Source of the DNA: Paramecium tetraurelia
Taxonomy: Eukaryota
Assembly: GCA_000165425.1 (NCBI GenBank)
Contig: CT868025.1
Coordinates: forward strand, 1 to 64,000
DNA length: 64,000 nt
Direction of reading: 5' to 3'
The notes under the pieces are model-generated. The model saw only the letters and a program-made list of their open reading frames with translations. It did no database searches and was not told the origin of the DNA. This document shows positions 1 through 64,000 of the stretch, piece after piece. Numbering within the stretch: position 1 is the first letter of the stretch; every line of letters begins with the position of its first letter. Position numbers and translations under genes: made by a program.

Positions 1-2277
1 GAATCATTAATAATTTATTCCTATTATCCTTCATTCTAATTTTCATTTTAATTATTTAAAGGGTAGCATTGATTACTATTATTTGATTCCTAATAAATTT
101 AATTCTTAGTTTCATTTTAATTAATTTAAGATTATTCTTAATTATTAATACTCTTTTCCTATTATTTTTCAATTTATGCTTTATTTTAATATGTTTGATT
201 AATATATTTAAATTTATTAAACAACATGTAATGCAAATATTAGATCCATTAATCATGACGATATTAATCTTCTTGAATCTTCTTTAAAAAAGAATTAACT
301 TATGTTTTGTAGTACTCCCTTTCATCAACAATAGTTTTAATTTCGATAATTGCGTTGTTATTTTCTTATTCAATTTTAATCTAAGGTATAATTTAACTCA
401 TTTAATTTTAATTAAGCTTGCTTAATTATTCTATGAAATTTTACTTGATTTCAACAAGTTGATTTTAAAATATTTTTTACATTTAAGAAATTTATTCAGA
501 AATTTCTTTTTTTAATGTATCTTTATATTTATCTTCTTATTCTGAAATTGCTTTTGTCAGTTCTACATTATATTTTTTTTCTTATTCTGAAATTTCTTTT
601 TTTAATCCAACATTGTATTTTTCTTCTTATTCGGAAATTACTTTTATTAATTCTACTTTATATTTCTCTTCATATATGGAGATTTCTTTTTTTAATGCTT
701 CTTTATATTTATCTTCTTATTCTTAAATTACTGTTTTTAATTCTACTTTATATTTAGTTTCTTATTCTGAAATTGCTTTTGTTAATTCTAATTTATATTT
801 ATCTTCTTATTTGCTTTTTAAATTTTGTTATTCTGTAACTACTTTTTGGTTTTAAAAATTCAAATCCGACTTGCTGAGAGATCTTTTATCAATCTCTTAA
901 ATTTTAGTCTATTATGCAGTTATTTGTTATTCAAATTATTTTAATTTCTCTTCTAAGATAATGTTCTAATTAAGTTTCTCTTAGTTTACTTATTATTTTA
1001 GGGAGTCTATTTGATTCAAATTCTATTTATTTTATTCATCTAAATTCCTCTATAATTATTATTTTTAATTGTCTTTCTCCACTTATTATAAATATACAAT
1101 ATTTTCTAGATTTTAGCTTAAGGCTTAAATTTGGTTATCTTTTTCTTTTACTTGATTTTCTAATAAATTTAGTTTAGAAAATATTTATTCTAATGTTATT
1201 TTCTGGTTATCTTATGGAGGTTAATTTGGAAGGGAATTTTATATTGAAATTTACGATGAAGGTAGTATTTAGTTTGAAGGTTAAGGATTACATTAAATTT
1301 GAGGAACAGGTGTACCTATTTGTTATTGATTAAGAGCTGAATTCTGGACGTTATTTTTGTAATATTGTTGGAATTGTAAATAAACCCATTCTATTGTAGG
1401 TCGAGCATGATCTTGATACTAGATCATTTTAATTAAAATTTCCTTAACATCTGATGAAATTTTTAAGTTTTTGATTTTATTATTAGTAATAAATGGCTAA
1501 TTTTTATGATTCCTTATACTAGTCAGAACTTACTGGATAGTTTATCCTATAATTTTAATTTATTAATACCATCAAATAATGGTTAAGTTGATAATATTTC
1601 ATAAAAAACGCAGCCCAAAGACCAGATGTCAACTTTTTCTGTATATGAACTACTATTTTCTAAAATTTCTGGTGCTTGAAAAATGGCACTACCAACTTAT
1701 TATGTTTTGTTGTCAGATATGGAACCCCTAATCAAGCCGAAGTCAATAAGTTTAAAAATGTCTCCTACCTTAATGTAATTTTCAGGTTTAATATCCCGAT
1801 GGACTAATTTCTATGAATGTAAAAAATATATTGGTTGACAGATCTATAATTATATTTATAAAATATTACTTAAAAACAAATTTTTACTCTTTATTCCATT
1901 GATAAATCCATTTTATTACCAATGTATTCATATAAATTTTCTTACCCAACTTCCATTATAATGCATTGATTTTCTTTCCATTCAAAAAAGTCATATATTT
2001 TTATTAGTTGGCTTGGTTAATATTGCAAATTGTTTCCATTCTCGTACTAGTTTTAGTATTATATTAGTTTTATTAGAAAATCTCTCTCATTAGCTTTCAT
2101 GTTCTTTTGTATTTTAATTACAACTTATTAAGGATTATTGCCCCAATTCTCGGCATTAGCAAGATAAGCTGCACCTTCTGAGCCAGAACCAAGATGTTAC
2201 TATAGCAGAAATCTCCTATTCTGATATTCTTTTGTTTTAGCTTCTACATAGCTATTTGACAATTAGTGATATTTCAT
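1..2277 (-). CDS. Ser/Thr protein kinase with long Q/N/K-rich tail containing 15-aa repeats; 3' end runs off the window
   Basis: Code-6 translation starts MKYHQLSNSY...HLGSGSEGAAYLA, then LVHRDIKPEN, LIDFGL and GSAIFQAPEI. One ~26-nt GT-AG intron near 1845-1870. The tail frame has no TGA from the repeat region down to base 1. Confidence 0.9.
492..806 (-). repeat. Coding tandem repeat, 7 x 45 nt (15 aa, about EDKYKDTLKKEISEQ)
   Basis: Units start at 492, 537, 582, 627, 672, 717 and 762 (ttattc.gaaatt...tattt..cttc). KKEIS-type and ELTKAIS-type variants largely alternate. Confidence 0.9.
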
Positions 2278-2399
2278 TCCTTTTTCTATTAAAATTAAAA
2301 TATATGCAATTAGAAATAAAAATAACATTCAAAGTTTATCTTTAATAGAAATAAAGGAATTTACAAAAGATATATTATAGGTTTTATTTCATGGCTTTG

Positions 2400-5200
2400 T
2401 AGATCTACATTGTACTAAAAAGGAGGTGATATTCCCCTCTGCACATGACTCTTCGAAAGATAAAATGATGCCCTTAGCCATTTCTGCAAATGAATATGGA
2501 CCTCATCATCCGGAAGGCTTTCCATACGATTAGATGATTTGATATATAATATTAATAATAGAATTAACAAGTTGTATAAAATTGAGCAAAAAGAAAGGGC
2601 TGTTAATTTGTTTTTAGCTTAAGTTACCCTACTTGCTGTATATACAAAAAATTTCTGTCTCATTGCAGTCAGGAACAAGAGGAAACAATACAGTTTAGTC
2701 AACATACATCATTTTGAGAGATTTTGAAGCAGAAAACAGGCCTTTTTGAATAATAGAAACGTTAACTAATTATTCTACTCTTAATTATTCCCCTCCCTTT
2801 CTTTTGAACCAAAGCTCCTAACTTATGGAAATACTCCTTACATGCAGTTGCCGATACCACTGCTAAATTTGAAGAAATTAGATAATTGTTAACTTCTGAA
2901 AATACGAATATTAGTTATATTCTCAAAAATTTTTATTTATTTGAGAGTAAATTCTATTAGCAATTTGATATTCAACTTTTAAGATTAAGTAAGATAATTG
3001 ACTTCATCAACATCCTTCAAGAGAAAGAGATATATGAAAATTTGTTTCATCAAGTTGTTATTTGAATTTAATTCATATGAATCTTCAAAAAATATTTTCC
3101 TTTGACAAAACCTGAAATAAAATATATTTGGCTTATTTTATAAAAAATAAATTAAATATTAATTCGAACTCAAGTCATAATTATCTATAGAATAATTTAA
3201 TCTCTCATATTTAAGGACATTAAATGAATAGAATTGAAAAGGAAGTTAATATCAAATCTAAATAAGAGAGAAAGAGTTTTCTCTAAAGAAAAATCTTTGA
3301 TAATTGTTGACATATTATTTTAGTCTATGGATTATCTCTTTTAAATTTGTTAAGTTTATCAAAATATTTCATCCTAATTTCATCATCAAAGAAATAATTA
3401 TTTCAATTAAAGTCTATCATATACCAACACCACCACAAATGTAGAAATATTGATTAAACCTATAGAACTACTAATTTATTAAGGAAATACATATATAGAT
3501 TCTTTAAGAATGATTATAAAAATAAAATAGATTATTAGTAGCATGATGGTTTAATTCTAATAATCCAGGTTAATAATTCTATCTCATTTCATCATCAATT
3601 TTAATAGTTGTAAGGAATCTTTAATTCTATATCTTAAGGATTTATGCAAATTATCTAACAGTTTCATCATTATTTATTTACTCTAAACATCCTAATATAA
3701 AATTATGACCTTGTTTTTTTTAAAGTAGTCTAAAATTATAATTTGGAAAGATTAATTAATTATTATTAGAAATTAAATCGTTAATTGTAAGAATAAAATA
3801 TGAAAGCTTTTCGTTATATGTTGATATCTGTATATTATAGCCCCTGATACAATCGATATCCTGAGTCTATCAATTTTTTATTTTTTGAGGATTTTAAGTA
3901 ATCTAAAGTTAATTATGAAAAAATATTTAATATTATAATAAGGATCTGTGAATGATTGCTAAATTAATAACTAAAATTGATTAAAGATCACTTCTGGAGT
4001 TTGTATGTGAAACTCCTTTTAATACAAAGAAAATTCCTAACTTTTCAAATGGCATGGTAATTATCTAAAAACATCAGGATTGTTTATTGAACCGTGATAG
4101 CATATGATATTTTAATTGATAGTACATTTGATTAGAGTTGCAAGATCATAGATTTAATTTATTCATCTAATATTTTCTTTTTAGAAGTGCTTTTACCTCC
4201 AATAATCAGAAATTCTATTTTCATTATAAAAAATAATCTATTATTTCATTCAATTTAGTCATGAGATTATTTTGAACATATAAATTTTAGAGGTAAATTA
4301 TTTCTGTGTTTAACCTCCTGATTTACTCAAATTTTATTCTTACCAATTAATTTTTGACATTGAAGAATTAATTAATCTTGAGAATAAGCAGAATGGACAA
4401 TCATTAGATGAGCCCTAATAAATATATTATTTTTGGTAATTTCCCTTTTTTTTTATTATTGAGCATTTTTTCCATTTAATGAATGAATTGGTTATTTTAT
4501 GATTCTTTTAAGATATTGGGCTCCGATTTTGTTATTTTTCAACAGCTTAAGTGCTGGCATTCCTAATTTTTGAAGTATGTTTCACAGAATTATTTGTTTA
4601 CAAATGAGACAATTTTTAATACATATTTTCTAGATTTTTGGAACTTTTAATCAAAGGATTATCTATTCTATTTTTGCCCGAACTTACACTATCACATAGC
4701 TAAAAATAAATAAAGTCTATACTTTTTAATTCATTTTTAACATTCTCAATCTGATGTTTTATAAAGTTTAACTCCTTATAAATCTATTCATCAACCTATA
4801 TTTTGATATTTAGTTAGCAATAATTAACTAATCTCTTATCGCTTTGAATCATTGTAAGCTAAATCACTTTCTGCTTTTAATGTAATTATTCTATTTAGAT
4901 ACTATTCATCATCTTATGCTTTGATTTGGCTTCTAAAATATCTGCCTTCACTTGCTTTGAATTTCATTTTTTTTTTAATTTAGCAATTATTCTTTATTAC
5001 TATGATTCTATGATTAGCCTTTGAGGAAGTTAATAAATTCATAAATTAATTAGTAGCAGTTATTAATAATTGGCATTAGTTTGTTTGCACTTAAAAAAAA
5101 GGATTAGGATGATATTTGTATTTAGTTGAGATGTTATGTATAGAATGAGGTATCTTTTTTAATAGCTTACATATTTGAAAAATAATTATAAGTTGATTTT
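2400..5200 (-). pseudogene. Unresolved coding-like region, probably one or more decayed genes
   Basis: Minus-strand stretches of 50-100 protein-like codons (e.g. HNFILGCLEQINNDETVRQFAQ, FDDEIRMKYFDKLNKF, MKFKASEGRYFRSQIK) are repeatedly broken by TGA or frame changes that I could not remove with canonical short introns. Confidence 0.3.
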
Positions 5201-5486
5201 AAATTAATTGGGATGAGTCTAAAGACTAGGGGAAGGAGTTTGGATAAGAAGATCGGTAAGATTGACTTGAAACTAATTACTTTCAAAAATATTAAGAGAT
5301 ATAATATATAAATTAAATTGATTTATAAATTCTTAAGTTTTAGGAATTTTAGTTCTTTCAGAGAAGGATTTTTGAATTGATAATTTTTAGTAAATAAATG
5401 AGGGGCCTGTCAATTTCAAAATTTAAATTAATCAGTATATAAAATGAAGTATTCGTTTTTGACTTTTGTAATAATAATAATAATAT

Positions 5487-6696
5487 ATGTTAAAAGTAGC
5501 AGTCTGCACCTTGCTCGTTCTTAGCATTACAGCAATTGATATCTAAGCTTCAGTTTGGACAAGTCACGACTAAAAAATGTTTGCTCAAATCAAATAATCA
5601 GGATGGGGAAACTTTATCTTGAATTTTGGTGAGCTCCATTTATCAACAGGTGGTATCCTTTCAGAACTCAACACAGAAATTGCCAAACTTGTATGATAAT
5701 GTATTTATTTAGATTGATGAATTGGATGAGGAATTAGCAGAAGTCCATCATTAATATGCAAGAAGAACAGATGTCCACAATAGAGAAGTAGGAAGACTTG
5801 AATAAGAAATTTAAGATAAAGAAAGAGGTAATTATATCTATAAAATCATCATTAGAGGTGTTTAACGCTCACGATTTCTATGATAATGTCCTTATCCCAT
5901 AAAGAGATAGATTTGCTGCCCAACTCGAATAATTATAAGAAAACATTTCTTAAAACAGAAGAACCCTTAATGAGGCTACAGTCTAAAGAGCCAATGATCA
6001 TGCTGATTTTGAAGCTAAGGTTTCTGAACACAATGAAGCCATCAGCGCTATCGATGAATCACTTGGTTTACTCAGTCAATTATCAGCACCTTCACTAGTT
6101 TAAATCTAAAAGGTTTAGAAGAATTTGTCAAAAATCTAATAAACCCTCAAAAGACACAGCACTTTCTAAACATTCATCAAGACTCTTATAGAAATCGCTG
6201 TCGAAGCCAACTTTGCCGATTAAGGAGCTCTTAAAGATGTAATTAATGATTAAGATTTATTAAAGATCCTCGTTGCATTCAACAATTTGAGAGTTTAATT
6301 AGTTGATTCACTTAACACAATCACAGCCGATGAAGCTGAAGCATAAAAAGATTTCGAAGCAAGAGTTATTCAATTGAACTAAGAACATGCTGAATTCTAA
6401 AGAGCTGTTGTTGTTAAAACAGCTGAAATCGAAGCTAATGCCAGTATCTAAATTAATTAAATTTAGCCAAAATCGAATAAACACTTGATTTGATTGATGA
6501 ATTACATGCTGATTTGGATACATTGAATGGATAATTGTAAGCTGAAAAAGACGACTTTGCTTTCGCTACCGACGTTTATAATGCCACAGTTGCTGAATAC
6601 AACAAAGAATTGAATGCTGCTCACCAAGCCTTGGATTTATTAAATTAACCAAGATTCACCGATTATGTTAAATCATAACTCAAGGGTGCATTCTGA
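5487..6696 (+). CDS. T1: Trichocyst matrix protein, T1 family precursor
   Basis: [16 protein letters not shown] signal peptide, then [45 protein letters not shown]...[18 protein letters not shown]. This matches the Paramecium T1 trichocyst precursors as I recall them. Four tiny introns. Confidence 0.92.
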
Positions 6697-6839
6697 CCTT
6701 ATTAAATAAAAGTTAAACAAATTCATTTTATATCAAATTTCATTTATTTCACAAACATTATTGTGCATCTTCAACTTTCACCACTTCTATCTTTTCAAGT
6801 AGAGTTAAGACCTCAAAACAATATAAAATGTTCTGATTA

Positions 6840-8200
6840 ATCGAATAATGCAAATAATTTTCAACATTCTATAGAAAATTATAATTAATGGCGAATGAGG
6901 GAGGATTAGAAAAAGTAAAAATTCTAATAAAATATAATACCCTTACCTTCAAGCAGACCACATATTACAAATTAGTAATAAATAAATTGATAAAGATTAA
7001 AGAATTACATAATAATAGAAATCTATAAGCAATGAACACAAAGAGAAAAATAAAATTGCTCTTTTGAAGTGACTGTTAAAGAAGAAAACATTTATGTTAT
7101 GGCCCAACAAGTACAATGCATAGTTGAAGAATTGGAAAAGATGAAATTTTTGAAAAAAACAGATAAATTTTTAATTAAAGGTTAGAACACATTATAAAAT
7201 TAATCTGAAATAAAGAATTTGAATTATCACTCAATAAATAATGCTAAAAATTTGCTTGCTTATCGGTTGCTTTTGGATGAATCAACCATTAAAATGAAAC
7301 CATAAGTCGAACTATTGAACATAAATATTTCAATTATAAATGAATTCTATAATTCAAGTACAAACTCCTGTTAAATTAATTATTAATAAAAGAAGAATTT
7401 AGACTTATAATCATAGAACAATAAATTCATAATTTATTGAAACAAAATTCAATTTAAAGTGCTTTTATATCTATTAATAAAAACCTAATTAATAGTTTAT
7501 GAATACAGATCATTACAAATCTTAATTCAAAGATGAGAGAATTAGAAAAATGTTAAAATTGAAATTTGGATCGAATAGATTAACTGTGAAAATTTAGAAT
7601 ATTAATATATCTTCAAGCTTAGATAATAATTTCATATTAGTTGGCCTCTTAATAAAAATAGGGTAATTGCAACTTTAAAAGAATAATGAAGTTGAATATG
7701 CTTGAAGCGAGTCCTCTTTGAAAAATATTGAGAAAAATGAAGATATATTTGAGATTAATATTATTGCAGGAATCAAAATAGTCTAAATCTATAATTTAAT
7801 TGAATCAAGTAAAATTTAATCTAAAAGTTTTATGGGAAGATTATAAAAATAGATTGAGGAAGTAATGATGAAGTTAGAAAGAGAGAGGATTTAATGAACT
7901 AATGCTTTATTCTTTTAAATAAGGTTTCTGAAGATTTAAAAATTTAATTTGATTAATATTAAGATCTAACAAAATAAGATATTATGTTATTGAAAAAGCA
8001 TGGTTTCGAGTTGATTTTGTAATCAAAGTCCTTTTATATTATGTTCAACAACTGGATTAGACGATGAGTGAATATTATATACACAGTGAGATCATTAGAT
8101 TAAGTAATGAAATTAAATGAGAATATATAAAAAATAATTTGGAACAAGTATATTAATTATTTTTAATTTAATATCATTAATGCTTCCATTGGGGTACATT
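6840..8200 (+). pseudogene. Degenerate coiled-coil-like coding remnant
   Basis: E/K/Q-rich segments (e.g. EENIYVMAQQVQCIVEELEKMKF) are interrupted by in-frame TGA and frame switches. No clean gene model. Confidence 0.3.
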
Positions 8201-8300
8201 GCTTTGTAATATTTAGTTTTTAGTGATTTAAATGCTTAGAATTTGAGAAACTATTAAGGTGAAATGAATAGGAATCGAAGTACAAGGAATTTATGGCAAA

Positions 8301-11300
8301 ATGATTAAAAAAGTCCGAGAGCAAATATACAATAGAAAAAGTAGTGATTAAATATTGATTAGTGAAAGAGTCAGGAAAAAGAGTACTTTCAAGTTTGAAA
8401 ATGTTTAAGATGACATAATTCGAATTTAAATGGCTTCTGATGAGAGTTATGAAATGGATATCAATGAGGAGATAGAAATTGATAAAAAAGCAATGTTTAG
8501 AGGCATGCAAACTGAGATCAGTCCTGATAGAAGAAAAACATTCAGAGCCAAGCACTGGTAAATTTATAAAACTCTCCAATAATACATGGATGAGGAGTTG
8601 ATTGACGAAGAGAAAGAAGATGTTCTAGAGCAAACTCCAACTCCTTTAGTGAGACAAAATCAAAAATTGGCTCCTGATGAGTTAATATTTTAAAAGAATT
8701 TATAAATCCCAGATATTATAGACGAATTTACAAAGTTGTATGAATCTGATCCTCACAATGATAATTACAATCTATAATTAGTACATGTAGAAGGTTGGGA
8801 AGAAATTTGGCTGAACCATCAATTTTATAAAGATACTTATATTTTGCTATGGTTGAGAAAGCTAATTGTAACATTTTTTAATTCAATTTCATTAATTTGT
8901 TATAAAATTACAACCAACATAGTATCGAACTTTATAATGCTATTATTAGTTTCAATAAATATGGTATTGTACATAACCAAATTTTATGATGATGTTTACA
9001 TCACATACAAATCATTATTTGATGGTTGGTCGTTAAGTAATAATATATAATTTTACATTAGTCTTCTTTTGGATTTATGTTGTAGAGCATGGTATAAAGA
9101 TAGTTGGATTAGGATTAGTTGAGTTCTTAAAGGTATTCTGGAATTGCTATGATCTCGTCAATGTAAGATATTGAAAAAGTATTTAGCTTATTCTCTTTGG
9201 GTTGTACATTTATGGCAGTTTAACATTTGACTTCTCTCCCTTAAGAGCAATGAGGATATTGATTCAATTAGCAAAGATCTCTTCGTAATTGTAAAAGACA
9301 TTGAAAGCTTTGACTGAATCTTTGAAATATATGATGGAAGCATCCTTGGTGGTGTTGATATTTTGTATATTCTTTGCCAACGTTGGTGTTCATCTTTTCA
9401 GTTAATTATTATTGAATAGATGTTTCATAATTGAAGAGGGGATCTAAGATATCCAATAGAATATATGTGGGTGGGTGAATTGTCCAAATAATATGAAATG
9501 TTTTAAGTCCTTGAATAATGTGGATACTGCTACTAATTTTGATAATTTCTTTTTTGCATTTGCTCAAATCATTCGTATAATTACCATGGATAATTGGACT
9601 GATGTTATGTATTATACTATGTACACTCTCAGTCCAATGACATGGGTCTACTTTGTTTTGGTCATTTTTATTGTAGGTATGAATTTGCAATATTTTGGTA
9701 GGCTTTTTCGCATTTAATCTAATTATTGCTGTTTTGAAGACATATTATTCATAAATTGTATCCAATTATTAAGAAGATAAAGAAGAGTTGTCAAATAAAC
9801 AATCTTACATCGAACCATTAAACTTAAGGTTTATCAAAAATATTGGATTGTATCATTAGATTAAAACATTATAAAAGGTGCGTAAACGATTTTCTCAATC
9901 AAACGTTTCATAAATTAAGTCAATTGATAATTTAATATTTTCACCAAAAGGAAATCAATTGTTACAGAAATCAAAAATCAAGACCCAATTCACGAATGGG
10001 TTTGGATAAATAAACAAATTGTAGAAAATGGTCAGGAGAGCTAAAACAGTTAAAGAGAAGAAAAAATAATTAAGGTTGATCCTATCTGCTAGACAACAGA
10101 GATTACTCTAAAAGAGAGAGAATGAAGAGATGGGCATAATTAATAGCAATGAGCAAAGCATTTTTGATAAATGTAATTTGAAGGCTATTCTGTAACCACA
10201 AAGAAATTTTAATATTGAATAATCAAAATATGAATAGGCAGTGTAAGGAGATGTTAAGGGTAAGAAGATCTTAATGAGTTTAAAATACAATGATGTGTTG
10301 GCATGGAAATTGGATTTGAAGTATTCTCAATATCATTCTACATCAAAAAGAGATGTAATAAGTGAACTCAAAGAGATTTTAGAGAAAGAAAAGAAATTGA
10401 AAGAGCAGTATGAAAAGGTCAAAAGACAAAATTTGAAATAGTACTATATGTTAGACATTTATGATAAGCAAAAGGATAAAGTAACATAAGAACAGTTGAA
10501 ATCTTCAGATAATGGACCTCCATCTATTCAAAGGCTCTACAGCATTAAGCTTGAAATTAATACTAGAAGTAGAGAATAAAGTACTGCTTCAAAAATCAAA
10601 TAGAAATTTCCGATTAAATTGAGTCGAAGGATGTTTACTTCTGAATTGGATTTGGATAATTCAAAAAATGAAATGCCTAGTAACAAATCAACAATGACCC
10701 GTAAATCGTATTTTGATCATATAAGAAAACAGAGATTATTCTTTTAGAGATCTCAAACTAAAATGGTAAGAGGAACTACTGATGGCTTTATGGAATTTCC
10801 AGAATGGCAAGAGGGGCAATCGTATATCACAATAAATGGTATAAAGTGGAATCATGAAGCCTGTTCAATTTTGATTCATAGAAAGATTAATGATCTGGAT
10901 GATCAGCAGTATTTGGAGGATGACCAGATTTTAGATTTGGATTGGATGGATCAAAATTATGAACACTTTGTTAAAATTAGAGTAATATATTTTGTATTAT
11001 TCTTAATAGAAAAAAGAATTAGAACAAGGATATATAAGGAGACATAATATTTCAATCCTGAATATCTTGTAAAATGTAACCAAAAACAAATTGATCGCAA
11101 TACTTAAATAGCTCAATAAGCATTAGTATAACATTTGGATATAAGGATTTTATGGTTATTGGATAGTTCTTTAATTTAAATTACATTAATTATTGGAAGA
11201 AAAGACTGTCTCAATTATTTTTGACTTGTACACCATGGTTAATTTCTTTATTCTTTGTTCAGATGGCTATTTAAGTTCTGATTTAGTTGATTCAATCAAT

Positions 11301-14300
11301 TCAGTTATGACATTCTTATTATTGGGGGAAATAACTTTGAAGATTATTGGATATGGAATTCAAGATTTTAGTAAAAAGTCTAGCAATAACCTGGATGCTT
11401 TTGTTATTGTTTTGTGTTTGATATAATACTTTATTTCAATCACTGAACCCTTTTGGTTGGTACAATATAGCAGTGAAATTAAAGTATTAAGAGCATCAAA
11501 AGCATTTATGCTCTATAGAGTGATTAAATATAACAAATTTATTGTAAGAATAATGAAGATTGCTTAATTGACAATGAAGTCATATATAAATATCACATTT
11601 TTAATGTTCTATATTATTTTTATGTATGCCATAATGGGATTGTAGTTTTTTGTGAATAAGTTTGATGAAACTTAGAGATTGGCTTAGTTGCATTCATTTA
11701 ATAGCATAGGAAAATCATGGATGACTGTATTTAATACAATTACAAACGACGATGCAGTTGGAATGTTAAAAGTAGCTACCTAATACACTGATACTTGGAT
11801 CGGATTGCTGTTTTATATCACAATGGTATTTGGGTTGAACTATTTAATATATGGTTTGGTGAGTGCAGTATTATTGGATGCATTCTCATCAGAATTAGAA
11901 AAGGGGAATCAGTTTGAGGAGAAGAGAGAGAGAATACTGCAGAAATTAGGAATACAAGAGAATATTAATCAGAATGAGACTCAGTTAGATACGTTATCTT
12001 CGTATAAGAATGAGAAGGATGAAAATGAGGATATCCTTAATGATATAAAAATTTAATAATAATAGTTTATCAAACGATAGACACTTAATAGCAAGAAGAG
12101 CATTTATCAATAAGTGCCTGAAACAGTGAAGCACATATTCAGTAAGTAGAAGTCATTAGAAATATAGTATTATAAAGATATCGAATGCGAATATTCCCTA
12201 TTCATATTCCATTTCAATAATAAATTTAGGAAGTTTTGTTTTAGAACAACTAAATCTTTCATCTTCAAATTTATATTGAATAGTTCAATTTGCTCTTCTG
12301 TAGCTACGATGATCATTATATCATTTGATGATAGTTTGCCATCTTTGCATACAAATAACTTAAACACATTTTATGAATATCATTTATTAGCTGTGAATCT
12401 AATCATTGCAATAACTTATATTCTGGAGATCATTTCTCAAGGGATGTTATTGGATTAAGGAGCATTCTGTAGAGATATTTGGAGATTTATAGATATCTTG
12501 TATTTGATTAGTTATTATTTGTCCTTTATGACTCAGTCTCCATTTTTGAAATTTTCACTTTATCTAAGTAATAATGTATATATTTTAGTCTATTTACGCC
12601 CTTTGATGATGATCAACATGTTTCAAAGCATTTCAGGTATTAAAAATGCGATGAGTTTGAGTCTAGTTCAAATTCTAAATATTATAGGAGTAATTTTGTT
12701 AGTCTTCTTGATATTTGATGTAATAGGAATGCATTTGTATTAAAACAAAATGGGTTATTGTGAAGATCTAATGAATTTCCATGTAAATAATGATCTATGT
12801 TTGCAACAAAATAAGAATTGGATCATTCACCCTTACAATTTCGAAAATATTTTAAATGGATTGTTGACATTATTCTTGGTTGCATCTTTGGATGGATGGG
12901 GAGAAATTATGTAAGTATGCTTTAATGCAAATGATTCTAAATACGGTCCTACTCCTCTAAAAACCTAATGGGCTACCTACTTATTCTTTATTTTGTTTAT
13001 TTTCATTGGAGCCATGTTTTTTATGGGATTCCTTACAGGCGTACTCTTCACTGAATTCTAAAAGTATACTAAAAAGTTAGAAAATAAGTTTTTGACTAGT
13101 GATCAATCATAATTTCTGAAAATCTCAGAATTGATCTTGGAATAAAGTCCTGGATATAGTAATCCTCCAAAGACACCCCTTAGAAGATTGTGTTATAGAA
13201 TTGTGTTTAGTCAATTATACCATAAGTATTTCATAGTTGTGTTATGTGTCAATACTATTGTGTTGTGCTTATTCTATTCAGATGCATCTTATGAATACAT
13301 GTCAAATCTTAATAAGACTTATTAAGTGTTGACAGGAGTGTTTGCTCTTGATACGATTATCAAGTTGTTGGCCTATGGTCCAACTCGATATTTTGGTATT
13401 TATAGTGTTACTATCTAAAGCAACTAATTGGAGAGTTATTGAATTGTCCCTTTCGTTTATTGCTGTTGCTGATTTTATCTATGATAGTTATTGGGGATGG
13501 TTTACTACTTTCTTAAGTGCTAATTAATCTGACTAATACTTCACATTCTATAGGATTTTGTTTTGTTTACGAGACATCCGTATATTGCTGATAATTTAGG
13601 AGTTCAAGGGACTATTGAGATTGCTGAGAGTGCTTTGGTTTTCAATGCCCCTATTGTTAAAGATCTTATACATTCAAGTCATAGCATAAACTACATATGC
13701 TCTAATAGGGAAGGAATTATTTTCGCACATAACCAATGGATCAGTAATTGATGACAAATATGCCAATTTTAAGAACTTTATTAATTCTGCATTATTGATG
13801 TTCAAATGCACTACAGGTGACGATTGGAGAGCTCTGTTAATTGATTGCTCTACTTAAAACTATTATTGCAAGAGTGATCATAATTAGTGTGGATCATCAT
13901 GGTCCTTGCCATTTTTTCTTTCATACTATTTGTTTTCGAATATCATCATTATGAACCTATTTGTGCTAGCCTTAGTGGATTAATTTGAAAGTATTCAAAC
14001 ATCATTATGTCTTAGATTTTTTTAATGCTTCAACTAATGCCATCCAGACGTTTGTGGAGAATGTAGATCATTTCTGTAATGTTTGGTGTAAATACACATA
14101 TGAAACTAAAGGAACCAAAATGCATACTCGTTTTATCGCGCGCTTTTTGTTAGATTTACATGAACCCTTAGGAGCACTGGAAGGAGATAATGTATGGGAT
14201 GCAGCTAAGAGTGCTTCTAATTTCAGAATAAGAGCAAATAAGCAAGGTTATGTGTATTTTAATGAATTACTTTATGAGACAATTCGATTTGCTTTTAAAG

Positions 14301-14952
14301 AAAGTGTATTCAAATCAGGATCATTGATAGGTAGATCACAAATGAAATAATTTGACTTAGCTATGAAAAGGAAAATGAAAGAAAATAACATGAAATCAGA
14401 ATAATAATAAGATTAAGAATATTTTTAGGATGAATACAGTTCCAAGCATTAAAACTTCAACATCCTTTCAGAATATTTAAATGTGTTGATTGCTCTTAAG
14501 ACATGGGAAGCTTACACTTTGAAACTCATAGAGAAAACAAAAAATCTTGATGAATACACAGAACAAACCAGTTCGTCAGGAAATGATCTGAAATTGTCAA
14601 TGAATATCGGAGCCTCAGTTTCAAGGGCATCTTAAAATAGATTAACTTAGACGATAGACTTGGATGATCTTAGAGTGCAAAGGAATTATGGACATTTGAA
14701 TATTTACAAGGAAACTAAATCATATCAATATTACTAACATTGCATTATATTAGAACCCATAAGCAAATCGTCACCATAAGATACCACTGTTCAAAGATCT
14801 CCGTCAAGTTTTCTTGAAAATCAAAGTAATTCATTATTAACTCTTTAGAATAAGCTAATGCTAATCCAAAGAAAACGAACATCAAAAGATAGTCGTCATT
14901 ATTTAAACAAAATGTACAATCATTCAAAGATGTGCTAGAAAAAGTATTTTGA
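8301..14952 (+). CDS. Four-domain (24-TM) voltage-gated-type cation channel alpha subunit (Cav/Nav/NALCN superfamily)
   Basis: Four S1-S6 repeats with pore loops IITMDNW, TITNDDA, VASLDGW and CTTGDDW. S6 motifs FFAFNLIIAVL and IIMNLFVLALVDQF, then a C-terminal LHEPLG/VYFNELLY region like that of Cav/Nav. About 8 tiny introns. Start ATG is tentative. Confidence 0.9.
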
Positions 14953-14989
14953 TATTAGATTTATACTAATAAATTATATTATAAACAAA

Positions 14990-15989
14990 TCAAAATGCAA
15001 TTTATTATTTCTTTCTATCTTCCAATTCTTCTTCTTCCTCGTACTACAATTTCACTCTTGGTTTCTTCTTCTTAACATCCTTCACTTCATCATCTAAGAT
15101 TATTATTAATGCTTACCATCTCTCCTTAATTAATTAAATGTCTATTTCTAAAACAATCTTTTATCATCCTCTTCATCATCTTGCTCTTAATCTTCTTCAT
15201 CATCTTCTTCTAAATCATTTGGATCAAATATCAATTCCTCATCTGAGTAATCTTCCTCCTCCTCTTCCTATTCCTATTGTTCTCTCTATAGAAATAATTA
15301 TTCATTAGAATTTACTTCTTCTTCATCCTCCACTTAATTCTAACCAACGAATTTCTCAAAAGCCTTAGTATTGTAATTCATAATCTCATTGTATACTCCA
15401 TTTTTCAATCTGTCTATCAATTCCTATTCTATGGCATTCTCCAAATTGGCAGCCACCAATGCTTTCTATTCTCTGATCTTATCTCTTCTTTCTGCCTTCT
15501 TTTTAATCGGAATCAATTCCTTGCTATTATATATTATTGTTTCATACAATCCCTTCAATCGCATCTTCCTTATTCTTATCAACATCTGTCTTAGCTTAGT
15601 CAATCTTTGCTTATTTTTGTGAATCATGAAGTTACTCCAATATTTTAACTATTCATCTATTTAAGCCAATGCCTATAATTGATATTTTTTGTAAGTTTAC
15701 TTATTCATAGTTCTTCGATAATAGTATCTTCTCCCATAATTCTTTTGGTTTTTATGCTCTTTCTGCTGTTTTTACATAAAGATAACATAATCCCTTTTCT
15801 TCTTTAATTGTGGCATATTATGAATTTGCCAATGGACAGGATTATTTAGAACACAACCCTGTCACATTATATTCATTTCTACAGAAATTCTAGGAGATTG
15901 TTCTAGTCATAGTACTTTTATTCTTACTTTATCTTAAATGAACAATGACCTCGATTTATCACCTACCACACAACTTCGTCAATTTACAT
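14990..15989 (-). CDS. MAK16: MAK16 60S ribosome biogenesis protein
   Basis: MQIDEVVWQVINRGHCSFKIK / [27 protein letters not shown] / LYVKTAERA..PKELWEKI, with an acidic C-terminal tail. Tiny introns. Confidence 0.95.
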
Positions 15990-16042
15990 TATTAATTAAT
16001 AATATTAAAAATTTATAAAGCATAATGAATAAAAATGAGAAT

Positions 16043-19000
16043 TCAAGACAATCCCTTCTTCTTCTTCTTCTCCAACCAAATCTTCTTCTCCTTCTTCTAA
16101 AATGCCTCAATCCTCAACTTATAATTCTCCTGATCCACTATTAAATATGGCTTAACATCCTCATCATTATATTCCAAATCCTTATTCTTATCATCCTTAT
16201 CCAAATCCCTCTTAGTTCTCTTCTTCTTAACTTCTTCAAAATTCTCAAAGTACTTTCCTTGCACCTTGATTGTAAGATTCTATATCAGTTGTGCTAATTG
16301 TTTATCTAATTCTTTCTGATATTATTCTTTTTACTTTTTAGTTGTCTATCTCTAATTCTTAGCAAACTTCTCAATGACATTCAATTGCTTTCTCTACTTC
16401 TCATCCAACAACTCCAAATTCTTCCTAAACATCACAGCATCCCTACTATCTTTATCATCAGGATTCTACGATTACTATAGAAACGCAGTCAACTTGTTAA
16501 TCATCTTCCATCTCTTCAGATTCGGCTCAGTCTTAATTTTAATAAATTATTTACCGTCAATCCTAATTTACTAGATATATTTTGAATGTCTTCTACATGC
16601 AACTTACGTAAATCGTTCTCAGTACCCATTACCGAAGGCTTCTTCTCTTGGATAGCATTCTAGCCTTTCTCCCCTCTAGCCTTAAGTGGTTTCTTAATGT
16701 AATTTAAACCTCCATGTCCTGATGTGGGATCTCCAATTCCATACAATAGCATCCTTCCTGTTTAATTGGCTGAATTCAAAAAGGACTGAGACAAGGACCA
16801 TGCAGTCATATTTAGTTCATCTTCAACCCTCCTTGCAATAACCCAACTATTAAAATCCTAAGGGTTTCTTGACAAGTATTCCTAGAGAGTTTTCTTCATC
16901 TTATCACTGTTCTTGAGTTCTCTCAACCCAAACTCTTATAATAGATAAGAGGAATGCAACATAGACTCATACAAGCACACTTGATTGGCAGTTATGTCAT
17001 ACTTAAGAATCTGGATGTCATCATTGCCTCCTTTCTGATATCTCCAAGTTTTTTGATTAGAAGAATCCTGTATCCCTTTACATTCTTTCAGAGCTGATCT
17101 AATGTAGGCGTGACTCTGTTTCTGACTTTGTTTTTGATTTTATTTTTAAAATATTAATTCCAATTCGTCTTATTTGACTTCCAAACCCATCTTAAACTAT
17201 TTCTTTATATAGGTCTTTAGACAATTCTTTAAGAATGTTCCCAAAGGTCTAGACTGAGGAGTAAAGATTTCTACTTTAGGCTCAATTTAACCAACTAAGT
17301 ATATACAATCTATAGGCCTAAGTGTATACTTATAATGGCAATTATCAACTCTTGTTCTCACCAATAGAAAATCAGTGACTGGCAATTTCTATTTGAAAAT
17401 TGGAGCCCTGTAAAGATCATTCTCTATAACTGCTATCCCTATAAATCGTTCATCTGTAAGTTGACCCTAAAGTGGTATTGCTTAATTCTTATCGAGAAAT
17501 CTAATCTAACCTATATTACCCAATTGTTCAACCAACATATTTTTGAATTCCCAAAGAGCCATCTCCTCATTCGTAATCTATCCCATTTATCCATAGGTGC
17601 TTCTGTAATTAGCTTAGACACTATTCTCTTAAAAGTTATTGTAATTATCACCTTCATCCTTAATTCTTTTCTAATTAAATTGTTGTAGTGCCCTACTAGA
17701 ATAGACATACCTAGTCACTTTAGAGCACATTCCAGTATTGTTCAATAATAATGGCCTCTATTCAATATACTCCATCAATATAAAGTTACCCTTCGACAAG
17801 GATAGATTGTCGATCTATTTATAATACTCATGACTATTCTATTTCTCGGTTGATTCTTCAAGTAATACTTCCCTATTGTCCTTCTTTTGTTCCTTTAAAT
17901 TCACCAAGGGAACCAATTCAGTCGGCCATGGATCAAAATATTTGACTTGCTCTCTTTCCAATCCAAGAAGTTCTCTTTTCTCTTCATATAAATTGTCTAC
18001 AATATTATTCCTATGGTATTTTGCATGTTTCGACAACACCTAAGAAAAATCATTTAAGAGAAATGACTCAGCCACCAAAGAATGTATATAAAATGGTGTA
18101 GTTTAAAACGCCTTCATTTTAGATTCAATTAAATTCAATAATTCCTTATTCCCCACATCCTCATTGCCAAATTACTAATTGAAATCCTGTTGTTGTTGTA
18201 TTCCATCTTCAAACTATGACAAATCCTAAGACTCCTACTAATCCTCTACACTTAGTAAATTCACATGAGATACAGCACTTCTATTATCCTTTTGTCTTGA
18301 CACTATTGATGGAGCAGCCAATCTATTAGCCAATTATTATTATGTCCCTACTTTCTCTGGAAACTTCTTTTAGTGCAATAACACCTCCAATTTCTCACTA
18401 AAGAATTGTCGATTCTAGAGATCAACTTCAACTCTATTATAAGTTTGAAACGATCTTGATAAGAAGTTATCCTTGTGACCCATACAAAATTCGACAATCT
18501 CTTTGTTGTAATATGAATAATTATCCAAAGCGTTCTGAAATTCCTATTCCTTTTTATCGATTTCAACTTATTTATAGCTTTCATCTGGTTGTTAATTTTA
18601 TTAATTCTATTACTCATTCAATTTCTTTTCGTCTTCTAATTGTTACTAAATACGCTGCAATAATCCCATTCCTGCCTCATCAGTTTATGCTTGGCATTTT
18701 AAAGAAGTAAAATCTTACTATGGACATTGATACAAAAAGGATTCTTTGTTAATAATCCTTTCATGTTTTTGAGATTCAACTTCTGCTTTGAAATCATCCT
18801 TTTATTATTCAAATAATTTGAATTTATCAGCAAAAAACCGTTTCAAATTCTCACTGTCTTTCTATCTAATCTAGGCTTCTATTTCCATTTGATTCTTTTT
18901 TGGATCCTAATCCACTTAGATTTATTACTAGTACTCCTCATTCTCTTCTGGTTACTGCACATTAATCTCATTCCCATTCTTCATTCTCTCCTAAATTTCT

Positions 19001-19881
19001 CTCTTGTAATTTATGCCCTCCTCCAACTTTATCTTTTTATGTTTTTTGTTGATCATATCATTTAATTCCTGATAGAATTTAGGCGTTAATAGTGGATTAT
19101 ATGAACTTTGCATCATTCCATAAGGGTTTTCAACTACTTCCTCTTAGCATAAGATTGTATAGTTGTCCTTGCTCTCATTTTATAACTTAGTATAGAGGGA
19201 CAGTCTTTTGTCTAGACTCTTCAAGCATTTCTGCTTTTTGAAGGAATTCAAGATGATTTCTGAATCCTTATTCTACTGTAAGTGTTCCTTGATTTATTGA
19301 TCAGTCAAAACAGAGAAAAATTGCATCAAGGAGTCATAGTAATCAGCATCAAAGGACTTAGTTTTCTTATACTTGTACAGAATGATGTTAATCACTTTGT
19401 CGTAGATCATTCTAACATCCTCACTGGCGGCATAATAAAAATCAGAAAATGCATAGACTGGATATTTAACATTTTAGGATTAACGAGTATTGTTGGTTTA
19501 TGCTGATGACTAATTGCTTCTTAATTCCATTTGACGTAAAAAGGTTCTCAATTAGGGGTTGCTTCTCAAATATTCATTTTAATCCTAATCGGGAGCCAAT
19601 TTCATATTCTACAAATTAGGCTCATTGATCTTCAGATTCTATCTTTGAGTAATCCTCTTTTGCTCTACGTCACTGGCTCCCTCCTCTTCCTCTTCGTCAT
19701 CGCTTGTATCATCATTTTAATCTTGGGGTTTGAATCCTGCAAATAATGCATCGCAGTCTAAAATGTCTTTGAAGTGTCGCATTGCAAAGTTTAAATCTAA
19801 ACTGCTTTTATCTCTTTAATTCATTTCATTAACATCCTCAAACTGGGCAAATAAAATATCTAAAAGGGCCTCGTTTATCAT
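16043..19881 (-). CDS. TAF1: TFIID subunit 1 homolog (DUF3591/TAF1 core)
   Basis: TAF1-core motifs in the expected order: IHSLVA, SLSKGNFILMEYIEQRPLLLNNTGM, ACLYESM, TAWSLSQSF..GRMLLYGIGDPTSGHGGLNYIK, VMGTENDLRKL. Confidence 0.85.
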
Positions 19882-20337
19882 TAATAGTTAAAATATTTAC
19901 AAATTATATATAAGTTTATATTAATTAGCCCAATTATTTGATAATTAATATTATAGGAACTACAGATAGCTATTATTATTATAACTCAGTTTTATAAAAT
20001 TAGTTTATTCACATAAGAAGATCTATAGCAATACTCAAAAATTCTAGCTATTCTACATACTAATGTTGGGGATTTCTTTTCATTACTGATTCTCCATATT
20101 TGTCTGTTTAAAGTTAAGAATAGGGTGTTCTCATGGGAGAGTATTGATGTTGATTACAATAATCCTTTCGTTAATTTTCAGTAAGAATTCTTGAGTCTTA
20201 AATTACAAAAAAACATCATTAACAATAAGGCACGAATTAGGAATATTAAATTATTAATGCTGCTGATAGTGATAATTAATGTATGGGTTTATGTTGAAAT
20301 TATTTAAATATTATATCAATTAGAGATTATTAAAATC

Positions 20338-23300
20338 ATGAACCCCTTTTTTCTATTTACTTTCGAAATTAGACAAGAGATAGTTTCTAAATATGTGAAT
20401 AGCATTGCTTATGTAATAATACATTATTTTATCATCCTTGTCAACCATTATAATAAGTAATCAAAGCAGAATTTTTATTATTTAGTTATATGATTATAGC
20501 GTAGACTAGAGATTCAAACAATTCTAATCTCTCAGCATTACTCAATTAATTAGATGTTAGCAATATCGTTTTCGATAATTCACAATTTACACTTATTGTA
20601 TCAATAATCGAATTCGCTTTGTCATTACTTATCACCCTGCTTGGAATTCTGCTACTTTTATAAAAAAACAACAATCAGGCTCAACAAATATAGTTTAGGA
20701 GTCTCGGAAATGTACTCATTTAGTTTATATAGATTTTTATAAGATCCGTAAGAATATTGTACTGGATTCTGTGTTATCCCTTCCTCTTAGTGTCGATCTA
20801 TAACACCTTGCTTGACAATTCGATGAGCCAATATTTTTCAATATTCACAATCCTCTTTGTCGTGCTCTTTACTTTTTTTCACGACTTTGCATTGCTTAAC
20901 GACAATTTTAATAAACAAGACTTTCTGAACGTCGCACAATCTTGGCCCTATGTGTTTAGCAGTTGGATTAAATTAGTGTAATGCTCTTACTCAAGTTATT
21001 ATTATGTAAACCAAAATTCCCATGTACAAATAATAAATAATAATTTTAGATGGTTTATTTACTTGTTAGTTTTGGATTGTCGTTTATAAATTACATTTAA
21101 CTAGAGTATTTTATGGTAATTTTTGGAAAATATGATATAGATTACATCTTTCATTTAGTTAATGTGATTTATTTTGGGTAAAGCTTTGGATTGCTGATCT
21201 AATATTTCATTAACATCGATGATCCTTACACTCTCATAACTATATTGATAATAATTGCTTGTGTTGCCGTTCATGTTGGTTTTAGAAAGTGGCATTTTGA
21301 GTATCAATTCACTAATTCCAAAGATGTTTCAACCCGAGTTATGCTTTTAAATTGGTTCAGAGAACTCGAATGCTCAAATATATATTACATGGGAATGATC
21401 ACTAAACATTATAATCACCCAAATAATAGGAAATGCTTCCTAAGACACAGTGCCATCTATTACAGTGGTAAGAAGTTTGCCAAATACACCTACATAACAA
21501 CCAAGAAACACAACATCGAAAAATACAAAGGATTGTTTGTGAAGTTCCTCATCAAATGTCTACTTGAAACTTAATTAAAAGTGTAACCCAATTCTGATGA
21601 AATACGGTTGCTCTACTCAGAAATCTTATTCTATAAATTCAATCTAATCAACCAATCATTCAAACACTTATCCAAAATCAAGAACAACATCAATTTTAAC
21701 TAAAAAATGAGAATTAAATAATTAAAACTATCAATTCACAATAAATTGAAGGAGAACAATCAATTAAGTTATCGTTCAAAACTTCCCTTTGAAAACGTGT
21801 TGAAATGCGAAGAACAAATGAAAGAGTTCTTCTAGGCCTTTCAAAAAATAGCTGAATTGCAAGTGTATTTTTGGAAGAATTAACTTCAACAAGTTATTTC
21901 AATTCCTGAATTACTTAAAATATGTTAGTCAATACTGTAAGAGATTTAGATTTGTCAGAAACAATGGAAAAACATTCATGTCACTAATCCAATTGATGAA
22001 TAACAAATGTTGATAAGATTCAGATGGAAATTCTTCTACCTCTACTTTAAACTGTATATTCTTCATAAGAAATTAAAAGTATAAGAAATCAAAGAACTAC
22101 CTGATCAAAATCTTAAATCCTAATAAATCTTTTAAGATGAAAAAGTAGATGAAAGATCCTCAAGTGAAGATGAGGCTTAAACCAAAAGTTATTACCTAAC
22201 AAATTGTATCATTTCATCTAACAACCTTTTTTTTCGAGTTGATAAATTTGGAGAAATTATAGCAGCTAGTCAATCAACACTTAAAATTTTAGGTCGATCT
22301 TAAAATGAATACAGAGGAATTAGAGTTGAAACACTAATGCCAGACGTAATCAAAGAGAATCATAATGATTTTTTAAAGTAATTCTATAAGACTGGACAAT
22401 CTGAAAATCTATTTAAGAGAAGATCCATTTTGGTCAAACATAGCAAAGGACATTGTTTTAAAGCACAAAAATATTTGAAATACATTTTTAATTTGGAGTA
22501 AGATAGGTTTGAGTATTTGAGCATGTTGAGGTAAGTGTCGAGTCGCTCTTAGTATATAGTTTTGAATTCAAGGTGGGAAATTGATTCTTCAAGCGAATAC
22601 CTTTATTAAATATTCGGAGATTACAAACTCCCTTTTCTATCCTTATGTCCTAAAGCCATTTCATATACTGAATACGCTCAATTTCTTACAAATTTTGATA
22701 TGAAAATTTTGAGTCTGAAAATATGTTCTTATGGTAGCAGAGAGAGAATCTAAGATAAGAAATTTACATTCAGAAGATAAAATGATTAAACATTTAGTAA
22801 TAAATCTATCAATGAATTAACAAGCTTAGTTTTTAAAAGAGAGTTGGAGGAGAAGCAAAAGTAGAATGTGATTTAATTGTTTTAATAAATTCTTGAGGAG
22901 GACAATGACATTGAGAAAACTGCAAAATTAACCAGATTGAATCATATTAAATTAAATATTAGAGTACCTATGTACAAAGCTGAATTTCAAGAAGATTACA
23001 ATAGGTATGATGCTTAGATGTAGACCATTTTTTATGATGGGGAAAGCAGGAAGAGGTTGATTATCAGAAATGACAATGGCAATTTAAGAGTAGATAAATT
23101 TGAATTCCTTTAAAGATATAGATGGGTTAAATAATAGAGAATGAAGTTTATCTATTAAAAAATTAGTAAGCATTTAAATTAAAATAGAAAATCTGTTTGA
23201 ACATTTTTGTTCAGAAAAGGTACTTGAAAAAGTGTTAAAAGTTGATGCTAATATCAAATTCTATAAGACTCTAAATAAAACATCCTTTCATATTTTGAAG

Positions 23301-25546
23301 ATTAATCGTTTAGAACTTTATGATGAAAACACAAATAGCAATGATAAGCAGGAGAATGAATTTATCAACACCAATTCATTTAGACCATACACTTCGGCTT
23401 TGGCTAAAGAAGTTATAATAGCATCTCAATCTTAGTCATATAACTTAAAAAGTCAAAGTGGAAATATGTATTCAGGTAATCTATATACTTCTATAGTTTA
23501 GATATGGAATTGATTACGAATAGAGAATACTCTTAAAAGCCTTTTTTAATTGATTACACCCTCAGGGAAGATTTTTTAGTTTAAGGATCAAATGCAATAT
23601 ATAGTTTAAATGAATAGAAAAATCCTTTTATAAAGGAAGAGATAAATAAACTATCAAAGAAGAATTAAAAATTGACCTTGCTAGTTGTTTTAAACAGATT
23701 TTCATTTTTTTTGTAACTGGTGTTTATTTCCTTTACTTACTTTTTTTGCTCATTCTACTACAACCCTATTACTCTACACAATTCAGTGATTTTATTCGGC
23801 CATCTTTATAAAATATAGTTGTTAACCGTATCATCATATAATTATATCATTGATGTAGCTCTAATGAATGAGTAAAAATTGTCAAGCTTATTAATTACAA
23901 ATCCAGCAACAAAATTTAATACAACGAGGTAGTTTTATGATTTTGTCAGTTTGGAGATTGGAGATTATAATACTTATGTTTCCTACATCTATGCTAATTA
24001 AGATTTTGTGTCGATGGTTTATTCTGGATTTTATGGGGATGATGAGAATGTCAGTGGACTGGATATTTTGGATTAGTTTAAAGTTAACTTATTATAATTT
24101 AATCGCTCTGACAAGTCTTCAATAATATAAAATAATACTATACTATCCCATTTTAGAGATTACATGGTACCTTATGGGCAAGAATTAATGTAGGATTCTG
24201 TTGCTTCAAGAATTAATGATGCTATTCAATATTAATCCTCGTCTATTGATAATCTCATTCTCTTTATGATACTCCAATTGACCTTAATGCTAATCAACTC
24301 AATTTTTTCTTTGCTGATTAAATTTAAGTTTCGCAATGATATAAATACTATATACTAAATTGTTACTAACTTGCCCAAAGATGACAAAATTAAAGCCATG
24401 AGACAATATCAAATATTATTTGCATAATTAAATTCCCTTTTTGAAGAAGAATGTAATTTTACATCTATTATATCATTTAGAATATGGATACAAAAAATAA
24501 TCTTTGCATATTTTGAATGGGGATACAGTTATGTAAATATAATCATTAGTCATAGATAGCAAGACTTTGAAATAAATGAAGTCGAAAAAATCAATTAAAA
24601 AAGAGATAAAGCCAAAATTCAAAAGCCACCAAAATATTCATTCAATGTACTAATACAATTTTATTGTTTTCTAGACTGTTTTTGCTCTTATGTGTTATTT
24701 AACAATTATAACTGTTTTATTCATACTTGTGTATTATTTCATTTTGGATAATCAAACACAAGTGAAGTAATTCTTTTTGGATAACAATTTCTTAGTTCAA
24801 ACAAACTATTTTTGGCTAATTACATTGCTTAAGGAAGTAAATTTATCATCAAATATTAGAAATTCATTTATGAAAACTATTTAAACTCCTCTTATTACCC
24901 CAATATCACGAACTTTAGATTCCAGTAGTTTCTTAACGACGTTTCACTATTTTAGCCTAATCTGTATTAAACATCCATAAATGAGATTTAACGTGTTTTT
25001 GATGAAACATTGTGTGATTAATCATTCGGTATGGTTTATAAGTATAACAATTAGATGAAACTGGAACTTATATTTATTACAATTAGTTCTGTGATGTTAT
25101 ATTGGATGGGGCATTAAAAAGAGGATTAAAACAATTTAACATATTATTATCATAGGTGGTAATAAAAGCATTAAATCCAGATGATTAAAGATATGAAAGT
25201 TTTACTTTAGAAGATCTTGCCCAATATTAGATATCATTTTAGATTATTTATGAAATATATCAGAATAATTTTCAGATTTGGGCTTCAGATGCTGAGAATA
25301 TATTAAAGAGTTCATCAGATTTAAGTCTAATTTGCTAGTAAGCTATCTCATTATTTAAGTATTACGTAACTTGTTGTGATCTTCATTCTATACTTTTGTT
25401 TATTGGAATATTTCTTATTTACTAAGCTATAACAAGACTTTAATTTCAGCAAAAAATATTACAGATATTTCATGCTGAACGAAACCATGAATTAAGTGAA
25501 GACTATGAGAGTAGATTTGGTAAGATCTGGTCTATTATCCAAATGA
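20338..25546 (+). CDS. Large multi-pass membrane protein with central PAS domain (ciliate PAS-TM / TmcB-like family)
   Basis: Hydrophobic N-terminal TM bundle and a TPR-like helical region. PAS-like segment VDKFGEIIAAS...VETLMPDVIKENHNDFLKQFYKTG. Further TM segments C-terminally, ending RSGLLSK-TGA. Multiple tiny introns. An upstream in-frame ATG at 20257 is possible. Confidence 0.75.
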
Positions 25547-25867
25547 TAAGTATTAGTATTTTGGCACTATTTAATTCTATTATATATAAATTTTTATTTA
25601 TTTAAATTTCTAAAAATTAATAATAATTAATTATTTGAAGTAACATTAGAAAATTCATGATAAATTCATTTAAAAATTCATTTATTTTGGTATATTAATT
25701 TCGCCAAACATAAGTTATTTAAAAACTCTATTTAAGGAAGGAAATCATCTTAATATAAATTTTATTAGAGAATTAAATGTATAAGGGATATAAATTGAAA
25801 AAAATCCTTCTAAAGTTTATCTTCTGTTTATGAGTATATACTTATCGTCGTTATCATATAAATAATT

Positions 25868-26542
25868 ATGGATAATAAATCGTTAGTTATTTATATTAGA
25901 GAGGATGATGAACTATAAACAAAAAGGAAGACTGAAAATGAAGATATTGTTCCGTAATTAAATTAATAATCTTGCTAAATTGGTAAGAAGATTAAAAGAG
26001 GTTAATTACTTTGGAAAGAGTTTTACAATAAAGAATTAATTTAGAACAAATAGAAAAATCCTTACGCCACTCATAATGAATTAACTTCCATCATATCGAA
26101 GAAATGGAAAAAAAAGAAATAACATAAGAAGAAAGTTGATAAATTAAAATTGAAAATAAAGCAAGAACATATTACTGAATATACTATTGAAGGTAATAAT
26201 CCTGAGGAGATGCCAACTAATCATAAATAAACTGATGATATTGTTGAGAAGATTAGAATTTAAACTTTTAAATTAATTTACTTAAATACTATTTTTGATC
26301 TTAAAGGAGAGGAAATTTTAGAGGCAATCAAAGATAATATGCAATTCATTTGCATAAATAAATCATATGAGAATTATTAAATAGGTGAAAAAGATTTCAA
26401 TAAATCTAAAGCGACACAAAACAACCAGGAAGTTCAAGAGAAATAAGTAGTGCAAAATTAAAAGGATCCACAAGATGAAATTGTAATCGATGAATATGAG
26501 ACAAACATTAAATTATTAAATAAAATCGTGAATTATTTATGA
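25868..26542 (+). CDS. Single HMG-box/YABBY-like DNA-binding protein (224 aa)
   Basis: Intronless 675-nt ORF in code 6 containing KRGQLLWKEFYNKELIQNKQKNPYATHNELTSIISKKWKKKK, which fits the HMG-box helix 1-2 pattern. Confidence 0.6.
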
Positions 26543-26849
26543 AAACATATGACATTTTTTAATAATATTATAAATAAGATATTTGCACTCGAAATTATTA
26601 ACAGAAATAATAACAAATAACTATAAAGGATAATCTATTGTAATAAGGATTATTTAGAAATTATATGAAAATTTTAAGTTTTAAAAATGCTTTTTGTATT
26701 TATCTATCCATTTTGTGCATTTAAATTAAATTAATATTGGGATAGAAATCTCACACATTATTTCAAACATATAAGATTATTCTGTATTCGTTTAAAAAAA
26801 ATTGTTAATTGATTTTAATTTTTGAGTAATAAATTGAAATTAATATTGA

Positions 26850-27150
26850 TGGATCTATAGGAATCAGCAAGATTAATCAGTATAAGTGCTATATGAAATT
26901 ATTATTAGTTTAGGCTCATCAAGATATTCTGATGAATTTTAACCATTCTATTCTTGAAAATTTGTCTTATAATCTAAAGTAGGAGCTATTGGAAGATATC
27001 TAAATAAGAGCTGTGATGTGTGTTGAGTTTTTCACAAAGAACATCTAATACTCAACTATTCATAAGATTGCTTGTAGAATGAACTTCTAATAATTCACTC
27101 CAAGAGAGATTATAAACTAATAACACTGCAAGGATAAACACTCCTACTCA
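26850..27150 (+). pseudogene. Fragment of a cyclic-nucleotide-binding K+ channel (C-linker and start of CNBD only)
   Basis: ILENLSYNLKQELLEDIQIRAVMCVEFFTKNIQYSTIHKIACRMNFQQFTPREII resembles the C-linker of EAG/CNG-type ciliate channels. No pore or TM region upstream, and the similarity collapses downstream. Confidence 0.5.
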
Positions 27151-27578
27151 AGAAACCTGGCTAAGTCTTTTAAATATACATTTTATTCTAAAAAAGCAAT
27201 ATTGATATGCTAAATGAGAATGATGTCTGCTTCAAAAACACTTATTTTTCTAAAAGGCCATCAAACAAAAAACCTAAATGATTTCTAGTCAGTTTCTGAT
27301 GATAATTATGAATATAATTATAATATTACTTAAAAAGGGAATTATTTAGTATTTGAAGTTTTAATGAAATTTTTAATTTATTATGCTCTGTTTTACTACC
27401 ATTTGCTTTGATTCAAGGGGATTTGATGAGTATATAGCCTAATCATTGGTTGTAGATGTTTAACATTATATAAATTTTAATTTTTAATATAGTTGTTTAA
27501 AAATTAAATATAATTTACCCTCCTTTAAAGGTTTGAAAAAAAAGGGAATGAAGAATTAATAATAATTTGAAAAATTAA

Positions 27579-28064
27579 ATGTTTACACCACCAAACTTTG
27601 CTGCTCATTGTGCCTTACATAAAATAACTAAAATTATGACTAGAATATTTTAGTTATATGATAAGTTAAGATTAGAAACCACAATAGAAATCCCAAAGTC
27701 AAATTAAGTAAGAAATTTAATTTAATTATAGAAATTATGCAAAACACTTAAGAACCTTTATCAGATGAATCTAGACGATGAAACTCTCATCTTGGCTTTT
27801 TATTTTGTTGACTAGATCACCAAAAAGCTAAGAATATTTCTTAACTTAGAAAATAGTACTGGATTACTGATTGGAGCAATTATAATAGCTGATAAGGTTC
27901 TGAATGACCAGCCAAGAAATATTGAGAAGTTCAAATTGGCTAGTGGACTCAAAAAAGAATAGCTTATTTATATCGAGAGTTACTTTTTGGAAACTTTGGA
28001 TTACAATTTGTTTGTCTCCCAGGAAAATTTTGAAAAGTACTTTAAAAGAGTATAAGATTATTGA
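27579..28064 (+). CDS. PHO80/U-type cyclin-like protein
   Basis: ETLILAFYFVDQI..LNLENSTGLLIGAIIIADKVLND..GLKKEQLIYIESYFLETLDYNLFVSQENFEKY. One 24-nt intron. Confidence 0.8.
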
Positions 28065-28162
28065 TTTAATTTTTTTACTCTTTTTTTTCTACTTTTACAA
28101 ATTTTTCATTTGAGATTTAAATTTTATATTTTATTTATCAATTATATATATTAATTTATTTA

Positions 28163-29113
28163 ATGGGTTGTCTCTTTGGCAAGAAATAATTAGTTAATCA
28201 GGAAAGTGAGATTAGTTAGGATATTTCAATAAAGCTGGACTCAAGTGCATTCAACATGCAGAATGAATTGAAATTCTTAGGTGCTAACAATATAATATTA
28301 AAGGTTACCCGTATTATTCTACATTGACAAAAAAGTTGAACGAGATTGTTCATTCGAAAATAGCAGAATGGTCACAATATGAGAATGAACTTAATGATCA
28401 CAAAAATAAATTCTAAAAATATATCCAATTGATGGATGCCATTATGGAGGATTAAGAGGTATTGTAAAATATCAATAATTTTGATCAGGAAAATTGAAAA
28501 TCTTCCTGAAGAATTTAATACAGATTTCAAACCTTGTCTTATTATTGATGTTCAGACAGGCAATTTTAGGAATCAAGGAAGCGAAACTTATTACTATGTT
28601 GTCATATCATTGGGAAACAATCAAGTCAAAGAATAATAGACAAGTGTTCAAAAGAGTTCCAAATACATGGAATGGAATGAAGTCATCATGTTTAATTTAG
28701 ATGATACCAGTTTGAATAATCAATTTAAACTATAAATCAAACAGCTTAACAAAGTTGGATCTAAAGAGTCTAAATCAGTAGGTCACAGTATCACCTTTAC
28801 TTTTGAGGAATTGAAGGAGCAGATTATAAATGAGAAAACCATTAGACTCAAAGAGAAAGAGGATATTATTGGAAGTTTATAGATGAGGTACAAATTTTGT
28901 CTACGTAGATGCCAATTGATACATGACGTCAAAGATTTTGCTTTATAATGGAAGAAAGAACTCAAATATCGAAGTTAATAGATAGAAAGGATCATGTAAA
29001 AGAGCAAACTCAATGCCAACGACAACGATGTGCAATTTCAATCATTGATGTCATTTCATTCAAATAGGCAACACAATGAAACTGTGTATGATTTATAATT
29101 TGAAGTTTAATGA
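28163..29113 (+). CDS. C2-domain protein with N-terminal acylation motif; apparent +1 frameshift near 28490
   Basis: Starts MGCLFGK. C2-like LIIDVQTGNF...YYYVVISLGNNQVKEQQTSVQK..MEWNEVIMF. The first frame ends CAG GAA AAT TGA and the C2 region continues in another frame. Confidence 0.55.
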
Positions 29114-29558
29114 TATTATTGCACAATATTCTACATCCTTCTAGATATATAGACATTTCTATATATGAGCATTCCTTTCTGTAGACTTACTTTGATTTAA
29201 TCATTGATAGTCTGAAAAATCATAAGTAAGATTTTATACTGTATTCTTTGTATACCTTAATCTCCTTCGATTAAATTGCTCAATTTTTTGTTGAATATTA
29301 GAATATTACTATTTGTTTTAGTTGATTAATTTTATTCACACTGATCAGTAAAGTAATTAAAATTTGATATTTATGATTATAGAGAATCAATCTGATGAGA
29401 AAATTATATTAAAAAAATAAAAATGTCATTTTCATGTGTACAGTATTTCAGTTCTAGAGTGTTTTCTTAAATAATTATTCAAATTTTACAGTAATTATAG
29501 AAGCTCCGATGAATTATTTACAATTATAATAAAATTCTCTAAAAGTGACAATTACCTG

Positions 29559-32500
29559 ATGAATTAGACCAATTCTAAATTAGAAAAACAAGTGATATTT
29601 CCGAAACAATAATGTCTCCTTCCAAGTCTGTATTGTGATTACAGTGCAAGGAAAAAATAAAAATTAAAGACTTATTTCCTCTAAGAGAAATGTTCTTCAA
29701 TTAGTCCTAATAAGCAGACTATCAAGACATAGAGAGATCTGACTAAGCAAATGGATTCTGAAAGAAATTCAGAACTTTATTCATTTGATGATGAAGTTAG
29801 CAGATCTGCTCGGTTTTAGAGAAAATCAAGATTGCATCAACGAAAGAAAATCCTTAATCAGCCTATTCTAAACAAAAATAAGCCTTTGTTAACAGATACA
29901 CAAATTGAAACAGACACTCCTTACTTCAAAGATAAGGAATCATCTTTTAGTTAGTCTAATGATGAAAATGAGGAGAAGAATGAAAACAAAATTGATTTAA
30001 AACTTGAAGGGGAGACTGGGAAGGCCTTGAAATAGATAAGTCATAAAATAAGTAATTGTATGTTATCATTTATTCAGATCAAGAGTTGAACAACTCATTT
30101 TATCATTTTATCAAAAAATCAGAAAAGATGAAAGATTTGATTCTAAATTTTCAGCAAAAGGATAATTTGAGTCCCATTCATTATTATTGCTTAAATGAAA
30201 GCATATTTCCTAAAAGAATCGAACTGAGTAAGCAAGATGTGAAAGAAATCAATTTATCAGATTTAGGATTAACCCCAAAATATATTCCATTGATTAGAAA
30301 TTTATTAAGTTAAAAACGAGACAAAAATATCAAATCAGTGGATATCAGTCAAAACAAAATTAATGAATGGTCATTAAAGTTGTTAATTGATGTATTCCCC
30401 TTAAAAGTCAAAACCATTAATTTATCTCTTAATTAATTAAACCGTCGAGGAGCAGTACTTCTGTCTGAACATTTGAATAAATTTGAAAAGTATAATACAA
30501 TTATTACTCAGTCTGAGGAACTTGAATTTAAAAGGAAATCAAATAGGGGATATAGGAACTGCAACAATTTTAGAGGCATTAAAACCAAGTTTGAAAATCA
30601 AAAAATTAAATTTATCAGACAATGCAATTTCTGATTTGATTTGCAATGAATTAAAAGAATTTATTCTAAAAAACTAGGCCTTACAAGTCTTAAGTCTAAA
30701 CTGGAATTAATTGGGACCTATTGCTGGATTGCATATTGCAAAGGGGTTGAATTACAATAAATCAATTAAGGTAGTAGATTTGAGCTATAATAAAATTGGA
30801 TAGAGTGATAATAATTATGATTGTATCAAAGAATGGTGTTCATTGCTGAGTAACACCTATACTGAATTGATTCATCTGGATCTGTCTTATAATTAGTTTA
30901 ATTAGAAATAGCTCTAATTAATTAATTATTCAATTCTAAAGAATTCACGTTTGTATGGATTACATGTTGAAGGAAATAAATGTTTGGCTCATGTTGATCC
31001 TTTGGGATTCATACAATTTCCTTAGTAAATCAAAGGAAAATAGAGTATGCAACCTAAACATTAAAATATTGATGGAGTTAACTTCATTCCAATGTTAAAT
31101 GAGAATGAAAATGGATCTGACTGTTGTTGGATATGCCAAGGGTGGATGGAGTATCATTTTGTTTATGAGCCTGAACCTGAAGAATCTCAAACTGATTCTA
31201 TATACTTGCACTTAGATTTTTTAGAGTAAATACTTATGAGTATATTAGTTTCAAACCCATATCGATGACTACAAGTAAGGAATTATGGAAATAACTAAGT
31301 AGTAAATTCAACAGTACTACTGTTTTGGAAGATCTAACAACAGGAGAGATAATTCATTAGTTAAAGCATACTTTTAGTGCTGGTAAGATTATTACAATGA
31401 CTGCCATAAATGATGCCTACACTGAAGATATTAAGACTAAGGATGATATGAAATCGATATTATCAGAGTTGAATTCAAAGTTCTTTTTCACTTCATATCA
31501 AATGTGTCCTCCCAATCAAAAAATACTTTATTTTTTTTCGAATCCCACTGGAAAGGGGATATTTATAAATCCAAGATTTCCAATAATATCATTACGATCT
31601 GCAGAGAATATTGAATTGACTATGGATAAAGAGAAAGTATTCTTCTACCCAGATGGATCTCAGATCTCATTATCTCAGGTAGATTAAGTGAATTATTTTC
31701 AAACTAAATAAATGTTTGTTATTGATTAGAAGAATTAGTTCAAGCCTCTGGTAAAGGTAATTCCTAGATGTTTAGAGAATAAATACTTTTTAAAAAGATT
31801 TGCGGTTGATGCATCCAAACAAAAATCAAATTTGATTTATTGGTAAAAGGATTAATCAGCCTTTAAATCATATTAAGGAGACACTGAGGATGTCTTGGAT
31901 GAGTGCTTTCAATTTGATTGGAATTGTATGGGCATTTAGCATTTTCTAAAAAGTTAATAGGAATTAGAAGGAGTAGTTGAGATTATGAGATTCCATTATG
32001 CATAGATAAAGAACATCTACAAGTATTATTCAAGCTTTGGGTACAATGCTAATAAACAGCAGAATGGTTATCAAGTAGAAACATTTAATATTCCTCTTGA
32101 TTTGATTTATGATCTCACCCAAGAATTGTTACCTCAAGGCATATAAATTGAGGAGGTATAATCTTAGGTGAATTAAATTAAATACAATTGCGATTCAAAA
32201 TTTATTTATAATCCAGAGAATGGCTTCGTTAGATATTAGTTTATGGAATTCCTATTTAGAATAGCATTTCTAGTGACTAAGTAAAAATGGAAACCTAGAC
32301 TGATTGTGGATGAAGTTTATCGAGTTTTCCAAGTATTAGCAGAAAGATTTGCAGCATTTGATAACCAATAGTAATGGAGAGAAGAACGTTTGTGGACAAA
32401 AGAGTGTGGCAATCTAATTTATATAAAATAAGGTTTTATTCAGAGATTACATGATTATGTGGCATGCATTCAAAATAAGAAATGGACTTTCAAATTAAAG

Positions 32501-33159
32501 TGGATAGCATTGACCGAGTTCCTAGAATTTTGCAGTTTAATGGGATTTCAGTAATTCCTCAGTGAAACTCAATTAAAAATCATTTACAATTTGGCAATGT
32601 AGACTCATTAGGATGAATTGACTCAAGATAGACATTTAAGGATGTCTACTGTTGAGTTCACAGAAGCTTTAGCTAGAATTGCAGAATATATTAGTCCGAA
32701 TGAAGGCGAAATGAATAGTGCTACGACCAGTAGGTTGGTGCTTCCATTGCATATCAAATTAGAAAACGTGTTAACACATATTTTTGATACGTTGAGGACT
32801 CTTAAGTATTTACATTTACATATAAAGAGTGAATAACTTCGAAAGTTTTAGTATATACTTTAGCTAGAATCCGAATCTGTATCCGATTTTGCCAAGGGGC
32901 AATTAGGTCCAATCAGATTAATATGAATGCACAACCCAAGAGTTGAGGATTTATAATACTCTATCCTATTTGAGTAACACTTTAATTTATACGATTAGAA
33001 ATGTTTAAGACCCCGTATCTGCATCCGAATTATAAGTAATTCTTAGAAATACCTTTCCAATTCGTTTAAGCTTAGAAACAAAAGAGAAATGTGGTGGAAA
33101 GATAGATGACTCAAAAGTAGAAACTGTTGAAGTTGAAGGCTACATTATAATTACTGTGA
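29559..33159 (+). CDS. Leucine-rich-repeat (RNI-like) protein, paralog 1
   Basis: Repeated LxxLxLxxNxI units (LNLKGNQIGD, LNLSDNAISD, LSLNWNQLGP), then DCCWICQGW, YQMCPP and MSTVEFTEALARIA. Tiny introns. Confidence 0.85.
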
Positions 33160-33197
33160 TTGTCATTTTGATATGTTAATTAATAATTTATAAACTT

Positions 33198-36100
33198 ATG
33201 AAAAATAGTCTTGAAAGATCTAAATGTTCATTGCCTCGATTAAAAGATTACTCAAAGGAGAAAGCAGAAAAACTTAAATCCTTTTTTCGATCCAATCGAA
33301 GCATATCAGAAAATAAGATTATTCAAAGCAAACTAAAAACATAGAAATTGCTGTATAATGATGAATTTTCCGATGATCATGGTGTGATGGCATATTACAT
33401 AAAAAGCAGCGAGAAATTGATTGGCATGAGATAGATGATAGAGAGCACTACATTAAAGCCAGGTTAAGGAGAATATAAAAAGAAGAATTTCCCTTTGGGT
33501 CTCTTGTAACACAGTTCTTCGCTTTTAAAATAAATTAAAACAGAGACTGAAGCAGAGTAATTCAGGGATCAAGATACGAAGGATTAGAACGGGATGGAGA
33601 GTTTGTCATTTTAATAGGAATTAAGCCAAAACGAGGATCAAGACTATGATTTGTTGAGTGAAGAGAGCAGTAGTGACGAGCCAAAAAGGTTTGATGGAGT
33701 TGAGTTACAATAAGAAATCAAGAAAATATAGCATAAACTACGTAAAGAATATATTTTTATAAATAGATCAAGAAATAGATTAATCTTATTTCTACTTCAT
33801 CAAAAGATAGGATAGATTAAGAGATTTGGCCATCAATTTCAACAAAAAAAATGTGGATCCTATTAATTTCTATTGTCTCAATGATAACATATTTCCGAAA
33901 CGAATAGATCTATCGAATTGTTTGATCAACAATAAGGAAATGCACTTTTCAGATCTAGGGTTGACGGAGAAGTACTTTCCATTGATAAAAAATCTATTGC
34001 AATCTGTTAAAAGTAAAGCAGTAAAACAACTGTTCTTATGTAATAATCAATTGGATGATAAGTCCCTATTGTATTTGATTGAGGGATTTCCCATTGCATT
34101 AAAGGAAGTCAACTTGGGCAACAATGTATTGGGCAGAAGAGGAGCAGGCATAATTGTAAGTCACATCTCCAAATTTCTGAACTTAAAATCATTAAATCTC
34201 CAAAATAACTTACTAGGAGATAAAGGCGTGACGCTATTGCTTAGCAGCATTCAGAGGAATATGACTATCATCAAACTAAATTTGTCAGAAAATTAAATTA
34301 CTGATTCATGTTCTACGGTCTTTTATCAGTTTTTGTTGTAGAATAATTTTATTGAAATTCTAGTGTTGAATTGGAATTAATTGGGACCTACCACTGGAAC
34401 TATGATAGCCAAAGGTTTACAATAAAATAGGTCAGTAAAAGTCTTAGATCTAAGTTACAATCATTTGGGGTAGAATGAAAGAAGCAATTGTATCCAATGT
34501 TGGTGTGAAACTATTACCAACTCATAATTCTCGTTAGTCCATTTGGATATCTCGTATAACTAATTGAGTGAAAAACAGTTAAGGTAATTCAGTTAGGCCT
34601 TGCTTAAAAATAACAGCTTGTATGGCTTGCATATTGAAGGCAATAAGTGTTCAGCCAAGGTGGATCCTTATGGATTCATTCAATTTATAAGTGATGCCGA
34701 AGAATTTAAAGTAGTATAATAAAAAAAAAATGTTATAGATGGAGTAAACTACATTCCAATCTAGGGGGATAGTTTATTTGGGAATGATTGTTGTTGGATT
34801 TGCTAAGGATGGATGGAGTATCGATTCCAATACAATCCAGAGAATGATAGCAATCAGGATCCAATATTCATCCATCTTGATTTTCTAGAGTAATAGTATG
34901 ATTAACTATTAGTTACTAGCCAATTCCTATGACCTCGAGTTACGAATTAAGACAATAATTGATTGAAGCATCAAAGAGAAAAAGCAGTTACCTAGATCTT
35001 ACCACGGGTGAAATTATACATCAACTGAAATAGCTGGTCAATAATGAAAAGAGGATAACTTTGGCTGCAATCACAGAAGCATACACTGAGGAAACCAGTA
35101 AGAAGAGTGAAGAAATTACAAAATAAATGATACAAGAATTAAGTAGGTTTTATTATACCACATATCAAATGTGTCCTCCAAAGAAGAAGATACTGTATTT
35201 CTTTTCTAATCCTATTCGAGAAGAATACTTTATTGATCCCAGAGTGATGACCATGCCAGCCCCATTGGACAACTTAATACTCCAAGGCAAAGACCCAAAG
35301 CACTCTATTCACATATTCCAAGATGGAACCAAATTGGCTTTTAAGAAGATCCAATATGTTAATTACATCTATTCAAGATAGGAATACATAATTGATGACA
35401 AGGACAATTATAAGCCCTTGATTAAAGTCTTCCCCAGATCATCATAGAAGAAATATGTACTGAGGAGATTTGCCAATTGCTTAGTCAGAAAACAGGCTCA
35501 TCTCATTAAGTGGAATAAGGAAGATTCCATTTTCAGACCATTCATAGGAGACACTGAAGAATTGTTAAATGAGTGCTTCGAATATGACTGGAATAGTAGT
35601 AAAATCAGTAGATTTGTTAAAAGCGAGTATGAAAGAATAAAACTTAAAGAATATTTCAGATCTAGCTATTAACTTCTGAAAGATGTCTACAAATTTTATT
35701 CGAGTTTGGGCTATCAACCTCCCAACTTTGATGTTTTTTGCATTTAAATTCCCTAATACATGAAACTAATCAATAAATTAGCCATCATTGATGGGGATTT
35801 GTTGAAATCGTAAGATGTTGATATCGACATAGTTTCATTAAAAAACAATATCGATCCTAAGTATATTTACAATCCTGAAAAAGCATTGGTAAGATATCAG
35901 TTTTTGGAAATGTTCTTCAGAATTGCCAATGACAAATATGTCAGAAATGATATTTATAAGAGCTATGCTGATGCTCTCTTTAGATTACTCAAGGAATTCA
36001 AGGAATAATATGAGTACTTTGACTAAATATAAGATTGGAGAACTTAAAGACTGTGGACACGAGAATGCGATCATCTGTTATAAATTAAAATGCCCTTTGT

Positions 36101-36889
36101 TAAAAAGCTCTATGATTATGTCACTGATATTGCTAATAGAAAGTGGTATTTTAAATTAAAATGGATTTCAATCAGAGAATTCAAGGAGTTCTGCAGATAA
36201 TTCAATCTTCATGAATATCTATCAGAGAAACAATAGGTCATCATCTATAATTTCTCAATGATGACTCAAGTCGATGAATTGACATTAGATAGAAACATAA
36301 GAATGACTTTTATTGAATTTGTTGAAGCATTAGGACGGATAGCTGAAAGGATTAGTGCTGCACCTATCACTGATGCGGCTGATAATTACACTCTCTTATA
36401 GAGATAACTGTTGCCCTTGCATATTAAGTTAGAAACTTTGTTGACTTACTTGTACTACTAGATGAAATAAAAAGATATAGAGTTCGAGCAGTTTTGTGAC
36501 TTATTTGTGTATTTCAAACCGGATTAATCACCCAAGATCAGTATGCCTAAGGTAGATAAAAACAAGAAACCAGAAAAAGACCACGACTATCACAATGTTA
36601 TTACTTCTCTTACTCTTTATAATGCAGTCTCGTATTTAAGTACTTTATTAAATTAGTTTAAGATTAGAATAAGCAGCCCTATTTGCATCCAAAATATAAA
36701 CAGTTTTTAAAACAAAATTTAATCCAAACAGCCCCTGTCCGCCCTTTCTAACATATTTTATAAAGCGATAAGATACGAAAACCAAGAATGATTATAGATC
36801 CTTAAAATTTGGAATTAAGATCAAATGTTTAATAATTGAATAAGTAATAAAGTCCAAACATGTAAACTACTCTCTCTTAAAATGCATGA
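33198..36889 (+). CDS. Leucine-rich-repeat (RNI-like) protein, paralog 2
   Basis: Same architecture as paralog 1: LNLQNNLLGD, LNWNQLGP, DCCWICQGW, YQMCPP, MTFIEFVEALGRIA and LPLHIKLE. Confidence 0.85.
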
Positions 36890-36976
36890 TTATATATTGT
36901 AAATTATATATAAACATCCATCAAAGATTAAAAAATAAAGAAAAACATGTATGTGTTGTAATAATTTAAACTCAAT

Positions 36977-37669
36977 TCAAATGTGGACATTATCTCTGTT
37001 TTAACTCTTGGCATACTTTTTCAATTCCTCTTTTATGAATTCTTTGTTAACACTATTTGGAATCTGTGGCAAATGCTTTCTAATTTCATCATATTTCTGA
37101 ATTAATTCAAGTGAAATATCATAATTGGTTTGCACTAGAATGTAAGCAATTGATTTTAGATGTTTCAGAGAGTAAAACAAATCGCCAAAGTATCCTTCCA
37201 ATTCTTCTGGATCTTCCAATTATTTCACACTGCTTTCAATGTTGTGATTTAATTGGCGCAATTAAGAATTTTCATCTGAATATCTCGCTAAAGTAGAGGA
37301 TGGGACATTCATGAGTACATAAATGTGCTATTGCTTCAAGCCAAGACTCTCCAATTGTTTAAGTAGATTGTATTCTTAGAAATAGTAATAGCGTGTGTCT
37401 TTCTTAAATGAAATGACCAGCAATTAATCAATCTATTTGATGCTTGCCAATTTGAGTGGATTGGATGTTGTTTGGACAATCTATCCTACTTCCTAAGACT
37501 TTTAAAGATGCTAATCTATATAGATAGATGCAGGACCATATTAAGCAATGATTATGGCTTAGCTTTGACTTAATACTGCACTTGGCAATTTAATTTCAAG
37601 AAATGAGAAACTTATTTGTTCCTAATCTTCTTATTATTCGTGTTATTATATGTCTTCAGATTATTACAT
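36977..37669 (-). CDS. Hypothetical protein (230 aa), weakly like proteasome assembly chaperone 1
   Basis: Clean intronless code-6 ORF from MQQSEDIQ to RDNVHI-TGA. LEDPEELEGYFGDLFYSLKHLKSIAYILV resembles the PAC1 C-terminal motif, but the product call is tentative. Confidence 0.55.
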
Positions 37670-37866
37670 AATATTAATAAATTTATGTTAAAATTAATCC
37701 TAATATTAGTAATTGGGTTATCCATCTATTTACATACTGAAAAGATGATAAAATATCATAATATCAATGCATAGAATAATTATTAATTGAAAGGCATAGT
37801 AATTATGATATTATTACAAATAGATAGAATTTAAAAATATATAGATAGATACAAAATTGATGATGG

Positions 37867-39260
37867 TCAACTTTTTAGTTTTATTAAATCAAACATATTT
37901 GGGAGTTGAAGCATTTTTGTGCTAACACTCTCAAATTATTTGTCTTCTTCGTCAGAAATACATAAGGATGAGATTTATCTATAGAATTCTCGTTTTATTG
38001 AAGATCTCTCCAATTCAGTTTGCACTTCTTGAATCCCTTCCAGATTTTGAGGTTGATGAATAACAATTTTAGTTTAAGTTTGGTTTTGATTAGTGGAGTC
38101 TTTTTGGGTTTGCTGCATTTGTTGTTAACTTGTTTGTTATGAATTCATCTTTTTGATCTAGGATATTTTAAATTTACAATGTTACCCAATCGTATTAAAA
38201 ATCTTTTTCATTGACACTCAATTACTGAAGTAAATTTCTAAATAGTTTCTTTAGGAATTCGTAATCACCCAAGGGATACTATTACACATTGGTCATTCTG
38301 ATAAACTAAAAGTATTGGAGTATTTCTATTGGCATGTCTTTGCAATATTTTTCTGGAATCATTCTCAGTTTTTGCTCTTCCATTTTCTTAATTTTGGATC
38401 CATGCTCTTTGACTTTGAACAAGTCTCCCTTCTTGAGGAAATACATCAATATAAATCCTAGGGATTCCAGATCATCTTTTGGGGAGGCAGCTATAGATCA
38501 AAAGGGATGTGCATACTTAAACCTAAATGCTGATTTAGACTAGAGTATTTGGTTAATTTGTTGAGATTGGAAAATTTGGATGCATATCCTATGAATTTGC
38601 CATTCTTGTGTTTGTATTTGGTTGAATGTTAGAAATCAATGAGTACCAAATCATTTTTGCCAAGTTGAGTTAATATTTTTTTGGGTCTGAGATTGCAATG
38701 AACAATTGATTGATTATGGAGTTTTTCGAGAATGTTTAACTAAATATGGGATTTGCAATTTACAATTTGTATAGCAATCATACAAATGGTTGGTAATGTG
38801 AATTCATAATTGACAAATTAGAAACAAAGTTTGAGACTTGGTCCATATCTGTCAAATACTTAGTAATAATAGTTGGTATTCTGCAGACGAACATCTCCTG
38901 AAATCTGAAGAGTCGGCATGTAGGGAACTGAAAACAATATTAGTTAAAAACTCACCATTTGCCAACTTCTTAAGGAGTTTTTCTTCCTCTTGTAAACTGT
39001 CGATGTTTGTGTTTGCCTATCAGGTAAATGAACTAACAATAGAATTTAAAGAATTATTTACATTACCAATCTCACGATGAAGTAGTTACCTGGCTGAGCC
39101 TGATTGAGGGCTGCGAATATAAAAGTATAAGTATATAAAGAGTACCCAAATACCAGTTATGTTTCTTGCCTCTGTAAATGCAGGTTTTCAATACGTAATG
39201 TTGGCCAACGACGATCAAATTCTATTTTTGATAGCTGTCCTTTGATTTGGTTTCACTCAT
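37867..39260 (-). CDS. Casein kinase 1-like pseudokinase
   Basis: YGPSLK..FTLPTICMIAIQ..LEKLHNQSIVHCNLRPKKIL..LVLIDFQ..YSSLNQHLG..DDLESLGFILMYFLK. CK1 fold with HRD changed to HCN and DFG changed to DFQ. Confidence 0.8.
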
Positions 39261-39274
39261 TAATAATAAATATA

Positions 39275-40086
39275 ATGAAAAGTCTGTAGGATATTCATAA
39301 AAAGAATCAGCAACAGAGGGCCACCTTCACTCTCATGAACCAAATGAATAATCGAGCCTAAATGGGATGGTTCACTCCTCAGCCCTCGAATGATTTGCAA
39401 TCTCCCTTCGGAAACACTCTTAGTTAATTCTCTCAACACGGTTCAGAGCATAATATTATCCATAATACCCGTGGCACTTTGCATTCTTGGAGTCAATCTC
39501 TAGAGAGACAAATTCAATCCAGAGAAATGGCAAGGTAAGTCAGAAAGCAGAATGCTCAATAATCAGCAAGACAAGAGAAACATTTCTTTGGAGCAATCAA
39601 TGGCATCCCCAAAATCAATTCACCCAAAACCTAAGCTAATTAAACAAATTCCATGTTTCAACCCAATTTAATTAGAGTTGACCCCAAAATTAAAAGACAA
39701 CTTAGTGAAATGAGTAAAAGAAACTTCCTTCATTTCCTCCTAGTCTAAAAAGTCGGACAGGTATATACTGTTTATACATGTAGAAAGATGAAAAATAATT
39801 CTATGAGTATCTGAAAAAGACCTATAATTTTGAACCTCCTTAACCTATTGAGGAACAATAAATAAAAGTCTCCAAGAAGGGCATCAAATATCTATTCACC
39901 AAAGAAGATGACGATGAAACAATCAAGAAAACAAGTTAACAAATCCTCAGAATGCACAAATTGCATCATGGAAGAGAGGTCCCACTTGACAAATATGTCT
40001 AAGACACTTATGAATAACAACTGAGAAGATTCCCTAAGGTAAGAGAGAAACTCGAATCCTCTAAAAAAAGCCATCTAGAACAATGA
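39275..40086 (+). CDS. Hypothetical protein
   Basis: Open code-6 frame MKSLQDIHKKNQQQR...KKSHLEQ-TGA with one ~24-nt intron near 39761-39784. No recognised domain. Confidence 0.7.
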
Positions 40087-40868
40087 TAATCTTAATTTTA
40101 ACATATCATATTGATCCTAACTCATTTTGTAACTTTTATCAATTTCATGAATTTCCAACCTTGAAATTGAATAAATCAATCTTAAACTCCAAACTTATTT
40201 ATACCTTCCTAAATTCACTTTAAAATTCATCAGTAATTGAACTAATAAACAGTTGATTTCAATTATTGTCATATTTTCACATAATTAGGTATTCACTAAT
40301 TAATTAATAATGAATAAAAGATAAATGGGTATATAATCTATTGATTTCAAATATCGATATTGAAATTTATAGAAATTTTAATGAGTTCTTAATTGGTTTT
40401 TTATCAAATTCGATTTTAGAATTTCCTATCTGAATTATCTAAGGATCTAAAATTGAAGACATAACAACATGCTATAATATATGAATGGTTGCATTAAAAC
40501 AAGCGATTATTAACATCATTTATTATTAGATTTGCACTATCTTTGTTAATTTTCTATTTATTTATTCTTAATAAAATATTTGTATACATTGATTGGTTAA
40601 AAATCTTATAGATTTATTACAAATTTATGATCTTTCTTTAATTGAAATTACTACGTCAACATTTTACTATATATTTTATAAAATCATATGAATGACTCAA
40701 AATACGATATAGAAATAATATTAAATTATGATTACTTTAAATTGACATTACATTATCAATTAATTATCTCAATCAATTATATCATCAATAACATTAGAGG
40801 ATTAAAATTAAACAAATAAATACATATATTCTAAATTTTAGAATTAAATAAATTAAAAACATTAGATA

Positions 40869-41675
40869 TCAGTTTCTTCTTTTCTTTTTTTGATCTTCGT
40901 ATTGCTTGGGTAATTTTTTAAATGCTATGTAACCCAAGAACAAAATGAAGGAAACAAATAAAACGAACATGATGTATTGTAAAGATTTTACTGATTTAAG
41001 GGAAAATCCAAATATTTTAGGTTCCAAATCAAAGTTTCTTTTGAATTGTGAATCATCATCTTCATCATCTTTGGAATCCATAGCCTTTTCAAAGTCTTAA
41101 ATGTATGACCAAATTCTTTCTTCTGCTTATGTGATATGCATATCAACTTTATCACTACTATAATCGTCTAAGGTCATGTTTTCATAAATGAATCTGTAAT
41201 CATCAAATTTGAATTCTTTGGATTAAATTTAGGAGAAGATCTAAAATCATAAGATCCCATAATATTACTTTGACACTATCATCATATGTGATGCTTTTTT
41301 GACATTAATTAACATATGAGGTATATATTTTCTTCCATACAATGCTTTATTCCTGTTTGGTTTGATGACTAAAGTGATAGATGTGTATTACCTTTCAATA
41401 ACTTTCATTAACTCCGACTTATATCTTGACAATTACATTCTAGCCAAAACAATGCAAGAGTAATTCAGAGTTTTCAATAAGGTTTATAGAGTGTCTCTTT
41501 CTTTGATGATTTCCTCCTTGGTTCTTGATTTAAATTTCCCTTCTGTGGGAGTGTCGCTGGCATTGTCATCCTTTGGAATTTCAGATTCCTACTAAGTAGT
41601 TTCTGCTTATTTGATGTCTTCCTAAGCTTAACTAATCACCAAACAAGCAATGAGAATAAGAATGTATAACTTCAT
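40869..41675 (-). CDS. Type I membrane protein (signal peptide, luminal domain, C-terminal TM, basic tail)
   Basis: MKLYILILIACLVISQA signal, TM segment YIMFVLFVSFILFLGYIAF, and tail KKKRRN-TGA. Two tiny introns. Confidence 0.75.
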
Positions 41676-41852
41676 CACACTTGTATAATTATAAATTAAT
41701 AAATTTCTTAAACAATTAATTTAAATTGATAAAAGTTAGTTAATCAAACACATAAACTATATTATGGCTTTATTACATAAATCTTGTAAATCAAACAACT
41801 TTATTGTTGTATTATACTCATATAACATTAATAAATATTTTTAACACCGTTA

Positions 41853-43400
41853 ATGTCACATAATTTTGATGATAGCAGTGTGAACATTCTATTGAAGGAG
41901 ATCGATGCTCTGATCAATAGAATGGGAGATCAGAATGAAAGTCACAAAAGCGATAATTCTTTTAAAGATCAATTAAGACAGACAGGTCGATTTATAGTGG
42001 AGAATGAATAGCCATGTGAAGTCCCAAAGAAATTCAGCATGTCCATTCCAAAAAAGCAAAACAATTCTTAATAGAAGAGAGTTACAATAGTTTCATAGAA
42101 GAAATCCTCTTCCTCCTCCTCTTCATCCGATAAAGAGTATTAAGTGAATAAAAGAAAACAGAAATATGAATAACAGAAGCAACAATCTAAATATAGTCCA
42201 GGAAAACCAAAATGGGCTGGGTCGTAATGCTCTTATAGATCGAAGGCCAAATCAAATCTAAGATTAGAAACTCAATCGCAATTGTCATAAGTGAAAACTC
42301 AATAATCTTAATTACCTGTGCAACCTGTGAAAGATGTGTTTTGCTTGATATGCGAAGAATTCATTCCCATAGATATAGTTAATTTTCATATGAACGAGTG
42401 TAAATAAATCTCTAATGGCAATGGAGAGGATTAAAAACTGCAATTAAAATTAGAGAACTACAAGAAACTCTTAAGTTTGAGATTCGAAGCAAGCACTGAT
42501 GACAATGTCAAACAATTGATTGAACTACTGTATAACTGCACTTAATAAATTCTTGAAGTAACAGATCAATATTAGCTATCTCAAATAGTTGAAGATTTAT
42601 ACGTCTTGAAAACCCAATTAACTTAAAATAGTAAATAAGAATCTTATATTAAGTCTAGCCAAAGCTTATCATGTGTTGACAGTGGCATAAAAGATATAAG
42701 AAATTGCAAATAGAAAGATGCAAGTCATGGTTTCATAGTAAGAGAAGCACTTAGAAGTCAAAGAACCATCAACAATTCTACATCAGAATAAAATCAGTTT
42801 CTAGTAATAGGAACAATTAATTGAGTATCATGCATAGCAAATATTGTTAGACGTTAAACAGTTATTAGTTATGCGACTAATACTACCACGAGAAAAAGAC
42901 TGTTTGAATCACCATCATTCTAAAACATGCCTAAGCAATTAGTCAAAATCTCCAATTTAAATACAAAACCAATCTCTCAAGCCCAAATTTAGAACAAATC
43001 GCCTGTCAAATAGGAGGTTCCTAATTACAAAAATGGAATTGAGTTTGGTAATAATTACGATTCCTCCAAAAAGAGATCCTATATCCAATTATCAAATTCA
43101 AAGAATCTAACTAAAGTTCACACTGAACAACATCGTTAAGAGAACATCAAGGAGTCTGAACCTACTGTTATCTCCAAAATCTAAACCTATATTTCCAATG
43201 TAAAAGGCAAGTTCTCTAATGAGAATGAATAATTAAAGAAGAAGTTCTTCCTACAAGCTTGCAAATGTAAAGACAAATTCCCAGTGAATCATCCCTCTCA
43301 AAATGTACTAATATCTGAAATGTTTAATCAAAGTTAAAGACAATAAATTCCAGAAGATGAATGGGAAGTCTGGATTTGCAATGTCCTTGAAAATGCTTGA
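41853..43400 (+). CDS. Hypothetical protein with C2HC (UBZ-like) zinc finger
   Basis: A 1548-nt span from ATG to TGA. Contains VFCLICEEFIPIDIVNFHMNEC and a C-terminal helical block KKFFLQACKCKDKFPVNHPSQNVLISEMF..IPEDEWEVWI. Confidence 0.7.
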
Positions 43401-43483
43401 TATTTTAACTTTACAGTAATTTGAATAGAAATAAATTATAAATAATATCTATAATTATATTGAATACTTATATAATAATATTG

Positions 43484-44803
43484 TCACTTAATATTTACTC
43501 TACTTTCAAGACAATGGTAGGGTATGGGTACTAACTTAATAACACAATTGATAGGAATATCAATATTCGGTATTTCACTTATTTAATTACAATGGTAATA
43601 AGCGTACAAACACCTAAATGAGATTAATGAACTAAATACTTTAAAACGGCAACATGTGCAATAATCAGAACAGGATCTCTAGATCTTTCAATTTCATAAA
43701 TTATAGGTTCTACTCTATGTATTACATCTAAAAATGATTCACCACGAGGATATTTGAATTCAAGAGGATTGGCTTTTCTTTCTTTGATCTACTTTGGATA
43801 TTTTGCTGCTATTTCTTTAACTGTCAATCCATCACATATTCCATAATCAATCTCATCCAAATTTTTTGTCTTCAATGCTTTTATTCCTAGTTTTTCCCCT
43901 ATCGATCTCTGCTGTGTCTAGATTCCTCTTTTCATTTGAGATGTAAATAAGGTTACCTAAAGATGTTTAGGAATGTACTTACATTTTTATTTCCTTTTAA
44001 TTCTTCAATAAAATAGTCACCTAATTATTGACTATTCTATTTTCCAGTTGCAGATAACTCTGGATCTCCTCCTATTTTATCAAGCAAATGATATTCAGTT
44101 TAACAGGATCTTACCAAATATATCTATCTATTGTTTGCATGTAGGTTCAGAAGAAAGGACACTATTTTAGAACACAAATAACCCTCCAGCATATGTACTT
44201 TCACTAGTTTACCAATATTAATTAGTTTGATGTATGATAGATTCTCTTTATTTTCCAGACTCTCGTAATTTTAAGCCAATACATCTATATGATTCATAAA
44301 TTGTTCAATTGTTTTATCTTTAAATCTACTTAATTTTGATTCATTAATATTATTAAGAATTACTTGAGGATCATCACAAATCGATTCTATCCAAAAGGTT
44401 TGATATTCCAATTTCAGGGTCTCTTTAAAAAAAGACTTCAATTTTTGTCTGTCAGCCTTAGTGCTTGTTAAGCCATTGTATAATGCAATGTCTCCGTCAC
44501 TTTATAAAAATGCCACCAATTGTTGAGCAGCTGTAGTCGATAGATGCTGTCTAACTTCTGCAAACTAAATATTAAATCAAATCTTACTTACGGATTATTT
44601 GGATCTATTTCTAATTCATAATCGATATTTTGATCTAATTAGTCATTGTTTTATTATGCTCCCTTAATAGAGAAGATTTCACTTTTATATCCAATCCAAT
44701 TCAAATATCTATTTAATTTGTAAGTGATGTGAGTTTTCCCTCTGGCTGGCAATCCAACCAATACTAAAATCAATTTATATTGTGTCTTTTTATATTGTTG
44801 CAT
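43484..44803 (-). CDS. PFKFB: 6-phosphofructo-2-kinase/fructose-2,6-bisphosphatase family protein, catalytically degenerate
   Basis: [72 protein letters not shown] and YPRGESF. Tiny introns. Confidence 0.9.
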
Positions 44804-45326
44804 AATTAATGTAATAATAATAATAATAGTAAATAATAATTTATTAAATTAGGTAATTTCTTAGATACTATAGTAAAGAATTAGGATTATATGATTCCTC
44901 AAAGAAAATACATTATATGATTCCAGTAACTCAAATATTTTCAGCCTATTTTTATTTGATATTCTTTGATTTACCTTATTAGTTATTAATTCATAAATGG
45001 TTATAATTGATAAATCTATAATTAATATGAGTGACGAAGAGTATTACATAAATCCAAATTAAGTGATATTCATTTATGGAAGACCATTGATAATATTGAG
45101 ATTCGAGATTATAATATGAATGTAATAGAATATTGTAAAGAGAGAAGCGGAGAGTCAGATCACTGGATTGGCATTTGAGTGGAGAGGAATTTTGATGGTT
45201 AATCTAATGTTCACTATAAAATGAATAATAGATTGAACATGATGTGAGTGTACATATAAATAATAATTTAAATATATGAATTTGAACTGAATGATTTAGA
45301 GGTCTAATTAAATTAAATATAAAAAA

Positions 45327-47155
45327 ATGAGCGCTCCAACCACATTTACGAATATAACTTTAGGAGGTTTCGTCATTTTCTCGCTGTTTGGAATTACAGT
45401 CTCGAGCAAGTAAGAGTTAAGTATATAAAGCTAAATTCACATCACAATATTGAAGTTGCTTTTGGTAATAGTGTTTGTAGTGAAGGCTTATGAAGGATTG
45501 TGCAAAAAGAAGAATGAGAAACAAGTCATTATAAAATCACCTTATAAACAAATAAACTTTAATGCTTTCGAGAGGAAATCAAGAGTTCATTCAATAGCCA
45601 GAATATCGTGGTATTATTTATGAATCCTATGATTAAGTGTAATAATCGGAGATGGTTCATACTCAAACTGAGTCTATGGAGAGACAATTTCCAAAAGAGA
45701 GGGAAAGAATCTTGAGTAAGGAGTAGAGAAAGAATAACATGAAGATGCGTAAGATATTTGATCGTTATGAAATCAGATTTTTAGGAAGAATGTGACAATG
45801 GGGAGTGGTAAATGCCATACAAAAATGGGTCGAATCGACAATTCTTTGTGGACGACACTCGATCTTAATATAGTTTGGCTTAAACTACGTCTTATTAGTA
45901 AGTTCAGACTTTGGGGAGGAGCAGCTATAGTAATAAATAATAATATGGTACTCCAGATTATGAAATTCAATAGAAGAGCAAGAATTCAGAGGTCATTTTA
46001 TCCAAACTAATTAAAAAAATGAGTGATGCTCATCAAAAAGCAGAGGAGTTATTTATGAAGTCATTTATACCAACATTTGTAAAAGAATTTTAGGATCATC
46101 TCGTAAATGTGAACAGAATGATGAAAGAGCATTTCCAACAGAAGATAATAGAAATTGACATCTTTTTCGCAAACAAGCCCTACGATATTAATTCCAATAA
46201 ACATGAGAAATCAATTGGATTCAAAAGTATCACCATGGAGGATGTGTTTCTTTCTCAAGAACTAAATTAAGAGTAGATCCAGAGAACCAGTAAGAGCACC
46301 TACTAATGTTGAGAAATTCAATAAGGAAAAGGCAGAATTCATTAAGGAATGTGATCTCTTGGAACTATTTTCCAATATTTTAGATGTGACTCTCATCAAC
46401 AGAAAAATAGTAAATGACAAAAAACTATTCCTAACCAAACTAATTGATTTTTCAGAAAACAGTTCTAAACCCTAATATCTCACAGATGGTTTGAATGAGA
46501 AAATGATTAGCGATTATGAAGTAAACATCCCTATTTATATTCAGTTACTATTCACTGTTTTCATAAATGTTCTCCTGAAATGTGTCAGATATGAAAAGCA
46601 GAAGTACAATAAGGAGAGTAGTGAGCTCAATCTAAATGCATGGAAATCTATCGAAGTCAGCTTAATCGGACTTGAGAGTTTAGGAAACACTGAACCTGAA
46701 TCAGCCAAGTAGAAAGGAACTCGCCAATCAGAATGGGTAGGCTAATTAAAATGATACTTAAAATGCTAATCAACCACAAAAACAAATCGAGTAGATCAGG
46801 TAATCTGTACAATTAAAATTAGAAATCTAATTATCAATCAAAAGTTAGAATAATATGTTTCTGAACCTCAATTTCACTATTATAGCGATTGCATAGTCAA
46901 GGCTTTGACGAAAGAGAAAGAGATCAAAAAGGTTAAGCAAGAGTACATACTATATACTCCTAGGGTAAGAGTTTTGTTTATTCATCTTAGGATTCAAACT
47001 CACTGTTTTGTTTAGTGAGCTATTATCTTCTCCATTTGCTGAATGTGCCCAAATAACATTGGTAATAATTGTAATAGATGGAAATGGATTAAAAAATGAT
47101 CAAATGCTTGATTAGAATGGCCAAAGATTTTTCATATTTAGTGGCAAATGTGTGA
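45327..47155 (+). CDS. Protein with two N-terminal TM segments, tentatively TMEM209-like; exon structure partly unresolved
   Basis: TMs LGGFVIFSLFGITV and ILKLLLVIVFVV. C-terminal IPIYIQLLFTVF, EPQFHYY and DSNSLFCLVSYYLLHL resemble TMEM209 motifs from memory. One frame change near 45480-45640 is unexplained. Confidence 0.5.
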
Positions 47156-47185
47156 TTTAATTATATTAATATATAATTTGAAAAT

Positions 47186-48137
47186 ATGTATAGGGATATC
47201 TCTGAGAAGTTTTTGGGAGGTTATCAATCAACTGCAAGTTTTCATAATCACGACCCACTTGAAGGGATGAGACCATAGATTCTGCAGAAAGTCAATTAGA
47301 ACCTCATCTTTGTGATTTATGTAGTAAGTTAATTGCTTTAATTAATGATTGGATTCTCATTAGTTTAGCAAATAGATATTATTACAATTGCCACTTAAAG
47401 ATGCATAATCACTATCATATTAACATTGCTGTATATCTAATTTTTCGACAACTCCTAATTTTAGTTTGATCAAGGCTACATAAAGGTATTTGGTTTAATG
47501 AGTGCTGCATAAGTACTAGCATCTCTGATGGGGTTACTTGCAATGTAAACCTTCGTGTTTTCAGAAGTATGCACATTCCATCAATTAACTGCGGGGTATA
47601 TCCTAGTTTTGCAGCACTTCCTCATCCAACCAACTAATAATGTAAACCTATTGCTATCCTTGATTCAAACTATTTCAACCATTTTATTTTCAGGGAACAT
47701 CTTGTATATACTGATTTGTCTCTTACAACCATTAAGTCTAGCATTTATTTAGACTCTTAAATATTTGATGACCAAGCAAATACAACAATTTTCATTGCAA
47801 TTATACACCAATCTTATAGGATTGCCACTCTACATTTTACTGAGTCTCTTTAGTGGAGGTGTGTAGAATGTTTTCGATATGACCTACTTCATGTAATCAT
47901 ATTTATCTATCTAGCGAAATCCTAATCATGTGTATTCTCTAAATGTTTGCATATTTGGCAATTAATGAATTGGTCAATTAATAGTTATCAACTATGTACA
48001 TCTGGGCACTCTCTGGCTGTGTGACTATTCTGTCCTTAATTGTGTAATTGGGATATCACTAAGTTCCTTTGGGATTTGGATCATTGTCAGTGATTCTAAT
48101 AGTTTTTACAACAATAGGCATGCATAGATAGGCTTGA
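47186..48137 (+). CDS. Multi-pass membrane protein, DMT/EamA-like transporter candidate
   Basis: MYRDISEKFLGG... followed by about 9-10 hydrophobic segments over ~310 aa. One 22-nt intron near 47893-47914. Ends MHRQA-TGA. Confidence 0.65.
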
Positions 48138-48567
48138 GTATAATCATCACATTAATAATAAAAGTGTTTATTATTGTTATTGCTTCCATTTCATATTACA
48201 TAATTATATATATTGATTAGAAAAATTGAATATAAAAACTCATTGATCTTCTCATCTATTATTGCTGAATGTGTAATAACATTAAATCGGTTCCAATAAT
48301 CATAATTGAATATAACATAGATTATACATTTATTTCTTAGTGTTTTTTTTATTAATTTAAATTCATATAAATAATTCATAATTAGACTATAATGTTTAAC
48401 TACTATTTTCAGGCCATATATAAATAAAAAATATCATAGGATTAAGTTATTCATAAATTATTTTTAAAAATAATTTTTTATTATTATTATAATTAATTAT
48501 TTATATTACCATCTAGATAAGAATATGTAAGTAATATAAATATATCATAATATAACTTAATATAAAT

Positions 48568-50065
48568 TCAATAATTATGAGACTATGTTGATTATTTATC
48601 TCTACTCAAACACCCAAATGCCGAAAATACTTTATCCATAAAACCAAGTTCCTCTTATTTCTATGGTTATCCTTGAATTTCCTTTAATCCTTAAACCATT
48701 TATTGTCTTTAAGATAGTCTACTTACTCTGGCCTTAAATTCTTCCTCTTAGTTGTAATTTGAAGAAGCAGTTGATTTTCCATTATTGCTGTTATTTTGAG
48801 AGATATAATTAGAAGATTTAGATAAGGGTTTTAAATCGTTATTACTATTTTATGTTGGTCCTTTAATAAATGATCTCGTAATAATATCATCATTTTATGG
48901 AGATATCGATCGATTCGATAAATCGTTGTGTTTATCCTGTTTATTTATATAAGATCTAAGATCAATTCCATAACTTTTATAGAATTTCTTCATCCAAGGA
49001 TGCTCGAAGATCTGATTCATTGATAGTCTATCAATAGGATTAAACTTGAGTATTCCTTATATTATTTGTTTAGCTTCGAGTGATAAAGATGGATCATACT
49101 CGATTGGAGTCATCTTAATAATATTATTGCACTTTTCATTTTCAGTTTTCCCCTTGAATGGAGCAAAGCCATGGATTAATTCAAATAGCAATACTCCCAA
49201 ACACCAAATATCCAGTGTGAAACTATAGGGTTGATTGGTCAGCATTTCTGGAGCCATATAATCGAGAGTGCCACAAAAAGTTCTTCTGACTCCATTTTAA
49301 GTGGTTTCAGCTGACCAACCAAAATCGCAAACCTTGACGTTACCTTACTTATCAAGTAGTAGATTTTCTGGTTTAAGATCTCTATGTATTATATTTCTTT
49401 TATGTAGGTAGTCTATTCCCAAACAAGTTTAGAAGAAATAGACAAAAGCTTCATTTTCTGGGAGTCTTCGTCTCTTCCTTATATAACTAAACAGACTTCC
49501 GTTCTCTTAAATATATAGGATGTTATGATACCTGCTAATTCTAATATAAGAAATACATTTTCTTTGTCCTCAAAATAATGAAATAGTTTGGTGATATGTG
49601 GATGTTATAATTTTCTTTAAATTTTAATTTCTCTCTTTAGATTTTCAACAGAACAATACTCAAATATTTATTTCTTGTTCATCTAGCTTCAATTAATAGG
49701 GTTACCACTTTCATTGCATACATCTGGCCATTCTATTTGTCCTTGACCAATTTGACACAACCATAACTACCTTTTCCCAATTCCACTTTATTATCCTTGA
49801 TTATTATTTCGAAGTCTTCTGCCTATCTACGAATGGATTTCAAAGTGGACGCAGTATCATTCAGCTCAGTTTGACTCTTCCTACTTATTGGACGACAATT
49901 ATTCTTATGAGATAATGTCCTATTCAATAATGAAATCTTAATTTACCAATCAGTATCTCTGCACTTCTGGGAACAATATTTAGTGTTCTAACAGTACTAA
50001 CAAGAGTATATTGCACCTGCATTACTAGTGTTGATACAATATTTATATGAGCAGCCTTAATTCAT
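48568..50065 (-). CDS. Aurora-like Ser/Thr kinase with N-terminal MYND-type zinc finger
   Basis: [45 protein letters not shown] and RRTFCGTLDYMAPEM. N-terminus CSYKYC..CQYCQNTKYCSQKCRDTDW..HKNNC. Confidence 0.9.
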
Positions 50066-50097
50066 TTAATAAAATATAATAACGCATTTAATTTATA

Positions 50098-51234
50098 TCA
50101 ATTTATGCAAAACTTTCCCATTGAAGCTAACTTCGATTTAGTATAGGCTGGAGTAGGCAAATCGTTCAGATTCATTCCCAATTATTTCAGTATGTAAGGA
50201 TTCTGTGTCTGATTCGGATTAGGATTAGTAAGTGGATTATATAATTGATTTTGATCTGAAGCTACACTTCTAGCAGGAGTTGAAACCTAAAATCTCGCAA
50301 ATTTTCATACATTATATTGTCTATCAGAATTTTACCAATAAACAGAATTGGCATGTTGATAGCCATTCGATTTAGCCTCATACCTATTCTGTTTACGCTT
50401 CTACTGTTACTCTTGCAACTGAATCGAAAGAATCGAATTGTATTTCTCCTTTGAAATGTCTTCCAATTCTTTCTAATATCTGTACTGTTTCTCATCTTGC
50501 TATTACTTTTGTACTACATTCTTTAAAATGATGTCATCCAATCCTTATTTTGGATCTCTGTAATTCTCTAAGTACATTGCCTATAATTATTGCTACCTGT
50601 TTTAAACATTCTGATAATACTTTCAATATATCATTAATCATGTACTTATTTGTAATTATCTAACTTCCTTTATATTTTCGTATTCTCTTAATGTACTTAT
50701 TCTTAATAAACTGCTTGATCAAACTTTTTATAATTCAATTCATTTAGCTTTTTAATCTGTGCCTGACCATATTATTGATCCTAAACCTTTCTATAATAAT
50801 CTTTTTTTTATTTTTCAAAGAAGTCTGCCATTGTTTGTCCTTGCTTTGCAGTGTCAACAATCTACTATTCAACCTATTATCTTTCTTATCTCTATCAATA
50901 TAGATAACATTACTATCTATTCTTGGATGATTCTTTAATTAGTTAGTGAATTTTCATACCATTTTGATAAATCCTTCTTGATATACTATTTGTTTTGACC
51001 TTCCATTAAATTTTGCATTTCTTTCTCTCTCCTCAAATTCTCCAAGTATAACAGTTCTTCCTTCTACTTTTGAGTTGTTATCGATCTCTTTCTCTTCTCC
51101 ATTTCCAACTACTGGTCATAGAGTTACTATTTAAGAAGCTCCTATTACACCAATCTGAAATCTCTTGCTTGATCTTGCAATTAACGATTTACATCAAATT
51201 CTTTATAATCATCAAATTTGATTGGCAAAATCAT
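50098..51234 (-). CDS. Coiled-coil protein with C-terminal NPLTNP/NPY motif (possible ciliary or cytoskeletal protein)
   Basis: MILPIKFDDY..., a Q/E/K-rich helical body, then YNPLTNPNPNQTQNPYILK..LASMGKFCIN-TGA. Tiny introns. Confidence 0.7.
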
Positions 51235-52467
51235 ATTTTATTAATAAAATTTTCGTTCTTGTTCTGATTAATTCAGCATCATTATTTAGTAACTACCCTT
51301 ATTAATAAATGCAAGATTTCTTACAAATAAATTAGAGAATCACTTTAAAACTATTCATCCCATCCAATATTATTCAATCTATGCGATCTTAATCTGAATT
51401 CTTTAAATCACCCTTAACAGTTATTAAAAATTGTGCACATAATTGATAAAAAATCTTTCTAATAATTTATGGACATCAAACATAGTAATTTGCGGGATAA
51501 ATTTCAATATTAATTTTAACTTGAAAAATTAAGGCAGTCTTTACCTGTATTTGCTCATTACCTTTTTGTAATAAATAATTTAAGATCAATTTAATGAAGG
51601 GAATGATACCTCAATTTTAATCAATATTCTTTTCCATTATTATACTAAATTCAGTTATTGCATTATAGAAAGAACATCTATCTATTCGTATTTATTTTAG
51701 CACACAAAAGAATTATAATATATTAGTTACTATTTTAAGAAATACTTAAATAAAAATAATTAAAATAGATAAAAACCTATTTAATACTTTAACAGTTAAT
51801 TTACAAGCAAAAATATGAGATGCCTATTTAGATTAGAACTCAACAACATTTTAATATATTATTTAAAAATAAATTATATTATCTAAATAATTAAGAATTA
51901 GCCGCAACCTTATCAGATATTGAGATATTTCTCCTTATTATGTTATTATAGGTAGTCTAATGTAAAGATCCTTAAAGGTGGATATTAGAAAATGCTGTAT
52001 TTTGAAAATTTCTAAGTCAACTTAATTCAAAAAAATAATTATTGCTTCGAAAACTTCCTTATGTTCCAAATGTTGTAAATCGATTTAGATAAGGCTTAGC
52101 AACATCGAATATCCCTTAATTAATATATGAAATTTATGTTGTCATGTATTTGGGAAACTGTCTTTCTTAAAACGAAACAATGCTGTCCCCCCAAAGTTTA
52201 TTAGAATATTATTCGATTGGAAGTCAAGAAGATCAATTTGATTCACTTAATTAGGAGAAAATTAAAAATTCTGACTTTAGGACATTATTTATTAGTTTTA
52301 ATAAAATTAAAAAACATTTCAGTTTATTTACATATTATATAAATTTTGAAAGACATTTTTATGTTTCTTAGGCAATAAACCTATATTGTGAAAGAGTTTG
52401 GAATGGAAGTAGTTGAAATAATTTTCAATATAAAAATAGACTCAAAATCAATTTTCAAATGACTTTA

Positions 52468-52854
52468 TCATATAAATTAAGAGAACCCACATTGGCCGCA
52501 TTTTTATTAGTAAAAATAATTCTAGGATGAACAAATTGAGCATTTCTTTTAGAAAGAGAACGATTTATTCAAGTTTTCTGTTTTTTTTGATAAATCCTCA
52601 AGAAAAAGTGCTTAAGAAAAAACAACATCTTCATCATCATTGCTTTCTACTGAACTATGATTGCTTCCACCTAAGTCTTATTCTTGAAGTTTGATAGTTT
52701 AGAAGATTTAGAGTCCTTAATCGACTTTATTAGGAATAAATCTTGTCCCAGGTGCATCTCTTGTGCATTATTGACATCTGTTGCAAACTTTTCGAAATGA
52801 ATAATTTAAGTTTCTGCATTCAGAACAAATCCAATCGCAAGGTTTGTTTTACAT
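52468..52854 (-). CDS. Small protein with two RanBP2-type zinc fingers
   Basis: DWICSECRNLNYSFRKVCNRCQ and KCSICSSQNYFYQQKCGQCG within a 387-nt ORF. Confidence 0.85.
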
Positions 52855-53378
52855 TTTTAGTGACTTAGCAATTTTTATTTATTTTATTATTCATCTGTCC
52901 TATTATTATAATTATATAATATTGCAAAAATTAATGAAAAAACCGACGTTTAATTCAAATAATCTCAGACTTTCATCTTTACGTATTCTTTACGCAAATT
53001 ATTAACTGTCACTTGGTCGAGGTTCAATCCAGACCCATTTTATGAATTAATCAAACAACTACAGAATTAGCTATCTGAACATATTCTTAAACTTAAATTA
53101 CAGTTTTGGATTTAAAATTATTACTTTTTTGTGGCTTCCTTTATTAAATATTCATATGTATTCAATTATGAGGTGATAGGATGAATCAAGAATTGGTATG
53201 TCTCAATTAATTTGAGTATACTCAAAAATTAAAATTCCCTGGTTTATGCGATAGTATTGTGATTATTATCATCTATGCTATTTTGTGTCAATAAAACATA
53301 GTAGGGGCATCAATTCATATTCTATCTTAATCAAAATTTTTTAATTTATATTAAATACTTTCTATGCAAATTAAATAA

Positions 53379-54206
53379 TCAAGAAATAATTTGTATTATA
53401 GAAATACTAATCTAGAACGCTTACAAATGATTTATGGGTGCTGTATATAGTACTTCAAATGCGTTTTCATCCATTTTTTGTATTTTTATCAAGAAATGAT
53501 CTGATGTGAGTTCTTTTTTGTATAGAATTGACCATAAATTTTATTTTGAAAACTTAAAGATGTTGTAAAATTCGAAAAATTAATTATTTTACTATATGAT
53601 TTCTTTGTTTTTCTTGAAATAGACAGGAGAATAAGAATAAATTTAATTATTTTATTAATTTATTTTTGGAATGTGACACTATAGTATGAATTTAATATTA
53701 CTTTTAATTCATTTTATTTGCAAATACTACCTAAATATTTCCTGTAAAATGCTTAATTTGTACATTTCTTTGGACTCATTCCACCATCTTAAAAAACATA
53801 AAGTTTTCCCCCATCAATTATTTTTATTTTTCCAACAAGTGTTTTACTTTCAGAGTTAATAATGAATTTTTAATTAAATAATCCCAATTTTGTTGCCTCC
53901 ATTAGCAATAGATCAAAAATATAGAACGCATAGGAATTATCTATCTTTTTAATGTATGCCGGCATGATCCTATCAATATAAACATTCAAGAAACCTTTTC
54001 GCCATTATTGGTTATTAAATAAAGTCTACTTTATTAAATGGAATTCTAATAGATTAAATAGAGATCACATCCTTTTATTCCTCTAAGTCGTTCTCTGCAT
54101 TGCCTTAGAATTTCTCATACTGACTTTAACTTTAATCAACACTGTTTAATGATATATCGACTACTTGGCTAAACTAATTGTAATCATTCTAATCTGAATA
54201 TAACAT
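53379..54206 (-). CDS. Divergent Tubby C-terminal-domain protein, possibly frameshifted or a pseudogene
   Basis: LVGKIKIIDGGKTLCFQDGGMSPKK and KMDENAFEVLYTAPINHLQAFQISIS match the Tubby-domain pattern. Some frame changes could not be resolved by introns. Confidence 0.5.
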
Positions 54207-54361
54207 AGACAAAAACAATATTTAATTATAAAAAATGAAAACTAATGTGATAAGCAACCTTAAATTATGATTTATAATAAAATAATCATCTTAAATATAT
54301 ATAATAATACTTTTTGTGGTTTTGTAATAAAAAATAAAAATATTTGAGATCCTAATTGTTA

Positions 54362-55609
54362 TCAATATTGGTAATAAAGTCTCTAACTATTTTGTTTGGA
54401 CGGCTACTTTTTCTTTGGATTTTCTGGAGATAATACTTGCTTTTAATAGATGTCCTTTTAAAGTAGGTTGCTATGTTACTTTTTAAGGTTTAGGCTATTG
54501 TAATTATTTTGAAAGATGCTCATATGCGGCTTTTTAGTTTGGAACTTATAAGCTGTTTTTGAATTATGTTGTATTAATTAGTTTTGCTTTCTGTATATAG
54601 GTTTCTATATCTTTTTCTAATTGCTTATCTAAAACAAACCAAGTAAATTCTCTAATTTTTTCGTGCTTAATAAATAATTATCTTAAATTATGAAACAATT
54701 TTAGTCTATCTGTAACAAATTTCAATTGAGTAAATAACTCATAAAAACTAATCGCTATGGAATATTAATCATAAACTACCATCTTTAACACTAAATTATG
54801 AATAAAACTCTAGTTATTCTTCTAATTCCTTCTTGAAAAACAAATACTCATTAACGCAATCCTTATAAATTAGGATTGTAATATCTTTCACTATATTCTA
54901 CTTATAATTTATTAGTCATACAGATATTATTAATTATTTGGAAATAATCTTTTAAATGAATGGAATCATAGCCAATTTAAAATTGAGTAAATTTAATAAT
55001 TTGAATAACCACAAATATTGTACTCTTCTATTATTGTATTCATCCTAGTATGGATATTACATTCTTTAGGAAGAGTAATAAATATCACAATTATTCACAG
55101 CTCTTTGCAAATATGAATAATAAAGTTTGGTCAATTCTTTTTCAAAATCATCAAATTATGAGGGAAACTAGACATCATATTAGATAATACTTCTGAAGAA
55201 TTCAAATACATAATTGTTTATTGCTATTGTTGAGTTTAGTGGGTTACAGTGTGATTAGCCTAACAAGTTTTTAGGTTTCGCTGATCTTAAGACTTTCCAA
55301 AAATTATCTTCTTTAGCGTATATTCTGTACCTTTCCTTGCTGAAAGCCTTATGTTACTTAATCAAAATCATTAATTTAGTCTGCAATTAGCATCATATGA
55401 ATGGTGTACAAGACTTTCAATTCTTCGAGTATAGAAGTGGTTTATCTGGTGAAAAGCAGCTTCCGCTTTCTTTCATTTTAAATGACACCCTTGATGTCTT
55501 CTAACTTGACAGTTTAGGAATTGGCATCATAAATAGAAGAGTATTCACCTTTAAGTTCCAGATTAGCTTCTTCCTTCTTATTTTAGAATATTGACTTAAA
55601 AATTTTCAT
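54362..55609 (-). CDS. ANTH-domain-like (AP180/CALM-type) protein
   Basis: ELKVLYTIHMML, LYYSYLQ and LIYKDCVNEY..LEFYSQFSVKDAISFYELFTQLKFVTDRLKLF follow the ANTH helix order. One frame change near 55340 is unresolved. Confidence 0.55.
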
Positions 55610-55762
55610 ATTTTATTATTTTTTACTAACAAGTTTGATTGAGTAGATTGAGACATCAAGTATAAATTTAAGAATAATATTATCAAAGGTTTAAGATATA
55701 TTAAAAAAATAATTGCTGTTGTTGCAAAGCATAAACAATCAAAGTGATATTCACTAATAAAT

Positions 55763-56818
55763 TCACCAATCTCTGAATGGATCGTCATTTTATTTAATTG
55801 GATCTGGCAATTCAGTACTATCTGGATAAACAGCAAAATTAGAAGTGTCATCATCAGTTCTAGAGATAATAAAATGTTAAAGTTACCTTACTGATGGCAG
55901 GTACTTGGGTCTAATTTATTTCTTTATTAAACTTTCCCAATTCAGTGTTTAATACCATTTATGTTATTTAATATCATTGGCTCCGTTTTTCAGATTTCCT
56001 AATCTTTTTGAAACATCAGAAACAAGAAGATTTTTAATTAATTCTTTAGCATCGTTATCAAAATTTTTAGGAAACTTAACTTTTCCCTTTAATATTTTTT
56101 AATAAATAGCCATAGGATCTTCATCATTAAATGGATCAATCCCTAAATCTATAAATGAATGCATTTACCAGCCAACATTTCATAAATAATGATACCTAAA
56201 CACCACCAATCAACAGGTCTGCCATGTCCTTTATTGAGAAGAATTTCAGGAGCAAGATACTCAGGTGTTCCACATAGAGTGTATGTATGATCTTCAACAA
56301 CTTTAGCAAATCCGAAATCAGTTAACTTCAAATATCCATTTTATTAAATAAGTAGATTTTCTGGTTTTAGATCTCTGTATACAATAGTCTTTGAATGTAA
56401 ATACTCAAACATTAATACAATTTAAGCAGAGTAAAATCTAGATATTATTCCATTTTTACTATGCTTCATCATTTTCTATTGTGCCTGCATTCCTTAAATA
56501 AGTGAATAACTCTCCACCTTGAATATACTCTAGAACAAAATATAAATATCTTTCATCTTAAGTGTAACCTAACAATTCAATCTAAATAATTAATTTTAGA
56601 AGTACTATAAAAGGATGTTAAATCTAATGAAGTATTTTAAATTCAGAATTGATATGATCAACCTATTTTAATCGAAGAATTTCACATTTCTTTAACATCT
56701 TTAAAGCGACATGCTTTGAATTTGATTTCTACTTTGCTAATCTTACTCTGCCAAACGAACCAGTACCTAGAGTTTAGAGTATCTCGAAGTCTTGGAGTCT
56801 CACTTACTTATTCTGCAT
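55763..56818 (-). CDS. PKA-C: cAMP-dependent protein kinase catalytic subunit
   Basis: [74 protein letters not shown] and DDTSNF..DPFRDW-TGA. Four tiny introns. Confidence 0.95.
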
Positions 56819-56843
56819 TTATTTTGATAATTAAAAATAAATA

Positions 56844-57904
56844 ATGTCATTAGGGAAAAGATAATTGTCAGGTTCAAAATTAAAATTTGATGCTGATTAC
56901 TATAAAAATGCACTTGAATAGCAAGAAAAGAAGAGACCTGGATCAGGTTAACCTCTATCAACAATAACTTCTCCGTTACCTCCCAGAAAACCAGTTTATT
57001 CTGGGAAGTTAAGAAGTATTATACCTCCCTCAGAAAACGTAAATCAACAGCATCGTATAATCAAATCAAGCAATAGTTAACAGAAATAACAATTAACCCC
57101 ATCAGTTACTTAATCTCAATTATAAGGAGTAGTAAGAATATTTTATTATCAATTTCAAAGGTGAGTCCACCAAAAGCTAACAAACCTCCATTGCAATTCG
57201 ATAAGAAACTTATAATGCCTAAATAGACTACGTCATCGCAAATTTCAATAAAAAGTTCCATAGTGCCTAGTCAAATCTAAACAGGAGAGAAAAAAGTAAT
57301 TTAAAAATCAATTGAAAAGCCAGGTACCCTAACAAGTCCTGGGCAAAATGATAAATAATTTACATGGAAGAATTAGATCGAACTTATAGTGACTTAATCA
57401 GATTTCGAAAATGTAAATATTTTAATATAGCAAGAAAAGAAGGCAAATCTCACATGAGAAATTAAAATAAATACCAAAGCAACAAGTTTAACAATTACCA
57501 TTTGATTAAAAGAGACCCACCCAACCCATAATCTAATAAACACAATCACATATTATTATTTCACAGCCAAGACAACCACTTTAAATTCAATAAATCCAAA
57601 AGAAATAACCTTTCAATCCAAAATAAATTAATATGACTCAATCATAATCACAGTCATAACTCTAAGGCAGCCAACCTAAATGCTTTACTGATTTCACAAT
57701 GACTTCTGGAAGAAATGATCTTTAATAGCTCTTTTCATCTATGCAATTACAACTAAAGGAAGCCTCATAATATGCTGAACAACATCCGAATCTAAATATG
57801 AGTGGTAAAATATTCTACTTAACATTCCTTTAGAAATCCAAGAATAACCTGATGACGTGAATTCATCCTTTGCATAAAGCACTCTATATTAATGTTAAAA
57901 GTGA
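56844..57904 (+). CDS. Hypothetical Q/P/S-rich low-complexity protein
   Basis: MSLGKRQLSGSKLKFDADYYKNALE... stays open with three tiny introns to TLYQCQK-TGA. Confidence 0.65.
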
Positions 57905-58060
57905 GTATTGCATTACTAAAATGAGTTTGTATTTCACATTTTTTTGAATTAATATTAATATCAAATATCTATAATCCTATTAGATATTTCATAATTCACA
58001 AAAAATCAACCAAATAATTATAATTTTAACATTATTAATATTAATCATAATTGGATTTTT

Positions 58061-59331
58061 ATGACTGATTCATCCTCATATCAATATAGCATTAATGAAG
58101 GCTAGTATGAAGCTAAAATAGGGGAGAAACTGAAAAACAATTAATATTAAATAATCAAATGGTTAGGAGATGGAACATTCTCAAAGGTGTGGTTAGCGAA
58201 AGATTTATTAAGTTCGGTTCATTATGCTCTCAAGATATAAAGTTCATAATATTCCGATGCAGCCATGGAAGAAATAGAAATTTTAAAGTATTTTTGATTC
58301 TGATTTAGAATTTTGAATTAAAATGAAAATTCACCTTAATGGATTAACATTTAAAAGAATTTCATTGGGAATTAACCATCAACGCATTGTGTAAAAATGA
58401 TTGATTCTTTTGTTCATGTTGCTGATGAAACCCTGTATTATTGTGTAGTGATGGAAATATTGGGACCAACTCTATTGGATTTAATCAGATTTTACGAAAA
58501 GAAAGTATTAGACATTCTTATGATTAGCATTCTAGCATAAGCATCTAATTAGGGAAGGAGATAACCAAATAAATATTGATTGGATTGATTTATTCTCATG
58601 ATGCATGCTAAATTATTCACACTGACATAAAACCAGAAAACATCATGATTGAGTTAAATGAACAATAATTAAAGTAGTTAATTAATGAAAATGAGTCTGA
58701 AGAGTAGATAAAAAAGTAATAAGAGAAAATATTTAGAGAGTTAAATTGAATAATATAAATGTTGGCGATACTTTTGTATGGAATGAGAATGTGATAATTA
58801 ATGTAAACACTGACCTTAAATTTAAATTAGTTGATTTTGGAAATGCTTGTCAAACTAATTAATAATTTGAGGAAATTCAAACTAAGGAATATAAATCTCC
58901 TGAATCTATTATTTAAGCTAAATATTAAACAAATACAGATATTTGGTCATTAGCATGTGTAATTTTTGAAATCTTGACAAACAATTACTTATTTCAACCA
59001 GAAGGAGACACTGAAGAAGAAGAAATGGATGATCTCTTAGCTATGATGATAGAGTTGATTGGAATTCCTTCTTAAAGTTTCTTGAATAAAGGCTAAAGAA
59101 GTTCGTTATATTTTGAATCTGATGGGAATTTAAAAAGAATCAAAGTATTTGTATAATTAAGAAAAGGAATTGCAAAAGGTCAATCTAAGTAGTACATTAA
59201 TTAAAGAATACAATTTTGACAAAAATGAAGCGCAGAAGTTAGAAGATTTTATTCTCTTTGCGCTAAAATGGGATCCACTTGAGAGGCCATCTTCTCAAAT
59301 CATGTTCTTTCATCCTTGGCTTCGATAATGA
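58061..59331 (+). CDS. SRPK: SRPK-like (CMGC) protein kinase
   Basis: LGDGTFSKVWLAKD, ALKIQ..AAMEEIEIL, MEILGPTLL, IIHTDIKPEN, a spacer insert, VDFGNAC, EIQTKEYKSPE and HPWLRQ-TGA. Confidence 0.85.
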
Positions 59332-59578
59332 AATGCATTTTTACAATACAAAAATAAATTATAAATATAATATTTAAATAATATTATTCTTCATATTATT
59401 TATCATCTCTATAGACGTATATCATCTATATAAACAATTAATACTGTATTTAAAATCTAACATATTTCAAAATCCGAATGAAATTCTAATTTTATAAATA
59501 ATTATAATAATAAAGTTAAACAATCTGATGAATAATAAATACAGAAATGTTGTGAAATTGTGATATAATAATTATAAA

Positions 59579-60406
59579 TCAATTAAATAAACAAGAATAA
59601 TGATGCAAATTATCGGTCTCATTTAATTTTACACAAGGCTGAACAAATTTACCTTCTTCGGTCTAAATGAATACTTAGTTACAAGACGAACATTTAAGTC
59701 CTTTAAACAATATCTTAATGGTTTCTTCAATATATTGAATTATTTCTGTTAATGATTTTTTGTATACCTTTCTATTTTAGACATTAAATATCAATTATTT
59801 AAACCATAAATTGACTGATTTCATAATTTCAAGTTCATGTTAATGATCCTACTTTTCCATTTTCTAAGATCCATCACATAAAAATGCTTCAATATCCAAG
59901 ATGTTAGTTGCGTTCAAGTATTTGGTAAATTCATAATTCTTGATTATGCGAATAAAAAACCATTTGTAATCAATTCTCCTTAAATATATTATCTAATTTT
60001 CTTTATCCTTTAAATATTTGGGATCTTTCACTTCCTCAATTTCATAATTTTATGGATTATCTAATGAAAAATGCTACTCTTTATATCCTACTTTTTAGAT
60101 TCTCTAGTTAAGCATTTTTTTATCTTTAGTAAAGAGCAATATTTAATGATAAATTTATTTCACTCCAATATATTATTGGTGAAGTTATTTATAATTTTCC
60201 AGTCTTGTATTTATGCTATCTTCTTTCTTTTCTAAATTATCTTTGACTTGATAATAAATTTTGCGCTAGCTTGAATAATATTCAATGGCTAGAATTTGCT
60301 CCTACATAAGGTAGTGAATTTCTCCCAGGATTCTTTGCATTTACTGGGCAATCCCCCATTCTTCAGCTTCAAAATTTTATTCTTCCACTTCCATTGTTCT
60401 TCTCAT
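59579..60406 (-). CDS. Candidate Mediator subunit 27 (Med27/Med3)-like protein
   Basis: N-terminal coiled coil. The extreme C-terminus LFKGLKCSSCNQVF..QP..HHYSCLFN-TGA fits the Med27 LF..CxxC..P..HxxC zinc motif. One tiny intron. Confidence 0.55.
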
Positions 60407-60528
60407 AAACAAATTATTTTAATTATAATTATGAATTTATGAAAGTTAATCTTAATTATTAAGTGAAAAAAAAGTGTAATTATTAGATAAATAAAGTATA
60501 AAAGTTATATACAAATAAGTTTAAGTAT

Positions 60529-61561
60529 TCAACAGGTTATTTTTCGAGGAACTTTCGATTCTTATTCAACATTCGGAGATGTTATGTTGGATTTACTTTT
60601 GATTCTTGAAAATTATAATGTATTTTTTGCTTAGTCATTAGATCTGCATCCAATTTCATTGCAATATAATTAACTTTTGGCAATAAAGAACACCATAACA
60701 TCACTTTAAACTAATTCTGGATATCTAAATATTGAAAAATGTTATACTTAAAAATTTAATTTAAATAATTCTCCAAATCTCTCTTTCTATCAGATAAATC
60801 AGAATCATCGTCTAATTTTATGAATTTCTTCTCAGGAAATTCCGGTAGTTCAAACTGTAATTTCAGCTTCTTTAACTAATGATGATATTCTCTTAAATCT
60901 TTATATCTTTAACTAAATTTCCAGTTCTTGCCTGTTAATTGATCATTAATTGATATCATATAGATTGCAGAATGATCTTGAATTTTGTGATCTTCAAATT
61001 TAAACGTATATTATTATCTACAATTTAAATATTATCATTACTTGTTTTAATTGAATAATTTTGACTAAGTCAAAGAAATGACTTCACTTTCATGTTTGGC
61101 TAAATATGATTTTTTTAGCTCTTCAATTTCCTACCAATTTATATTAGATTTCGCATTTTTTGATTCCTATATATTTGGATTCTTAACTATAGGTAAAAAT
61201 TCTTAAAGAGCTCCAAGTCCATAGAGATCCTGATGTTAGAATATCTCATTTAAGTATATTTATAATTCCAATCTCTAAAATAGCAAATTTTAAATACCCT
61301 TTTGATTACGCTTTCCTCTGATATGTTGGTGGAGAATAGAATTTTTTTTTTAGGAAATTAGAGTAAGGGGATTTGTATTTTGAAAATATTAATCCAATCT
61401 AGTATTCTCAAATGAATCAGCTCTAATTCTGAATATCTCTTTCTCACTTCTTTTGTACAATTGTTTTCAATATTTGTTGTTCTTATCAAATAGAACACCT
61501 TTCCATCCATGTATTCATGTTCTGGTATTTCTATTATAAATCTTTGAGTCATTTTATGCAT
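60529..61561 (-). CDS. Tandem PX-domain protein
   Basis: PX1: VFYLIRT..VRKRYSELELIH. PX2: IYMISI..WKFSQRYKDLREYHHQL..LPEFPEKKF..DRKRDLENYL. Tiny introns. Confidence 0.85.
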
Positions 61562-62326
61562 AAATAAATTTTACATGTAATTTTCAACATTTGTATAAAT
61601 ACATCCTCTATTTAAATTATGAAACAATATATAATTATGTCAGAAATTATTAATTTTGTGATGATTAATCCATAAGAATTATCAACTCCATAACATCTCT
61701 TGTTAAAGTTGATTCTTTTGATAATGAATTAAAAAACTAGGTTTAGGAGATAAACAAATTGTATATTCATGAATTATTAATGAAACTTAAAATATTAATT
61801 TTATTAATTTTTACATAAAGAATGTCTTAAATATCAGAGTTCCTATAATTTCAGATTTAGTTAAGAGAGAATAAGCTGCCTTATTAACCAGAAGAAGAAA
61901 AGAAAAAAAAAGAAAAATAAAAAAAAAAAACATATCAACGCAAAACTCCAAAAAACACTAAAGATTCTGCTTTTAAATTTTATACAAAACCATCAGTATC
62001 AATTTTACATCAATTAGGAATTCCCAAACAAAAATGATGGAAACAATTGGGGAATGATTAAATTTAAATCTCTATTTCAGTCCATAGCAAAAAATGATTA
62101 GTTTATATGATATAATTATCCTAAAAATTCACGTTAAACATTTAATTATTAAAACAACCACTTTATACCTAAAATAAACATTTAATTTAAATTTTGTTAC
62201 TCAAATTCTCTGAATACTTTTCTTAATTGATATAAAACTGAATTGTAATTATCATAAGAAGCTAAGGAAACTATATTTCTAAAATGAACTTAATTAATGA
62301 GATGTTTTTAATAATAATTATTTAAT

Positions 62327-63847
62327 ATGTATTTACTAATACTATTCGTCATTTGTAATGCATTTCATCATAAAGGAAGTTTGCAAACAAATACTACTTT
62401 AAACTTAGCGTTAAATTTTACTGATTAAGCTCCTAGTATTATAATTAAGTTTTTTTTGCCAATAGCTAGATAAAATTAATAAATTGTTGGTTGCTTTGTA
62501 TCATTCGAAAATTTAACACTATATACCTTTGAATTAGATTAACTTTAGTTAAAAGTCAATTCTAATATAGATTACGATGTTCACAGCATATAATCAAATA
62601 GTGACACATAATTAGTTCAATATCCTTACTATTCGATGATTTATTTACTTTGCTAATCCGATTAGAATATCATTATTGATTATGAATTAACATACCTAGA
62701 AGATTATTTGAATCCATTTTGCATAAATAATTGTAAGGGTTATAATGATACACGGAATGGAAATAGTTCCTATTGTTTAAATAATTATTGTGAATGTTCA
62801 CTAGATAAATTAGGAGAATTTTGTTAACTTGATTCATCATATTTAATAAATAGTAATTGGGTCCGAGTAAACTTAGATTCATATCAATGGAAATATTTCT
62901 ATTATTAAATAAGAAATACTAATATTGAACTTCAGTCCAACCTTGATTAGAGTGACCAAAATATAAGTAAAAATAGTTTTATTAATAAAGTATATAGTTT
63001 AACTTTAAGACAACATCCGTGGATCTCGATTCCGAATAGAAAATTTAGTTACTTTTTAACTAATTGTTCATCATTATCTGATACCCTATAAGATTTAATT
63101 AGTGAAGAAACTACCGAAACTATATTATATATAGGATTATACAATAACAATAGCATTCAAGTTAAATTTAATTTAAGTGTTGTAACAACTTCGTCAGATG
63201 ATGATGATGAAGTTTAAAGAAATAAATTGATCCTTATTATAGTGGGATCGGTTGTTGGAGTCCTTTTATTATTGTCTTTTTTTTTAAGTATTTTCAATAA
63301 CTAAAGAATGAATTAAAATGCATAACATGAAGAAAATATTGAATAGAATTTAGAGATATAATAAATTGCATTTAAATCTCCTTCAGGTATTAGATAATTC
63401 TATTAAGGTTTTACTAAGCAGTTTATTAAGGATTATTTTGATCCCATTAATGTTTAAGAGGTAATGAAATCTTATCCTGGGCTTTCATAATTTGAAGATT
63501 GTGTGATTTGTCTAGAAACTTTAAAAAATGGCATTAGCTTAGAAATGAAGCTTTGTTCGGTTACTCCATGTTTTCATATATTTCATTTTTAATGTCTAAG
63601 TTCTTGGTTGCAGAAGTAGCGAAATTGTCCGTTCTGTCGAAATGAATTTAATAGAATCTAAATTTAAAATATATATCCATGGGTAGAATTGAATAAAGAA
63701 AAAAGAAAAAGTGAGTCAGAGTAAGAATCTTAATATCTACAACGATTGAAGCATAATTAAAACACAGATTTATCACAAGACATTCAATTGAATGACAGCT
63801 AGCAAGATTTTGTGCATGGAAAAAATAGACCAACAGTTGAAGGTTGA
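62327..63847 (+). CDS. Type I membrane RING-H2 E3 ligase with extracellular EGF-like motif
   Basis: Signal MYLLILFVICNA, EGF-like CINNC..CLNNYCECSLDKLGEFC, TM LILIIVGSVVGVLLLLSFFLSIF, and RING-H2 CVICLE..TPCFHIFHFQCLSSWLQKQRNCPFCR. Confidence 0.9.
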
Positions 63848-64000
63848 AAATTAACTTATATCATGTTTTATTTTAATTAGGATTTGATGAATTATTAAGA
63901 TACTCAAATAGTGTTTATTTTAATTCTAAAAGTTGATATATATTTAAAAAATTAAAGATCTTTATCTTTCTGAGTTGAGATCAAAATATAAAGTGAAAAA

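What the first reader, a model, noticed from the sequence alone, without database searches (positions are those of the whole stretch)
9589..13821. Four-domain cation channel with an all-aspartate (D/D/D/D) selectivity filter
Seen: the filter position of all four pore loops is Asp, namely DI TMD-NW (9589), DII TND-DA (11748), DIII SLD-GW (12891) and DIV TGD-DW (13819). Known: animal Cav1/2 use EEEE, Cav3 EEDD, Nav DEKA and NALCN EEKE/EEEE, while the heterotetrameric CatSper uses four Asp. DII also has Ala where the near-invariant Trp lies two residues after the filter, and DII and DIV add a second Asp. Inference: this is a divergent, probably Ca2+/divalent-permeable channel class distinct from canonical Cav. 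It is the strongest candidate for an uncharacterised system in this window, though protist channel surveys may already list it.
Basis: partly seen in the sequence, partly recalled or inferred. Interest (0 to 1): 0.7.

Follow-up and report, generated by a model that had tools for sequence, protein, structure and literature searches.

The report
Paramecium all-aspartate four-domain cation channel
This is a real, intact Paramecium ion-channel gene with four aspartates in its pore, but a 2018 survey already lists this very gene and its class; what remains open is which current these channels carry and why this small subgroup lost a pore tryptophan that almost all related channels keep.

Summary
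Asp codons at 9589, 11748, 12891 and 13819 occupy the filter column that is Glu in Cav controls. The gene (+ strand, 8180-14952, nine introns, 2182 aa) is intact, under purifying selection (dN/dS 0.067 against its ohnolog) and weakly transcribed.

It is not new. It matches Paramt17 (XP_001430688.1) of Pozdnyakov et al. 2018 (PMC5824947), who defined ciliate subclade Ic by D/D/D/D, charge-poor S4 segments and an IQ motif. In this genome 23 of 41 regions examined carry D/D/D/D.

One detail I did not find in print: the DII Trp-to-Ala change two residues after the filter. It marks a three-gene subgroup, holds in 7 of 7 subgroup homologues and in more distant table-6 sequences (Ala or Ser), and goes with Thr-to-Ser in DIII.

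Best reading: a Ca2+-permeable channel that depolarisation gates weakly or not at all, a candidate for one of Paramecium's Ca2+ currents other than the ciliary action-potential current. No functional data were found.

The parts
8180..14952 (+). Whole gene, ATG to TGA, 10 exons, 2182 aa four-domain cation channel (table 6)
   Evidence: Spliced model is open and colinear with homologues: 93.9% identical to P0001 with three small gaps; Pfam Ion_trans on three exon pieces and four stretches in P0001
8341..14848 (+). Nine predicted GT-AG introns of 21-28 nt: 8341-8368, 9037-9061, 9163-9186, 9677-9701, 10982-11009, 12568-12588, 13396-13420, 13991-14015, 14826-14848
   Evidence: Inferred from frame and colinearity; GTA..AG at all nine aligned places in ohnolog L031; removal of 12568-12588 gives the DIII S4 printed for Paramt17. 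No junction was listed by the RNA reads
9235..9285 (+). DI S4, charge-poor (3 K/R in the counted window)
   Evidence: identical to Paramt17 S4-DI
9589..9591 (+). DI filter Asp445; +1 is Asn in this subgroup (8 of 8) but Asp in 38 of 38 Trp-type D/D/D/D relatives
11481..11528 (+). DII S4 (5 K/R, but with the regular three-residue spacing broken)
   Evidence: identical to Paramt17
11748..11753 (+). DII filter Asp1147 and +1 Asp1148 (the 'calcium beacon' position of animal Cav)
   Evidence: beacon described in PMC10120453 and PMC4436565
11754..11756 (+). Ala1149 in place of the near-invariant Trp at filter +2 in DII; marks the three-gene subgroup
   Evidence: codon GCA in window and L031; Ala in 3 of 27 D/N-filter genes of this genome, 7 of 7 subgroup homologues, L071, P0247, P0250; Ser in P0112 and P0238
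12549..12620 (+). DIII S4 (2 K/R), split by the 21-nt intron
   Evidence: identical to Paramt17
12885..12893 (+). DIII filter Asp1521 (12891) with Ser at -2 (Ser 8 of 8 in the subgroup; Thr 37 of 38 in Trp-type relatives)
13086..13097 (+). DIII-DIV linker at the Nav inactivation-gate position, with a charged first residue
   Evidence: same four residues as listed for Paramt17; Paramt19 differs
13546..13602 (+). DIV S4 (3 Arg and one Asp)
   Evidence: identical to Paramt17, one residue different in Paramt19 = L031
13819..13824 (+). DIV filter Asp1822 and +1 Asp1823
14483..14515 (+). Degenerate IQ-like motif in the C-terminal tail
   Evidence: aligns with the Cav IQ region; listed as the IQ motif of Paramt17; calmodulin binding not tested

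Best explanation
A member of ciliate four-domain channel subclade Ic. One chain folds like a Cav/Nav alpha subunit (sequence and model evidence). Its four filter Asp and two +1 Asp form an acidic Ca2+-binding pore, so it most likely passes Ca2+ in preference to Na+ (inferred). Its S4 segments have lost much of their charge, so depolarisation gates it weakly or not at all; it probably opens by another route such as hyperpolarisation, membrane tension, a ligand or Ca2+/calmodulin at the degenerate IQ motif (inferred). It is therefore a candidate for one of the Paramecium Ca2+ conductances other than the ciliary action-potential current. The DII Trp-to-Ala change removes one of the four Trp contacts that brace the pore loops and probably makes this subgroup's filter looser or more asymmetric than that of its 20 D/D/D/D paralogues (inferred).
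For: Filter placement by alignment and model; top fold matches Cav2.2, Cav2.1 and Nav1.7. Gene intact, dN/dS 0.067 overall and 0.03-0.05 in the four membrane domains; low sense poly(A) signal in 3 of 3 RNA runs of one study, and no 58-mer of the gene could come from the ohnolog at that stringency (0 of 6714). S4 K/R 13 against 18-21 in five controls. PMC5824947 calls Ic 'likely voltage-insensitive' with D/D/D/D. PMC10120453 says a +1 Asp goes with Ca2+ selectivity whether the filter is Glu or Asp (for one-domain channels). Engineered Asp-rich CavAb is Ca2+-selective, and CatSper3/4 have Asp filters. Paramecium has a hyperpolarisation-activated, highly Ca2+-selective current distinct from the depolarisation-activated one (PMC2229130 abstract) and anterior mechanosensitive Ca2+ currents (PMC8208649).
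Against: No recording, knock-down or localisation was found for any Ic gene. Filter letters predict selectivity poorly: EEDD T-type channels range from 20% to 94% Na+ permeability and an Asp-ring EukCatA channel is non-selective. DII S4 keeps five basic residues. Piezo genes are a competing source of the mechanosensitive current. Expression in the runs read is low and splicing was not shown.
Confidence: 0.55

Rival explanations
1. A non-selective or Na+-permeable channel: either a NALCN-like background leak, or the Ca2+/calmodulin-activated Na+ channel recorded in Paramecium membrane patches, with calmodulin acting at the IQ-like motif in place of a voltage sensor.
For: Charge-poor S4 as in NALCN and Cch1; IQ-like motif kept across the clade; a calmodulin-restored Ca2+-dependent Na+ channel exists in Paramecium (PMC9608856); Asp rings can be non-selective; loss of the DII Trp and of the DI +1 Asp could lower Ca2+ affinity in this subgroup. 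The N/D/D/N sister group would fit this role even better.
Against: No Lys in the filter; +1 Asp in both DII and DIV; the IQ motif lacks its Gln and binding is untested.
Confidence: 0.25
2. An ordinary depolarisation-activated Ca2+ channel with shifted or shallow voltage dependence, driven mainly by DII S4.
For: DII S4 has 5 K/R and every S4 keeps 2 or more; the clade sits with ciliate EEEE channels in the tree; the model keeps full S1-S4 bundles.
Against: DI, DIII and DIV S4 have lost the every-third-residue Arg pattern and DIV S4 holds an Asp. The ciliary action-potential channels characterised so far are E/E/E/E.
Confidence: 0.1
3. A poorly conducting or intracellular channel-like protein (ion sensor, scaffold, or a vacuolar or alveolar release channel), with the lost Trp a sign that the pore no longer needs a rigid filter.
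For: Among 465 pore loops in 144 related proteins the +2 residue was aromatic in 464; the one exception is a relative of this subgroup. Transcript level is low.
Against: All four Asp, both +1 Asp and the small residue itself are fixed across lineages only 45% identical and in L071. That looks like a maintained pore rather than decay. S6 helices are ordinary.
Confidence: 0.08
4. Pseudogene, or an artefact of alignment or gene model.
For: No spliced junction was listed and depth is low.
Against: Open 2182-codon frame, dN/dS 0.067, introns at the same places in the ohnolog, homologues 88-94% identical in three other species.
Confidence: 0.02

Closest known systems
Ciliate FVCC subclade Ic, entry Paramt17 = XP_001430688.1 (Pozdnyakov et al. 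2018, PMC5824947)
   Same: The same gene by all six listed motifs (four S4, inactivation-gate position, IQ); D/D/D/D filter, charge-poor S4 and IQ motif are the subclade's stated traits; the N/D/D/N and N/E/D/N variants the paper names are also found here.
   Different: The passages and tables I read do not mention the DII Trp loss. The third subgroup gene (L032 = P0005) has a DI S4 that is not among the 34 Paramt rows of Table S2. The paper gives no functional data.
Paramecium ciliary CaV1a-c (E/E/E/E; Lodh et al. 2016, seen only as cited in PMC5824947 and PMC8208649)
   Same: Four-domain architecture, same organism.
   Different: Glu ring, and EEEE ciliate channels have Arg-rich S4; here an Asp ring and charge-poor S4.
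Animal Cav1/Cav2 (EEEE) and Cav3 (EEDD)
   Same: Fold, P1-filter-P2 geometry, DII +1 Asp, IQ region.
   Different: About 21-24% identity; Asp in all four filters; second +1 Asp in DIV; S4 charge 13 against 18-21; no Trp at DII +2.
NALCN / fungal Cch1
   Same: Four-domain with charge-poor S4; Cch1 also lacks one +2 Trp, in DI (PMC6259924); Ca-type NALCN has a DIV +1 Asp.
   Different: Filter is D/D/D/D, not E/E/K/E or EEEE. No NALCN or Cch1 sequence was in my tree, so kinship was not tested here; the 2018 paper places them in a separate clade.
CatSper and engineered CavAb
   Same: Asp at the filter with Asp or Gly at +1; Ca2+-selective.
   Different: Tetramers of one-domain subunits; the likeness is most simply convergent (inferred).

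Membership tests
FVCC subclade Ic | D/D/D/D selectivity filter | tested here: met
FVCC subclade Ic | At least one Arg/Lys-poor S4 | tested here: met
   3/5/2/3 K/R
FVCC subclade Ic | IQ motif present, pre-IQ not detectable | tested here: met
   degenerate IQ aligns with Cav IQ; the paper lists pre-IQ as not identified for Paramt17; I did not search for pre-IQ separately
FVCC subclade Ic | Groups with the other D/D/D/D, N/D/D/N and N/E/D/N Paramecium channels | tested here: met
   27 genes of this genome form one clade, SH-like support 1.0
FVCC subclade Ic | Listed in the published data set | tested here: met
   six motifs identical to Paramt17; ohnolog L031 carries the DIV S4 difference of Paramt19. 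The full accession sequence was not compared
Cav1/Cav2-type voltage-gated Ca2+ channel | E/E/E/E filter | tested here: not met
Cav1/Cav2-type voltage-gated Ca2+ channel | Four Arg/Lys-rich S4 | tested here: not met
Cav1/Cav2-type voltage-gated Ca2+ channel | Asp at +1 in DII | tested here: met
Four-domain channels in general | Trp ring at filter +2 | tested here: not met
   Ala in DII; ring described in PMC6259924
NALCN/Cch1 | Phylogenetic membership and E/E/K/E or EEEE filter | tested here: inconclusive
   filter not met; no NALCN or Cch1 sequence in the tree
CatSper | Heterotetramer of one-domain subunits | tested here: not met
   single chain with four Ion_trans repeats
Ca2+-selective channel | Measured PCa/PNa and gating | not testable with these tools
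   needs electrophysiology

The most novel reading that the evidence does not exclude
The Trp-less subgroup is a functionally distinct, natural 'unbraced-filter' four-domain channel, kept well beyond the aurelia species. It, or the wider Ic clade, encodes one of the Paramecium currents for which I found no gene assigned: the hyperpolarisation-activated Ca2+ current of the escape reaction, or the Ca2+/calmodulin-activated Na+ current. That would be a four-domain channel opened by hyperpolarisation or by calmodulin rather than by depolarisation.
Probability: 0.2. Interest if true: 0.7.

Novelty: already known. Interest (0 to 1): 0.3.

Why it matters
The D/D/D/D class and this gene are in print, so the headline is not a discovery. 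Its value is as a lead. At least 27 four-domain channel genes of this genome belong to a clade with no functional data that I could find, in an organism with recorded currents for which my searches showed no gene. The three-gene Trp-less subgroup is small enough to silence as a set. It also offers a natural test of what the +2 Trp ring does for selectivity and gating, a question usually approached by mutating animal or bacterial channels.

Tried and rejected
Shifted DII register (filter one residue later): rejected; alignment with Trp-type paralogues and Cav controls and the model agree on 11748. Start at 8301: replaced by 8180 after comparison with homologue N-termini. Reading 12568-12588 as coding: rejected; GTA..TAG is kept in the ohnolog while the inside differs, and homologue and published S4 lack it. 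Run X1 as evidence of expression: rejected; its contigs cover the intergenic stretch and cross predicted introns without gaps. The run index listed no holder on record as RNA. Tree: 11 of 70 rows were at or under 60% occupied, and three fragments (P0091, P0141, P0218) were placed unreliably (P0091 has an Ic-type DII filter yet fell outside the clade), so they were not used for any claim; deep nodes are weak. S4 counts for paralogues built from chained hits have gaps, so only full-length rows were used. One of 44 genome matches, the weakest (C657:119751), was not fetched. The representative-protein search gave no long close relative; its 11 hits nearest to Ic were fragments of 76-403 aa. Lodh 2016 and Yano 2013 (ciliary proteome) are not held, so ciliary presence could not be checked. 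The direction of the Trp-Thr contact between domains was not found in the listings. Two look-ups in earlier scan findings returned nothing.
Full report
Observation. In an alignment of the window protein with the 32 proteins, these are the columns that hold Glu in animal Cav and in a Tetrahymena EEEE channel. An AlphaFold model of DII, DIII and the start of DIV (735 residues, mean pLDDT 70.9, 81-84 around the DII pore loop; it retains one 7-residue in-frame intron) puts both Asp third in the loop between helices P1 and P2. The DII Ala is the first residue of P2, where DIII has Trp. Its best structural matches are Cav2.2, Cav2.1 and Nav1.7.

The gene. It runs on the + strand from 8180 to 14952 with nine introns of 21-28 nt and encodes 2182 aa. 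It is 88-94% identical to four proteins of P. pentaurelia, P. primaurelia and P. sonneborni, with only small gaps. Against its ohnolog L031, dN/dS is 0.067 over 2174 codons and 0.03-0.05 in the membrane domains, and GTA..AG ends stand at all nine intron places. Three poly(A) runs from one study show low depth on the sense strand: 0-2.2 in most bins and 2.6-5.3 near the 3' end, against 10-75 for the neighbouring gene. No predicted junction was listed. None of 6714 58-base windows of the gene is within one mismatch of the ohnolog, so these reads are unlikely to be cross-mapped. Transcription is supported; splicing is inferred.

The family. A search of the genome with the DIII pore gave 44 matches. 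The window and 40 fetched regions cover 43 of them. D/D/D/D occurs in 23 of these 41 regions, N/D/D/N in 3 and N/E/D/N in 1; the rest are Glu-type, odd or only partly read. The 27 D/N-filter genes form one clade (FastTree, 1065 columns, SH-like 1.0), next to a group of ciliate EEEE channels. Paralogue rows were chained from tblastn hits, 11 of 70 rows were poorly occupied, and deep nodes are weak. Among 44 Paramecium proteins from a second search, D/D/D/D is the rule, with two truncated, two gapped, one DDRD and one DDND row. Short fragments with the same DII filter come from unnamed assemblies, so the clade extends beyond the named species. The S4 segments of this protein hold 3, 5, 2 and 3 Lys/Arg, 13 in all, against 18-21 in five EEEE controls.

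It is in print. Pozdnyakov et al. 2018 (PMC5824947; I read passages, most of the Results, the Discussion, the part of Table S2 holding the ciliate rows, and rows of Tables S1 and S3) define ciliate subclade Ic by the dominant filter D/D/D/D, at least one Arg/Lys-poor S4 and an IQ motif. They call it likely voltage-insensitive and name N/E/D/N and N/D/D/N variants. Their row Paramt17 (P. tetraurelia XP_001430688.1) has the same four S4 segments, inactivation-gate residues and IQ motif as this gene; L031 carries the one DIV S4 difference of Paramt19. The same paper reports D/D/D/D in Chlamydomonas, and a review lists DDDD among protist filters (PMC6259924, passages).

What I did not find in print. 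[quoted passage not shown] Among 465 pore loops located in 144 of 150 representative relatives, +2 was Trp in 451, Tyr in 10, Phe in 3 and Ser in 1 (the profiles were built from Trp-bearing loops, which biases the count toward Trp). Here DII has Ala in 3 of 27 clade genes (window, L031, L032), which form a subgroup with support 1.0. Ala is kept in 7 of 7 subgroup homologues (P0001-P0007; P0005 is L032 itself), across two lineages about 45% identical. It is also in metagenome locus L071 (72% protein and 70% DNA identity) and in fragments P0247 and P0250, with Ser in P0112 and P0238. The subgroup also has Ser for Thr at DIII -2 (8 of 8 against 1 of 38), Asn for Asp at DI +1 and Asp for Trp at DI +4. 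These rows are related, so this is shared ancestry, not proven co-evolution. That Trp +2 bonds to Thr -2 of a neighbouring domain is recalled, and the direction was not confirmed. Other Ic branches relax DIV +2 to Phe (7 of 27). Searches listed no paper on this Trp loss, and searches 28, 56 and 73 none on Ic function; I judged most of these from listings, and subscription papers are largely missing.

How it probably works. Shown: a conserved four-domain chain with a six-Asp filter region, charge-poor sensors and a degenerate IQ motif. Inferred: Ca2+ preference, from the +1 Asp rule, CavAb and CatSper (PMC10120453, PMC4436565, PMC7041947; passages), and gating that does not rest on depolarisation. 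Paramecium has a highly Ca2+-selective current activated by hyperpolarisation (PMC2229130, abstract), located in the somatic membrane, as well as mechanosensitive Ca2+ currents (PMC8208649, passages) and a calmodulin-dependent Na+ channel (PMC9608856, passages). Ic channels are candidates for these, but nothing here links gene to current. Against Ca2+ selectivity: EEDD channels range from 20% to 94% Na+ permeability, and an Asp-ring EukCatA channel is non-selective. I put Ca2+-preferring with weak or no depolarisation gating at 0.55, non-selective or Na+-permeable at 0.25, ordinary depolarisation gating at 0.10, non-conducting or intracellular at 0.08, and pseudogene at 0.02.

Verdict. Real, already known as a class and as a gene, and functionally untested as far as my searches show. 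The Trp-less subgroup is a small addition that makes a tractable experiment. The ciliary proteome and ciliary Cav papers could not be read and may bear on localisation. Interest 0.3.

Noticed in passing
L040, L050, L053, L054 (G000:C646, C7, C4, C14): Four paralogues with N/D/D/N or N/E/D/N filters; L040 and L050 have Lys just before the DIV filter Asn. They are sister to the Trp-less subgroup (0.947) and are better candidates for a Na+-permeable channel. The filters are named in PMC5824947.
   Followed up: partly
L033, L038, L039, L043, L051, L052, L056: DIV +2 is Phe rather than Trp in 7 of 27 clade genes, a second relaxation of the Trp ring in this clade.
   Followed up: partly
P0057, P0061: A P. 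sonneborni protein aligns with Arg at the DIII filter (DDRD) and a P. primaurelia protein with DDND and an altered DIII P2 helix; possibly decaying copies, errors or new selectivities.
   Followed up: no
L067, start of L059, L060: Channels with Leu at the DIII and DIV filter and Ser in DII, and one with two Arg just before the DIII filter Asp; they seem to match the E/S/L/L and E/Q/D/E types of PMC5824947.
   Followed up: no
L044 (G000:C46), DIV pore: The frame appears to change just before the DIV filter, and protein P0053 from a contig of the same length lacks aligned DIV filter residues: unread intron, assembly error or broken copy.
   Followed up: no
window 15085-15861 (-) and 16519-20034 (-): Downstream neighbours: Mak16 (Pfam E 2.4e-17), well expressed and 94% identical in the ohnologous region, and a DUF3591 protein (E 1.1e-52; TAF1-like, recalled). 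No functional link to the channel is evident.
   Followed up: partly
window 5633-6729 (+): Upstream coiled-coil gene without a Pfam match above cut-off, resembling a trichocyst matrix protein (recalled); a poly(A) loose end lies at 6729.
   Followed up: no
window 6987-8134: About 1.1 kb with short ORF-like pieces, no reads in three RNA runs and about 63% identity to the ohnologous region; a silent or decayed gene, or a long intergenic stretch.
   Followed up: no
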